This document shows, in pieces, positions 1-64,000 of a stretch of 64,000 nt of DNA; positions within the stretch are counted from its first letter, which is position 1, and each line of letters begins with the position of its first letter. This stretch comes from Auanema rhodensis. Lineage: Eukaryota; Animalia; Nematoda. The notes under the pieces are model-generated. The model saw nothing but the letters and a program-made list of their open reading frames with translations, had not been told where the DNA came from and searched no databases. A program made the position numbers and the translations under genes. The stretch lies in assembly GCA_964057225.1 (NCBI GenBank), contig OZ059895.1, forward strand, positions 7,998,001-8,062,000. Reading direction: 5' to 3'.

Positions 1-290
1 TCCTACAACGATATGCTCTTGGACACATCTATCTAACAAGCTGTTTCATCTATTTGAATGACTTGTCGTAGTCATTTTCGTTTTTTTTCCAGGAAACAAA
101 ATTTAGGTAATAGATATATGTATATATTAGAATAGTTAAAATGAAATAAAATAAATTTTTTTAAATAGAAAAAAAGGAAGAAGTTGACGTATCTTACGCG
201 AACAAATGTGAAATGTTATGCAGTAGACAAGGCTTCTAAGTAGTTTTAAGAACTCGACTAGAGAGAGAGAGAGAGAAAGAAAGAGAGAAT

Positions 291-353
<63 letters not shown>

Positions 354-1021
354 AAGAGAACAGGTAAACGGTTGCAAGTGAATAGAAAATATAAATAAGA
401 AGATTTTTTCATCTAAAACGAAGAGAATAATAAAGAGTTTATATATATATCATGTATTATTTATGTATGTCTATACTACATGAATTCGGATTTTACTGGC
501 TCAGATGGTCAGAACTCTGAACTATTAGGATTCATAGAATATATATTTTTATTGAAGCTTTACTATATTAAAGAATAGTAAAGCCTCCTTTTTTTTGAGG
601 GAAAAAAAATGCGAAAAGTGAACTCTAATGCCTTTCTTCTTTCCTAAAATAATTCAGAGCATACATATATATACGACATGTTTATTAGAAAAAGCATTTA
701 AATCCCAGAAAGTGAAATAAGAGAGTAAGAAGGAAGAATGAAGAGAATAAGAACAAGGAAGAAATAATGATTGAAGGAATGAAAGAAGGACCGAGTGAGT
801 GGAAAGATTGACTAACAATCATATTAGCTAAAAGAAAAGATTTCTTTTAAAGACATTGTGTTTGTTTATGTTTATAAAATTATCAAAGAAATCAAGTTAG
901 AGAGAAAAGAGAAAAGGGAGAGAATAAGAGGGAAATATAAAATAAAAATATTGAAAAGAAATGTACAGATGTAAAGATGAAGAGATGGAGAGGGTGGAAG
1001 AGATTAGGAAGAAAGATTGAT

Positions 1022-1087
<66 letters not shown>

Positions 1088-2092
1088 AACAAAAAAGAAA
1101 AAAGAGAGTTTTCTGAAATGAAAAAATATTAAATAGGAAACAGGAGGGGGTCTGGTAGGGAGAAAATGAGACGAAGAGTGAATAGAGATCAAGTTATCAA
1201 GAAAATTGAAGAAATTGAGAGGGAGAGGACTAGTAAAGTAGTGAGTGATATGGATACCGAATGACAAGCAAATTATTTAGAAAAACATTTGAAACATGCA
1301 CCAAAATGTTTACTACCTCATGAAAAGCCAAGTTCTCTTTTTGAAGTTGTCTTCTTTACGATTATTGGAAGATATTTATACATAACCACTATGAAAATGA
1401 AAAATGTAGTTTCTCAATTAGAGTATGAAAGAAGAAAAAATAAGAAAAGTAAATAAATGTTTGGATTGATGAATGAAAATATTGAATGTTTCAATGGATT
1501 AAGCATCATTCAACATCACGTTCACGTTGTCTTTTATTTTTCAGTAAAAAAAAACGTTAAAACAGAAAAATTACCGAGAAAAAAAAATAAATTTAGATTA
1601 GCAAATACATTTTCTTCTCTTCCCAATGGAATAAATTTTTTTTAAAGTATTCTAAGCTTGCTGTGTCGAAAACAGAAATAACCGTTTGTGGTTGGCATTC
1701 AGGATATTGCCAAGTTCTGGATGTGAGAAATTCTTTTTCAACATCATAGTTGGTGTGCCGTCGGAGTCCAATGAGTAGGAAGAGCACGAAGAAAGCTGCC
1801 GACGACGAAAAAAATAAAAATAAACTTGCTAATCATATGCTTTTTCTTCTGAAAAACGAATAAGACAGTTGCTAAAAAATGTTTGAAAGGTAGTCTCAAA
1901 TGACAAAAAGTATTTACTATATTGCATATCGTTTAAGCTTGTTTATTTTTTTTATTTTTTGAAATGAAATCGAATTAATGTGTTGAAAAAAAGCACAAAA
2001 TATGAGTAAAAGCATAAAAAATCAATAAGTTATTTTCAAAAGATATGAAGATTTCTATAAAAGTTAAAAAGATAGAGAGAGGGAGAGAGGGA

Positions 2093-2141
<49 letters not shown>

Positions 2142-2840
2142 AGAAAGAGAAAGAGGTGAAAATGTGTGCTGCAAACACGAAAGATAGAGAAACAGAATGA
2201 TAATATATGTAGTAAATGCTTAAAATGTGAAACTTTGCCTTAAAAAGAAGTAGATATAGGAAAAATTTCTTGAAGAAGAACGGAAAATCGTCAAAATAAT
2301 TTAAAATTTAGTTAAAATAAAATGAATTGAAGTAAATGAGGAAAAACAAGGAGAATTACACACCGATTACAGGTTGAAAACAATGAGATAAATAGAAAAT
2401 GATTTGTTATTTAAGAATTTTTACTAAATTTGAAAGCAATTTTAAGAAGTCCTTCATTACCAATAATCTAAAGCTCAATAGACACTAAGTTGTGAAATGA
2501 ACTTAATTCACTGAATGAAAGAAGAATGAAGGAAACTTTTTAAAGCTTACATCCTTATGCTCTATATTCAATCGTGTATGTATGTACCTAAAAAAAAGTT
2601 GAAGGCTTAAAAGACATACTAAACCAAAGCTCCTTCTGCTCTTCACAATCTCTTTACTTCCAAATTACTTTCATTTGTTCAATTTTCCTAACTCAAATTT
2701 AAAAAAAAAAGAAAATTGTGTAGTTTGAAACTTTGAAATCTGGTAAAACATGTCATTCTCTTCCTAACTCCCTTCGCCCCCCTCTCTTCTCACTTCTTTA
2801 CCCTCCCCCCTCCCCTCTTTCTCCTACTTTCTCTCTTACC

Positions 2841-2935
<95 letters not shown>

Positions 2936-5343
2936 ATGTACCCTTCTTTTTTTTTGTGATAATCCCTATTTCGTCAGTGCACTGCTTATAACTGTCATAG
3001 TATTTATAAAAATAAACAAATAAGAAAAGAAGCCGTATATGACTTGAAGGCAGAGCCTTGATGGAATTCACAGAAGAGATGACAGCGGCTTCGTCGAAGA
3101 TGATACATGACCGTATATGAAGGAAAGGAAGTCTGAAACGAAAGAAAAAAGTTTTGGAAGAATATATAAGCAGATACGAACCAAAAAAATGTTGAGAACA
3201 TGTAAAAAATGAAAAAGAAAGAAAAGAAAACGTTGTAGTTGAAGAGAAAATATATCAATATTTGAATGAAATACTGAATTTAAGAGAAGATCAGAAGAAG
3301 ATGAAAAATATTGTAAGATTACTGAAGATTTAAAATATTAGAAAATCTATAAAATCTTCAAAAAGTGAAAGAATTTCAAAGAAAATAAGGAAAAAGAACT
3401 TAAAGAACCAAAAGTTATTGCATGATAGGGGGAAGAATGGGAGCTAGATGGGTGATTGAGCAGAGTAGATGATGGTAATGATACGTGGTAAGCAGGGTTA
3501 TGATAGACTTGAATAGCATGGTGATGCTGAATAATCAAATGGCTAATGGCGAGAGGATGATTATGAGAAGAAGGAAGACGAAAAGAGAATAGTCAGTTGC
3601 TTTGAAGTGTATTGATATCCAAAAGACAAGCTATAATGATTGTGTTTGAAAGAAAAGAAAAGAATGAATCTGTTAGATGTGAAGAGAAAGTTTTCAGACT
3701 AAGCATTTAGATGAATCGAAGCAATTCCAAAGATAGAAAAGAAATAGAGAGAGAGAGAAGAAAAGAGAGAGGTAGAGAGAGAAAGAGAGAGAGAGGGAGA
3801 GAGATAGAGATATAGAGAGAGATATGGAGGGAGAGAGAATAAGTAAAATATTTAATATTTATTTATATACATACATACATATCTACATAAATGTAAAGAG
3901 AACTAGTGAAAGAAAGAGACGGCATGCTATGCAGAAGAATGGATGTTTTCATGAGAGCATGCTAGATATATAGAGTGAGATATATACATAAACATATATA
4001 GAGAGAGAGAGAGATAGAGAGAAAAAGAAGGAGGAAGAGAACCACTTTTAACAATATGCTTGATATGAATTTATGCAGTTAAGTTAGCTGAAAATGATTT
4101 TTAGAGTAGAAAAGATCATTATATTCTGAACAGAACACTCAAAAGACTAATTTTCAAATCATTTTCTTGCTCATCCTTGAGCACACATAGTTCATAATAT
4201 CTGCAGAAGAAGAAGAAGGAAAAAAGGAAATAAAATAGAAATTAGAGCAAGTATTATCATAGCTCAATTATAATTTTCTTTTTTGAATGAAAGATTGAGC
4301 AAAGATAGAATTAAAGATTTTTGGGATCACGATGCTTACTTTCAGACGAAAAAAAGACGTCAGAAGTAGATGTAGGACACGCATTCAGAGGTTTAAGAGA
4401 CCGGATGGCAGAAGCTAAATATGGCCATTTAAAGATTTCATTGCTTGAGTGCCTAGCTTGGAAGAATGTAAAAACGACTCGTACTTGTCATTTCATGTCT
4501 TCCGTTACCATGTGCATAGTAAATAATTTTTTTTTCGCCTCAAATATGATAAGATTTTTGGAGATCAACATTCTTTCTCTCGTCTTCTACTATTTATTTT
4601 TTTTTTAGAAAAAGACATGGAGTTATACAATATTAAAAAAGATAAATCATATTTCTAAATAAGATAGATATAACATAAAATTGGCCTAAATGGCATATAT
4701 ATATATATATAAATAGATGTATATATAGATGTATATGTATATGTATCAAGTTAAACAATTTAATTATATGTTATTTAATGTTAAATTATGTTAAAAGATG
4801 TTGAAAATATTAGTTATATAGCTATTGTCTGAAGGTAAAATTCACATGATACGTACAAACACTATAAGCTGTTACATCTCTCAATTCAATCATATTATAA
4901 TATCAATTTTGATCTAAAATGTTTAATTATACATATATTTATGTATATATGCGAACATATTTATTAAATATCTCTTTTTTTGTGGTTTCTTCTGACTAGG
5001 CTTCAATTTCTATTCTTGTCATCCGTTCATTGTTTTGGAAAAGCTTTTAACACATTTTGGAAAAAGAAAAAAACGAAATAAATTCAAGAAAAGATTAATG
5101 AAAAGTAAAATCTTTTCGTTTTCTTTTTTTCCTTTTTTCCTTATAATGTTGTTGTTTGTTGTTTTTAACTTCCTCGCTTCCTCAGTTTGTGCTTATTCAT
5201 TAGAAGGATTGAGATATCACGTGAGATTTACGTGAAATAGCTAGCTTTCCTTATTCTGAATGAGACATTGTTCACTTGCAAATTCATTACTGATGATTAA
5301 GACACATTAAACGGTTGAAATATCATATTTTCGTCTTGTAACG

Positions 5344-5412
<69 letters not shown>

Positions 5413-7435
5413 ATATATCACTTTTTCGATCAGTCCCTCGTTATCTCTTTGCTAATAATCCTCCGTGGCTGTGTTTCAAAAAGAAAATATATAAAAGACA
5501 AGATGTCTCTCGTAAAACAAAATTTTCAAAAAATACGAAAATAACATGAAAATAAAATCAAAAATGTCTACTTACGTCTTGTTCGTTCTTGATGGGACTA
5601 CTACTTCAGCTAAAATAATCAGTAAAATATACCACTTTGTTCTACACTATTGAACAAAATGAGAATAAGATGATGACGTAAGAAGATGTTCAACTAAGAA
5701 AAAAAGACGACACAAGCATTATCACTTGAGTCTTGTTTTAACTATACGTATAGTATTCATATACATGTCTATATATGTATATATGAATGTATGATAAAGC
5801 TTACATATATACTTCATCGTTGTTTTCATGATGATAAGGAAAATTAAATAAAGAATGTCCTAAAACTCTAAGTAAGTAGTGATACTTCTCAGTTCGAATA
5901 GCTTTTCTGTTAATTCAAGTCTCTCTACTGGACTTTGAGTTCGACGTGAATAACAAGCGAGAAGACTATAGAAAAGCTTAACCAAAAAGGTTTGAAAAAA
6001 AATAAAAATGAATGAAATAATAGAAAGATAGAAACGATGGGAGACAAGAAGTATAAAGAAATTGAGAGAGAGGGTTAAAGAGAGAAATAGAGAGAGAGAG
6101 AGAAATAGAGAGAGAGAGAAATAGAGAGAGAGAGGTAGAAATAATGATATCAGGAATAAAGTAAAAAAGAAAAAGTATTTGAGAGAGAGAGAGAGAAAGT
6201 CTGGGAAACAAGATGAAATAAACTTAGTTTGGCATCAAAAGTTCTGACATAGTGTGAGTAAAGCATCATGAAAACTTAATAAAACTTGCATCAAAAAAAT
6301 GTCAAGCTTAATTGAGTATTGAATTGTTGGCGTTAAATATTATAATTCTTTCAATGCTAACATAACTTAAGTTAAGCACACGAAAGTAATAAAGTCAAAT
6401 CTGTTGGAGTTTTATTTTGTTTTGAATGAAACAAAAAATTGCACATTTTGGTTATCAAATCTTGATTCTCATATCGCAAAATTGCTCAGATGGATGGGAA
6501 AATCATGATAAAAAAACTTTGAGGGAAAAAATGAAAAAAAACGACACTACTTTGGGATGTATCAAGTCTGAAACATGAGGGGTGGAATCAGAGGTAGTTG
6601 AAGCTTCCAAAATGTTAAGCTTAAAATCCCAAGATCTGTCAAAAGAAGCCAGAAGCTGAGAAAACAGGATGTCAAAAGAGGGTTTACAGAATAATTGTTG
6701 TTGTTTTGTTTTTATTTTATTGTAAAGTATACAAAAACCAAAATGTTATAAGACTATTAAGCAAATGGCATTTTTAAGCGTCACAATTATGTTTTCATTT
6801 CCTGAAATACACAAATTTCTAAAGTAAAAGAAAATAAAATAGAAATATTATTTCCGATAATTAATTTGTGAAAAACGACAAAATGGCGAGGATATGTATA
6901 CAAATGATATGAATATTTGTTGAAATAACTCATCCAAATGATGAATATGCGTAACAAAAAGGTCAAAATGCTAGAAAATCTGTCAGAAAAGGTCAAGTTA
7001 CATCAATGAGTAGAAATAAAAATAGAAAAATACAAGAAAATTGATGGCGATAAGACGGATTCATGATGCTGAAACGATGTGAACGTAGACCATTAAGAGT
7101 CATATCTATGACTAGATAATGAAAACAGCCCCATGAGAATAAGTTCTTCACGTCAGTCAACCATCTTCCATCGAATTTAGTCGTTTTTTCGTGCATTTCT
7201 ATCTCAAATGAATGATACATCATGTATTGAGCAATTTTTGACTAGACATTTGTATATAACGATATCAGCATGATGATGTCATTGTAAATATTTCCACGTT
7301 TGAAAGCATCATAACATGACTTCTTACTTGACAGTTAGAATCATTCGATTGTATCATTTGTATTTCGTATAATTACATGTAAAAGTTATCTTTCCATTTA
7401 CATACATAGTTTTATGAATGAAAAACACTACAAGC

Positions 7436-7462
7436 ATGATGATGATGATGATGATGATGATG
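7436..7462. repeat. (GAT)n trinucleotide microsatellite
   Basis: The run tgatgatgatgatgatgatgatgatg is visible. Confidence 0.85.
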
Positions 7463-9276
7463 TCAACCACATCGCTATAGACAGCAATAGCAAAGATGAT
7501 GATGATGCTGCTACTCCTGTCGCTATTGCAAATGCTATGAGGGCGGTGAGATCGAAGAAGCTAATAGAGCTTCAGGAGATATGACGTAAAACATAATGCC
7601 TCAAGAGAAAGAGCCCATGGAATTGATTTTAAAGTCGACAAGAAGATAGACGGACGTACGGTGATCATCGTTATGCCATAGATATATTCACGACCAACAG
7701 CTGTGTCCCAGAAGGCAATAAAGCAGAAGAAACTGAAGAAAAGAAAAAAAAAGGAACGGGCGGAATAAATTTGTTTATCCTTTTTTGGTCAATTCGCTTT
7801 TTTTTTTCAAACAATTCTTTTCGCTTCAAAAATTTGTCCTGACTGACACCGCTTCTGTCCGTTTGGTTTATAAGCTCTAAAGTCTTCAACATCTCTACTT
7901 ATTCAAGGGCAATTGTAGATAAACTATTAGTTGAAAGTATGAAGATTTTCATTTAACAATTGAGAAAAACAACAGAGTTTTGTGGTGCCGTTAGGTACTC
8001 AGAATATATTTCTGTGTCTGCGCTTCATACATCTGCACTTCCCTATATGTGTCTTCAAATTATTCCAAATCTTGTCAGCGATTACCTCAGCTTTCTGATA
8101 TAATTCCTCTCGGAATTTGTGTTCTCTTAAGATTTGAGCACATTCTGAACATCTCAGATGATCCGCTCACATGAAGCTGAATCTTATTGCAGCTATCTTC
8201 CAACATCATTTCCTCTTTATTTCAAGGAAAAAAGAGGTTGGTAAGGCAATTGCCTAGGCTTAGTCAGAAAAGGCAAAGAGACGAAACAGGGGATTATGAA
8301 GAAAGTCCATGCTTTCCATTCTGTATGCTTACACTATTGAGGAGTAGCAGCCAAACACATACATACTCATCAAATTCATAAAATATCAGAAGAAAATCAA
8401 AACAGAAGATGGTGACGAAAAAAAAGAAAAATATAATCATCCCAAACATTCGTGCATAGCAAGTGCTCAAGCTCAACATTTACGAAGTAATTCATCAAAG
8501 AAATCATTCCTTTTCCGCTTTTTTTAAATCTATTTTGACCAATATTTGGAGTAAAAAAATAGGAAAACAAAGTAAAACGACGAGCTTTAGTCTTATAGGT
8601 TAAAAATAAGTTCGTTAAAGTTGTTATAATGATTGGAATAATTAAAAAAACACAAAATAAGACAGAACAAAACATAATTTTTTTGTTTTGCAGTAAAAAA
8701 TAATAAAGAAATACGAAAAAGATGCGTAAATTTGGCAATAAAGGGCTTTCCCTAGTATATGCTCATCTTATCATTAGCTTGACCTCGATAGGCCTTGTTG
8801 CCAAATTGAATTGAAGAATCGAGTGAGTTGTCGACGACTAGCGGTTTTCTCCTTTCTCTTTCTCCCATTCTTATTCTCCGAATTTCAGTCTCTTTCTCTT
8901 TAAAATTGATATGTTGTCCTCATTATAGCCTGAGGCAATTCAGCAAAAATTATATTAAAAATTTTATTCAACCTGATGACCATAAATTTGCAAAATACAT
9001 ATATGTATATAGATATATGAAAGAAAGATATATAAAGAAAGAAATTATATATATACTACTTTCACATCGATGTATCGGGTGTTGTTAATGACGAAAAATG
9101 AATGAAATGCTAGGATTTTGATGGTTTGTGAGAGCACACATCATGTACATGCTTATAAGTCGTGTCACATGCCATATACATATGTAGCTGTATTTTTGCT
9201 TCACAGATGTAATGAAGTGGTTGAACTCCTCCTTCCTACCTCTCTGACATTACCTCTTTCTTTCTCTCTCCCTCGC

Positions 9277-9354
<78 letters not shown>

Positions 9355-11836
9355 CCCTCCCTAACTCCCTCCATCCCTCCCTCGCATTCTTTCTTTTTCA
9401 TTATTTTGACTTTCTTCTAACAAAATCATGAAAATGGAAAAAAACTAAATTCACTAAAACAGTGGAAAGAACAATTTTTTGCAGAAACGACTGAAAACCA
9501 AGAATATTCGAAGATACATACATACATATGTGTCTTAAACAGTTGCATTCATTGTTTAAGGTTCCATAATAGAAACAAATTTCTGAGCTTTGAGAGCCAT
9601 TTATGGGATTCAGAAGTGCTAGCGTTTTTCATTTCTCATGGCCAGTTGAGTGGACGTGAAGTGAGTTCGATGATTGGAACGTGTGCTCATTTGAACCAAT
9701 GAAATTCATGATTCCCGTACTTATACACTGTGAATTTGTTTGTTTAACAAGGCCTCATTGTAACGATGCCAAAGAAAATATTGAAAAGAAGAAAAAAAGA
9801 AAAATATTGCTCGAAAAGTATAAAATTCAAAAATGAAAAACGAAGAGTAATGTGGAAAGATGCAGGATATGCTGGCTTACAAACTCGCTTGAAGGCATTA
9901 AGAAAATCTTGTCAAGATTCGTTTGGAAATCAGTAAAAAGAGTGAAAAGGAGGCAAAACGGAAGAAGAGATGATCATGCTTACGATCAGCAGTGTATAGC
10001 ATGTCGTTCTCTATTTGAATATTAAAGTTATCGATCATATGCATAATCATAATCCTCTATTTCTTTTTTTTTGTTTTTTTTTCCTGGTTTTTGGAAAGCC
10101 AAGGCTATAGAAATTGAAATTATGTAAAAAAAATAGAAGAAATAGTCAAGATAATATTTTTTTTACAAATTTTTCTGGTAAACAAAAAAGTTATCTGAAA
10201 TTTTGTTGTGAAAAAAAGATATAATAGAAAAATTGAATTTTGCTGAATCTGAAATTAGTGTGATACCTGGTAAGTGGATGACTGGATAATGCCACACACT
10301 GAGACTCTTCGAACTATAATTAATCAGCCTAAGTTATTCCGCCCAGAAAGAGTGAAAAGATAAATTTATATAATAAAGAATAAAGAGAAAGAAAGAAAAA
10401 GTGAGAGAGAGAGTGAGAGAGGGAGGGAGAGAGGGAGGGAGAGAAGTGACAAAGTGAGAGATACACATAATACATTTAAATTCCGGCTCTCTCACTCATT
10501 CCCTAGAATGATGATTGTGATGATGATTGATCTTGACTACACCATACAAGCTGTAAAGTGATAATGTTGGCGATAAGCCAAAGGCTATTATCATCATCAT
10601 TACCATCATTCATACACATATCTTTCACTTAACTTGACATAATTTGAACTTTTATTGTACTATATAATATATTTTCTCATATAAGTCGTCGAAAATAAGA
10701 AAAACAAATTAGTCCTTCAAATAGATGAGACATTGTTCCATGGAAAATGAGCAGAAAATACGTAGATAAATGAAATGAAAACGATAAGGCAACACGATTG
10801 GTAATATATTCAAGAGCAATTGCCTTTGGTTATTTCGTAGAAAATGGCTGACACAATAGAACAGATTTTCAAAATGAAACAGAAGCCAAACGAGGAAAGA
10901 AGCGACCAAAATTCAAATACTACTTGACTCATCTTATACTCTGCTCATTAAAATTCTCTTGTTTCCAAAAAAAACGATCATAATGAAGATATATACATAG
11001 ATGGTACAATGAAGAACATCAGTTTTTTCCATATCTTTCAGAAAGTTGTTGAAACACTCAACACAGATGCTTTTATCCCTCCTTTATTCTCTATCCTCAA
11101 TATATTTTTTTTGAATATAACTCATCAAAGAAAGATTGATGAAGAGAGGGAAAATAGAAAGAGAATAAGGTAAAATTGAATTTGAAATATTGAATTGGCG
11201 ATTGAGTTGAGAGGGGATCTGTTCGAAGTCAAATTATAGTAGTAAAGCTGCTGCAAGTGCATTTGATTGTTTCGAATTTTGACCAGAATAAAAAATATTT
11301 TTTTTTGCGATAGCAATGAAAATACTTTCAGAAAATCTTTCAGTATTTGTGAAGAAAATTTTCGGAATTCTTAATAGAATAGCTGAAAATTTTTGTTGAA
11401 GCTTTTGGTATCTTCATATCATATAGGCAAGTCATATGGCTTTTCTATGCTTTTCCGTAAAAAAAACCTTTGAGAATGACAAAATTTGTGGAAACGAAAC
11501 CTTCACTAAAACAAAAATGAACTTGAAAAAGAAAAAATAAAAATAGAAACAAAGAGTCATGAAGAAACCGATGGTAGTAAGTTGAAGTAACAAAAGAAAA
11601 CTCAATGTTATTGGTTATTAGAAATATATTTTCAAAAAATAAAGAAAGAGAAAAGTGGTAAGGAAGAAGAAGCTGCTTAAAGATATACAGGTAATATGAA
11701 TGTTTAAAAGAAACTATAATCACAAAAAGACACATTATGTGCTATTTACTATTTTTGAATAAATACAATAGACTCAGAAAAAGGAAAGTTAGAGAGATAG
11801 AGAGAGATGGAGAGTTATAAAGAAAGATAAAGAGAC

Positions 11837-11877
<41 letters not shown>

Positions 11878-12281
11878 TGGAGAGTTACAAAGAAAGATAG
11901 AGAGAGATAGTGAGTTACAAAGAGAGGTAAAGTGGGGATGTATTGTAGAAAGAATAGAATATTTCTCTTATACTTTGTATTTTCGTATATAGAACTTGCT
12001 AATGATAATCATCATTAGAAGTACATGAGATTTTCTTAAACTTCAATTCATGTGTTGAACATCGAGAAAGGCTATGTATGGATTTTCGTCTCCTCTACAT
12101 ATAAATTTGGTCGGAAGTGTGCATTCAGCAAAACATCAACATTATGAATGGCAATTGTTGTGTCTTGGCTCTGAAGCTGTCGAGTTCTTTTTTCGTTTTT
12201 TTGTCATTTGCTCTCGATTCTTTGTCTAATTGTCTAACTCTCTCTCTAACACACTTCGCAAAAATAAAATACGTTTTTTAA

Positions 12282-12449
12282 CTCCCTTCTACCTCTCTCC
12301 CTTCTACCTCTCTCCCTTCTACCTCTCTCCCTTCTACCTCTCTCCCTTCTACCTCTCTCCCTTCTACCTCTCTCCCTCCTACCTCTCTCCCTTCTACCTC
12401 TCTCCCTTCTACCTCTCTCCCTTCTACCTCTCTCCCTCCTACCTCTCTC
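12282..12449. repeat. 15-bp minisatellite (CTCCCTTCTACCTCT)x~11
   Basis: Tandem units are visible, with occasional T>C variants. They produce the spurious (PFYLS)n ORF. Confidence 0.9.
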
Positions 12450-15400
12450 TTTTTCTCTTTCTACTCCTATCTCTCTCTCTCCCTATTACCTTTCTCTTTC
12501 CTTCTCTTTCTACCCCTATCTCTCTCTCTCTCTCCCTATTACCTCTCTCTTAACCTTTTTTTCTACCTCTCTCTCTCTCTCTCTCTCACCTTTTTTCTAA
12601 TTTGATTGAAACACTTTAGATAGTTCCACAAGCAAAACTATAATTGTGAACTTCAATGAAATGAAATCCTTCTTTTCATTATCTTATAACATTTTTTTGG
12701 AAATAGAAAGAGGAATTAAATAGACACACACACTCTTCTTCTTCATTTTCTTCGCCTTTAGCTTAACATGCTAAATTCAATTAAAAGTAAAAATAAATTT
12801 TTTTTATTTCTTCTATAACAATGGAATGAAGAAAAATATTAATTTGAAAGTGAAACGAACATGTAATGAATAAAATAAATTACTATAATATAAAGGAATG
12901 CTGCTAGATAACTGGGTTGCTTCCAACCTTCCCAAATAGCAATCGCATAGAGCAATCCACTTCGCAATGCAGGTGACTTTTCTGATTCATGCTTGGCACG
13001 AACCGAAACAAAGACAAAAACCGAGTTTTCGTTGTCGTCGTCGTAGCGCTAGCAGATAGACAAAATCTTTGGCGTTATGCTCATGCAAAAGCTGTTTGGT
13101 ATATTTGTCAACGAATTGGCAAGTTATTTTTAATTTTTCAACCTTCTTTCAGTTCTTGCTTGATAAGACTGAAGAATATAAAGCATAGCTATATTCTAAA
13201 CATTAAATGCTGGCTTATTTCAAACAACAAGAAAATTTTTGTGCGGAAAAAGAAATGAAAAGTTGAGCAGTTTATTAGTTAAAATAATTACATATGTATG
13301 AATGTATGTGTTTGGTTGTCTTTGTAGTTGTGTGTGTTTCAAGTAAAAATTAAAAAATACTATATGTACATAGTATATTGCTATGTTTAGAATATTTACC
13401 AACAAAACAAATTGGTCACGAAATTTGAAAATAAATGGAAACTATACGTTAAACTGAAAAAATAAAGAAAAAAAATTACATACTATTAATATATTCAGGT
13501 CATCGTTTACTTTGGATAATGTGGAGCAAACAGCAATGTTTTTAGCTTACATATATAGATGTGCATAGATTCATAGATATGCGTACATGTACGTACATAT
13601 GGGTTCATGTGAAATAAGGAAAAAGGGCGGATGAGTTTTTGCTGGAAGGGTTGCACCTCATCTGTTGAAAGCAGTTTATATGCTGCTCAACGGTTCACTC
13701 CTCAACGATGTGAAGAAGGGTGCATAGAGCCAAATGACTGGTCGTAAGGGCTTCAGACTGCTTCCGTTCTTCCTAAGAGCTTCATTTCAATAAATTGCCT
13801 TTGGTCGATTTGTAAACGATTTGTCCGATTTTAAAATTGGACCGCTTTCACACTACCTTGTTTTTATTCTGAGACATTGTCTATTTCACTTGTTCTGGCT
13901 TCCTAGACTCTCATTCTTTCTTTTTGCATAGCAAATAAATGAAATACCACATATACAAGTTGAATCAAGTATGCTTCAGCTATTAACAGCATTTCAATTG
14001 AAAAAAACAGAAGCAAAATCATGAATTGACAAATCTGCAACAATTTCGCAGCGGAGGGCAAATTCTCATTGTATGAAGTGTTCTGGCTTTCCAACAAAAA
14101 AATTGCTTTTCAATTTATTTCCTGCATATTATACCATAATGCCAGCAGTTTAAATTAAAACATTTAAATAGTTTGATTACCCGTTGTGTTAATGACAGGA
14201 AGAAGAGAAGAAATCACTCTGGACCCCTGTTGTGATAAAAAGCCTATACCACTGCCGTCAAGTAATATACAGGTTGGTCACAGATGTCATTTTAAATTTT
14301 CCTAGAATCTGATGACCCAAAACTTAAAGAGAATGTAAAAAAAAACAAATATTATATTATCTTCTACTGAGTACTTTTTTAAAAATCTAAAAAGTTATAC
14401 TTCTCTTATGACTTATAAGAAGATTATTTAATTATATAGTATTAGTATTAGATACAAACGCTTTACTATATGTATGAAGCATGAACGATAAACTAAAAAC
14501 AATTAGTTCACTTAATATGCTAGTAACGATAAAGAGATGTAAATGCTCAAAAAATCATATGTGATGAACAAAAAGTCTTTTTATAGAATAGACAAAATGA
14601 GAGAAAAATGAAAGAGAGAGAATATAAAAAAGAGGAAAAGGGAGGAAAGAGAAGGGAAGAGAGAGATGAAAAAGAAAAAGGAGATGAAGAAGAGGATAGG
14701 AAGAGAATAAAGAAAACGGAGAGGAACATTGAACAAAACAAAACATCCTTAGGATAACGACAACTTGTGGCCCGAGGGAAGGGACTACATTGATTTCAAC
14801 TGGACCAACTTTCTCCAAATGGCGATTCGACACTTGGCAATTTGATTGGGACGACGACAAATCAGGCAAAAAACGAAGGAAAATATTGGATCCGCGTCTC
14901 AAAATGAGTTTCATATCTCTTTTGCTCTCTGTCTTCTGAAGTAAATATAACAGCGATTCGTGTGATTTGTAATATTGTTTTAAATTATTTTTCCATTTTC
15001 TTATTATATATGTTTTGTTCTTTGTTAATAAAATTTATTTATAATTTTATAATTTTCTTTCCACGTGTGTATCACGTGGATTAAATTATTTTAGTGATAT
15101 CATAACACGATAACGGTTGTGACTCTATTTACATTTTTCTGCAAAAAAACAACAGTATATTATTCTTTCATTAATCACTAATAAGTACAAATTAAGACGA
15201 AGAAATGTTTCGCCATACTTTTCTCTTAACTCGTAGAGTTCACATAGAAACACACGATACTAAAAATAGCATTTCAATACTATATTCTTTGAACAATGAA
15301 ATTCTAAGAAGTTCTCTTGAACTAAAGCATTAAAAAGACATTTGTGCTGTAAAGGAAACCAACTCTTGTCTATTTAAACAATTCAAAAGCTAGTTCGTTC

Positions 15401-16310
15401 GCTGATAATGTACAAATGCAGAAAAGAAAAACTGAACATTATACTTGCGAATTACGTGCAGAGATTTCCAAAGAAAGAAAAGCAAATTTGGATTAGTGGA
15501 AAAATATTTTGGGATTTAAAAGTTACTGATATCTTGAAGATAAAAAAATGTCACTCTCTATTTCTCAAATAAGGATAAGTTAAGATGGAATTACATAGAA
15601 GAACGATATAAGCTCTTCCGTCGAATAGCTCTGATTGGATCAACGGAAAACCTCTACAGAATTCTCGCTAACGAAAATCTCGGCTTTTCTCATCTGGCTT
15701 TGACTATTCGAAAATGGAATCGGAATCTGGCGAATGCTGGAAAGAGCGGTCATACTTGCCTCATGACAACTGTTGTTAAGAGGCTGTCGTATTAGAAAGA
15801 AAAAAATGAAGTGAAACCAACCATCAAAGGAATACTAACGACGAAGAGGGTCAATCTTTTTTAAAAATTTTTTAAATAGAACAATTACGAAGCACTTGTG
15901 CAATTTAAAGTTATACATTTGCATAACATATTTCGATGTTTCTGCCTAAAGCCTAAACCCAAGTTTTGTTAATTATTCATTCATTTCATTCTTGCCACAA
16001 CGAACCAAAATGGGAAATAGTTGAAGACTCAAAACGAGTCAAATACACAAAGCATATCCTTAAAAAGATTTATTCCAAGCAAATGGCATCATCGGGCACT
16101 AAAACCGTGAATAAAATATACCAGCCTATGAAACAGATTTCAAAGATGAAAAACGATTGCGAAGAAAAAAATAAGCTCTTCCAATATTTTAACATCATCA
16201 AAAATCTAATAGTGGAAAAATAATTTAAAATGACAAGATTGCAGAAAAGACCGCCTAATGAGAATACTAACTATATCATATTAGGGTTTAATGGTGAATT
16301 GTTTTGATGT

Positions 16311-17960
<1,650 letters not shown>

Positions 17961-18035
17961 TTTCGATCTGAATAAAACAAATTCCAAAACGTATTAGATC
18001 TTAGAAGAAATTAAGATCAAACGAAGAAGAAATTC

Positions 18036-18500
18036 AGATAATAAATACTAAATATATAAATATAAAAAATTAAATAAGCTTTATAAGTGAGACAGTGGGT
18101 GTCAGTGATAAGACACTGGCACGAACAGATAAAATGTGTGCAACTGACCAACGAAATACATAGACCGATAAAAGCTTAAGCGCAATGACCACACTCTTAA
18201 CAAAACATAGACTTATGAAAACTTGAGATTGATTGAAATAAACTTTCCTTGCGCTCAAGGACATAAAAAACTTGGTACTAAAAAACGATATTTCCCAAAC
18301 AAAGAATACACTACTTCTAAAAAACGTTCTCGATTTATAATCACAAAAGATTGAGAACATTTTTAAGATAGTTTAACGGTAACCTTCCATGCCACATGCC
18401 AGTCTGGCAGCTGTTGGCAAGTTACACAAGTTTACGTCAAGTTAAAACACAAAAGGCGTCAAGATAGATGTGATTGGCCCAAACTCGATCAGCGGGAAAA
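18036..18500. promoter_or_regulatory. Divergent got-2/TIPIN promoter with GATA sites (AGATAA 18036, TGATAA 18106, AGATAA 18127) on the got-2 side and an E2F-like GCGGGAAAA (18492-18500) on the TIPIN side
   Basis: The motifs are visible in a ~610-bp head-to-head gap. Their function is inferred. Confidence 0.45.
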
Positions 18501-18569
18501 TTAAATTTATGAAATGTCCTTTTGTTGAATTTTGGAAGTTATAAGCTCAGCTTTCCTACCTCATGCAAA

Positions 18570-19361
18570 ATGACCGACTTTGATGAAGTTGATGATTTTT
18601 TTGGAAATGATGATCTTATGGATGATGCTGTGGACGACGATCAGGACAAGGGTGATTTGTAATAAATTTCCTTCACTGACTGATATTTGCAGTTCCTACG
18701 GATGCTGAAGTATTGAATAATTTGTTCGGAGATGGAAAACAAGGCAAAACAAAAAGAAGAATTGTTCAAAGACCACAACCAAAGTTTAATGAAAGCAGTT
18801 TAACTTCGGAAAAGGTATTGTATATATCCTGCTATATTATGTTGATGCTTTATGTTGTCAGGGCATTCCAGCTTTACGAAAAATGTTCAAAGATTTTAAG
18901 CCGAGAAAAGACCTTGACCCGGTAAGTGCACAGGAGTTATTGTTAAAATAAGTTTTTTATAGTACGGAAATCTGTCTATTATAATGAAAAAGTATGAGCA
19001 TTGGGGGCATCTTATTTTTCCAAAGATGAAATTTGAAGACGTAATTACAAGATGTGAAACTTTGGGTAATCGTAGAATGGTTCGAGTAAGTGAATATTTT
19101 GTTTTATAATTCTAGATAGGTTTTTTTTAGGTATATATGATGAAATCGAGACTTGATATGCCATTAACTGACGAAGATTTTGCTCCAACTTCAACTAAAA
19201 CTGATGCAGATGAAATTATAGTTACGGAAAGTGCTGAAGATGAGGCTGCTCCTACTGTTCAGGGAATTATAACTAGTAGAGAAGAGGATGACGAAGAAAA
19301 TTACTATGATCCTTTTCAAAATGAGCCTGAACCGGATTATTCTGACTTTCCAGATTTCTGA
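18570..19361 (+). CDS. tipn-1: TIMELESS-interacting protein (TIPIN/Swi3/Csm3)
   Basis: Acidic N-terminus, then RPQPKFNESSLTSEKGIPALRKMF...YGNLSIIMKKYEHWGHLIFPKMKFEDVITRCETLGNRRMVRVYMMKSRLD (Swi3 domain), then an acidic tail. Five exons with consistent phases. Confidence 0.92.
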
Positions 19362-19859
19362 ATTTCAATCCTGAAAGAGACATGTCATGTACATATTTGT
19401 GATCAATCTACTTTGATGAATGAAATTATTTTTCCAATTTATTTGGGAGCCAATTAATTTGTACTCTTGTGATTTGTAACTAACATGTATTGTAATAACC
19501 TTCATGAAAATATTAATGAAGTTACTTCAAAGACAAGCATTTGATGTGTTGTATAAATAGAAATAAAAATTGATAATTTCACCTGAACATTCTTTTTGTA
19601 TTATATCATATTGCTAACGTTATTTTTATTATAATATAATACTTTTAATGCGTGGTACGAAAGCAATGGCTATTATTTTTATTCCGACGTCATTTTGCGA
19701 ACCGTTGTTATGTGTGTTATAATCGGGCTGTCGTTTTTTTTTTCATGAATCGGAATGCTTGATTAATTTATTTAAAGTATTTTATCTTATTTCCGAATAT
19801 TACATCTTGGTATTAACATGTTTTGATTTATTAGTTTTTAGCGAGTAGAAAATATAGAA

Positions 19860-21091
19860 ATGGCTACAGTATCAACGAAAGTTGAAGTAAAGACAGAGGT
19901 AGCCAAGAAGAAATATTTAATTATATATACTAATTTTTAGGTTACTGATGTAGGTGCTATTGAGGAGGAACTCGTACGTATAATTCAATCAACTATAGAT
20001 GGTGTTGATATGGATCATCTTACAGCGCTAACAGCTGCTCATTCTGCCTTAGATCGTCAAGTACAGGTTTCCTTGAGAGAAACCCTTACCGATGATTATT
20101 TTCAGAATGCTATTAATAATTTATTATCATCTAAACGTGTAGTAATATCTCAAGCTCCTGGGGGAGGATTGCGACTAAAGATTAATGCTAATACGCAACT
20201 AAATGGAGCTAGTGAAGAAGAACAAGCGGTTCGTTTTTTTTAAATTTTTTTTATTATGACATCTGGTTTTCCTAATTCAGATTTACTCTTTGATCGAAGA
20301 TTCAAAAACCAAAGGTATTTGGATCCGAGAGTTGAGAGATGGCTCTGGTCTTTCACAGATTCAACTTAGGAAAGTACTGAAATCATTAGAAACCAAGAAA
20401 CTCATCAAAACTGTTAAAGTACGTATTAATTATTTAACCATAATTATGATAAGTAAATGTTTTTAGGCAGTAGGTACTACTAAAAAATGTTACATGTTAT
20501 ACAACTTAGAGCCTGATACTTCTCTTACTGGTGGAACATTTTATTCGGATCACCAACTTGATTCTGAATTGATTCATACATTAGTTAGTGTATGTACAGG
20601 ATATATTCAGGTTTATTTGTTTGATGTTATAGTTATACTCTGATTTTGTAGGCCAAAAGAAATCATGCAATGGAAATGCATCCGGATGATTTAGCTATGC
20701 AAAAGGAACTGAGCTATATCAAAACACAAGAAGTATGTTATCAGATTCACTTTAGATTATTATATATATTTTAAGGTCTCTGACTTCATTGTTGAGAAAA
20801 AGTTGTTAAACGTTGCTATTAGTCTAGATGATGTGGATAGAATTTTAGATGTAGCCATTTTAGATGGCACAGTTGAGAGACGTGCCGATGGAAAGGTTTA
20901 TTTTTCCAGAAATATCCGAATTGTTTATTTTCTTTTTTTTTCAGGTTCGTGCTTCTTCAAAGGCTATAGTGTCATCACCACTTGTTTCTGTTCCATGTGG
21001 TATATGCCCGGTCGTTGATGACTGCAAACCTGGTCATGTTATTGCTCCGGAAACTTGCCGTTATATGTCAGATTGGCTTAGTGGGAAGTAA
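19860..21091 (+). CDS. POLR3F: RNA polymerase III subunit RPC6/RPC34 (POLR3F)
   Basis: IYSLIEDSKTKGIWIRELR...LKSLETKKLIKTVKAV...YMLYNLEPDTSLTGGTFYSD, and a C-terminal Fe-S motif PCGICPVVDDCKPGHVIAPETCRYMSDWL. Confidence 0.95.
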
Positions 21092-23013
21092 GTTTGTTAG
21101 TTATTCTTATCATGTCAGTGTATACTTCTTTATATTTCCGTCAAGTACTTCATTCTTTGTTATTGAGTCCTAATTTCGCAAAAATTACTCATAGAATTCT
21201 ATTATTTTGCTCTATGTTCCTATTCAGTAAGTTTTTATGCACGGGTTGTCTTGTTATCATTTCTTTTGAAATGCTGTTATTTCTCGTTGTCTGTTATAGT
21301 TGAATGATAAAAAATCTTTTTGTGTCTTTACAACCTCAAAAGCCTGTAATTTCTTCTTTTATTGCTTCTAGGGATTTACAGAGACCTTGTAATACTCTTG
21401 GTAATGTAAGTTGTTCTATTAAGTCTTTCGATCTGTTGCCGACAATGTTTGTTGAGCTTGGTAGATTAGTGTGACCGCATTGTAATGCATGCGTATTCTT
21501 ACTACTGATGTATCGAATGGTTTAAATTAAATGGCCAATGTTGAATAATACTAGAAACATCATTCTAATTTCCTTCTTCTGTTAAAAGCTACATGGTTGA
21601 GTTGAGTATTTTTCGTGTGAGCAAACTGATAGCTCACGGGGGGGGGGAGGTTGTGGAGGTGGAGCCACTAGTCGTCTTCCGGTTGGTATACGGAGATTTT
21701 GAAGTGGAGGCGGAGTCGAGGCACGATCTCAGCATCTGAGGAGAAGCTTTGTGAACATCTTTGAGTCACAAACGGCTTCTGAGATACTATCCAGACGAAA
21801 CATATTCTAAAAAGCACAAGATGTTCAATTCAAGGCGAGTTTGCACAGGTATGACTTGAGTTCTTGTCTAGCTATTCAAAGTTAATTAAATTTTTGAACG
21901 AAGTATAAATGAGATGCTGCTTGAAGTTTATGACCAATGTATTTCTAAAAATATTGAAGATTTGATTAAACTATCGCCGAAATGGCTTTCTCTGTGATTG
22001 ACAACAACAGCATGAAAGCAGATTTGAAGAAGGCCGTCTAGTTGATCCTGGCAACGTTTCCTCCTCCATTTTTTCCCTTTTCAACGAATATCTGGCTCTA
22101 TCTTTGTAGCTTATATTCTCCAAAATAACAAAAAGACAACAATCGTTTCATATCGTTTATATCGTCACACATTTGTTAACTTGGAAAGTACTATTAACTT
22201 TAACTACTCTTTAACTATTTCCACAGCTCAGGACAAATTATTACTTTCGAAGTAAGCATTTGCTCAGGAAATGCTGACAATTTCCGATTTGTATATTCAT
22301 AATGTACAATTTGTATTTATATATAAATATAAATATATATGTATATATATTTATTTATTTATTCTTTCATTCATATATACTCATACATTTATATGTTCAA
22401 CTGTAAAAGGGAAATTTCTGATATCTGCATATTGCATATCATATTCATATTGAATACAACATTTCTAAACTATTTATTCTGCATATCATGAGAAAGTTTC
22501 CTGATTTTTATTATTTTCGAAAAGATTCAATCGAAAATAACCGAAGTTTCTCTAGGGAATTGAGTTACTCTTAACTTCAGGTGAACGTTTCAAACTGCTT
22601 TCAAAACTCAAGTTTTATTTTTAATTTTTGAAAATCGCATTCATTAAAAAACAAAAAATGTAAAAAAAGAAATTAATGTTTGATACGTGAAAACTTAATT
22701 TCTTCACAAACCTCATTATTAGTTTGAAGGTAGCTTTTGCCATCATGTTGTTAATCTTTTTCTCTCCATTTCTATCATATAGTCGTCATGTCTTGCCTAT
22801 TCTGGAGTCTCTCCACTACCTCTCTCCAGCTTTTTCTTCTCATTCCTATTTTCGTGCCGGAAAAATGGTGACGTTGCCTTAATCAATTGCAGCAAAGCTT
22901 TATTCGTCTGCTTTCATCGAACTGAGAAATTCTAGTAGTTGAACTAGCTGTTTCTTAGCATTTGATCTTCTATTACTATCTTATATAACTATTATATCGT
23001 CTCTTGGAAATTT

Positions 23014-24111
23014 ATGTTTCATACGCGAAAGACAGCTTCATCGGATGATGCCTCGTTCACCTTACAAACCATACCAAGTTATGGTAAGTAGTTGGATACA
23101 AATTCAAAGTGCTTTTTGAAAAGTATTTTACTTAAATAACCTGTTATCTATTCGAATACTTTTAGTTGTTACTTTGCAATTCACACTTTATTATGGGTTT
23201 GCAAATAGTTAAGTTTATGTAAGAATTCGAAACTTATATTTCTCTTTCACTTTATTCTCTTATAATAACTAGCAGTTACTGTTGAAGCCATTTGCTACTT
23301 GGCTATTTCATTGCTAAAATCGTTTGATTGTTATAGAGACTGAGAAGAGCAGATAAGCTCAGATATACATTTGAATTCTTATATTATTATCCTACGCAAG
23401 AAAATATTTTCATATTGTTTTTTGGTACATTGTATAGCCTTAATCTGGTTGATCTTATTCTAGCCTTTTCAATCTGTATGAACTTCTCTCAAATTATCTT
23501 TACGTCAATACATTAATAAGTAGATCAGTTTGATATTCATTTTTCATTGTTCTCAGTGAATAAAAAAACTTGAATGAGAGATCTGAATACATTGAGAACA
23601 AATGAGAGCCACATGTCCCAATTGCAGTTGTTGGCTCCGATCTTAAGTGCTACACAAACAGCACGATTACGTAGATTTGATGCTCCGGAGAAGACTTTGA
23701 CGGGAATTATCTCACAGTTTTTCTTTTCTACTGAGCTAACTGAAATATACATTCTTGTGTCGTCAAAGCTTTCTGCCATTATAACCAAAAAATATCAATG
23801 AAAAACTTGGAAAGAAACTTCAAGCATACAAAATACAATTATAAATATCCATAAAAGATTAAAAAATTAGAATTTTATAAGAAAGATTAACTAAAGTGTT
23901 TAAGAGAAAAACTTAGCCGAACCAATTGAACGTCGTCCTGAAGTTATAGGTGTAACGCTTAATAGGTAAGCTGCCATTATTCTCAATGTTAAACAAAATT
24001 CTCTTTTTTAGGTATGAAGTTCTCATGTGCCTACTTGGCTATGTTGCAGCTATGATGACATTACTGTTCTTATTCGAAGTCATCAAGCCTTCTCAATTAT
24101 TTGAACTTTAA
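23014..24111 (+). CDS. Putative ~72-aa single-pass membrane peptide (exons 23014-23083, 23917-23965, 24012-24111)
   Basis: Two strong GTAAG donors, phase-compatible acceptors, and one open frame: MFHTRKTASSDDASFTLQTIPSYAEPIERRPEVIGVTLNRYEVLMCLLGYVAAMMTLLFLFEVIKPSQLFEL*. The exon 2 acceptor (aaacttag) is weak. Confidence 0.55.
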
Positions 24112-24471
24112 AACCAAAGAACTACTGAGTGAAGAAACCTATTTGTGTTGAAGTTTTTTGTTCTGTCGAATACCTTTTCAACGTGGTTACTGATATCTAT
24201 TATTTGCTCATTTTCTACAATTATTATAACTTAACTAAAATTTTAAAGTATATATTCACATGGCCGAACAAATGGCATAGGTTTGTAGATTGTTTTTCAA
24301 GCCGTCATGTCCAACTTACGGGTATCGTACCACTATTGTCTAGTTAGTATATATTGACGATTTTATATCTCCCCGGCCATCATCATAATTTTTGTAAATA
24401 AACTTTTTTGCAATATAAACATAAATATGAGAAATAATAAAACAACCCTTTTTTATATTGGAAAGTATTAA

Positions 24472-27054
24472 TCACATATCTTCTCCCTCATGATTCTCTT
24501 CTACGTTGCCAGCATTCGCTTGATTCAAATCTTCTTCGCCCGCTTGGTTGGGATCACGTAGTCCCATCAATCCTAGAGTATGTCGTAAACTGTCCGCAAT
24601 TGAACGACCCTAAACTTCTAATATATATTAATATATTATTATCTAGAACCTGTTGGTACTCCGGCAGCAAAGAATGTATAAAACCGGATAAGAAATTATC
24701 ATCATATAACGTATTAGGCTTCTTTTTAGGTTTCCTGAAAATATAGGCATTATAAAAAATATATCTCTCGTTATTTAGAAAAATCACTTCATAATGCCAT
24801 TTTTGGGAGGTTCCGGATCTGTTATTGCATGATCTGAACTTGTTAAACCCATTAGAATTGATAACCGCGTTATGTTTTGTGGTTTGCCAAGAAATAGTGT
24901 GGCCCGCCTACATATTATGTTATAGAAAGTTAAATCCAATTTTTCAAACAAACGTGTTTGTCCATTGTTCCATGATAGGTATGATAGTGGGGTCTAACAC
25001 AGTAGATCGAGTAACAGCTTCTAGCCATTGTATAACATCTGGTTCACCCCAAAGTTCTGACGTTTGCTTAACGTACATTTTAATCACAAGTTTCAAGCCT
25101 TCAGGTTCTCTAAAATGATGATAAAGATAAAAAAATAAATGAATAATTATCTTACTTATTATAAGCAAACACGCTGATAAATTTATTTCCTTCTAATTCG
25201 CTATCCGCTTGTATTTGCAAGGTATCGAGTAATTCCGAAACTACTCCAGGAAACCGACATATAGCAGATCGTAACTGTAATTAATATATTTCAGATTGAA
25301 AACAATAAAAATATTACAAGAGAATTAGCTTTTTCCTTTTCTTCTTCTGTTTTTGCATTCAAGTAATGAAGTAAAGCCCTAGAGTACAAGAAATTGGGAA
25401 GTAAATCAAGTCGTTTCCATTCCTGAAAGAAAAAATCCATCAACTAGAAATAAAAAAAGCGTAATCTTGAAGTAATCAAAGAACATTGAGATGTTTTAAA
25501 CATTGAAATTTCTAAAAAAAAACGATGAAAAAGAAAAAAAGAGAATATAAAAACGAATAACTGTTAAGAAAATGTATACATACCCTAGCACTTTTGTAAA
25601 GAGATTCAAGCCATGTATATTGACGAGCTTTTAAAGCAATACTATCGATTATAAGAAGAATTGCCAATGGGTCTCCTAACAAAGTATAATCATACGCAGA
25701 AACACAGATAAATTAAATATACCTTGAGGGTCAAGCGAAAATATTAATTTGGAAATATTTAAGGCGGTTTCAAAACATCTAAAAGGAGATATTAAAGAAC
25801 ATAATTAGTCACACACCTTTTATGGAGGCAGTTCAACATAAATCTATGCAATAGCAGGTAAAAAGCTCGATTTTCGTAATATTTATAATCAATACGGTGA
25901 TTCCAAGATGTTATTCTACATTGAGTATGGAAACATTGCTCTGCGAAGAAAACACCTTGCTCTACAAAACATAGAATTTATGAAGAAATATTAGAAGCTC
26001 TACCTATAAGTTCTCCAGCAATAGTAACATCTTCTTGCATACGCGACATATTGGCTATCAACAACAAGGAATTGAGATGATAATAATTATTTTGTAAAAC
26101 CTTTAAAATATTTGTAATAAAGTATAAAAATAAATTCTTACTTCTTGAATAATACCACTATTCATACTTTGTTCAGCTGCCCAAACAACTTCCTCTATAT
26201 TTTCATACCTTGCTGAGTGTTCAAATGTGAACCAAGTGATATCGCCATCTTCTTTTTGAATATTCATTGAGAGTCCTGAAAAAATAAGATATTAGGAACG
26301 TTATTAAAGTTTTTCACCAATGCTTCTAGGAGGTGGCCAATTATATTTCTGTTTCACAATTCTTCCAACAACTTTGTTCTTTCGATGGTTATTACTAGTA
26401 TTCGTATTTTCCTTCAAAATTAAAACTTGAGTCAGACATAGCTAAGGGGATTGCTAACCCTAAATGCTTTTCCCAAAGCCTTTTTTAATTCCGCATTTGG
26501 ATCAAACAGCCTAGGGTCTACTTTAAACAGTTCTTTAACTTCCACAATTTCCAAAGCTGGGCTTCCATTATCAGTAAAAATACTTTCCTTCTTAAAAAGA
26601 AGAATCAATTTTCAATGTTTCAAATGTGCAAACCGCTTTTAAGATTTTATCTAGGTACTCATCATCACCGACGCAATCATCTTCCAACTCTTGTTGTTTC
26701 TGCTTCTTGTTTTTCTTCTTATTCTTCTTTTTACTAATGTTCTGCTGCAGCTGAATTTAGAAAAACTGTGCGAGAGGTTATCAGTAGCTAACTTTATTAG
26801 TGCGCTCTTTTTCTTGAACTTCAGCAACATACTCTGTGTCATCTTCTACGTCACTCTCTTTATCCGTATTATCATCATCACCTGAAATCAGGTATTTCTT
26901 ACGTAACACAGCAAAAAAACCTACACATGAGCGCAAATCTGTTTACACGAGGAGCGAGAGATACTGGAGTATCATCTTCTTCATCTGAATTAATTTGCTT
27001 CTTTTCCTCGCTCTTCTGATCATCTAACAATCGGCGGAGATGTTTACTTGACAT
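24472..27054 (-). CDS. TCF25: TCF25/Nulp1/Rqc1 ribosome quality control protein
   Basis: MSSKHLRRLLDD, an acidic/basic N-terminus, then WFTFEHS, YHLNSLLLIA, YKYYENRAFYLLL, ETALNISKLIFSLDPQGDPLAILLIIDSIALKA, LLPNFLYSRAL and LWGEPDVIQWLE. Confidence 0.92.
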
Positions 27055-27375
27055 CTGTGAAAGTAATGATTACATATATTTTTATAAATAAATGTATATA
27101 TAAGAACAAAAAAAATATTGAATTATTCCAATAAATCTTTAAAATCATAATGCAGAAAGATAAAATAAGTTTTATTAAAACAGGACCCGAGATCTAGTTG
27201 AGCCAATTATTGCAGGGACTAGCAAGACTATTGATAGCTTCATCTATATATTATATATTTATGTATATGTATATGTATATATACATAGATCCAACTTATG
27301 TGTTAAAAAATAAATTCTCTGAACTAGAACTATTGCTAGATATTATATATTTTTCTCAAAAAATTGAAGGGTCTT

Positions 27376-28395
27376 TTAGGATTTTTTCGAGTCCAGTTTC
27401 ATCCAACTAGGTACAAACGGTACAATTGGAGATTCATGCAAAGTAAGCTGTTGTTCTTTCTGGATGACATCAATAGGAAGAAGTGCTAGCCCCCATTTAG
27501 AACTTCTTCGGATAATCTATGACAGATATGGTTATACAGCTAAAGCGACAATATTCGTTACCTTTCCTATTTTTGAATTTTTACTATCCATGATTTGCTC
27601 TGTGCCTTCTTTGACGGGTGTATTGCAACGAAACGGCAAAACTCTTCTCCTAATTACGCCTGAAATTACATGTCTAAAAACATTAAGTAACATTTAGTAT
27701 AACCGGTATGAGCAGTTCTTGCAGTAAGCTCTTGTCCAATATAACATCCCTTATTAAGAGAAATGAAGTTTAAAAAATCTCCATTCACTTGAAAAGGTAG
27801 CATTCCATCCATTTCTTGATTTCCTTCGGATATTCCTGCTTCTAGTCTCTTATTTAAATACGTCTCAGGGTCTTCTGAAAGGAGCATGAAATACAATTCT
27901 TACTTTAAAATAATATCACTAACCTATGTGATTGTGGTTTCCATATAAACGATAACCAAATTCAGGAATCCTTGGATCGCGAAATCCTGTTGTCGAAGAG
28001 TACATTACGTCGTCCGGCAAAATCTCGATAATAACCTAAATATGATAAAAAATACTTTGATATTAATAAAAAATGAACCTTTTTGCGCATCCTATACATT
28101 TCCAGTAATTTCTTCAGACCTTCACTATTGTTTGAGCTGCATTCCACAAGTAAATCATCATCTCTTTTGGAAATAATTAGATCATCGACAATTCTTCCTT
28201 TTGTATTTAATATGAAGGAAGCAATACTTGCAGCTCCATCCAGAAGCCTTTAAATACGACATTTGTATAACTTTTAGCAAGTTTAGAAAGAAAATACCTT
28301 ATATCATTAGTAACTAATCCTTGTATCAAATTTGAAGCATCTAAACCTCTGATAGAAAGAAGACAACGATGTGCTAATTTAATAGGAACTGTCAT
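27376..28395 (-). CDS. IBA57: IBA57/CAF17 (YgfZ/GcvT-fold) Fe-S maturation factor
   Basis: HRCLLSIRGLDASNLIQGLVTND, LNTKGRIVDD, and the signature [30 protein letters not shown]. Confidence 0.95.
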
Positions 28396-29623
28396 AACAT
28401 GCCCTGAGTTTCAGAATTTGCAAGCTATTTGATAAATTTTTCTGAATGTTTCTTAAAAATAGTAGAGAAATAGAAACTTGAAAATTTTAATTATTTCAGC
28501 AGGAAATTTATGGTGAATTTAGACGTAATATACTGAATATTGCGTACAAGTGTACTGGACAAGCTATAACGATACAAGAAGCTTTTTTAAATGCTGTATT
28601 GAGTAATTCTTGCACAACTTCAAGAAATAAAACTTGAATTAATTTTTTTGTATCTTAATTTGTAACAAAATTCGTTTTAGTGTTCTAGGGTGATATTTTG
28701 ACAAATCGATTGTAAAAATGAACATCAGACGTGGGCATCTTGTCACTGATATTGCTTTAATCATAAATGCATTCACATGGTTAAAAAAAATTCTATCTCA
28801 TTATTGTATATTGAATTGAATACGACTGTTAGGCAGAAACAAAAAGATGATTATGCAGAACATTTTAACCTTGAAGTGTGAAATTAGTACAAATTATAGC
28901 AATATTTTAATAAATGTATCAAGAACTAATGTATTAAATTTTCATGACAAGTTTCTCATATTTCCGTATTGGCATGCGTTATCAAAAAATAATAATACAC
29001 AATCATAGCAACCAATAAACCGCCTACCAAAATACTGAACTTGATCAGTTAGCAAACATATGGCATCATCCATGTTTATAATCTTCCGGATTATTGTTTT
29101 AATGATTTTGGTTGTTATATAACACAGTGACTCAAAATAATTGAAGACGAAAACAGAAAAAAAATCGAATAAATTTCAACCATTATAGAGACAAAATGTA
29201 AATTATAGAGGTGTAACCTGAACACGACTAGAATAGGTACCTTACATGTAAATTTACTTTCTCGAAATTGAAGAAATCCATCACATATCATGTCCATAAA
29301 TAAACAATGAAGCACGGATTATCACTAGCCATCGAATCAAGTATTCTTTACCTTTATAAAGATTTAATTGTTCCCAAATACCCTCACATGATCAACTTAT
29401 GCTTTAGCACTCTATCATGAGGCCAAAGCATGGAGGCGTTTAATGTTATCCTGATAGATTGACTTCATTTCTGCACGTCTAAAATACTGGCTCCCAGTGC
29501 TCCACCTTACTTATCTTTTATTAACAGCTGTCAACAGATTATGGTCTTAATTTATTTCTTTTATCAAACCGCCATTCTTATTTGAGAGGACAGTGTCGAT
29601 GGAATTTGCGGAGCGTCTAGCAT

Positions 29624-29754
29624 ATCAAAGCGGTGACTTCAAAAGTTTCTCCTTATCAAGTGGAGCTCCCCCCTGCGCCACATACAATAATTGGCGCCAG
29701 CATACATCACCGTTCCCGTCTTCTTGATTTTTCGGCAGTCTTTCAGCTATAAAA
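29624..29754 (+). promoter_or_regulatory. Promoter of the Sp gene: TCF/POP-1-type ATCAAAG (29624-29630) and TATAAAA (29748-29754)
   Basis: The motifs sit in a locally GC-richer stretch upstream of the ATG at 29977. Their function is inferred. Confidence 0.35.
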
Positions 29755-29976
29755 ATGATTTATTATGGAATAGTTGAACAGCTGTAGCTTTTAAGCTCAA
29801 TCACACTTACACTAGGAGCCACACTTATACTTCCTCTTACACGCACATGCAAGAACTAATCCTTGTCGGATATGCTCTAGTATTTTAAAAAGCTTTCGTT
29901 TTTCATATTTGTTCATTCCTTTAGCTATTGTTTCCTAGTTTTATTTTCTTTCTTCACAGTAACTGGATGTTTCAGA

Positions 29977-30681
<705 letters not shown>

Positions 30682-31148
30682 GATATTTTAAATACTATAT
30701 TGAATAACTCTAATAAGTAAAAATGCAAATATGTCAACGCGATTTATTGAGAACATATGTGATGATGATGATGGGATGATAATTTTTTTCAAAAAAAAAA
30801 ACTTATAAAAAAAACAAATAACAACTTGAGACTTGTGATATAAAGATATATGAATGCGTGACAAATTCCAGCCAAAAAAAGAGAAAATATATATAAAAAC
30901 GAAGTAGATATTGCTATAAAAGTTACTTGTCTAAAAAAGAACCTAGAATACATACAAGCTGTTGATTCCGAGAACTAAAATAGCATTGAGAAAGTACAAA
31001 TTTTTAAAAAAATAAAAACGAAAAATAAATTCCCATAAATCAATAGGATGTTTATATGTCAGGTTAATCTAGGTTAAATGGTAAATATTCAAATGAAATA
31101 TATTTACAGTACGCTCGTATTCACAAGTAAGTTAGTCTGCTTATATCA

Positions 31149-34100
31149 TCATCCTCTTAGTATTCTTACCACAGAATGATTGAGCACTACGTCTGTGTAG
31201 CCATTCTCTCTCCACAAAATCTTCTGGAAGAAGCCCGCCTGGCTGCGAGTTACGGTAATAATGACGATTATGGTGCTCCCAATCTAAACGTCCTTCGGAT
31301 GGATGGCAATGATCCATATGTTGACTGAAATTTTCATAAAACTTTAAAGCTATGTAAATTTCAACTCACTTATTTGTACTTCTAGATGGGAAGAAAGCAC
31401 CTTTCAGCATAGGTTTGTGCATAATATTATAAGAATCAGAATGATTGAATTCCCAACAAAGCTCGCATAAGTAAACGAGACAATCGATATCAGCACAGAA
31501 ATTACGGGTGTCAGCTTGTCCACAACCTTCACAAACCATAGATTCTTCCAAATATGGCTTTAGCTCTACCTACAATCAGCTAGCTTGAGAAGTCAAAAAT
31601 AAATGTAACTAACTGTCTTCTGTTGATCAACACTTGTTATAGCAATCTGACTAAGTCTAATAGCATAAACGTATTGCTCACGATTAGCAAAAACAGCACG
31701 CGCTGCTCCTTTCGGATATTCGGTAGAACTCTCAACCTGAAAACCATTCGTTTGCAAAAATACTGTATGATGTAGAATACTTCAATTGTAACAGACAAAA
31801 CTTCTCCAATTTCTTCAAATAAAAATGCAGCTAGCTCCGCTAATATATAATGAGTTAAAAAGTTGCATTACAAAATGATAAACCTGCAGTAGAAGTTCTA
31901 GGAACTCCCCCCATAAAAATAGCGAATCTCTCACTTCCACGATACTTGCCAGAAACCCAATAACGATCAGATTTACACCAAGGTCGGATTTGAACCTATA
32001 AATTAATAAGAAGATAATAACTCAAAAAATCTGAACTGACTATTTTTTCCACAAATATTTCAGGAAAAGTTAATTTCAAACAAAGTTTTCCCGGAGTGGA
32101 ACTGCATCTACTGATAAGACGACGCACAGAGTCAATACTAGCAAAGACTAAAAAGGCATATCCTGCTAAAAATAATGTTAGTGTTCTATAATTAATTATG
32201 TTGATACCTCTCGGCATATGAGGAGAACGCTCACGGTGAGGCCAATCGACTGTCACGTGACCAAAAACAGAGAAAAACTCACAGATTTCATCTGAATTTA
32301 AATGAATTAAATATTTATTTACTGAAATTTTAAGTACCTGCGGTTAAACCTTCAGGAAGCCCTCCTACAAATACTTTTCTAGAGTAGTCGACAGCATTGT
32401 CGTGGCTATACATGTAGCAATTGTTATCCAACACATTACCTAAGAAGATCATTTTTTGTTGAAGTTAAAAAATAGTCACTTGATCCAGAAAAAACGGTGT
32501 CATGATAACCGTAATTTCCCATTGTAAAATTATCCATCCTTCTGTCTTTCTGCGTTTCGCAAACTGAAAACTTTGTGTTACTATTCAAAGATTGTATACT
32601 CACTGTCTCTAGAACTTGAAGAAACACGTCTGGCAGGAGGCTTTCGCAATTCCTCGGATGGGCTAAAATGGAAGACAGTATAAAGTATGAAGGAGAAATA
32701 AACACCATGTTGTTTTTCCAAAGAAAGACCCTTTCTGCATTGGTTTATGCTCGTGACTTATACGGTTATTATGTACAAGAGACCAGCATTTATCACAAAT
32801 GTACAACAAACACTTGAGTTCAGCACAGAAATTACGTGTCTGAACCTTATTACAGTGTTCACAAGTCATATTCTCTTCGAGAAAAGGTTTCATTTCCATC
32901 TTAAAATATAGGCTATTATTATAAGTATGTATTAATTTACTTCTTTTTGCGATTCGCTGGAGAATATGCCAATGTGCCGTTTTGCAATTGCAGTTACGTA
33001 TGACTCGCGCTTACTGAATACAACACGAGCAGCTCCTTTAGGATATTCAGTTTCAATATCAACCTGGCGTAATATTGGTTGAAGACGAGAAGAATTATAA
33101 CTGTCAAACCTCAATATTAACGATTACAACATTTCCAATATAACCATTTATAAGATTCGCTAATTGGCAAGCGGTTGCGGTTCTTGGTACTCCCCCAAGA
33201 AACACCGAGTAGCGAGCCGTAACAGCATCGATTTTATCGTCTTTCCACACTCTGTCAGCATTTCTCCATGGTCTGACTTGAACCTGAAATATTTCAACTT
33301 ATATGAAATCACCTTATTTAATTACTGTTTTAGGACGAGAAGCACTATCCTCCATTTGAATGCATAATCTTCCTTGGAAAAAAAGACAGTTATTAATTAC
33401 AGTCGGAACTGCTTCAGCTGACGTAAAAATTAGGAAAGCATAGCCTAAAATATACTAACGTTAATATTTATTGTCTACGGTTGTAAAACCTTTAGGATAT
33501 TCATCAGACTGCTTTCGATGAGGCCAGTCAACTTTAACTTCCCCGAATCTCATAAAAAAATTGCAAAGTTCCCCTGAGCATAAATGTTGTGAATAAAATT
33601 TCTGAAAGAACACCCTCACCTGACGACATCCCTTCAGGGACTCCTCCAATAAAAACTTTTCTAGAAAACTCAGCCGAATTTTCCCTGACCTGCATTAGAA
33701 TGTCCATAACCTCCAGTTCGTGGTCCTTGTCAATAACTATACAGAAATTGAAGATGGGTCATAATTATTCAACGTACGATCAGAGCTGGAGCCATCAACA
33801 ACGAGAGTAGAATCCGAAATTTTGGAGCAGGGAGAGTTATCTATACAAAATAAAGAATCTTATACTTCAAGGATTAATATTTACCAAAATTAAACTGGTT
33901 ACAAAAATTGGACATTGATGACATGATAGCATTATCACTTGTTTCTGGAAATAATTAATATTTATAAGTAGTGCTTTTTAGATTCGGCACCATTAGGAGT
34001 ATAAAATTTCGGCCGTGTTCTATAACAAGCAGTAAAACTGTTTGTTACTGGTAACTCAGCGTCACAGAAAACTGGAGCTAAACATTTTCAAATAAGTTCT

Positions 34101-34596
34101 GATCAAACTAATGCAAAACTTTACAAAAAGCATGTCGATCAGTTGACGATAATGGCGATGACGATGATGAGAATGTCTGAGTATGAGAACGATTTTCAAT
34201 CGGAAATTCTAAAAGAAGTAAGATCCTACTTTGTCGACCTTTGTATTTTTACCGTAAGAAGTATGCTCTTGGGACGAAATTCGATTTTCTCCACCTTCTT
34301 TGCATAAAATGGAGTGCTGCTCAGAGCCTTCTATAATTGTAATGAACATTTAGGTATTTTCAACTGAACACCGTTAGAATTGTTTTCCATTCCGTGCTTC
34401 TCCAAAGATTTGTTAAAGCTGACTTGTTGTCCGAACCCGGCCTCATTTTTGCAAGGCGATTCATCACTGACTGAGAAGCTGGACATCATTGCTAAAATAC
34501 TTTATTTTCCTAATTATATAAAAACTTCCAACATGTTATTTGGTCCATTCTCGGATATGTCGAGTAGAAATGATCCCAACTGCCCAAGCTGTCCAT
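31149..34596 (-). CDS. CPEB-family RNA-binding protein (cpb-1/cpb-2/fog-1 group) with two tandem RRM1-RRM2-ZZ modules
   Basis: Module 1 (~33664-32720): SRKVFIGGVP, VDWPH, GYAFLIF, VQVRPW, FLGGVPR, EYPKGAARVVF, CEHC..RNFCAELKCLLYICDKCWSLVH..HKP. Module 2 (~32382-31385): SRKVFVGGLP, VDWPH, GYAFLVF, VQIRPW, FMGGVPR, EYPKGAARAVF, CEGC..RNFCADIDCLVYLCELCWEFNH..HKP. The family call is strong. One gene versus two, and the last exon, are less certain. Confidence 0.85.
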
Positions 34597-35208
34597 ATTG
34601 GTTGATCATTAAACAATAAAACTAAATCAAAAAAAGTTTTTAAAAGTTTAAAAAAAAAACTTTAAGTGCTTAAATTTTAAGTTCTAGAGAATCAATACTC
34701 TTTAAATAATACGAGAATACCCGCCCATTTGTAATTTCGTTATGAGACAGATGAAGCTCAATTTGCATACTGTATTTACAACTGTAGTATTTTGAAATTA
34801 GAATACAGTATAGGTCACATGATGTCTGGGAGCATGTTTACGATGCTGTAAAATTTAAATTTGTATTAAAGAACATAATACTCAATGAACGGTTGCTATG
34901 TTAATGTTTTTTATAAAATAGATTTTTATGTATATATATTATATATGAAAAAAAATAAGATAATGTCACGAGGTATTATTCATTTTTTTAAGTTTAAGTG
35001 ATGAGCAAGAATCATATGACGATGCGAACAATTTTTCGGGAAGTAATCTATATATCTTACAACATAATTTGCACGGCAAAGGATTGTATTTTGTCAAAAC
35101 CGATTTAATGATGATTAAGTAAACCAAAATTATTATGTTTCTCTAATCAATCAGTGTTCAGATCATTATAATCGTATATCAAAAGTTGTGCTATTATACG
35201 AGCACCAT

Positions 35209-38019
35209 TCAAGATCGGCCTGATTGGACCAAATTTGATTCCAGTTGGGATTCTAAAATAGCTAGCTTGTGCTTGAGCTCTTCTTTTCTTTCCGCGTTAG
35301 TTTCTGTTGATACTTCATATTGGAGCTGATATACATCTTCCATTAATCTGCCTACATTGGAACTATCTGGCTCGTTCATCTTAATAATCCTACTTAATAG
35401 GTTAATTTTTTTCAAGACTTACTTCAAGCTCATCTACTTCCATTGGATCTTCGTGTTTGAATGCTGCCTCCTTTAATCGGATCTGATCAATAATTTCCTC
35501 TGTAAGGGCTTCGGGTACAGGTTGCAACTTTGGAACAACTCCTACAACATCAGGGAAGGTAGAAACATATGGAGGTAAGGTTGTTGTAGTTGTAGGTACT
35601 GATGTAGTAGTGGTAGGTGGTAATGTTGTAGTGGTAGGTGGTAATGTTGTAGTGGTAGATGGTAATGTCGTAGTGGTAGGTGGTAATGTCGTAGTCGTAG
35701 GTGGTAATGTCGTAGTGGTAGATGGTACTGTCGTAGTGGTAGGTGCTGATGTAGTGGTCATTGGTGTTGTAGTTGCTGGTATTTCTGTTGTTTGTTCTGT
35801 AGTAGTGGTTGTTTCAGGAATAGGTGTTGTTCTGGTATAATGATAAGGTCTGAATGTGGTGAGTTTTGCTGGAATGAATGTGGAGAAAATTCTGTTGGCC
35901 CGATGATAGTCGAATGGAGGTGCTGTTCTCAGTGTGTACCGAACTCGCTCATAAAAACGATAGCGTGTTGTTTTTGGAACTTCTGTAGTGGTTGGGAAAG
36001 TTCTCCAATTTCGTGTGGTTGATGGTTCAGTTGTCACAATTGGTAGGGTCCGTGTTGTGGTTTCAGGATATGTTACAGGTGATTGAGTTGTGGTAGTTGT
36101 AGTAGTTGTTCTTCTTGTAGTTGTCCAAAATGGTCTTCTGAATCTTCTTGTAGAAACAGGAACATTAGCCTCCCAATTGAATGAAGGATGTCTGATCAAG
36201 GTTGCAAAGGTTGATGGCGTTCTAGCGGTAGATGTGGTAGTAGGCATCTCTGTTGTAGTAGTAGTCGTCATTCTGGGCTCTATTGTAGTAGTAGTCGTTG
36301 TTCTGGGCAATTCTCGGAATGGATGGCGAATGCTTAAAAAACGGCGCAGTAGGTATTTGAAATATGGCGCAGCTTTACCGTTTTCCAATAACAAATGGTC
36401 TAGGAGTCACCCTATTGTCAAGCTGCCGATTGCGATCAGGGAATTGATTCCATGATGGCCTTTGAAATACGAAAAACGGCTGTTCACGATTTTTCGTGAA
36501 CTGTCTTCTCTAAGAAAAAACATCATTAGAATTGAATTTCTTGAATGAAAATTACATTATCAAAGGAATTGCGGTTGAATTGGTTTGAAAATCTCTGAAA
36601 ATATAACATTTAAATGTTATCATTGTCTACTGATGTGAAGAAACTAAAGCTGAAATGTTTAAACAAGAAAATGCTGGTGACGGGTGAAATGTATATTGGT
36701 CGCAGAATATTTAAGTCCAAGTTCAAGAATGAAACCTACTTGTGAATCAGTTGTTGTTCTTTCAGTTGTAGATGTGGTAGGAGTTTCAGTTGTTGTGGTC
36801 AAAGTAGTTGCAGTGAGTGGCTCTTTTGTTACATAATGAAACCTAGCTTCTGGGATGTATTTTACACGATTTCTTCGCCAATATGGCTGTTCAGTTGTGC
36901 TGGACGTTTCCGATAGAATTGGGATTATGGTTGATGAAAGGTACTCAACGTGACCATTCGGTTCCACTCTCACAAAATATCGAAGAGGTTGCTGAAATTG
37001 TTACGTTGTGAATGACATTGACAAGCTTTTCGTTCTGCTTTAAGATATGTGGTTTTGCTTCTATTAGCCAAGAAAAAAATTCGCATTAACAGTAAGTGAA
37101 ACCAATATGATTTGATGAACTTGAAGAGTTTATGGTTTTTAAAAACTGATTTGATGAGTGTGAACGATCAAGATATAATGATAGAATGTTAGCAGCTTTT
37201 TCATCTACTAATTTTACAAAATAAACTTCGTAATCTAGACATTTTGCAGCCACTATAATCTTAAAATGATTTATACAATAAGCTATTCTTAAAATAATAT
37301 CTTTTAGTTCAACTTTCTAATAGGGTACATTGTTGCCAAAAGATAGTATTTAGATTACGAAAAAAGTCTGAGATAGTAAGATATTAATGTCAAAATACCA
37401 AATACACAAGGAATAGAATAAGAGAGAGAAACGATTTTAGAGAGTTGTAGAAAGGGGGGGGGGGGGAATAAGATGGAGGCAAGCCTAAGAACGTAAATTG
37501 ATAATGGACCTAACACTAACAATGAAATGATTTCTTTGTTCTTTATCACTTGGAAATAAAAAAAATGAATTCAATTAATACTAAAGGAAAGAATATAATT
37601 AAATATAAAATCACAAAAACGTTCTTCATATGTTACTTGTTGAAAAACTTGACGGCAAGTATCCCATCTACTTTTTATAAACGTAATTCTATCTTCACTT
37701 ACACATTGTTATATTCTAATAGACTGTTGATTGAAAATAAATACATTTCTTGATTTTCTTGAAGAAACAAATAAGTAATCTTCAAAAAACTTTCTATGTT
37801 TTTATTACTATGATGTACGCTTTCAGATCGAAAATGATTCTTCTCGCCTGATTGTTTCCCGGTTTAATTAAAAGATAAGAAGAAATATTATTTATAAATT
37901 GTAAAGTGCAAAGGAAATAAAAAAAAGAGATCAGATGTATGAAAAAGATTAAAACTCATACTTACCGAACTATGAGATTGAACTGAATAGATGAAGAAGA
38001 GAAGCAGTAGCATCTTCAT
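35209..38019 (-). CDS. Secreted Thr/Pro-rich mucin-like protein with a charged, possibly coiled-coil C-terminus
   Basis: Signal peptide exon MKMLLLLFFIYSVQSHSS (38019-37966, GTAAGT donor). Phase-consistent exons lead into long TTT/PTT-rich ORFs and a final exon MNEPD...LESNLVQSGRS*. Confidence 0.8.
35575..35760 (-). repeat. 21-bp coding tandem repeat encoding (TTTTLPP)n
   Basis: gtagtggtaggtggtaatgtt/c units are visible on the + strand. Confidence 0.85.
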
Positions 38020-38795
38020 TGCGACCCTGAAGATGGTTTGCACTATTCCACTGCTACTGATTAAAGTTAGACAACAAGAAGCAGTAGCTGAATGGTAAAC
38101 GACAGAAACTTTTATATACTGGAACCAACTTAAGTTGCAACAAGATGAAAAACGCTTAGAGGGGCGGACACTTCATTCCACTTTTTCACCCAGTCTAACA
38201 TGGAAATACCAGCTTCAGGTCAAGATATGAAGAAAAGCAATAGAAAAATGAAAGTATACAAATGTATATTATATATTATTTGAATATTCAAATATATATA
38301 TATATATATATAATTAAAAATAGTACAGTAATATTTTAAATATTAGATAGTAAAAGACTTTTAATTTTCAACATTCAGGAAATGCGGTTGTTTATACAAT
38401 TTATTTTCCTGAATCATGCTGCATTTGGTGTTATATAATTGATATATGATGTTTAGTTGCTTATGATTTAAGTTCCCAACACATTGATTCCTATAACCAC
38501 TTTATCATTCTGATTATGTTGATTTTCTGATTTATAAATGTTGTAGAACATCCAGGTTATGACCAATACTGTTTCGAAAAAGGAAATGATGATTCCATTG
38601 ATAGATAAAGAATGCGGATTTCTTCCTGTATCCATATTGGGCAGCATTACTCTTTTATGAAAAAATACTGTTTTCCGTTTCAGACTGTCTTATCAGTTTA
38701 ATCTGCGGGAAGGCTTGTAAAACTGCTCAGAGATTAAATGTTTAATTAAATATATATAAAAGCAGAAATATTGTTTAGTGGTATCATTTCGAAAG

Positions 38796-41552
38796 ATGAG
38801 AGCATCTGTGTGCTCTCTTGTGGTTTTAGTGGCATCAGCAGCAGGTAAAACTTATTTTAATGATTTTTAGTTTTTGAATTGTTTTTTTTTATATGATTAT
38901 TTTCACTTTGATCAATTGAAAGCATTTTAATTTACAAAGTATAAACAAAATTTTTATATATATTTAATTTAATAAAACTCAAAAAAAAACATTCTTTTCA
39001 GCCTTGACATGTCCACCAGCCGATCATCCACGGTTCCAGTGTTCAGTTGGAACTATGTTCATAATTGATGCAACATCCCATACCGGATCTGTTGATAATA
39101 TTAATATTGTATAATCAGAAGCATGTGCAAAAGCTGAAAAAAATATTGATTATTTCAGATGTTTGATTATTTGGAGTCACGTATCCTTCCCTATTTCGGA
39201 TTTATCAACTATCAAAATGCTTACATTGCAGTCATGGGCTCAAACAAAGATGGATTTGGCAGTAGTTCCCAATATAATCATGTAAGTATTTTCAAATTGA
39301 TTGATTAAAATGATTATTTCTTATCATCAAGCTAGTATTTCCATCATTTCACACCAATTATTTGATTTATTTTCTAAGCTTTGTGTAACAGTATTGAATT
39401 TCACCTTATGAAAAAGTCGACAATTTTCCCATTTAGGCATGCCATGAAGCGGAACTTTTACGTCAAGATGCTATTTATCATGGTCTCCAGAATGTCTCGT
39501 TGTCAGAGTAAGTTTAATTTAATTTTTTTAGAAAGATATTATCATAACTATATATCTATCTATGCAGTATTTTGTTATTATAGCTCGCTTCAACGTATAT
39601 TCAAAGATCTAGGGGAAGAATATGATGAACCAGTTATTCTATTCACTGCTAATGAGTAAGAATATTATAACTTTAAAACTTTATTTTGTTGTATCAAATC
39701 ATTTTTAGTAATGTAAATGAAATTAATGAAGCAGCCGATATGATTAGATCTCAATACTCCAATTCTGAATTCACTATTGTCGCTTTTAATTCACCGTACC
39801 GCTCATGGCGTTACTTCCACACTTTTGGATTTTATGAAGTATTTCATTAATGATGATACTACTAATCCATTTCAATTTCTTCAGACTTCATTCGATAAGC
39901 TGTTTGATATGAAATACTTGGATTCGTGTATCCTATCTTACTCATGCCGTCAAGTAGAGGATTACTGTAACAATATTAATTGTTTTTTGTTGTTTTAATA
40001 TGATATTTAGGTGAAGCCAAATATGTTCCATCTAATACAACACATGTTCCTTATACTATTAAGCCAACTTTTCCTAATCCACAGCTAGCTCCATTCCAAT
40101 GTAGTTGTGAGGCCGAGAAAATATGGAATGATGTTGCTATTTTGATGGATGTATCTTTTAATGAAGGATTTGGAGAAATGCATACTGTATGTATCTTCGT
40201 CAGATTCTCTCTCTCTTTCATTCACTTCCTTTTTATTTCTTTAACTTTTAAACATTAATAATTATATTTTCAGACATGGCAATATATGCAAAAGTCTTTC
40301 TCCCAATTTAATATTCAGAAAACTAATTTTTCAGATCAAGTAACTATTAATATTTTCAAAAAAAGAATAACATTTCTTCTTCTTTATAGCACTACATGCG
40401 AGTTGGAGTTATTACCTATTCATCTACTGTTAATCTTGCTCATCCTCTTGGTTCATTATCTCGTGATGATCTAGTGGCATTACCTCCACCAAAGCCTTAC
40501 GGAAGTGATGCTGACGTAACTAAGTAAATTCTTTATTAGATGTATAACTCATTATATGTTATTTTCCTTTCCAGGGCTATTCTAGCTGCTATGCAATTGT
40601 TCTCATCAGACAATGCTCGTAATAACAGTAGAAAAACTATTGTCATATTTGGATCAGATTTCACGTAAGTTTTAAAGGACTGGAAAAAAATTAATCCAAT
40701 GATTTAGTGGAGATGAAGTAGCATTAAATGCTGCAAAAAATCAATTTATTCAAAATGGTGGAACTATTATTGTTTATGGTAATGATAAACTATATAAAAC
40801 CTTAAATTTAAACTATCTGTATACAGATGCTAAGGGCGATTTGAATCCAGCGTTGTACGAACTTGGACAAGTTATTCCTCCACGAGACAATGGAACTCAG
40901 ATGACTACTGCAATGTGTGCTGGTAATTATTTGTTTTATTTATTAATTTATTTATAATAATAACTATTAAGCTAACTGCTTCTGTCCTCGAGGATATACT
41001 TCTTATTTCAATGAAGATAATGGTTCTCCAGATGGAGGTTTGAACTTTATTTTTGCTATTTATTAATATGAGAAATGTATTTATAGGATGTTATAAAGTT
41101 TTATCAGTATCTAACAAGGTTCTTGGAAACAGACTATGCAAACAAACTGGAGGATATTTAGCTATTGATGAAAATCCTTCCAAAACTCAATTCTTCTATC
41201 AAAGTAAGTAACAATATAAAAGATTAAACATCTGTTTTATCATTCAGATCTTCATCTGGACTCAAAATCCCAGTACTGGCTTGGACTCACTTATGATTTA
41301 AGCACAAAATCTTATGCTTGGCCAAATAACGATACAGTATGTTTTCAACAAATTTTCCTTTTTGAATAATTTTTTAATTTTCCGATTTCTACTACTTATC
41401 ATCCATGGTCATCATTCCGTATGCCTCCACCAGATAACATGAACTGTGTTACAATGTTGAATCAGCAATGGCTTCAATCTGATTGTCGGCAGTCGTTTTC
41501 AGCTATTTGTGAAGCTCCTCCATGTGATTCAAAAAATTACTGTTCGAATTAG
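38796..41552 (+). CDS. Secreted vWA-vWA-C-type lectin (nematode clec vWA/CTLD family)
   Basis: Signal peptide MRASVCSLVVLVASAAA; degenerate vWA (MFIIDATS); CSCEAEKIWNDVAILMDVS..RVGVITYSS..ARNNSRKTIVIF; ANCFCPRGY..GGCYK..LCKQTGGYLA..YWLGL..NCVTM..W..DC..AICEAPPCDSKNYC. Confidence 0.9.
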
Positions 41553-41930
41553 TGACTTTCTATTGAGAACTGAGCCTGAAGTCACTTGCTGGCTGAATAC
41601 AGTAATGCTGTACAAGCGTAATGCTAATTTAGCTTAAAACATTATTGTTCAAAAACTGTTCATTTTTACAAACTGTAATAACAATTAATAATCATAATAT
41701 TATTAAAAAATTATTGAAGTATATTAAAGCATAGTTAATTTATTACCAGCTATCATCACATTAATAATATAAACATGTGTCATTTTGAATAACCAGAATT
41801 CAAACATCATACAGGGCGATGATACAAAAATCATATAATAATATGAATAGTATCTATATATTCAATACTCGTAAATCAGATAACAAAGAGATAAATATTA
41901 AAGATATCGTCTTTTTTGGCTTAATACATG

Positions 41931-43678
41931 CTATACTATGGCTGTTTTTTTAAAATTTCTTTCAAGTACTGTATACATAACAGATTCAATAATTTGTTCT
42001 ATCTAGAAAAACAAATAATTATTATGATTAAGCTTAATGTTTCTAAAAATAAAAATAACACAAACCTGCTTTGTATCTGTTGCACAAGTGTCATGCATAT
42101 AGATATGTTTGTTCTCACCTCGAATTGGTAATGAATCAAAATGATTTTTAATATATTGTATACTATCTAAATATGTATTAGGTCCTATAATACTATTATT
42201 ATATAATATAATATATTTATATATATTCATATGAAATACCAGTATAATCATTAAAAAATGATTTAATTGATGTGTTACGTATTTTTTGCTCAAATAAATC
42301 TCGTTTATTAAGAAATAGTATGATAGCTGATTTGATGAACCAACGAGTAGCACAGATATGTTTGAAAAGATCTATAGACTCACGTAATCTATTCTAAAAA
42401 ATTATTTTTAAATCTATTTTTCTCAATTAATATTATTTTGTTTTTATATAATATTGTTATATACTAATGAAGCATTATAGATACTGTATAATATTTATAT
42501 ACAACATCAAGTATCTAATGAAGTTCTTTATATTTTATTAACATTTGAAATAAAATTCAAACTTTTAATTCAAATAATAAAAATTACTTACTGTATGAGA
42601 ATCTTCTAATAATTTCTGATCAAATTCATTAATAGCTGTTATATATATTACAGCATCTACATTTTCAAAAAGATGAATCCATTTTCTTCGTTCTGAACGT
42701 TGACCTCCAACGTCTACAACTCTGAAAATTAAATATTTTTAATATAATATATATAATTTATGTAATAGTTACCTAAACATAACACCACGAACGGGAAAAT
42801 TTAGTTGTACTATGCCTGAAGTAGGTACACGAATATGTAAGATGTCCTCACATGATGGAACATATGTCGATTGGGATATACGATCTAATGATTCCATAAA
42901 ACTTGAAAAAAAAATGTTGCGATTTTATTTTCTAAGTTGAAGTTGCTTACTAAGGTAAATTATGATCAACTTGATAATCTGATTTACGTTCATAAGTCAT
43001 TTCCACATTCTTGTCAAACCATAGTCTGAAAGTCAAAATATTATAAAATATAATTAATCTTTTTCTGATCAATAGAAATATTTTTTTAATTTCCAACCTT
43101 CGTATTGCCTGAACAGTTTGTTCACAAAATGGATTTGAATCTTTTCCAGAATGTATTAAAGTTTTAATAAATTTAGCATCTTCCTTAAAGTACAACAGTT
43201 TTTATACATCATTATATATTTTTTTAAAAATCAAAAACATACTTCTAGTTGTTCTTGACTGAAAAAATAACCAAATTTAGGCATTGCTTCAATAACAGTA
43301 TGTATTCCCATGACTATTGTACTGTATACAATTGGCTTGATACTTGTACGATCGGCAGCGGAAAAGCCTTCACGATGCAGAATTCTGAAATCAGTGAATA
43401 TAAAAAAAATGAATAAATGAGTAACGGAAGGAAAAGCTGAAAAAAAAACTGAAATACGTACTGCATCTGCTTTATTATGGTACTTTTTCCACATTCACCC
43501 GTTCCTTAAAAAAGCAATTGTGATTATGAAAAACAACAACAACAACAATGAATTTACCTAATAACAGAAGCTTTTGATCTCCAATAGAATTATTTTCAGA
43601 TTCACGTATTTGTTTATCAATTTTTTTATTAATCATATTTTGTTTTCTGATCTCCGGTGTTGCACATACAGAGCCCAT
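41931..43678 (-). CDS. gpa-15: Nematode-specific G-protein alpha subunit
   Basis: [49 protein letters not shown] closely matches my recollection of GPA-15. Also [28 protein letters not shown] and TCATDT, complete to ...KKTAIV*. Confidence 0.9.
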
Positions 43679-45672
43679 TATATATAATAAAGAAACTAAA
43701 AAATATTCATAAAAAAATAAATAAATAAATATATATTTAATTTTTCTAAATAAAAATATAAACGGAAATTTAAGATTAGCAACTTAAATACTTATAATAA
43801 ATAAATATTCGTTATTTTCAACATAATTTTTATCATTTTATATAAATTATGTGAATAATACAAAGATTACAATTTTAAAAGATGACAAATGCGATCAGAT
43901 CAACTCATTACGGATGAACATTACTAAGCATTTAAGCATTATAACGAATCTAATGTTCATAGATTATATATTGATGCTCATATGAAATATAACAAAATAA
44001 ATATTTTAAATATTTTGAAAGAAGAAGTACTAAAAAATATTTAGATGATTTCATTTCATGCTCATTGTATACACAAGATTCATGTAGTTTATAAGTACTT
44101 GTTCTACGTGAATACATATATATATATTTATATAATTATTATTAATGATATTGTTGATTAATATTGAAACAATTTAATTAACTAATATGATAAATTGTGT
44201 TAAAATAATGGAAAAAAAAAGAAAAAAATCAATGTCGTACTGAATGTTAGTTTGCTCGATTTATTTATATTGTCATTTTGAGGGAGACAAGCTGATTTTC
44301 TTCATTCATACTTAAATTTTAATAAAAATATAATTATGTTTAAAACATTATCTATGAAATGAACAATATTCCAAATAAATTTGTTATAAAAATGAGTCAC
44401 ATTAAATCTCTGAGATGATGATGATTAGAGATATTGATTACAAGAATATTAAATGCTTTTACTTTCATTTATAACATTTATTTGCTAAAAAAAAAAGTCA
44501 AGCAGTTGGTTATTCTATTGAAACATATAATTTTCTATAAAATTAATAATAACTATTGTATAACAAGAATTACGATTGAAGGTTTATATAATTTATTTGA
44601 AATCTATCAACTTTGTTCTCACTCTCTTTCTCTCCTTTTTTTTTCTTTTCAGTTATTCCAATTGTTTGATAAATGCTTGTCAATATAATATATACATAAA
44701 TGTATATGTGTATACATCATCATTCAAACATCTATACTTCTGCAAAAAAAAGTGTATGTCTTCTATACTATGTCGCATGATTTCAATAAAACAATTATCA
44801 AATTATTTTAAGCTATATTGAAAGAAGGCAACATACAAGATAACAAATTATTTCTATAAGTCTTATTAAATTAAAAAGAAAATTACATCAAAGTGAATGA
44901 AACTGATGAGTGCGAAACGTGAAAATGTTTAAATAGAATTTGTGTATAATTGAAATTAACAAGTTAAATACAAAAACAGAAGTCCTGTTGAATATTTCAT
45001 TATCAGTATAGTTGCAAAATTTTCAGTGCAAAAATTATTTTAAATATCTGGAGCTTACTATATTCATGATAACGACAGAGTCATTATCCATATTTTGCTA
45101 AAACAACGACCAGTTCTCATGATGGGGATTCGTACAAATTATCATCATTTAATTTTACAGAAAAAAAACAAAATTGATTGGTAAAAAGACAAAATAAGAA
45201 AAATAAAATATATTTATAAGGCTAAAAACACAAATTTTTTATTAGATGTTTCTTTCTTTTTTTTTTCACTAAAAGCGAGAACACTATTATGAAAAATTGA
45301 TGGGGAACAGAACAATTACTAGTTAACAAGATAAGAAAGGACAAAAAAAAACGAATCAAAATCAAAAATCATATTCATATACATACATACGTAGACATAT
45401 AAGAAAGCAACATAAAAGTGGGTTATACAATGACATTGAGAGTTGAGAGAATGAGAGCAACATGAAGATGAACAGGAGAAAGAAAAACAGTAAAGAAGCC
45501 GAAGAAATCAAATTATCAGCCTGAGAATATCAATGTTAAAATTGTAATTCAAATAGATTAAAAGAATGTTTTCATAATCTATACATATAGAAAATCATAT
45601 ACTATCTTCTATACTTCCTCTTATTTGATTTCTTTTCGAAACAGATTATTTAATAATAATCATAACGTTTCA

Positions 45673-46455
45673 TCATCGAAAGATTAACGTAGAATTGGTT
45701 GGAAGAACTTGATGTTGCTCATGTTGTTGCTGTTGTTGAAGTTGTAGCTGTTGCTGATAAAGAGACTGTTGATACTGACTAAAGCTCCTGCTCATCACAA
45801 GTACGAAAGCAGTAAGCAGGATAACAGCACAAAACATTTTTGATACTGTCGTTAAGGTTGTGTTATTATAAAAATCATTTAACGGTTTAGATGAATCACT
45901 CTCAATTGAATTATTTCCAAAAGCCAATCTAAAATGTATATAGAAAGTCAATCATCAAAAAAGAAACTAATATATTATTATATTACAAAGTACTTCAAAA
46001 TGAAAGTCTTTATCAATGATCAAGAAGATTTATTTGAGCTGCTATCGATTTTTACACAAATGAATATGCAAAACATACTGTCGAGTAGATGATTGTTGGT
46101 ATATTGTGGGTTGAATCTGAAAATTGTTCTATTAAATTATGAGAAGTATGATATTTGAATAAGAAAGTATGTATCTGATACATTCATACATGCATATATG
46201 GTTAGCATATTATAACAATTTCAAAATATCACATTTTAAGATGTCATCAATCTTAATTCAGTACAGACAATAATATGATGTTAAGTGCAATTTTCTAGTA
46301 AAACGTAAAACATTTGCATATTCTAGACTAATGGACAATGAACGCTTGTTCATACTCTCATTTACGCCTGCTTATTACGTGTGAAACGGTTGAACATACG
46401 TGAAGCAAAGTTACTATATAATATTTCCTAATATATTAAACATATGAATATTTAA

Positions 46456-46486
<31 letters not shown>

Positions 46487-47287
46487 TATATACTTTTTTT
46501 TATACTTTTGTTATAACATATGTAGAAAGAAAGCTTATCCTACAGTAATTAGCAAATTGAGTTATTAAATGATAAGCTGATTGTTTATAATTATTACTAT
46601 TAGATCCATTTTTTTCATCGATAAACTGCTTTCGAACGTAAAATAGTATAGCCAAATGTTTTTTTCCTTGTCAAAACATTAAAAATATGTCATTTGATAA
46701 ATTTAGACTGAAGAATTTATAGAGGCAGTCATAAATTGACTGGCTGTTTCATTTGGAGACACTAGGAATAACTAATAACTTTTTCGTGATAGCCGGAAAC
46801 CTCAGTCTATACTAGTTTGAAGTCGATACGAAGAATTATGACGTTTCGAAAGAGCATACGGAAGATTTCCAATATTCATAATTATTTTAAATTCTAGTTC
46901 ATATGAATACCCAAAGTCAGCTATAAGATTTTAACATTTTAAGTGAACTCACCGTTATATTACTAAATCCGGTTCCTCTCCCAGTTTCAATAGAACAATC
47001 ATTCAAAGAGGGTCTGTCAAAGCGTCTTGTCACGATTCCAAATATCTGAGACCAAATATGGCTTTGTCGTCTCTGATAGATTTGATATAAGCAGATAGCC
47101 CATTAGGTTAAAGTGAAATAACTACGTGCAGTTCTTTCAACAGATTCCAAATGGTTAAACTAGCTACTTGACTACCAGAAAATAAATAAAAAAAACTTAC
47201 CTTAGCTGCTTTAGTAACTAAAACACCAACACGATTTGAGCTAGTTGATGGATCACAATCAATATCCGAAGGAGAAATTTTATTCAT
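45673..47287 (-). CDS. Orphan ~165-aa single-pass membrane protein with a Gln-rich tail (4 exons)
   Basis: MNKISPSDIDCDPSTSSNRVGVLVTKAAK|RRQSHIWSQIFG...FSNIT|IQPTIYQQSSTRQ|LAFGNN...MFCAVILLTAFVLVMS...QQQLQLQQQQQH. Donors are GTAAGT, GTGAGT and GTATGT, with consistent phases. Confidence 0.6.
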
Positions 47288-48236
47288 ATCTACAATAAAT
47301 ATGAAATAGTTAGTAGAGTCAAAATAAAACGATATACACGATTAGAAAATACGCTTCTGGAGAAAAAAGTTAGCTTTAATTAAAGGAGATGTAGCAGTAG
47401 TCCGTTATCTATTTGTCTTCAATCCTTATATTTTAGGAGAAAATGAGGAAATATCTAGTAAACAGATTAAAGCAGGAAATGGACCAATGCAATCTGGCTC
47501 ATCTGACTATGCTCTATCTACGACTTTAACAACACATTATGTATGTTCATGTCTTGAATTCCTTAAGAGAATTCGATTGAAAAAATTAATATTGAAATTA
47601 AAACCATATAGCAAAATCTAAATCTAATTTTTAAATATTAGGGGAAATATATGTAATATCTTGAAGGAATAAAAAGTGCATGATAAGTTGAAGATAGCTG
47701 TTGGGCTATGAGATAGTAGGCCCAACCAAATAAGACTTGCTTCCAGCTGGAGGAACTACATCATAATGCGACATTTTATACTTAGGCGGAGAGGGTGGAA
47801 CAAATAATATAATAATAAAGTTATACTAAACTTTATGAATACGTTCAACTAACAACCGTGTTTCATAAGGAAAAACTGCCAAGTGCGCAAACTCATAAAC
47901 ACCTAGCATCGCGTGAGAAATAAAGAAATTATAAATGATATATATGTATATATATATATATTTATATATATATGTATATATATCAATCATCTCAAGGATG
48001 ACGATGGAAGATCAGAAATTAACTTAATTATAGGAAAATAAAAAGAAACAAATAAGATAAAAAATTTATCTTTAAGATATTATAAAGGAAATCAACAATC
48101 ATTAGAATAGAAATTAATAAATTAAACATACCCCTAAAATCCAACAAAATCACAAAAAAAATCATTTTCAAACGCTTTGGTTTAAGTAACCATGGCGGGT
48201 ATGAATTGGCAAACAAACTCAAATACGAAACTTGCT

Positions 48237-48915
48237 TTACTTCTTCTTCTTATTCTTCTTTCCAGCACCTGAAGAGCCAGCAGCCTAAAATGTGGTTTTG
48301 AATTTCATATCTTCAAAATTAAAAATATTTACCTGTGGAGCAACATATCCCGGTTGTCGTGTTTTTAGCTTAGGAATCATGTCGGCAACATATTTGAATA
48401 TTGATGCTCCTGAAACATAGATTTTATTATTAAGAAAAGACAGAAATTCACAGAAAAAAATGTAAAAATGCATAATAAAATAAGACTAAAGTTTTAAAAA
48501 AAATAAACAGGATAACAAACTTGTAGGATATTCTTTATGCTTGGGCGTTCCATCATCATTTTTTAGCTGAATACGAATTCTCCCTTGACTATCTGGCTCA
48601 CGATCCTGGTCTCGAGAATACATCTTATGACGCTTAAGAAGAAAAGAAAATTTAAAATTTAAGTGATATTCCATACCTCCAAGACAGGGTTAAAACCTCC
48701 TGCTGCTAAAACATCATTTATTTCAATACATGTTGGTTTATCAACCGCCTAAAATAATTACTATATGAAAACCTGATATATGAATTTCAAACCTGGGGCT
48801 TGGGGATTTTTCTACCTTCTTGTAAAGTTTTTCCTGAGTCTATATAAGCAGGATAAATTACAACCCATCGCTTCATATCCGAATAGGCCCCGGCTTCTTT
48901 TAAAATGGTCCCCAT
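48237..48915 (-). CDS. SRP19: Signal recognition particle 19 kDa protein
   Basis: RWVVIYPAYIDSGKTLQEGRKIPK, AVDKPTCIEI, KMYSRD..GRIRIQLKNDDG, YVADMIPKLKTR, and a C-terminal GKKNKKKK. Confidence 0.97.
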
Positions 48916-49553
48916 ATTCTAAAGTATATGTAATTTAAAAATTAAGTTGGTACAATGTTTTTATTTTTTCAATATTAAGAAAAAAACAATAATGGATATC
49001 TGTGTATATAAACTTTTAAAAATAAAAATAGATTGCAGACTGCTACTCGAGGTGATACATGTCTCATTGACGCTCAGGGCACGGTCCTTTGTAAACAACA
49101 TGCACCCCCATTTATTTAATATTTGGAACCACATCGCGGACCAAATATCGAAATAATACCATTTCCTGCTTAACAAACAAATGAGAGTGAGAGAATATTC
49201 ATTGTAATATCTAAGAGGCATTCAAAGAACTATATTTTAAAACAGGAGGCTAAATGAACTATAGAAAAATATTTTACAATGTAATATGCTTGACTAAACG
49301 GTCTCATATGATATTAACAATATAAAATCTAAATAATCAGTAGAATTACATCAATGTAAGTTCCCGCATCACATATAATGACTAATAATCGCCTAATATG
49401 GAAAAAAATTAGTTTTAAAAAATTTGAAAATATGGCAACACAAGAAGCATCTTAGATGACATGAAAGGATAAGAGCAATCTCGAAACTATCAAAGAGAAG
49501 CTATATAAATTCATCATATGAACATCGTATGAACATCGTATGTTGGGTTAAAC

Positions 49554-50735
49554 CTAATTTTGAATGATACTCTCTTCAGTGCGCTTCATTAAGTCAAGAC
49601 AAGCAGCTGAATATTCATCGGGATGAGATAATACGTGTTTAACATGTTCTGTATCAGAGAAAACTAAGGATTTGACATCTTTACCTCGATTTTTTTCGTT
49701 TTCTAAAAACCGGGTTATGTATCTGTAATTAAACAGTTTTAAAAAATTGAATAGCTAAAAGTTATTACTTGTGTCTAACCATATGATCTGCTTCCGAAAA
49801 AATATATAGTTGAGGACCAGGCAAATTAACGTATGTTTGTAGATAGTAAAATTGAGATAAATGTGCACGAATAGGTGGATACACATAGCAGAGAGGGTGA
49901 GCCTCAATTAAATGCTTTCAATTTGAAATTAAATTAAAAAATACCACAAAATTTCGAAGTTTATACATTGTTTTAATATATTTTCGTCGTATTTCTTGAT
50001 CGATCCAATCTAAGCCTTCCAGTGGAGGAGTAGATTGTACTACGGCGTGGGAACAAGGTCCAGCTTGTGTTATTCCCGGAGCACTAAATTTATTTCTTCG
50101 ATAAAAAAAAATTACTGTAAAAACCTGTCAAAAACTACACCCTTGATTCTACTACGTAATTCTTCACGTTGTTCGGCCTCAGTCCATTTCCACAACGATA
50201 TTAAAGCTCGTACCCCATTCATGGAAAATATATGAGCAACGATCGGACTAAACATTGAAAAATTCAAAAAATGACTTTAAAATTTCAAGTTTATACCATC
50301 TATCAAAGCTTCGAAAATCTCCCGGTTTGGCATCAATTGCTCGAAAAAGTGGTGACATGTAAAAGCCGTACCGAGAATTTGGGATGCGATAATGATAACA
50401 AGGAGATGAAAAAGATACTGTCCGATATCTAAAATAAACTTAATTTGCCTCATACTCATTATATATTTACCCCTGATCGTTGTAAATTTTCGCATATCTC
50501 TCCATGTATGAGTACCGAGCTCCAGCCCATCCTAGGAGGAGTACAACGGGCTTATTTTTATCAACTTCAGCTGGTGTACCTGAAGAAGTTTTACATTGCA
50601 ATATATAGTCTCAATTGGAAAACCGTCAGCATTCGTTGGATTTCCTACCAACAGACGTGGTTCAAAAACATGACGACTGAAGAAATTTCTTTGTTGAACC
50701 AACCAAAGATTTGAGAGAATCACCCTTTTCGACAT
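49554..50735 (-). CDS. TMEM53/DUF829 alpha/beta-hydrolase-like protein
   Basis: PVVLLLGWAGARYSYMERYAKIY, AHIFSMNG, KGVVFDSAPG, QLYIFSEADHMV, FSDTEHVKHVLSHPDEY. Confidence 0.88.
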
Positions 50736-50910
50736 CTGAAGTTGACAAGGATAATATTCATTACAACTCAACGAGAGAAAATAATGTGGATAAAAACCTC
50801 AAACTACTAATTACAAATAAAAACAACATGTTATTACAACAACATTGAAATAAATTACAAGAATCTATATCACGAAGCTCGCAGAGATCAAATTAAAATG
50901 TTCAAAACAA

Positions 50911-53900
50911 TTAATCTAAAATAATAATATCATCATCAAAATCTTCTTGTGACGTATGCGCAGCATCGACACTATTAGAGGATATGGTTTGGACTTGAGT
51001 GTTTGAGTTAAATTCTACAGAAGCATGATTATGAACAACAGCTATAGATTGTTTATATGAAGATGTTGATGAAGCAATTATTTCATTTGCTCTTGGTTCT
51101 CGTTTCATAGAGTGCACATTAAGAACACACTTTTGGGGAGGTGAAGCAGGTTTTCTATTATTATTATCTATATTGCTTCCAGACCTTGAATTAATTAAAG
51201 GTTGAGATGAGCTTTCCATTGATAGCGCTAAATTTTTACATACTTTAGAAGGAACCGGTGAAACAGGAATTGTGTTGGAAAGAATTTGATTATTAGGTTG
51301 AGCTTGAGCTTTGCAGGAAGAAAAATCTATTTTATTCGACTCTTCGCCTCTGGCGCATCCGGGTTCATTTAGAGTTTCGATATTTTCTTTTCTACACTTT
51401 AGCGTTGAACTTTGTAAAGAACTCGACTTTCGCATTATATGACAATCTGAACCGGACTTGGCCATTATATCTGTTACAATCATGCTGGTTTGATCAGGTG
51501 AACTAGAGATGGACGAACACTTCGAAGAGACTGCTGGATCATTTAATTTTTGTTTTTTTTCTGAATATTAATGATAAAGATGCTAAAGCATATTGACCTA
51601 ACTTTCTGGTTCATCGTCAGACTCACTATCTAAATCGATTAATGCTACATCATGAGTGAAATCATGTTTAGATAGCCATTCCTCAATATGTCGAAACCTC
51701 TGAAAGAAATTGTGAAAACGGTTCTTAATAACTTGCTTACAGAGTCTTCTTCTGTTCCTTCAGATCGAGAGAAATTTGAACAATTAGAATAAAGTACTTC
51801 AGGTTCATAATCATCATCATCGTTGTCATTAGCATCTTCATTATCATTATTATCATTACCGGCTTTAATACTTTCAACAGGAACTTTTGTGGGCTCAACT
51901 ACAGGTGGAGGTTCAGAAACCTAAGTAAAACTGATTATTTAATAGCTAGAAAATATTGTAGTACCTCCATAGGTTGTACTGGTACAGAATTTTCTTGAAT
52001 ATTGGAACTTAAATTAGAAGTAGTTGAATGCACCTAAATATATTATTTTCATGAATTTCTACAAATTAGCAGTTACTAATGGTTGATTCAAATCTTTTAA
52101 TGCTTCTTCTTGAAGTTTAATTCTTTGTGCATCGTCGAGGATCTCTGTTTTAACAGAATCTGCCTGTCCACTTTCAACGGAAGACAACTGGGCATTGGAA
52201 TTGGCTATCTTGGAACTAACACAGGACTCATTTTTCGAAGCACAAGGGCCCGAAACATTTAGTACAATGATATCAGAGCTACTATCAGATTGTTGCTCCG
52301 CATCATTGGTTGGCACACATGATTCTTGTTCGAGAGCTGGTGTTATATCTCTTTGAGCTCCAGAAGACGTACATGCCAGAGAAGCAATATTTTTAACAGA
52401 AGTTGCAACTTTCTCAGAATTACTTTCTTTGCTAACTTTCGTTAGTGATTGTAAAATATCCAAAGCCGCTTGATTTACAAGAATTCTTGACAACTCTGAA
52501 AGAATATACTAAAATTTAATTTTGCGAACATATATTACCTTTCAAACCGGATTTATCGGAACTTGAGTAGGATGCATTCATTTCACTTCTAGGTGTTCCA
52601 ATATCGCCGCTTAACTCAAGTTCATCTTCGTCCATGCTATTATTTGCTTCCATAACAGGGATATCTTCTTTTGCTAAAGCTTTTTCAGAAGCGTTTCCGC
52701 CGTCCGCAGCGCTTATTTCGTCAACTAATGTATCAGAAATCATGGGCTCATGGATATTCTCCATTATATTAAGAGCTGGCTCAGAAGAAGCAGGAATGTG
52801 TTTAGATTTTGAAGGCGAAGGTTGGGAGACTGGTAAAACATGTTCAACAACAGCAGATTTAATCCCAGAAGTTGTAGGTACAGCTTGTGAAGCATTACTT
52901 GTAGACAATATCGGTGCAAGGGCAGTTTCAGAAGGCTCAGGCATACATTGACAAGCTTTAGGTGTAGACTTAGATGTATTCGGTGAAATATCAATAGTTT
53001 TGTCTATAGGCTCAGATTCTTTCATTACAGTTTTAGAAATTTTCGATGCACGTTCAGAAGCTTCCGCTGCAGAGTCAGAAGGCTCAGGTATCAATTCCGT
53101 ATCTTTGATATTACTCAAATTTGTTCTGAGGTTCTCATTAGCAGATGAGTTTGCAGAAGCATTATCATATTCTTCTTCATCCTCAACGACAGATTCAAGT
53201 TCATCTTCTTCGTCACATTCGTTAGAATCAATAGATATGGAATCATCTTCCAATGGAGAAGAGAAATCAACACGTTCGCTAACAGACTGAAACAGAAAAA
53301 TATTAATAGAATTCATTTTAAAACTACTTGAACGAATTTTTCTATGGAGCAGCTTTTCGGTATTGTCGTTAGGTTGTTAAGACTAGGAGGTTTGGGTAAT
53401 TCATCAACTTAAATAACAAAATAAAATTTTTAAAAAAATGATTCTACAAGCAATTAACCTCCTTCAGGCATATAATCCATATATTGATTCAAATTAGCTT
53501 CATAAGTCACATCTCGAATTGTTTTACTGACAACTGCTGATATATGAGTAATGAAACTCGCTAAGAAAGAAAAAGAATTTAATTAAAGTGTTTGTAACAT
53601 ACGAAAAACATAATCATCTCCTGGTGCAGGGATTCGAGTTGATTTCATAGTTATCAATTCTTTATCCCTTAATTCGATGCAAACACGTCTTATTTCCTCA
53701 GGTGTTACAATGCTAAAATAATATTTGTAACTATTTAAATTAATTAGTAACCAACGGCATTCCAGGTCCTCGCTTGCTCGCAATCAGTTGTGTGAGCTTT
53801 TCATCTAAATTTTTATTTCCTGTCTGAGTTATTGGTATTTTTTGTACAAGAGCATTTTTCAAACTGAAAATGTCGAACTATATTACAAGAATAAAATTTA

Positions 53901-54375
53901 ATTCAAACATACACTTTCCTAGCTTCATCTGACACATCCTCGACAGCATCCAGTTTTAACAGCTTCCGCTCTATTTTCAAAATCACTTTTTGAACCTAAA
54001 AAAAGTAATTTTCAAGAATAAAATATTACTGAGGGTTTACCTCGCGTTCTTCGTATAAAAGGTTTTCTTCTTCTTCATCATCATCAAAATTAATTTCCCG
54101 TTCACCTAGCACTTTAGCTCGAGCTCTTAGCTCCTGAACAAATATCATTTTTTTTATATATAAATCATTGTTTTACATTTCTCATTTTAATAAGTTTCAA
54201 AATTTTATTACTATTCGATTTTGTTTGTCTGCATTCCTGTGATGTACGAACAGTAGAAGTGCTTGGTTGATCTGAAAGAGGAAAAATTACACTATATTGG
54301 CTTGTTTTTAAAAATACCATTTTGAGATGTACGTCTACTTGAAGAAGGTAATTCATTAATTTGTGCATTTGCCAT
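50911..54375 (-). CDS. DAXX-like protein: N-terminal histone-binding-domain-like region, long acidic/Ser-rich disordered region, C-terminal SIM
   Basis: The gene model is phase-consistent. KILKLIKMRNELRARAKVLGEREINFDDDEEENLLYEEREVQKVILKIERKLLKL...VQKIPITQTGNKNLDEKLTQLIASKRGP resembles the DAXX HBD, and the protein ends EDFDDDIIILD*. The CDS is confident; the DAXX assignment is by eye. Confidence 0.7.
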
Positions 54376-54846
54376 CTATATTATGCATAAATCAAGAATG
54401 GCAAATAAACTATACAAGCTATATTTAAATCATTAACAAAGTTCGCGTTGGAACAAAAATTTTAGTGAGTAGCATTCGTTTAATTTGAATTTTATCGAAG
54501 TAATCTTTAACATTGGCTAATATATAAATTATATTGAAAAGAATAGTTAGAATATTATAAAAGAACTTTTCCTGTTATTAAACTAGGCGCCAAATATTTG
54601 TATGACATAAGCGGCTGAGTATGAAGTGAGAATATCAAACATTGTATTTAATGACTTCAGATCAACAATGTGGTTTTGAAGAACATTCTCTTAATTTTGT
54701 TTTCGATTGTTTGATAGAACTATAAGCCTGCGAAAACAGTGATTGGCACCATTTTCTAAGAAAAACCACCCAAATGAAACTAAAAAGCTCTCTAGCTACA
54801 CTAAATATTCATATCCTTAGTCATGCCTTGAAAAATCGATTGTAGA

Positions 54847-55389
54847 ATGCTATTGAATAAACGAGTATATAATTGGACGAAAACATTAAGTGGGCGGGGT
54901 TCATTGGTAAGGGTCAATATACCTAGTATTTTCTTCGGCATTGATACATTTTCAACTAAGCGACCCAAAATGGTATGTTATCTGTCCGACCGACTTGTAT
55001 ATTTATAGTTTTCAGAGCCTCACTGCTGAAGAGAGAAAGTCCGAACTTGAGCCTCTCTTGAATCAAGGATGGCAGATGGTGAACGGTCGTGATGCTATTC
55101 AAAAGGTTTTCCTTTTTAAAGATTTTAATGAGGTAGGATAATATTAAAGGATACTTGATAAAAATTTATACTTTAGGCTTTCGGATTCATGTCCCGTATT
55201 GCGTTGAAAGCTGACAAAATGGACCATCACCCAGAATGGTTTAATGTCTATAACAAGGTTTGTAATATCTATATTATTTGAAGTAGATTTTTTGTTCAGG
55301 TTGATATCACTTTGAGCACACATGATGTTAGCGGGTTATCTCAACGAGATATTAAGCTTGCCACATTCATTGAGGAAATCAAGAAATAA
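54847..55389 (+). CDS. pcbd-1: Pterin-4-alpha-carbinolamine dehydratase (PCBD/DCoH), with a possible N-terminal targeting extension and a second in-frame ATG at 54970
   Basis: [90 protein letters not shown]. Confidence 0.95.
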
Positions 55390-55714
55390 TTTTTTGCGGA
55401 TTGAGTTACTACATGCTAAATAAATAACTATTAATGAAACTTTATTCTGCTATTTTCTTTGGTTTTCTTTGGTCAAGGACTTTCCAATGATGGCCTTGCT
55501 ACAATGATATTTTTGTGTATGGTATCACCATCATTATACAAAACGATTGCTAATCAAATTTACGCATCATACGTTTTTATAACTTAAGTTCTGCTATAAT
55601 ACATTAAAGTTTTTATTGCAGAATCATTTTCTGAAAAACAAATTTGATCACGCCAGAATTGGTTGAACACTGAATACTTAAATTCAATAAAATACAAAAT
55701 GTCCTTTGTGTCGC

Positions 55715-55956
55715 TTTAAATATCATTTATTTTCTTATTCTTTTCATAAAAGTTTGCAAAAATGAACCAAATAGTTCCGGTAAACTTCATATTACAATTA
55801 TGAGTTAAAAGCCCTATTATTACTGAATTGAGATCGTTTATCTTTTAGAGCTCATAATCATTGAAAATCAAAAAATATATTTTATTATATGATTTATATA
55901 ATTAGACGGTCAGTTACCCCCTAATTACTTTCAAATTTTTAAATAAAGAAAAACAT
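55715..55956. repeat. 242-bp direct repeat, copy 1 (intergenic)
   Basis: Identical by eye to 59088-59329. Confidence 0.92.
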
Positions 55957-56099
55957 ACTTCTGAATGCTAATTATATGACTTCCATTTAGTTCATGATAT
56001 TAATATTATTCTACCTCATTTTTATCGTTTAGTCATAATTTAATATTCTTACTCAACCTGACTAAGGTTACCTAATCAACTGTATTGATAAGATGGATA

Positions 56100-56172
56100 T
56101 AATTAGCATATTACTGTAACTTTTTTTATTTTGTTTTATTACGCGTCGGTGAACGGTTGAATGTAAAAAGTG
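56100..56172. repeat. ~73-bp diverged direct repeat (partner ~60319-60392)
   Basis: Both copies share taattagcatattactgtaactttttt...gcgt(c/t)ggtgaacggttg(a/c)atgtaaaa. Confidence 0.8.
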
Positions 56173-57042
56173 TCGATTTAGTGACAAAAAACATTTAAAT
56201 ATGGATTATTTTTTCTTCATCACTTGTGATACGTATATGAAACTTATTACATCAATATTTCAAGCATTTTATTTGAAAAATAAAAATAAAATTAGAAAAA
56301 AAATATTATATAAATTACTATAAGTTAATTATAAAGATATAATTAAGGCCGAAAATGATATAAAGAAGAAGAATTTGAATCATAATGATTCTACAACATT
56401 TTACAAGACGTAAAATAGGATAGACTATGAATGTTTCATTGCTTTTCTTCAATTGTTCCGAAATTTCTTTAAAAAAATTCCAGAAATGAAGAATATCAAT
56501 AAAAACACCAAAGTCAAAAGACATTAAGTCAATAATCATTGACTACTACTAAGAGATTGAAAAAAACAGATATATCGAACTTTGATGCCAAACATTAGTT
56601 AAAGTTTGATTACAAACAGTTCAGATATGAACAAACGAAAAAAAGTAGCACGAGAATGCGCTAAAGTTCAAGAAGATTTCAACTATACAGTATAATTCAA
56701 AGTTTCTAAGAATATAAAACTAGGAAGAAAGTGATTATTATAATTTCTGATATATATGTGAGCTAGGACGTTCAATGGGGTGAAACAATTTCAATGAGAA
56801 GTGATACACTGGGAACAATCTAACATATGACTAGACGTTTTCAGATATGAACCGGAGCTACCAGCTTTTCCATTTTTAAGAATCGATATATTAATAAATA
56901 CATATACACATATATGTATAGGGACTATTTCAAATATTGAAATATGTGTTTAGGATACTTTTCTATTAATTACATACAAAATAAATTAACTAAACTTAAG
57001 ATTAAGTTTATTTGATATGGGAAAAGGTGTTGGTATAAAAAC

Positions 57043-59822
57043 TCAATTGTCGGAGAAGCGCTTATTCATTGTAAGAATATGCTCACACAGAACTTGTGAT
57101 CGAGTTTCTTCAGGATATGCAGCCATAACATTAACAACAACGGTCTAAAATAATAAAAATAAAATTAAAAAATTGAATACTATTAAAGAACCTCAGGGAA
57201 TATTTGGCACAGATTGTAATGAAGCCTACTTCTCTCTTGCTCTTTTATTTTCTGGGTATCTGATGAACTGAAATGGAAACATAACTAAAAATTAAAGACG
57301 GAAGACTAATTGTATGAAATCATGCTAAGATACTAAATTATTTCGTAAACATATGCTACAGAAGTCAGGTGATCTATGCTCAAATCATATGCTAATCATA
57401 TTTTATGTGTGAAAACATACTTATTCGTGTTTAATGGACCGACACTCAGTTCAGAATGTCCCCATACAGCAGTTGATGGGGCGTATAAGTTGTATTGTAG
57501 CTGATATGAATTATCTTGAGCTTCTTTGTTATATCTGAATGGTATAGGCATCGACTGATTCCGGCCAACGGCAGCATGCCAAGGCTGAGGATATGAGGAG
57601 ATAGGTACAGTATCATTCTGTAATATTATTATTAGTACATCATTAAGAATGTTGGAAGCTTTGTAGGATTAAATTGTATCCTTACCGTAATTGTATTGTC
57701 TTGATTGATTCCTGCTTCTAATCGCATATTCAAAGACTGTGTTCGGACAACAGGCGAATGCAGAGGTTTTAGTGTGTCAATTTGGCCGAAAGAGCCTAAA
57801 ATAACATATGTTGTCTTGAATAACTCTAGAAGTTTTCAGCTTACGTCCTGAGGTTACAGGTTTCTTTTGGTTTTTGTCTCTCATGAGTCGATCGGTTACG
57901 CTGACATGAACACCATTTGGGCGTTCTGGATGGAAATACCTTTAAAAGAAACATATGAGATGAATTCGTTGATTAAACAAAAACATACTTGCACTTATTA
58001 CCATATGTACATTTTCTAGCATATGGACATAGCAAAGTATTGGAATTCGAAGAATTTTTTGATAAAAATTGATTCAAAGTGGGACCATGACGTCCAAGAG
58101 GATCGTCTGGTGGCACAAATCTGAACAAGTTGAGTATTACTTATATAAAATGGAGAAAAACGTACTTTCCATCAACAAATGAATACATGAGCAGACGGGT
58201 TTCAACTAATTTACCATATTGTGGGTTTTCACGTACCAAATCCCTAAAGATGAGAACAAACGTAAAACTCGAAGAACCATTAAAATGCTTGCCTGTATTC
58301 ATCATTGGAGACGACAACGGCATCTTTCTCTTCAGCAATTTTCAGAATATATCGATCATCATGACACACAATACGACGTCCGTTCACTCTTCTGGAAGGT
58401 GTCCAACAGATACGTTTCTGACGATCAAGTTCAGATAGGACATGCTGATCAGTAATAGGAGAATGAGCTCTTGCAGCTTCACGTCGAAATTGTGGGATGA
58501 AGACAAGAATATCGTTATGTCCTCGATCTACAAAAAATTGGACACAATCACGGATTCCGGCACAAGAAAATACTTCTTTACGACCGTGTCTGAAAAAAAA
58601 AAGTTTTTTTACCGATATGAGACGATATGATAACTCACGACATAGCTATATTAGAACCATCAATGACAATTGATCTGAGTTGATTTGTTGATGTTGTTGT
58701 AGATGAAGTATTTGGAACTGTATTTATTGGATTAGCTGTTGATGTCGGAGCAGGTTGTGAGCCATTTGATCGAGTTTGGCGTAATGGTGGACGAGCAATA
58801 GTTTCGGAAGTTGCTTGGCCGACAGTAACCAATTCCGATAGAATTCGATCCTAACATTTAATTATATTTCTCAATATTTGAAAGTTATTCTAAGTTACCT
58901 GTCCAGCGTCAGCTCCAACTTTTCTCAAAACAGTCATCAACTGATCTTCTGTAAATCCAAGATTGTGTGCAAATGCTAGAAGTTCAGCTGGTATTCCCTT
59001 TTGAGCTGCTTGATCCGCGATGTCACCCTCATCTACAACACAAGTAAAGATAAGTTGAATTTTGTTAATCAAAGACATCTAAATTAATTTAAATATCATT
59101 TATTTTCTTATTCTTTTCATAAAAGTTTGCAAAAATGAACCAAATAGTTCCGGTAAACTTCATATTACAATTATGAGTTAAAAGCCCTATTATTACTGAA
59201 TTGAGATCGTTTATCTTTTAGAGCTCATAATCATTGAAAATCAAAAAATATATTTTATTATATGATTTATATAATTAGACGGTCAGTTACCCCCTAATTA
59301 CTTTCAAATTTTTAAATAAAGAAAAACATTTCAATTTTCTTTTCGATATTGTTTGATAGATATGCAATGAATACAACATGTAGTTTGGTTTATTGGTTTG
59401 TTAAATAACGTACCTAAGTTCATCTGATATAGTTGTTTAGATAATCCATCTGAACTTTCACGGCTTAATGATATATGACTTTCCTCGGAGCATGAAGAAT
59501 AGCAAGAATCATTTTCCAATTGTTGTTGTTGATGATCTAACCCCGTGTTCGAATTCCAACACCCTGGGACTGTAGCTGTAGTTGGTAATGGTGATGATAC
59601 TGCCATCATTAACTGTGGCTTTATCCATGTTTCAGCAGTTGATGATGCCGATGGAGTTAAGGACGACGAACAAGATGTTGACGTAGGAGAGCCTGAGGAC
59701 ACTGATGATGTTGGACTCGGAGTTAATGATATCAGTGAAGCTGTAGATATGGATAGACTCGGATCAACCCGTTGTGGATTTCCACGCATCACGCGACGGA
59801 GCGGCGGATGTGCTCGCTTCAT
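57043..59822 (-). CDS. rege-1: Regnase-1/ZC3H12 PIN(NYN) ribonuclease with a CCCH zinc finger
   Basis: [100 protein letters not shown], plus N- and C-terminal helical domains. Confidence 0.96.
59088..59329. repeat. 242-bp direct repeat, copy 2 (inside rege-1 intron 1)
   Basis: Identical by eye to 55715-55956, offset by 3373 bp. Confidence 0.92.
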
Positions 59823-62279
59823 CTTTTAAAGAATACTCTGATGTATAAAAGTCCTCGGGAAAAAAAGGATCTGTGAAAATATGAAGTCGATTGAGTAACA
59901 ACGTAACTATACGGATCTGATACGCAACAACTAGTTACTGAAAATTGTATAAATAAGTATTATTAATGAAGATAAACATAATATTAAGAAACAAATAAAA
60001 AGAAGAAAACATCAATTGTAGGATAGATAAGCTTTGAAAGCGGAATTCAAATATGAAAGCGAAGTAGTGAAGGCTGCGAACACATGCTCGTGCAGAGTTA
60101 ATTATATGCATAAACGATATGAGATTCAAAGGGTTCAAAAGAAAAATTATATAGATGACTTGACCAACTGACGTGATTATCTTATAATATGACTAGAATC
60201 TTATTTCTGCATTTCAATAAGTTATTATTTTATTTTTTAAAAAATTATATTTAGTTTTTTTAAGTTTCTTATATATTGACGATAAAAGGCATAAAAGGCA
60301 TAGTTAGGTATGTGATTCTAATTAGCATATTACTGTAACTTTTTTCATTTATTTTAATAAAGCGTTGGTGAACGGTTGCATGTAAAATGTGTACATATGT
60401 CTCGATTTATTTTGCAAAACAATTGGTGTACCAAAAAAAAATTTAAAAACATTAAAATACTATTAACATATAATTTATAGTTAACCTGTTGAAAGCTTTA
60501 ATCATGTTCGTTCATAATTCGTTTCTTAGAACATTGATGTGATATAAAATGAAATATAATATATATGTGTATATATTATATTATATAATTTAAAAATATG
60601 AATATAGAGAAAAAGAAATAACAGTATTATTGAATATGTGACATTTATTTAACTATTCGTAGTAATGATGATGATGATGGTGATGATGATGTTGATGTAG
60701 TTAGATCACATAGTATAAGAGTGGATATTGTTCAGATATATGGTAAAGCTTGAGTGCTATGAAACGAAAGGCGGTTATTCAATAAAGAGAAGCATGTGAT
60801 GAGATTATTCAAAGCAAAAGAAGAGGATTTGTACATGATAATATACATCTAATAACTGAATGGATCATATACATGTTAATCATTTGGGATTATCAACTCC
60901 ATGGATTAGAACAACATAAATAAAAACGATTAGCCTATGTTCGAAATATATATGTTTAATGAGTTGCAAGGTGTATTTTTCTTTTTCAAGAATATATGAT
61001 GAGAAGAGATCGAACGGGAAAGAGAGAATGAGCGAAAAATCAACAAAAAGTGTTTCGATGACAATGCTTTGGAGGAACAGATCACCTCCAAGGTGAGCCT
61101 TGTTCGACCATATTTGCACCATCAAATCGCAATGTTAAATGAAATTGAGATAAAAATAATATTAAAATAGAAAAATTGAAAATAAAATAAAATAAGAAAT
61201 TATTTGAATTATAAACAAACATGATTAAATATAAATTGAATCATTAAAGATTTCATAAACTTATCAAATTCAATCACAAAAGACATTTTTTGCAGTTATT
61301 TCATGAAAATTGTAGGACGCATGGGAAAGAAATCATCGATCTTTTATTATTTATATTTCAGTTTTATTCAGGAAAGAACGGTGTTTGGTCATTTTTTTTT
61401 GCTTTAAATGCTAGAACATGATATCATCCTCGGCATTTGGAATACATCAAAAGTATAATTAGTAATTGTTACTTATATGAGCTAAAACAGTTATATATCT
61501 TTGAAAAAATTTAGAAATGTCAATTGCTTTGATGTTTGATTGCTTGATGTTAACTAGATGTAAGAGGTAGACATGTGTACGTAAAAGCTTGATTATGAAG
61601 AAGTATATCTTGAAGAAGATGATGATAAAGGATGTTGCATGAATCACAATAAGCTTTTCGTTCATTTAAAAACAAACAAAACAAGGTATGGAGAGCAAAT
61701 GATCAAGATAGCTAACAACATGAGAGCAGCAAGCATACATATTGAAACATGTAATATCGTCGTCATAGCTCAAACTATACACAAGAACAGATGAAATATC
61801 AATATATTACTTTGATACCATCAATGAACTGTACATCACTTGTTTTGAAATTGTTGTTTCAATTATAAATTATCTTTAAGTGTGTACGACTTGAAGCTCG
61901 AGACGATGATCAGAGAGCCAAGTTAGAAATCTTTATCACATATGTTGCTCTCTGATTGCGAAGTGAAGTAGACATTCACGCCGATCAGATGAGGACGAAG
62001 CTGAACCAGCTTCGAATATGGACAAATGCATTCAAGTTGACGAAAAAAAAACTGAATTGTGCTGAAGCACGTTGTCTATCCTTGAATCTACGTTCTCTCG
62101 TTTTTGAAAGCGCCCCGATTGGAAATTTTCAAATTTTGACAGATAGACAAGAAAGAAAAGGACTCCTATTTTCTGGAAGAAGTCTGAAAATGAACTGATT
62201 GTTTGTTTTGTCCCATGCTTACCCTCTCATACTACATACGTTATCTCTAGTCCCTGTTAACCTTTTGCAAAAATCTCTT

Positions 62280-62281
<2 letters not shown>

Positions 62282-62322
<41 letters not shown>
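62282..62322. repeat. (CT)n microsatellite
   Basis: The run is directly visible. Confidence 0.9.
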
Positions 62323-62326
<4 letters not shown>

Positions 62327-64000
62327 CTCTTGCTATATCTCATAACCTCGTTTATTTTATGCCTTATACCTCAATCTGTTATGGTATTTTTTCGATTTTC
62401 TCACATTAACTAGAACTGGATGCATTGAATAGCCAGACAATATAATCTATGCTCTAGAAGTTTGAAGAGCTGGAACTCTCATTGAACTTTTCTCCCAGCT
62501 GTTCGTTTATGAGAAACAGAGAAAAAATACTGATGAATGCTCTGTTTGATGTTATAGAAAAAAGGAAAATTGATCAATGTTTTTAAATATCTGGGAACTT
62601 TCAAGGAATATATTAATATCAGAATCTTGAACAGTGAATTATGTTTGTTACATGTAAATTAAAATAAACTATAGATGAATTATTAATTATAGTTTAAAGA
62701 GAGAAGATGAAAAATGACGTCATATAAGGTTATATTGTCATTGAAGTTGATCAGAATATTGAGAGAGAAATAGAGAGAGAGATTTGTATATTATGCTCAG
62801 AGTGGGAGAAAGAAAGTGGGAGAAAGAAGGATGATCGACTGATAACCGGTACGATCATAAGCAGAATAACGGATAGAAGAAATGTATTAATAAGTAAAAG
62901 CTAATAAAATAGAAAATAATATTCAAAAAAGAATATTATGAGGAGAGGAGTAGAACAACGATAAGATAGTCAAAAATGAAAAAAATATGATTTTGGATAC
63001 TGAAATGCTGTTAAGGATAAATACAGAATATTATCTGATGATGAAAGACTAATAGAAAAATTCTGAAGGAAGAGCCCATCTAATAGAAGTGATGCTAAAA
63101 TGGAGACAGCAACCCAATCTATCGAGATTGACAAGGACGATGAAGAGAATTGAGGAGGGGGGGGGGGAGGCTGTTCAATTCTGGATTCTGTTGATGATCC
63201 TCGGTGGCTCAGTCTCTTTTTTGTTTTCAGAATCTTGCTCTCTCTCTCATGCTGTATTTTCCCATCTACAATATTCTGATGTCTTCATTTCCAGTCTCTG
63301 AATGAGTTGGATAGAGAAAAGATCAGAAGAGCACAGGAAGGTGAACCACAGAATTAACCCTTTGGGATATTTCGCTTTGCTCTGTTTCTCTATTGGCCTC
63401 TCTAGTTTCTGTATCTTCAGCTCTTCCTAAGCAAAGAAAAACAGAAATAGATCAAATTATGGCAGAAAACGGAGTCAAAAGGCTAGAATAAGAATAGATG
63501 AAAAGAAAATATGAGATAAATCAAAGAGGGAAGGAGGGAGTAGAATTAGGAAAGGAGGGAGTAGAATAGAACGACAAACGATAAGACAGGTAGAAAGGAG
63601 CAGCAAGAGACATACAGAGAATGAAGATGAAGAACGGGGGGTGTTCCAGGTCCAGACTGGAAGGCTGTTAGTTGAAGCACGAAAAACGGACCGGTTTCGG
63701 TCCTGAACGCAGAAAGCAAACAGCTCAAGCCACAGAAGAGACCTCTCCGATGGAAAAAAAGAGAAAGGTCAAAGTGAATGATCAAGCTAGCTAAGTGGAA
63801 CGTTCTGAGAAGGCAACATTCTCGAATTATTGTGTTGTCATTCAATCTTTAGAGATCAGTGAATAAGCAGTAGCACAGATTCTCCAAGATAAGAAATGAG
63901 TGAAATGCTCAAAAATCATTTTTTTTTATTTTCTTCATAAAAATGAAATGGTTCATAATAATAGTTACCGCATGAGTACAAACTTGCAGTTGATGCAAGA

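What the first reader, a model, noticed from the sequence alone, without database searches (positions are those of the whole stretch)
31149..34596. Double-headed CPEB: two complete RRM-RRM-ZZ cassettes that can splice into one protein
Seen in sequence: two full, diverged CPEB RNA-binding cassettes lie in tandem. The ~350-bp linker has three phase-compatible GT-AG introns (32705-32663, 43 nt; 32603-32564, 40 nt, GTGAGT...TTTTCAG; 32439-32406, 34 nt). These give one open frame: ...KGSFFGKTTCPSEELRKPPARRVSSSSRDICETQKDRRMDNF...NDLLSHDNAVDYSRKVFVGG. I see no sense-strand AATAAA in the linker. Intron positions are shared between cassettes, except one extra intron in cassette 2 (at TA|AE), which points to an old internal duplication. 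Established knowledge: CPEBs (CPEB1-4, Orb/Orb2, C. elegans CPB-1/2/3 and FOG-1) carry one such C-terminal cassette, and nematode members control germline and sperm translation. Inference: a bivalent CPEB could bind two CPE-type sites or bridge mRNAs, an architecture I do not know from any described CPEB.
Basis: partly seen in the sequence, partly recalled or inferred. Interest (0 to 1): 0.88.

Follow-up and report, generated by a model that had tools for sequence, protein, structure and literature searches.

The report
Two-headed CPEB translation regulator gene
A nematode gene makes one spliced mRNA for a CPEB translational regulator that carries two complete RNA-binding units instead of the usual one; a sister species has the same layout, I found no paper describing it, and what the second unit does is untested.

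Summary
On the minus strand, window 31141-34596, lie two complete CPEB cassettes (RRM-RRM-ZZ). They are 49% identical and share five intron positions; cassette 2 has one extra intron.

Spliced cDNA contigs from four public runs (one study) each cover the whole locus in one piece of about 2.8 kb. All linker introns are removed, leaving one open frame of 832 codons. The third is really 32440-32479, not 32406-32439, and is still in frame.

The syntenic ortholog in Auanema melissense JU1783 (CAI4230197.1/CAI4230198.1, "unnamed protein product") has the same 23-exon gene with 2x RRM_7 and 2x CEBP_ZZ. Silent sites and introns between the two species are randomised. Both cassettes nevertheless stay 86-88% identical and keep 47/49 and 49/49 family-invariant residues. 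Linker exons differ only by in-frame indels.

This is therefore one gene for a double-headed CPEB, not tandem paralogs.

Bivalent RNA binding is inferred, not shown. Single-head isoforms cannot be excluded from contigs. I found no paper describing such a CPEB. One sponge gene model also has two cassettes but is unverified.

Verdict: a new variant of a known kind, of moderate-to-good interest.

The parts
30825..34623 (-). Whole transcript as covered by the cDNA contigs (23 exons, 22 GT-AG introns of 40-47 nt)
   Evidence: One contig per run: 2842, 2843, 2820 and 2620 nt in X1-X4. The contig record coordinates fit my exon lengths exactly. The 5' end is an estimate from contig length and depth.
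31141..34596 (-). Coding region: 832 codons plus the TAA stop at 31143-31141
   Evidence: Spliced translation has a single terminal stop. The first exon MDSLGSWDHFYSTYPRMDQIT matches the first exon of the JU1783 ortholog.
33737..34596 (-). N-terminal region, exons 1-7 (about 185 aa before cassette 1). It holds an invariant motif FPIENRSHTQTFSSSSSPLSSTD.
   Evidence: These seven introns were not in the joints listed. I inferred them from their summed length (263 nt for six of them), the open frame, and exon lengths that differ from JU1783 only by multiples of 3. Identity to JU1783 is 50%.
32706..33736 (-). Cassette 1: RRM1-RRM2-ZZ (exons 8-13). The ZZ exon is 32706-32899.
   Evidence: CEBP_ZZ 60.9 bits, partial RRM_7 matches. 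85.7% identical to JU1783, pN 0.085. 47 of 49 family-invariant residues kept.
32663..32705 (-). Linker intron 1 (43 nt, GT..AG)
Evidence: Removed in the contigs of all four runs.
32604..32662 (-). Linker exon 14 (59 nt), encoding ..PSEELRKPPARRVSSSSRD. The RRVSSSS motif is conserved in JU1783.
   Evidence: The JU1783 counterpart is 53 nt, a 6-nt in-frame difference.
32564..32603 (-). Linker intron 2 (40 nt, GTGAGT..TTTTCAG)
Evidence: Removed by cis-splicing in the contigs of all four runs.
32480..32563 (-). Linker exon 15 (84 nt)
   Evidence: The JU1783 counterpart is also 84 nt.
32440..32479 (-). Linker intron 3 as actually used (40 nt, GTGACT..CTTAG).
   Evidence: Joint 32437/32478 with cut +2 in all four runs, refined to GT..AG.
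31370..32439 (-). End of the linker plus cassette 2: RRM1-RRM2-ZZ (exons 16-22). The ZZ exon is 31370-31569. The extra intron is 31840-31883.
   Evidence: CEBP_ZZ 62.8 bits, RRM_7 26.4 bits on one exon. 88.0% identical to JU1783, pN 0.077. 49 of 49 family-invariant residues kept.
31141..31324 (-). C-terminal tail (exon 23), ending in the conserved CGKNTKRMMI
   Evidence: 44% identity overall; the last 10 residues are identical.
30825..31140 (-). 3'UTR, unusually conserved
   Evidence: 83% identical to the JU1783 3'UTR, against 48% for introns and 55% for shuffled controls.

Best explanation
This is one gene, transcribed and spliced into one mRNA. It encodes an 832-residue CPEB-family protein with two complete, intact RNA-binding cassettes (RRM1-RRM2-ZZ twice), joined by a poorly conserved linker of about 63 residues that is rich in Ser, Arg, Asp and Asn. 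It arose by a DNA-level duplication of the cassette, because intron positions are kept. The duplicated gene belongs to a nematode CPEB lineage that has one cassette in Pristionchus, strongylids, filariae, Acrobeloides and Plectus. The duplication predates the split of the window's species from Auanema melissense, and both heads have been kept under equally strong purifying selection since then. The steps above are shown or directly supported. The mechanism that follows is inferred. Each head probably binds a U-rich CPE-type element as canonical CPEB cassettes do. The protein would then act as a covalent CPEB 'dimer' that reads two elements on one 3'UTR, or on two mRNAs, through a flexible tether. 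That would raise avidity or impose a two-site requirement for translational control, most likely in the germline.
For: - Transcript. Four runs each give one spliced contig of 2.6-2.8 kb covering window ~30825-34623. The 15 joints listed are all GT-AG, and 7 more were not shown. They include exon12-13, 13-14 and 14-15, which join ZZ1 to the RRM1 of cassette 2. The runs hold only about half of the locus's words, so they are cDNA and not genomic DNA.
- Frame. The spliced sequence has one open frame of 832 codons.
- Domains. Both ZZ exons pass Pfam's CEBP_ZZ cut-off.
- Ortholog. P0001/P0263 (CAI4230197.1/CAI4230198.1, Auanema sp. JU1783 = A. melissense) has 2x RRM_7 and 2x CEBP_ZZ. Its locus is collinear with the window over ~20 kb and has the same 23 exons. 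Every exon-length difference is a multiple of 3, including the linker exons: 59/84/102 nt against 53/84/99 nt.
- Selection. Between the species pS is 0.8-0.94 (saturated) and introns are 48% identical (random level). Yet pN is 0.085 for cassette 1, 0.077 for cassette 2 and 0.377 for the linker.
- Intact heads. 47/49 and 49/49 residues that are at least 90% conserved in 34 single-cassette CPEBs are kept; the two changes are L to V. Six Cys and two His are invariant in both ZZ exons. Both cassettes align to solved CPEB4/CPEB1 RRM12 structures.
- No polyadenylation signal. No AATAAA lies in the linker.
- Origin. In the tree the two cassettes are sisters (91/60) inside a nematode clade with 100/99 support.
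Against: - Contigs show presence, not absence. They cannot prove that single molecules span all exons. They also cannot exclude minor isoforms that end after cassette 1, or that start by trans-splicing at the TTTTCAG acceptor (32564) followed by ATG (MDNF...).
- All four runs come from one study, and their tissue or sex is unknown to me.
- The JU1783 protein is an automatic prediction, not an experimental product.
- No protein-level or RNA-binding evidence exists for either head, so bivalency is inference.
- The seven N-terminal introns are inferred, not individually seen.
- Timing of the duplication relative to Heterorhabditis is unresolved (AU p 0.29 and 0.34).
Confidence: 0.85

Rival explanations
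1. These are two ordinary tandem CPEB paralogs, either separate genes or an operon whose downstream gene is trans-spliced at TTTTCAG 32564 and starts at ATG MDNF. The joined contig would then reflect read-through or an assembly chimera.
For: The acceptor TTTTCAG is followed 26 nt later by an ATG in the cassette-2 frame. Without splicing of linker intron 1 the first frame ends at TAG 32665-32663; with it but without intron 2 it ends ...RDSEYTIFE*. Contigs cannot show single molecules (tool caveat).
Against: Exon 13 is cis-spliced to exon 14 and exon 12 to exon 13 in all four runs, with no break or branch in the contig. The linker frame is open in two species whose silent sites are saturated. 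By my rough estimate from base composition (about 7.6% stop codons, not computed with a tool), a random 63-codon frame at 32% GC stays open about 0.7% of the time. Linker exon lengths differ only by 6, 0 and 3 nt. The linker has no AATAAA. Linker pN is 0.377, well below saturation. The public annotation of JU1783 also calls one gene.
Confidence: 0.05
2. It is one gene, but only one head works as an RNA binder. The other has been re-used, for example as a protein-interaction or autoinhibitory module, or the main products are single-head isoforms made by alternative processing.
For: CPEB ZZ domains and RNA-binding regions are reported to mediate protein contacts and dimerisation (established knowledge; the ZZ paper is cited in PMC10284499). 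Contigs drop rare isoforms. The two heads have diverged to 49% identity, so their specificities could differ.
Against: Both heads keep virtually all family-invariant residues, including the RNP motifs KVF[IV]GG, GYAFL[IV]F, [FM]GGVPR and PKGAAR. They evolve at the same low rate, pN 0.085 against 0.077. The JU1783 annotation lists only two isoforms, which differ by one residue (807 and 808 aa).
Confidence: 0.08
3. It is an assembly or annotation artefact, such as a collapsed or duplicated haplotype or merged gene models, like the 464-aa hit P0003 whose two ZZ copies are identical repeats.
For: Such artefacts exist in public protein sets. P0003 has exact internal repeats. The sponge double model P0151 could not be checked.
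Against: The cassettes are only 49% identical. The same arrangement is present in two independent genome assemblies and in independent cDNA contigs that match the window without a single mismatch.
Confidence: 0.02

Closest known systems
Auanema melissense (JU1783) CAI4230197.1 / CAI4230198.1, 'unnamed protein product' (P0001/P0263)
   Same: Syntenic ortholog with 23 exons, 2x RRM_7 and 2x CEBP_ZZ. Cassettes are 86-88% identical to the window's. The linker has the same three introns.
   Different: A different species: silent sites are saturated, and the N-terminus (50%), linker (33%) and tail (44%) have diverged. It is only an automatic prediction without a name or description.
Single-cassette nematode CPEBs of the same clade: Heterorhabditis bacteriophora A0A1I7X.. 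(P0152), Pristionchus mayeri GMR37328.1 (P0002), Brugia malayi Bm9082 'CPEB2, putative' (P0012), Haemonchus contortus (P0011), Plectus and Acrobeloides
   Same: Each cassette is 48-58% identical to these proteins. They fall in one clade with 100/99 support.
   Different: They carry one RRM-RRM-ZZ cassette. The Heterorhabditis model is incomplete (no ZZ exon), so its true architecture is unknown.
CPEB2-subfamily proteins (vertebrate CPEB2-4, Drosophila Orb2; C. elegans CPB-1 and FOG-1 according to PMC10284499)
   Same: CPEB-type tandem RRMs followed directly by a ZZ zinc domain. The best solved-structure match is CPEB4 RRM12 (147.9 bits), and the best non-nematode hits are CPEB2/3. Members are known for testis and sperm functions (PMC10284499; PMC5536308).
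   Different: The canonical proteins have a single C-terminal cassette. The Caenorhabditis CPB-1 clade is separate (100/100) and contains a different Auanema paralog, P0321. FOG-1 and CPB-2 could not be obtained, so their relation is untested.
Ephydatia muelleri gene model Em0013g172a (P0151, 639 aa)
   Same: The only other predicted protein found with 2x RRM_7 and 2x CEBP_ZZ.
   Different: Its two cassettes belong to different deep CPEB branches: one sits near the CPEB1-like outgroup and one in the CPEB2 side. It is therefore an independent event, or two neighbouring genes merged by the predictor. No locus or transcript could be checked.
Non-covalent CPEB dimers and paired-CPE codes in vertebrates
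   Same: Two CPEB RNA-binding units acting together on neighbouring U-rich elements is the functional analogy for a two-headed protein.
   Different: There the two units are separate polypeptides; here they are one chain. Nothing here shows that the nematode protein works this way.

Membership tests
CPEB family | Tandem CPEB-type RRMs (Pfam RRM_7 / RRM_1 pair) | tested here: met
   Window exons of both cassettes give partial RRM_7 matches, up to 26.4 bits on a 41-aa exon. The ortholog P0263 has RRM_7 twice (161.6 bits) and RRM_1 three times. Both cassettes align to CPEB4/CPEB1 RRM12 structures.
CPEB family | ZZ-type zinc domain (Pfam CEBP_ZZ) directly after RRM2, with 6 Cys + 2 His ligands | tested here: met
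   60.9 and 62.8 bits against a cut-off of 29.8. C13, C16, C25, C30, C35, C38, H43 and H51 are invariant in both copies.
CPEB family | [quoted passage not shown] | tested here: not met
   Two cassettes in one ORF. This is the point of the finding: membership by homology, departure in architecture.
CPEB family | Sequence-specific binding to U-rich CPEs and control of poly(A) tail or translation | not testable with these tools
   There is only indirect support: 47/49 and 49/49 family-invariant residues are kept.
CPEB2 subfamily | Groups with CPEB2-4/Orb2 rather than CPEB1/Orb in a phylogeny | tested here: inconclusive
   Best solved match is CPEB4 (147.9 bits) against CPEB1 (87.5 bits), and the best non-nematode hits are CPEB2/3. 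In my tree, however, the long-branched nematode clade is sister to the CPEB2 + CPB-1 clade rather than inside it, and only one CPEB1-like outgroup was used.
C. elegans CPB-1 orthogroup | Falls in the clade of Caenorhabditis CPB-1 | tested here: not met
   The CPB-1 clade (100/100) holds another A. melissense protein, P0321, and is separate from both cassettes.
C. elegans FOG-1 / CPB-2 orthogroups | Falls in a clade with FOG-1 or CPB-2 | not tested
   No FOG-1 or CPB-2 sequence was returned by any search, and I did not type sequences from memory.

The most novel reading that the evidence does not exclude
The two-headed CPEB is a functional covalent dimer. Its two diverged heads would read two different, or two paired, 3'UTR elements. 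That would create a new layer of combinatorial translational control in the germline of the three-sexed Auanema lineage. Because CPEB2-type proteins such as FOG-1 and CPB-1 decide sperm fate and progression in C. elegans, it could be part of how this lineage regulates sperm and oocyte production in females, hermaphrodites and males.
Probability: 0.2. Interest if true: 0.8.

Novelty: new variant of a known kind. Interest (0 to 1): 0.6.

Why it matters
The layout of CPEB proteins, a variable N-terminus followed by one RRM-RRM-ZZ unit, is treated as invariant across animals, to the point that phylogenetic pipelines assume one ZZ per protein (PMC10284499). Here a duplicated unit is expressed in one mRNA and has been kept intact for a long time in two species.

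It is a natural experiment on valency in CPE recognition. Does tethering two heads change affinity, spacing rules or target choice?

It sits in a genus used as a model for sex determination and for unusual sperm/oocyte programmes. Relatives of this protein family control spermatogenesis in C. elegans. The gene is small and CRISPR is available in Auanema (my knowledge), so head-deletion alleles and binding assays on each head are straightforward to do.

The extreme conservation of its 3'UTR also marks the mRNA itself as a heavily regulated target.

Tried and rejected
Rejected: the cDNA contigs use 32440-32479.
- My first start codon (ATG 34489, 810 aa) and a 34-nt first intron. Replaced by ATG 34596 and a 41-nt intron (34492-34532) after comparison with the ortholog and the depth and length of the contigs.
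- Enumeration of N-terminal introns with a summed length of 262 nt gave no open frame. Recounting the record coordinates gave 263 nt and a model whose exon lengths differ from JU1783 only by multiples of 3.
- P0003 (464 aa, two ZZ matches). Rejected as a true double: its halves are exact repeats, which is typical of an assembly duplication.
- P0152 (Heterorhabditis) scored 464 bits against P0001, which looked like a double. It is a single cassette that matches both heads, and the model lacks the ZZ exon.
- Looking up the loci of P0001 and P0151. Neither is on record; the longer isoform P0263 worked.
- Searches meant to bring in Caenorhabditis FOG-1/CPB-2 returned CPB-1 orthologs only.
- Classical dN/dS could not be given because synonymous sites are saturated; I report pN and pS instead.
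- Rfam scan of 30000-35200: nothing at E up to 0.1.
- Earlier notes of this scan: nothing on CPEB.
- Structure prediction was not run. It returns no inter-domain geometry and would not change the verdict.
Full report
**What is in the sequence**

The gene lies on the minus strand. Three-frame translation of 31000-34700 shows two sets of CPEB-like exons.
- The two exons that encode the zinc domain, 32706-32899 and 31370-31569, score 60.9 and 62.8 bits against Pfam CEBP_ZZ (cut-off 29.8).
- RRM exons of both sets give partial RRM_7 matches.
- Aligned to each other, the cassettes are 48.6% identical over 251 residues.
- Five intron positions have identical phases. Cassette 2 has one extra phase-1 intron at TA|AE, 31840-31883.
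- No AATAAA lies on the sense strand in the linker. The three in the gene are inside introns.

**Is it one mRNA?**

The only holders of this stretch among the public runs are four runs of one study (organism coded). They hold about half of the sampled words of the locus. Laid on the window, each run gives a single contig of 2842, 2843, 2820 or 2620 nt. Each contig covers about 30825 to about 34623 without a mismatch.
- Each contig skips introns. Fifteen joints are listed and seven more were not shown. All listed joints refine to GT..AG introns of 40-46 nt.
- A contig that lacks every intron is cDNA, whatever the run's label.
- The contig record coordinates fit the exon lengths to the base. The 329 nt between record positions 1119 and 1449 equal 84+102+84+59 (my arithmetic on the record coordinates and the exon lengths).

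The spliced sequence reads ...KGSFFGKTTCPSEELRKPPARRVSSSSRDICETQKDRRMDNFTMGNYGYHDTVFSGSSNVLDNNCYMYSHDNAVDYSRKVFVGG..., and the frame stays open.

With the start at ATG 34596 the frame has 832 codons and ends at TAA 31143-31141.

The seven N-terminal introns were not individually listed by the tool. I inferred them from their summed length, the open frame and the ortholog. That part of the model is less certain than the rest.

*Limits.* Contigs show presence, not absence. They cannot prove that single molecules run from end to end. They cannot exclude minor isoforms that stop after cassette 1 or start at the TTTTCAG acceptor followed by ATG (MDNF...). All four runs come from one study.

**Independent support from a second species**

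A profile of the two ZZ exons was searched against 1.84 billion representative proteins and found 337 hits. Among the best 150, only two have two ZZ matches.
- P0003 is an assembly duplication with exact repeats.
- P0001 (807 aa) and its cluster mate P0263 (808 aa) are CAI4230197.1 and CAI4230198.1, 'unnamed protein product [Auanema sp. JU1783]'. That strain is A. melissense (PMC11796466).

Pfam finds RRM_7 twice and CEBP_ZZ twice in both proteins.

Their locus (L001, GCA_943334845.2) is collinear with the window over about 20 kb, in inverted orientation. The gene has 23 exons and 22 GT-AG introns of 40-47 nt.

Every exon-length difference from the window is a multiple of three. This includes the three linker-spanning exons: 59/84/102 nt in the window against 53/84/99 nt in JU1783.

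The two species are far apart at neutral sites:

| Sequence class | Measure |
|---|---|
| Synonymous sites | pS 0.8-0.94 (saturated) |
| 22 orthologous introns, linker introns included | 48% identical |
| Shuffled control for the alignment identities | 55% |

Against that background:

| Region | Amino-acid identity | pN |
|---|---|---|
| Cassette 1 | 85.7% | 0.085 |
| Cassette 2 | 88.0% | 0.077 |
| N-terminus | 50% | 0.282 |
| Linker | 33% (in-frame indels only) | 0.377 |

By my rough estimate from base composition (about 7.6% stop codons; not computed with a tool), a random 63-codon frame at this base composition would stay open less than 1% of the time. It is open in both species. This argues strongly that the linker is translated, so that the two heads are one polypeptide.

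**Are both heads intact?**

In an alignment with 34 single-cassette CPEBs, 49 columns are at least 90% conserved. Cassette 1 keeps 47 of them; the two changes are Leu to Val. Cassette 2 keeps all 49. The same holds in A. melissense.
- The RNP motifs are present in both heads: KVF[IV]GG, GYAFL[IV]F, [FM]GGVPR and PKGAAR.
- The six Cys and two His of the ZZ domain are present in both.
- Both heads align to the solved RRM12 structures of CPEB4 and CPEB1.

Neither head looks like a decaying copy.

**Origin**

In a maximum-likelihood tree of 40 cassettes:
- Cassette 1 (both species) and cassette 2 (both species) are sisters, with moderate support (91/60). Their stems are long (0.78 and 0.87).
- Next to them is the Heterorhabditis protein (86/70).
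- All lie inside a nematode clade (100/99) with single-cassette proteins of Pristionchus, Haemonchus, Acrobeloides, filariae (Bm9082, 'CPEB2, putative') and Plectus.
- The Caenorhabditis CPB-1 clade is separate (100/100) and contains another A. melissense CPEB (P0321).

AU tests do not reject Heterorhabditis grouping with either cassette (p 0.29 and 0.34). The Heterorhabditis gene model is incomplete. The duplication is therefore older than the split of the two Auanema-type species, but its age relative to Heterorhabditis is open.

Shared intron positions show a DNA-level duplication: either an internal tandem duplication, or a tandem gene duplication followed by fusion.

FOG-1 and CPB-2 never entered the session, so I cannot say which C. 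elegans gene, if any, is the ortholog.

**How it most likely works**

*Shown:* one spliced mRNA, one open frame, and two intact CPEB cassettes under equal purifying selection.

*Inferred:* each head binds a U-rich element as canonical CPEB RRM12-ZZ units do. The linker is variable, indel-prone and rich in Ser, Arg, Asp and Asn, so it probably acts as a flexible tether. It contains one conserved RRVSSSS stretch, which might be a phosphorylation site. The protein would then behave as a covalent CPEB dimer that reads two elements in cis or bridges two RNAs. This is analogous to the paired-CPE and CPEB-dimer ideas from vertebrate oocytes (my knowledge, not checked here). A germline role is likely by family analogy (PMC10284499; PMC5536308) but is untested.

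**Rivals**
- Two tandem genes or an operon: about 5%. This is contradicted by cis-splicing across the linker and by frame conservation.
- One head re-purposed, or mostly single-head isoforms: about 8%. Not excluded by contigs, but both heads are equally constrained.
- Artefact: about 2%.

**Novelty**

Paper searches found nothing on a CPEB with two cassettes, and nothing on CPEBs in Auanema. A recent CPEB phylogeny states that CEBP_ZZ should occur once per CPEB protein (PMC10284499).

The protein does already exist as an unnamed automatic prediction in A. melissense. One sponge gene model (Ephydatia muelleri Em0013g172a) also has two cassettes, from two different deep CPEB branches. I could not check that model.

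I rate this a new variant of a known kind. The finding is real, conserved and experimentally tractable, but it is a domain duplication in a well-known family and no function has been shown. Interest 0.6.

**Side observation**

The 3'UTR (about 30800-31140) is 83% identical between the two species, in blocks of up to 33 identical bases. Introns, by contrast, are at random level. It carries a conserved UGUAAAUA and conserved UUUUAU motifs. Rfam finds nothing there.

Noticed in passing
window 30800-31140 (- strand); L001:11384-11728: The 3'UTR of the double CPEB is 83% identical to that of A. melissense, with perfectly conserved blocks of 14-33 nt. Introns are 48% identical, the upstream 300 nt are 58%, and silent sites are saturated. 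Conserved motifs: UGUAAAUA (PUF-type core) at 31108, ACUAAC at 31136, and UUUUAU at 31017 and 30921. A convergent zf-C2H2 gene ends just downstream, so part of the block could serve both genes. No Rfam match.
   Followed up: partly
window ~34125-34208 (exon 4), 32604-32662 (exon 14), 31141-31175: Short motifs outside the cassettes are invariant between the two species: FPIENRSHTQTFSSSSSPLSSTD in the N-terminus, RRVSSSS in the linker (basophilic-kinase-like) and CGKNTKRMMI at the C-terminus. These are candidate partner or phosphorylation sites.
   Followed up: no
window 34609 and ~34621-34632: An out-of-frame ATG lies 13 nt upstream of the start codon, inside the transcribed 5' end. A TTTAG acceptor-like site sits at 34626-34622, where the contigs end. 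The contig of run X2 has a short part that does not fit the genome, which might be a spliced-leader remnant. This could not be resolved with contigs.
   Followed up: no
L001:10387 region; P0001 against P0263: The two annotated A. melissense isoforms (807 and 808 aa) differ by one Ala (MPRGYAF against MPRAGYAF) at an exon start, which looks like a NAGNAG alternative acceptor. The window's cDNA contigs carry the form with Ala.
   Followed up: partly
P0151 (Ephydatia muelleri Em0013g172a, 639 aa): A sponge gene model with 2x RRM_7 and 2x CEBP_ZZ. Cassette 1 groups near the CPEB1-like outgroup and cassette 2 on the CPEB2 side. It is either a real CPEB1-CPEB2 fusion or two neighbouring genes merged by the predictor. 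The locus is not on record.
   Followed up: partly
P0153 (Pollicipes pollicipes CPEB2-like isoform X2, 825 aa); P0003 (464 aa): The barnacle protein shows two RRM_7 matches (243.9 bits) but one ZZ, possibly a partial internal duplication. P0003 has exact internal repeats that include the ZZ, which looks like an assembly duplication.
   Followed up: no
window 35402-36394 (- strand): A 330-aa open frame just upstream of the CPEB gene is dominated by threonine runs and repeats of the TTTTLPP type (mucin-like). A weak match exists at the syntenic place in L001 (about 6000-7500).
   Followed up: no
P0321 (Auanema sp. JU1783, 433 aa): A. melissense also has a conventional single-cassette CPEB in the CPB-1 clade. 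The double gene is therefore an addition to the ordinary CPB-1-type gene, not a replacement of it.
   Followed up: partly

What the first reader, a model, noticed from the sequence alone, without database searches (positions are those of the whole stretch)
50911..54375. Probable nematode DAXX-type H3.3 chaperone lacking the N-terminal ATRX-binding bundle
Seen in sequence: from about residue 40 the protein reads KILKLIKMRNELRARAKVLGEREINFDDDEEENLLYEEREVQKVILKIERKLLKL...LVQKIPITQTGNKNLDEKLTQLIASKRGP. By eye this parallels the human DAXX histone-binding domain as I recall it (IQRLEQLL...IRRLQEKELDLSELDD...YLQEARLKRKLIRL...IEQRIPYRGTRYPEVNRRIERLINKPGP). An acidic stretch, a long Ser/Pro-rich disordered region and SIM-like motifs follow (DIIVLN, ALIDLDSESDDE, and terminal DDDIIILD*, compare DAXX EEIIVLSDSD). 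Established knowledge: DAXX has an N-terminal helical bundle that binds ATRX, and C. elegans is usually described as having ATRX (xnp-1) but no obvious DAXX. Inference: this is a divergent DAXX with no room for the helical bundle, implying ATRX-independent, SUMO-guided H3.3-H4 handling.
Basis: partly seen in the sequence, partly recalled or inferred. Interest (0 to 1): 0.78.

Follow-up and report, generated by a model that had tools for sequence, protein, structure and literature searches.

The report
Possible divergent DAXX-like nematode gene
A real 14-exon nematode gene encodes a 963-residue protein laid out like the histone H3.3 chaperone DAXX but without its ATRX-binding bundle; the rules here allowed only exon-by-exon searches, and none of them showed DAXX ancestry.

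Summary
On the minus strand, 54375-50911, fourteen exons join through thirteen GT..AG introns of 41-51 nt into one open frame of 963 codons.

The layout matches published DAXX:
- a hydrophobic and charged block at residues ~41-243;
- a short acidic tract straight after it;
- a long Ser/Pro/Thr-rich tail;
- a SUMO-interaction-like motif as the last residues.

The four-helix bundle is absent. A stop sits just before the ATG, and a divergent PCBD gene starts about 470 bp away.

DAXX homology is untested where it counts. A spliced model may only be searched exon by exon, so I left the joined search and fold out. Exon-wise Pfam, PDB and six-frame own-genome scans found no DAXX. Equally short exons of two neighbouring genes did hit their families, so this is at best a very divergent relative.

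The resemblance to the human histone-binding domain rests on recalled sequence. My hand scoring finds it suggestive, not significant.

Verdict:
- DAXX-like H3.3-H4 chaperone lacking the bundle, about 50%;
- unrelated SUMO-binding disordered nuclear protein, about 40%.

No RNA or cross-species data could be obtained.

The parts
54318..54375 (-). Exon 1 with start codon ATG at 54375. An in-frame TAG lies directly 5' of it, and the sequence TATAG|ATG looks like a trans-splice acceptor.
   Evidence: canonical SL1 is present in the genome
54177..54271 (-). Exon 2: Ser/Thr-rich N-terminal tail, then the start of the helical block (residue ~41 = window 54209).
54041..54133 (-). Exon 3 (residues 52-82): charged helix and acidic loop, E-I-N-F then D/E run. 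Claimed counterpart of the loop between the two DAXX 'tower' helices.
   Evidence: no Pfam or PDB hit
53913..53995 (-). Exon 4 (residues 83-110): second amphipathic helix.
   Evidence: no hit
53756..53863 (-). Exon 5 (residues 110-146): the Q-K-I-P ... L-I ...
   Evidence: no hit in Pfam, PDB or Atlas
53603..53712 (-). Exon 6 (residues 146-183).
   Evidence: only a chance PDB hit to arabinose isomerase, E 0.83
53459..53560 (-). Exon 7 (residues 183-217), ending in D-Y-M-P-E-G.
   Evidence: only a chance PDB hit, E 1.4
53328..53407 (-). Exon 8 (residues 217-243): end of the hydrophobic and charged block.
52539..53286 (-). Exon 9 (residues 244-493): acidic tract followed by a disordered Ser/Pro/Thr-rich region.
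   Evidence: phmmer against 1.84 billion representatives gave 0 hits
53164..53250 (-). Acidic tract E256-D284, 17 D/E in 29 residues, about a dozen residues after the folded-looking block.
52077..52495 (-). Exon 10 (residues 493-632).
52257..52274 (-). SIM-like core DIIVLN (residues 567-572), preceded by a Ser/Asp run.
51965..52033 (-). Exon 11.
51741..51920 (-). Exon 12, with a second Asn/Asp-rich acidic run (residues ~681-700).
51603..51699 (-). Exon 13.
51610..51648 (-). SIM-like motif V733-E745: hydrophobic core L-I-D-L with a D/S/E flank. A K-K-K-Q-K basic cluster follows across the exon 13/14 junction.
50911..51560 (-). Exon 14 and the TAA stop (50911-50913).
50914..50937 (-). C-terminal SIM-like motif: an acidic run, then I-I-I-L-D as the last residues of the protein.

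Best explanation
The gene encodes a very divergent DAXX-type histone H3.3-H4 chaperone that has kept the histone-binding region, a shortened acidic tract, the disordered tail and the C-terminal SUMO-interaction motif. It has no four-helix bundle and no N-terminal SIM.

Proposed working, all inferred:
- residues ~41-243 fold only on an H3.3-H4 dimer and wrap it, as the human domain does;
- the acidic tract adds electrostatic affinity;
- the two or three SIM-like motifs bring the loaded chaperone to SUMO-modified chromatin proteins;
- without the bundle there is no canonical docking site for ATRX/XNP-1.

Shown here: the gene model, the composition zones and the motifs. Not shown: homology, fold, histone binding, SUMO binding and expression.
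For: - Clean 14-exon, 963-aa model.
- The order of the parts matches the DAXX architecture in PMC6735914: folded histone-binding region, acidic domain immediately C-terminal, disordered tail, SIM at the very C-terminus with acidic flanks.
- PMC3985662 describes the loop between the DAXX tower helices: Glu209-Leu210 pairs with H3.3, and a short 3(10) helix follows. In my recalled human sequence this stretch is acid-rich. The model has E64-I65 followed by an acidic run at the corresponding place.
- From my recalled human sequence, whose numbering puts R251, F317, R328 and D331 on the right residue types, three colinear blocks line up with similar spacing. I scored them by hand with BLOSUM62. Human ~205-242 against model 60-97 gives raw 39, ungapped. 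Human ~255-275 against model 117-137 gives raw 28. D-Y-x-P..G-V-D at human 343-349 aligns with model 211-218. This is memory plus hand scoring, not a tool result.
- No room for a bundle: only ~40 Ser/Thr-rich residues precede the block. A TAG stop abuts the ATG. The PCBD neighbour starts ~470 bp upstream on the other strand. A six-frame scan with PF03344 finds nothing on this contig.
Against: - None of the seven exons of the block hits PF20920 (DAXX_hist_bd) or anything else in Pfam at E up to 10.
- A six-frame scan of the whole 181-Mb genome with PF20920 finds no candidate.
- phmmer of exons 3-7 against all PDB chains returns no DAXX chain.
- Exons of 30-44 aa from the two neighbouring genes do hit their families at E 7e-5 to 4e-7. 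Short exons alone therefore do not explain the silence, and the domain must be far from the Pfam model.
- Much of the best block is Glu/Lys/Leu-rich helix, where by-eye likeness is cheap. My hand-scored third block totals only about raw 10 over 30 ungapped residues.
- The acidic tract is 29 residues, against about 50 in human. There is no N-terminal SIM.
Confidence: 0.5

Rival explanations
1. A lineage-specific, mostly disordered nuclear protein with a charged helical N-terminal region and SUMO-interaction motifs, a SUMO-dependent scaffold or adaptor of some other kind. It is not descended from DAXX. The likeness comes from composition plus convergent use of acidic tracts and SIMs.
For: - No DAXX signal in any tool-based test, although control exons of the same size are recognised.
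- Exon 9 has no detectable relative among 1.84 billion representative proteins, which fits a fast-evolving, lineage-restricted protein.
- Charged helices, acidic runs and SIMs are common in nuclear disordered proteins.
- One preprint states that C. elegans has no Daxx homolog (10.1101/294827).
Against: - Folded block, then acidic tract, then disordered tail, then a SIM as the very last residues is the specific DAXX order.
- The non-coiled-coil motifs (Q-K-I-P...L-I...G-P, and D-Y-x-P..G-V-D) fall in the right order and spacing relative to the recalled human sequence.
- No alternative family was found either.
Confidence: 0.4
2. A full DAXX whose helical bundle is encoded by exons further upstream that were missed. 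The acceptor just before ATG 54375 would then be an internal splice site rather than a trans-splice site.
For: The sequence TATAG|ATG is an acceptor in phase 0, so an upstream exon could join in frame. No RNA data could be obtained.
Against: - Only ~470 bp separate the ATG from the start of the divergently transcribed PCBD gene.
- The minus-strand ORFs there and for 3 kb beyond are short, and the region beyond PCBD is AT-rich.
- PF03344 finds nothing on this contig. Its only hit in the genome is a 47-codon stretch with a stop on another contig, E 0.28.
- The genome carries about 3,450 copies of canonical SL1, so an acceptor abutting the ATG is the usual trans-spliced 5' end.
Confidence: 0.05
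3. The model is an artefact or a decaying pseudogene, and no such protein is made.
For: No expression evidence was obtainable. There is no relative in the libraries, which withhold this genome's own records.
Against: - A 2892-nt frame kept open across 13 canonical short introns does not arise by chance.
- The locus is single copy.
- It sits compactly between two recognisable genes.
Confidence: 0.05

Closest known systems
Human DAXX (death domain-associated protein 6), H3.3-H4 chaperone
   Same: The order of the parts is the same: helical histone-binding-type block, acidic tract straight after it, long Ser/Pro/Thr-rich disordered tail, and a SIM with acidic flanks as the last residues (PMC6735914; model). 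By recalled sequence there are three colinear motif blocks.
   Different: - No four-helix bundle (human residues 55-144), so no known ATRX, p53, MDM2 or RASSF1C docking surface.
- No N-terminal SIM.
- Acidic tract of 29 residues rather than ~50.
- Two extra internal SIM-like motifs.
- 963 aa against 740 aa.
- No Pfam PF20920 or PF03344 match exon by exon.
Drosophila Daxx-like protein (DLP)
   Same: An invertebrate DAXX relative with a long disordered body. From my own knowledge, it shows that DAXX family members can diverge strongly in length and sequence outside vertebrates.
   Different: DLP is recognised by sequence methods as a DAXX family member (own knowledge). This protein is not, at exon level.
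C. elegans 'dap-1', called the DAXX homolog in PMC9216614
   Same: It is the only paper I found in the held library that names a nematode gene as a DAXX counterpart. Its RNAi, like that of hira-1 and chaf-1, rescued brood size of an H2B triple knockout.
   Different: The paper gives no sequence evidence. Another preprint says C. elegans has no Daxx homolog. I could not fetch dap-1 to compare, so its relation to this gene is unknown.

Membership tests
DAXX | Histone-binding domain recognisable by profile (Pfam PF20920 DAXX_hist_bd) or by fold (PDB 4H9N-type helices enveloping H3.3-H4) | tested here: inconclusive
   Exon by exon there was no PF20920 hit at E up to 10. There was no candidate in a six-frame scan of the genome and no DAXX chain in PDB phmmer of exons 3-7. 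Control exons of neighbouring genes were detected.
DAXX | N-terminal four-helix bundle (Pfam PF03344, human residues 55-144) that binds ATRX | tested here: not met
   Only ~40 Ser/Thr-rich residues precede the helical block. A stop codon abuts the ATG. PF03344 finds nothing on this contig, and the single genome hit is E 0.28 with an internal stop on contig C7. Caveat: there is no cDNA evidence.
DAXX | Acidic domain immediately C-terminal to the histone-binding domain | tested here: met
   E256-D284 holds 17 D/E in 29 residues and begins about 12 residues after the block. It is shorter than the ~50 residues of human DAXX.
DAXX | SIM at the extreme C-terminus: hydrophobic core with acidic or phosphorylatable flanks | tested here: met
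   The last eight residues are an Asp run followed by I-I-I-L-D. This is a motif match only; SUMO binding was not tested.
DAXX | SIM at the N-terminus (SIM1) | tested here: not met
   Residues 1-40 contain no run of hydrophobic residues.
DAXX | Specific binding of an H3.3-H4 dimer, with selectivity through H3.3 Gly90/Ala87 contacts | not testable with these tools
   It needs a co-fold of the joined domain with histones, or a pull-down. Complex prediction accepts only unaltered references, which here means single exons.
DAXX | Orthologues traceable through intermediate taxa to recognised DAXX proteins | tested here: inconclusive
The word search cannot reach full-length kin from exon-sized queries because of its length window. 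This genome's own records are withheld.

The most novel reading that the evidence does not exclude
Nematodes that use the canonical SL1 leader, the large group that includes C. elegans, have kept a DAXX-derived H3.3-H4 chaperone that escaped notice because its histone-binding domain has drifted below ordinary search thresholds. It has shed the ATRX-binding bundle, in step with the truncated, ADD-less XNP-1 of these worms, and is aimed at chromatin by SUMO alone. That would supply the 'missing' second H3.3 deposition pathway in nematodes.
Probability: 0.35. Interest if true: 0.7.

Novelty: new variant of a known kind. Interest (0 to 1): 0.45.

Why it matters
One preprint I read states that C. 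elegans has HIRA but no Daxx homolog and asks which other H3.3 chaperone it might have (10.1101/294827). A recent nematode genome paper stresses that the ATRX-centred toolkit eroded after the early-branching clades (10.64898/2025.12.19.695367).

A DAXX-type histone-binding domain surviving without its ATRX-docking bundle would have three consequences:
- it would give a concrete candidate for HIRA-independent H3.3 deposition in nematodes;
- it would be a natural separation-of-function form of DAXX, chaperone plus SUMO targeting without ATRX;
- it would parallel the recent unmasking of 'missing' Scm3/HJURP chaperones by remote homology (PMC13322267, abstract seen).

If the likeness is only compositional, the gene is one more fast-evolving disordered nuclear protein and of little general interest.

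Tried and rejected
**Sequence and family searches**
- Pfam on ten exon translations gave nothing, apart from a chance PDGF hit at E 0.29 on exon 10.
- phmmer of exon 9 against 1.84 billion representatives gave 0 hits.
- PDB phmmer of exons 3, 4, 5, 6 and 7 gave no DAXX. The only hits were arabinose isomerase at E 0.83 and a giant-virus protein at E 1.4, both chance.
- Own-genome six-frame scans: PF20920 found none. PF03344 found one 18.5-bit hit at E 0.28 on contig C7, in AT-rich DNA with an internal TGA, which I judge to be noise.
- The ESM Atlas look-alike search for exon 5 returned only short helical GreA-like fragments, which is uninformative.

- The look-up of encoding contigs for the exon-9 ORF found nothing on record. 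The tool says records of the window's own genome, or of one very near it, may be left out.
- The sandbox holds no profile libraries.

- Every search, fold or complex prediction of the joined (spliced) N-terminal domain, because it has no reference.
- Complex prediction with single exons and histones, because an acidic 30-residue helix sticking to histones would not discriminate.

**Checked and dropped**
- The idea that this is an early-branching nematode with the vertebrate-like ATRX/DNMT toolkit. No ADD_ATRX or DNMT1-RFD hit was found, though those scans are exon-wise too.
Full report
**What is there**

The finding's interval lies on the minus strand. I read 54800-53200 and 52620-50800, placed the splice sites and joined them in a script. 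This gives 14 exons and 13 GT..AG introns of 41-51 nt. Most acceptors are TTTCAG-like. The result is a single open frame of 2892 nt, 963 aa plus stop, from ATG 54375 to TAA 50911-50913.

At each junction I examined for alternatives (exons 5/6 and 13/14), only one donor-acceptor pairing keeps the frame open. This includes the less usual donors GTTGGT (exon 5) and GTTAGG (exon 13). The locus is single copy in its 181-Mb assembly. The joined protein was kept only in the sandbox.

**Organism**

The canonical nematode spliced leader SL1 occurs about 3,450 times in the genome, in tandem arrays, and never in the reversed control. Together with the intron style, this confirms a nematode that uses the canonical SL1.

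Scans for ADD_ATRX and DNMT1-RFD were blank. These mark the vertebrate-like toolkit reported for Xiphinema. The scans are exon-wise, so this is weak evidence.

**Checking the observation**

Composition in 40-residue windows gives three zones:
- Residues 1-40 are Ser/Thr/Gln-rich.
- Residues 41-240 hold 30-38% hydrophobic and 8-25% basic residues, the look of a helical, foldable region.
- Residues ~285-963 are rich in Ser/Pro/Thr/Asn/Gln, apart from two further acidic stretches at about 441-480 and 681-760, with the look of disorder.

An acidic tract, E256-D284, follows the block almost at once and holds 17 D/E in 29 residues. A second Asn/Asp-rich run sits at ~681-700.

Hydrophobic SIM-type cores with acidic flanks occur at 733-745 and as the last residues of the protein. 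A third, DIIVLN at 567-572, follows a Ser/Asp run. A K-K-K-Q-K cluster spans the exon 13/14 junction.

**The 5' end**

A TAG stop lies in frame directly before the ATG, and the sequence there, TATAG|ATG, is an acceptor. On the other strand a pterin-4a-carbinolamine dehydratase (PCBD) gene runs away from this gene. Two of its exons hit PF01329 at E 7e-5 and 4e-7, and its likely ATG is at about 54847. That leaves about 470 bp between the two start codons.

Minus-strand ORFs there and for 3 kb beyond are short, and the DNA beyond PCBD is 23-29% G+C. A six-frame scan with the DAXX bundle model PF03344 found nothing on this contig. So 'no room for the helical bundle' is supported by layout, but not by RNA.

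**Testing the DAXX reading**

I therefore left out the joined searches, the joined fold and any complex prediction.

Exon by exon:
- Pfam found nothing for the seven exons of the block at E up to 10.
- The whole genome in six frames has no candidate for PF20920, DAXX_hist_bd, a model of only 84 positions.
- phmmer of exons 3-7 against all PDB chains returned no DAXX chain, only chance hits at E 0.8-1.4.
- The Atlas look-alike search on exon 5 was noise.

As a control, exons of 30-44 aa from the two neighbouring genes are recognised by their Pfam families at E 1e-4 to 1e-7. Short exons are therefore not hopeless. The protein is at best far from the DAXX models.

My own estimate for the best exon, exon 5 against my recalled human sequence, is BLOSUM62 raw ~27-28, about 15 bits. 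That score cannot be significant against any database. The blanks are therefore expected under both hypotheses.

**Relatives**

Records of the window's own genome, or of one very near it, may be left out of these collections. The word search cannot reach full-length kin from exon-sized queries. So I have no cross-species evidence, and in hindsight an exon of the helical block would have been the better query.

**What speaks for DAXX**

Published architecture (PMC6735914):
- SIM1;
- four-helix bundle, residues 55-144;
- histone-binding domain, residues 180-397;
- about 50 acidic residues immediately after it;
- a disordered C-terminal part;
- SIM2 in the last 20 residues.

The model reproduces the last four of these in order. 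A SIM as the literal C-terminus is an unusual and rather specific trait.

PMC3985662 describes the loop between the two 'tower' helices. Glu209-Leu210 pairs with H3.3, and a short 3(10) helix follows. In my recalled human sequence this stretch is acid-rich. The model has Glu64-Ile65 followed by an Asp/Glu run between two amphipathic helices.

From memory of the human sequence, three blocks align colinearly. My recalled numbering places Arg251, Phe317, Arg328 and Asp331 on the right residue types.
- Human ~205-242 with model 60-97 scores raw 39, ungapped.
- Human ~255-275 with model 117-137 scores raw 28.
- The D-Y-x-P..G-V-D motif at human 343-349 aligns with model 211-218.

The spacings between blocks differ by only 5-7 residues. 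Chained with gap costs, I estimate about 60-65 raw, roughly 29 bits. That is suggestive for one pre-chosen pair, but about chance level for a proteome-wide search. It is also inflated by the Glu/Lys/Leu-rich composition. This paragraph is recollection and hand arithmetic, not a tool result.

**Weighing**

Combining a weak sequence signal with a specific architecture, against the low prior for any one gene, I arrive at about even odds. The figures are 0.5 for a divergent DAXX-type chaperone without the bundle and 0.4 for an unrelated SUMO-binding disordered nuclear protein. I give 0.05 each to hidden upstream exons and to a non-functional model.

**Mechanism if DAXX-like (inferred)**

Residues 41-243 would co-fold around an H3.3-H4 dimer, helped by the acidic tract. 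The SIM-like motifs would direct it to SUMO-modified chromatin factors, as SIM2 does for human DAXX at heterochromatin. With no bundle there is no canonical ATRX contact. That would fit the truncated, ADD-less XNP-1 described for C. elegans.

**Literature**

- One preprint states that C. elegans has no Daxx homolog and wonders about other H3.3 chaperones (10.1101/294827).
- One paper calls 'dap-1' the DAXX homolog without giving evidence (PMC9216614).
- I found no paper describing a DAXX-like protein in nematodes.

**Earlier notes of this scan**

One note is the same finding (s1-421363). Another, on the same window (s1-421327), calls the genome a nematode, which bears out.

**Verdict**

The decisive computations are simple and are listed under next steps.

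Noticed in passing
window 50470-50735, minus strand: A DUF829 (TMEM53-like) gene starts at ATG 50735, directly after a TTCAG acceptor and only about 173 nt downstream of the stop of the DAXX-like gene on the same strand. Its exon hits PF05705 at E 1.4e-6. The spacing looks like a nematode operon.
   Followed up: partly
window ~54847-55390, plus strand: A pterin-4a-carbinolamine dehydratase (PCBD/DCoH) gene is transcribed divergently from the DAXX-like gene, with about 470 bp between the two start codons. Two of its exons hit PF01329.
   Followed up: partly
G000:C3:6741531-6766485 and C3:14134320 onward (L003, L004): Canonical SL1 spliced-leader sequence occurs about 3,450 times in the genome, in long tandem arrays with periods of about 252 bp and about 341 bp. 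That is an unusually high copy number.
   Followed up: no
L001:1501-1641, minus strand (G000:C7:8723075-8723215): This is the only genome hit to the DAXX helical-bundle model PF03344: 18.5 bits, E 0.28, model positions 41-87, with an internal TGA, in AT-rich DNA with no neighbouring ORFs. It is probably chance, but it is the one place to look if a separate bundle-encoding remnant exists.
   Followed up: partly
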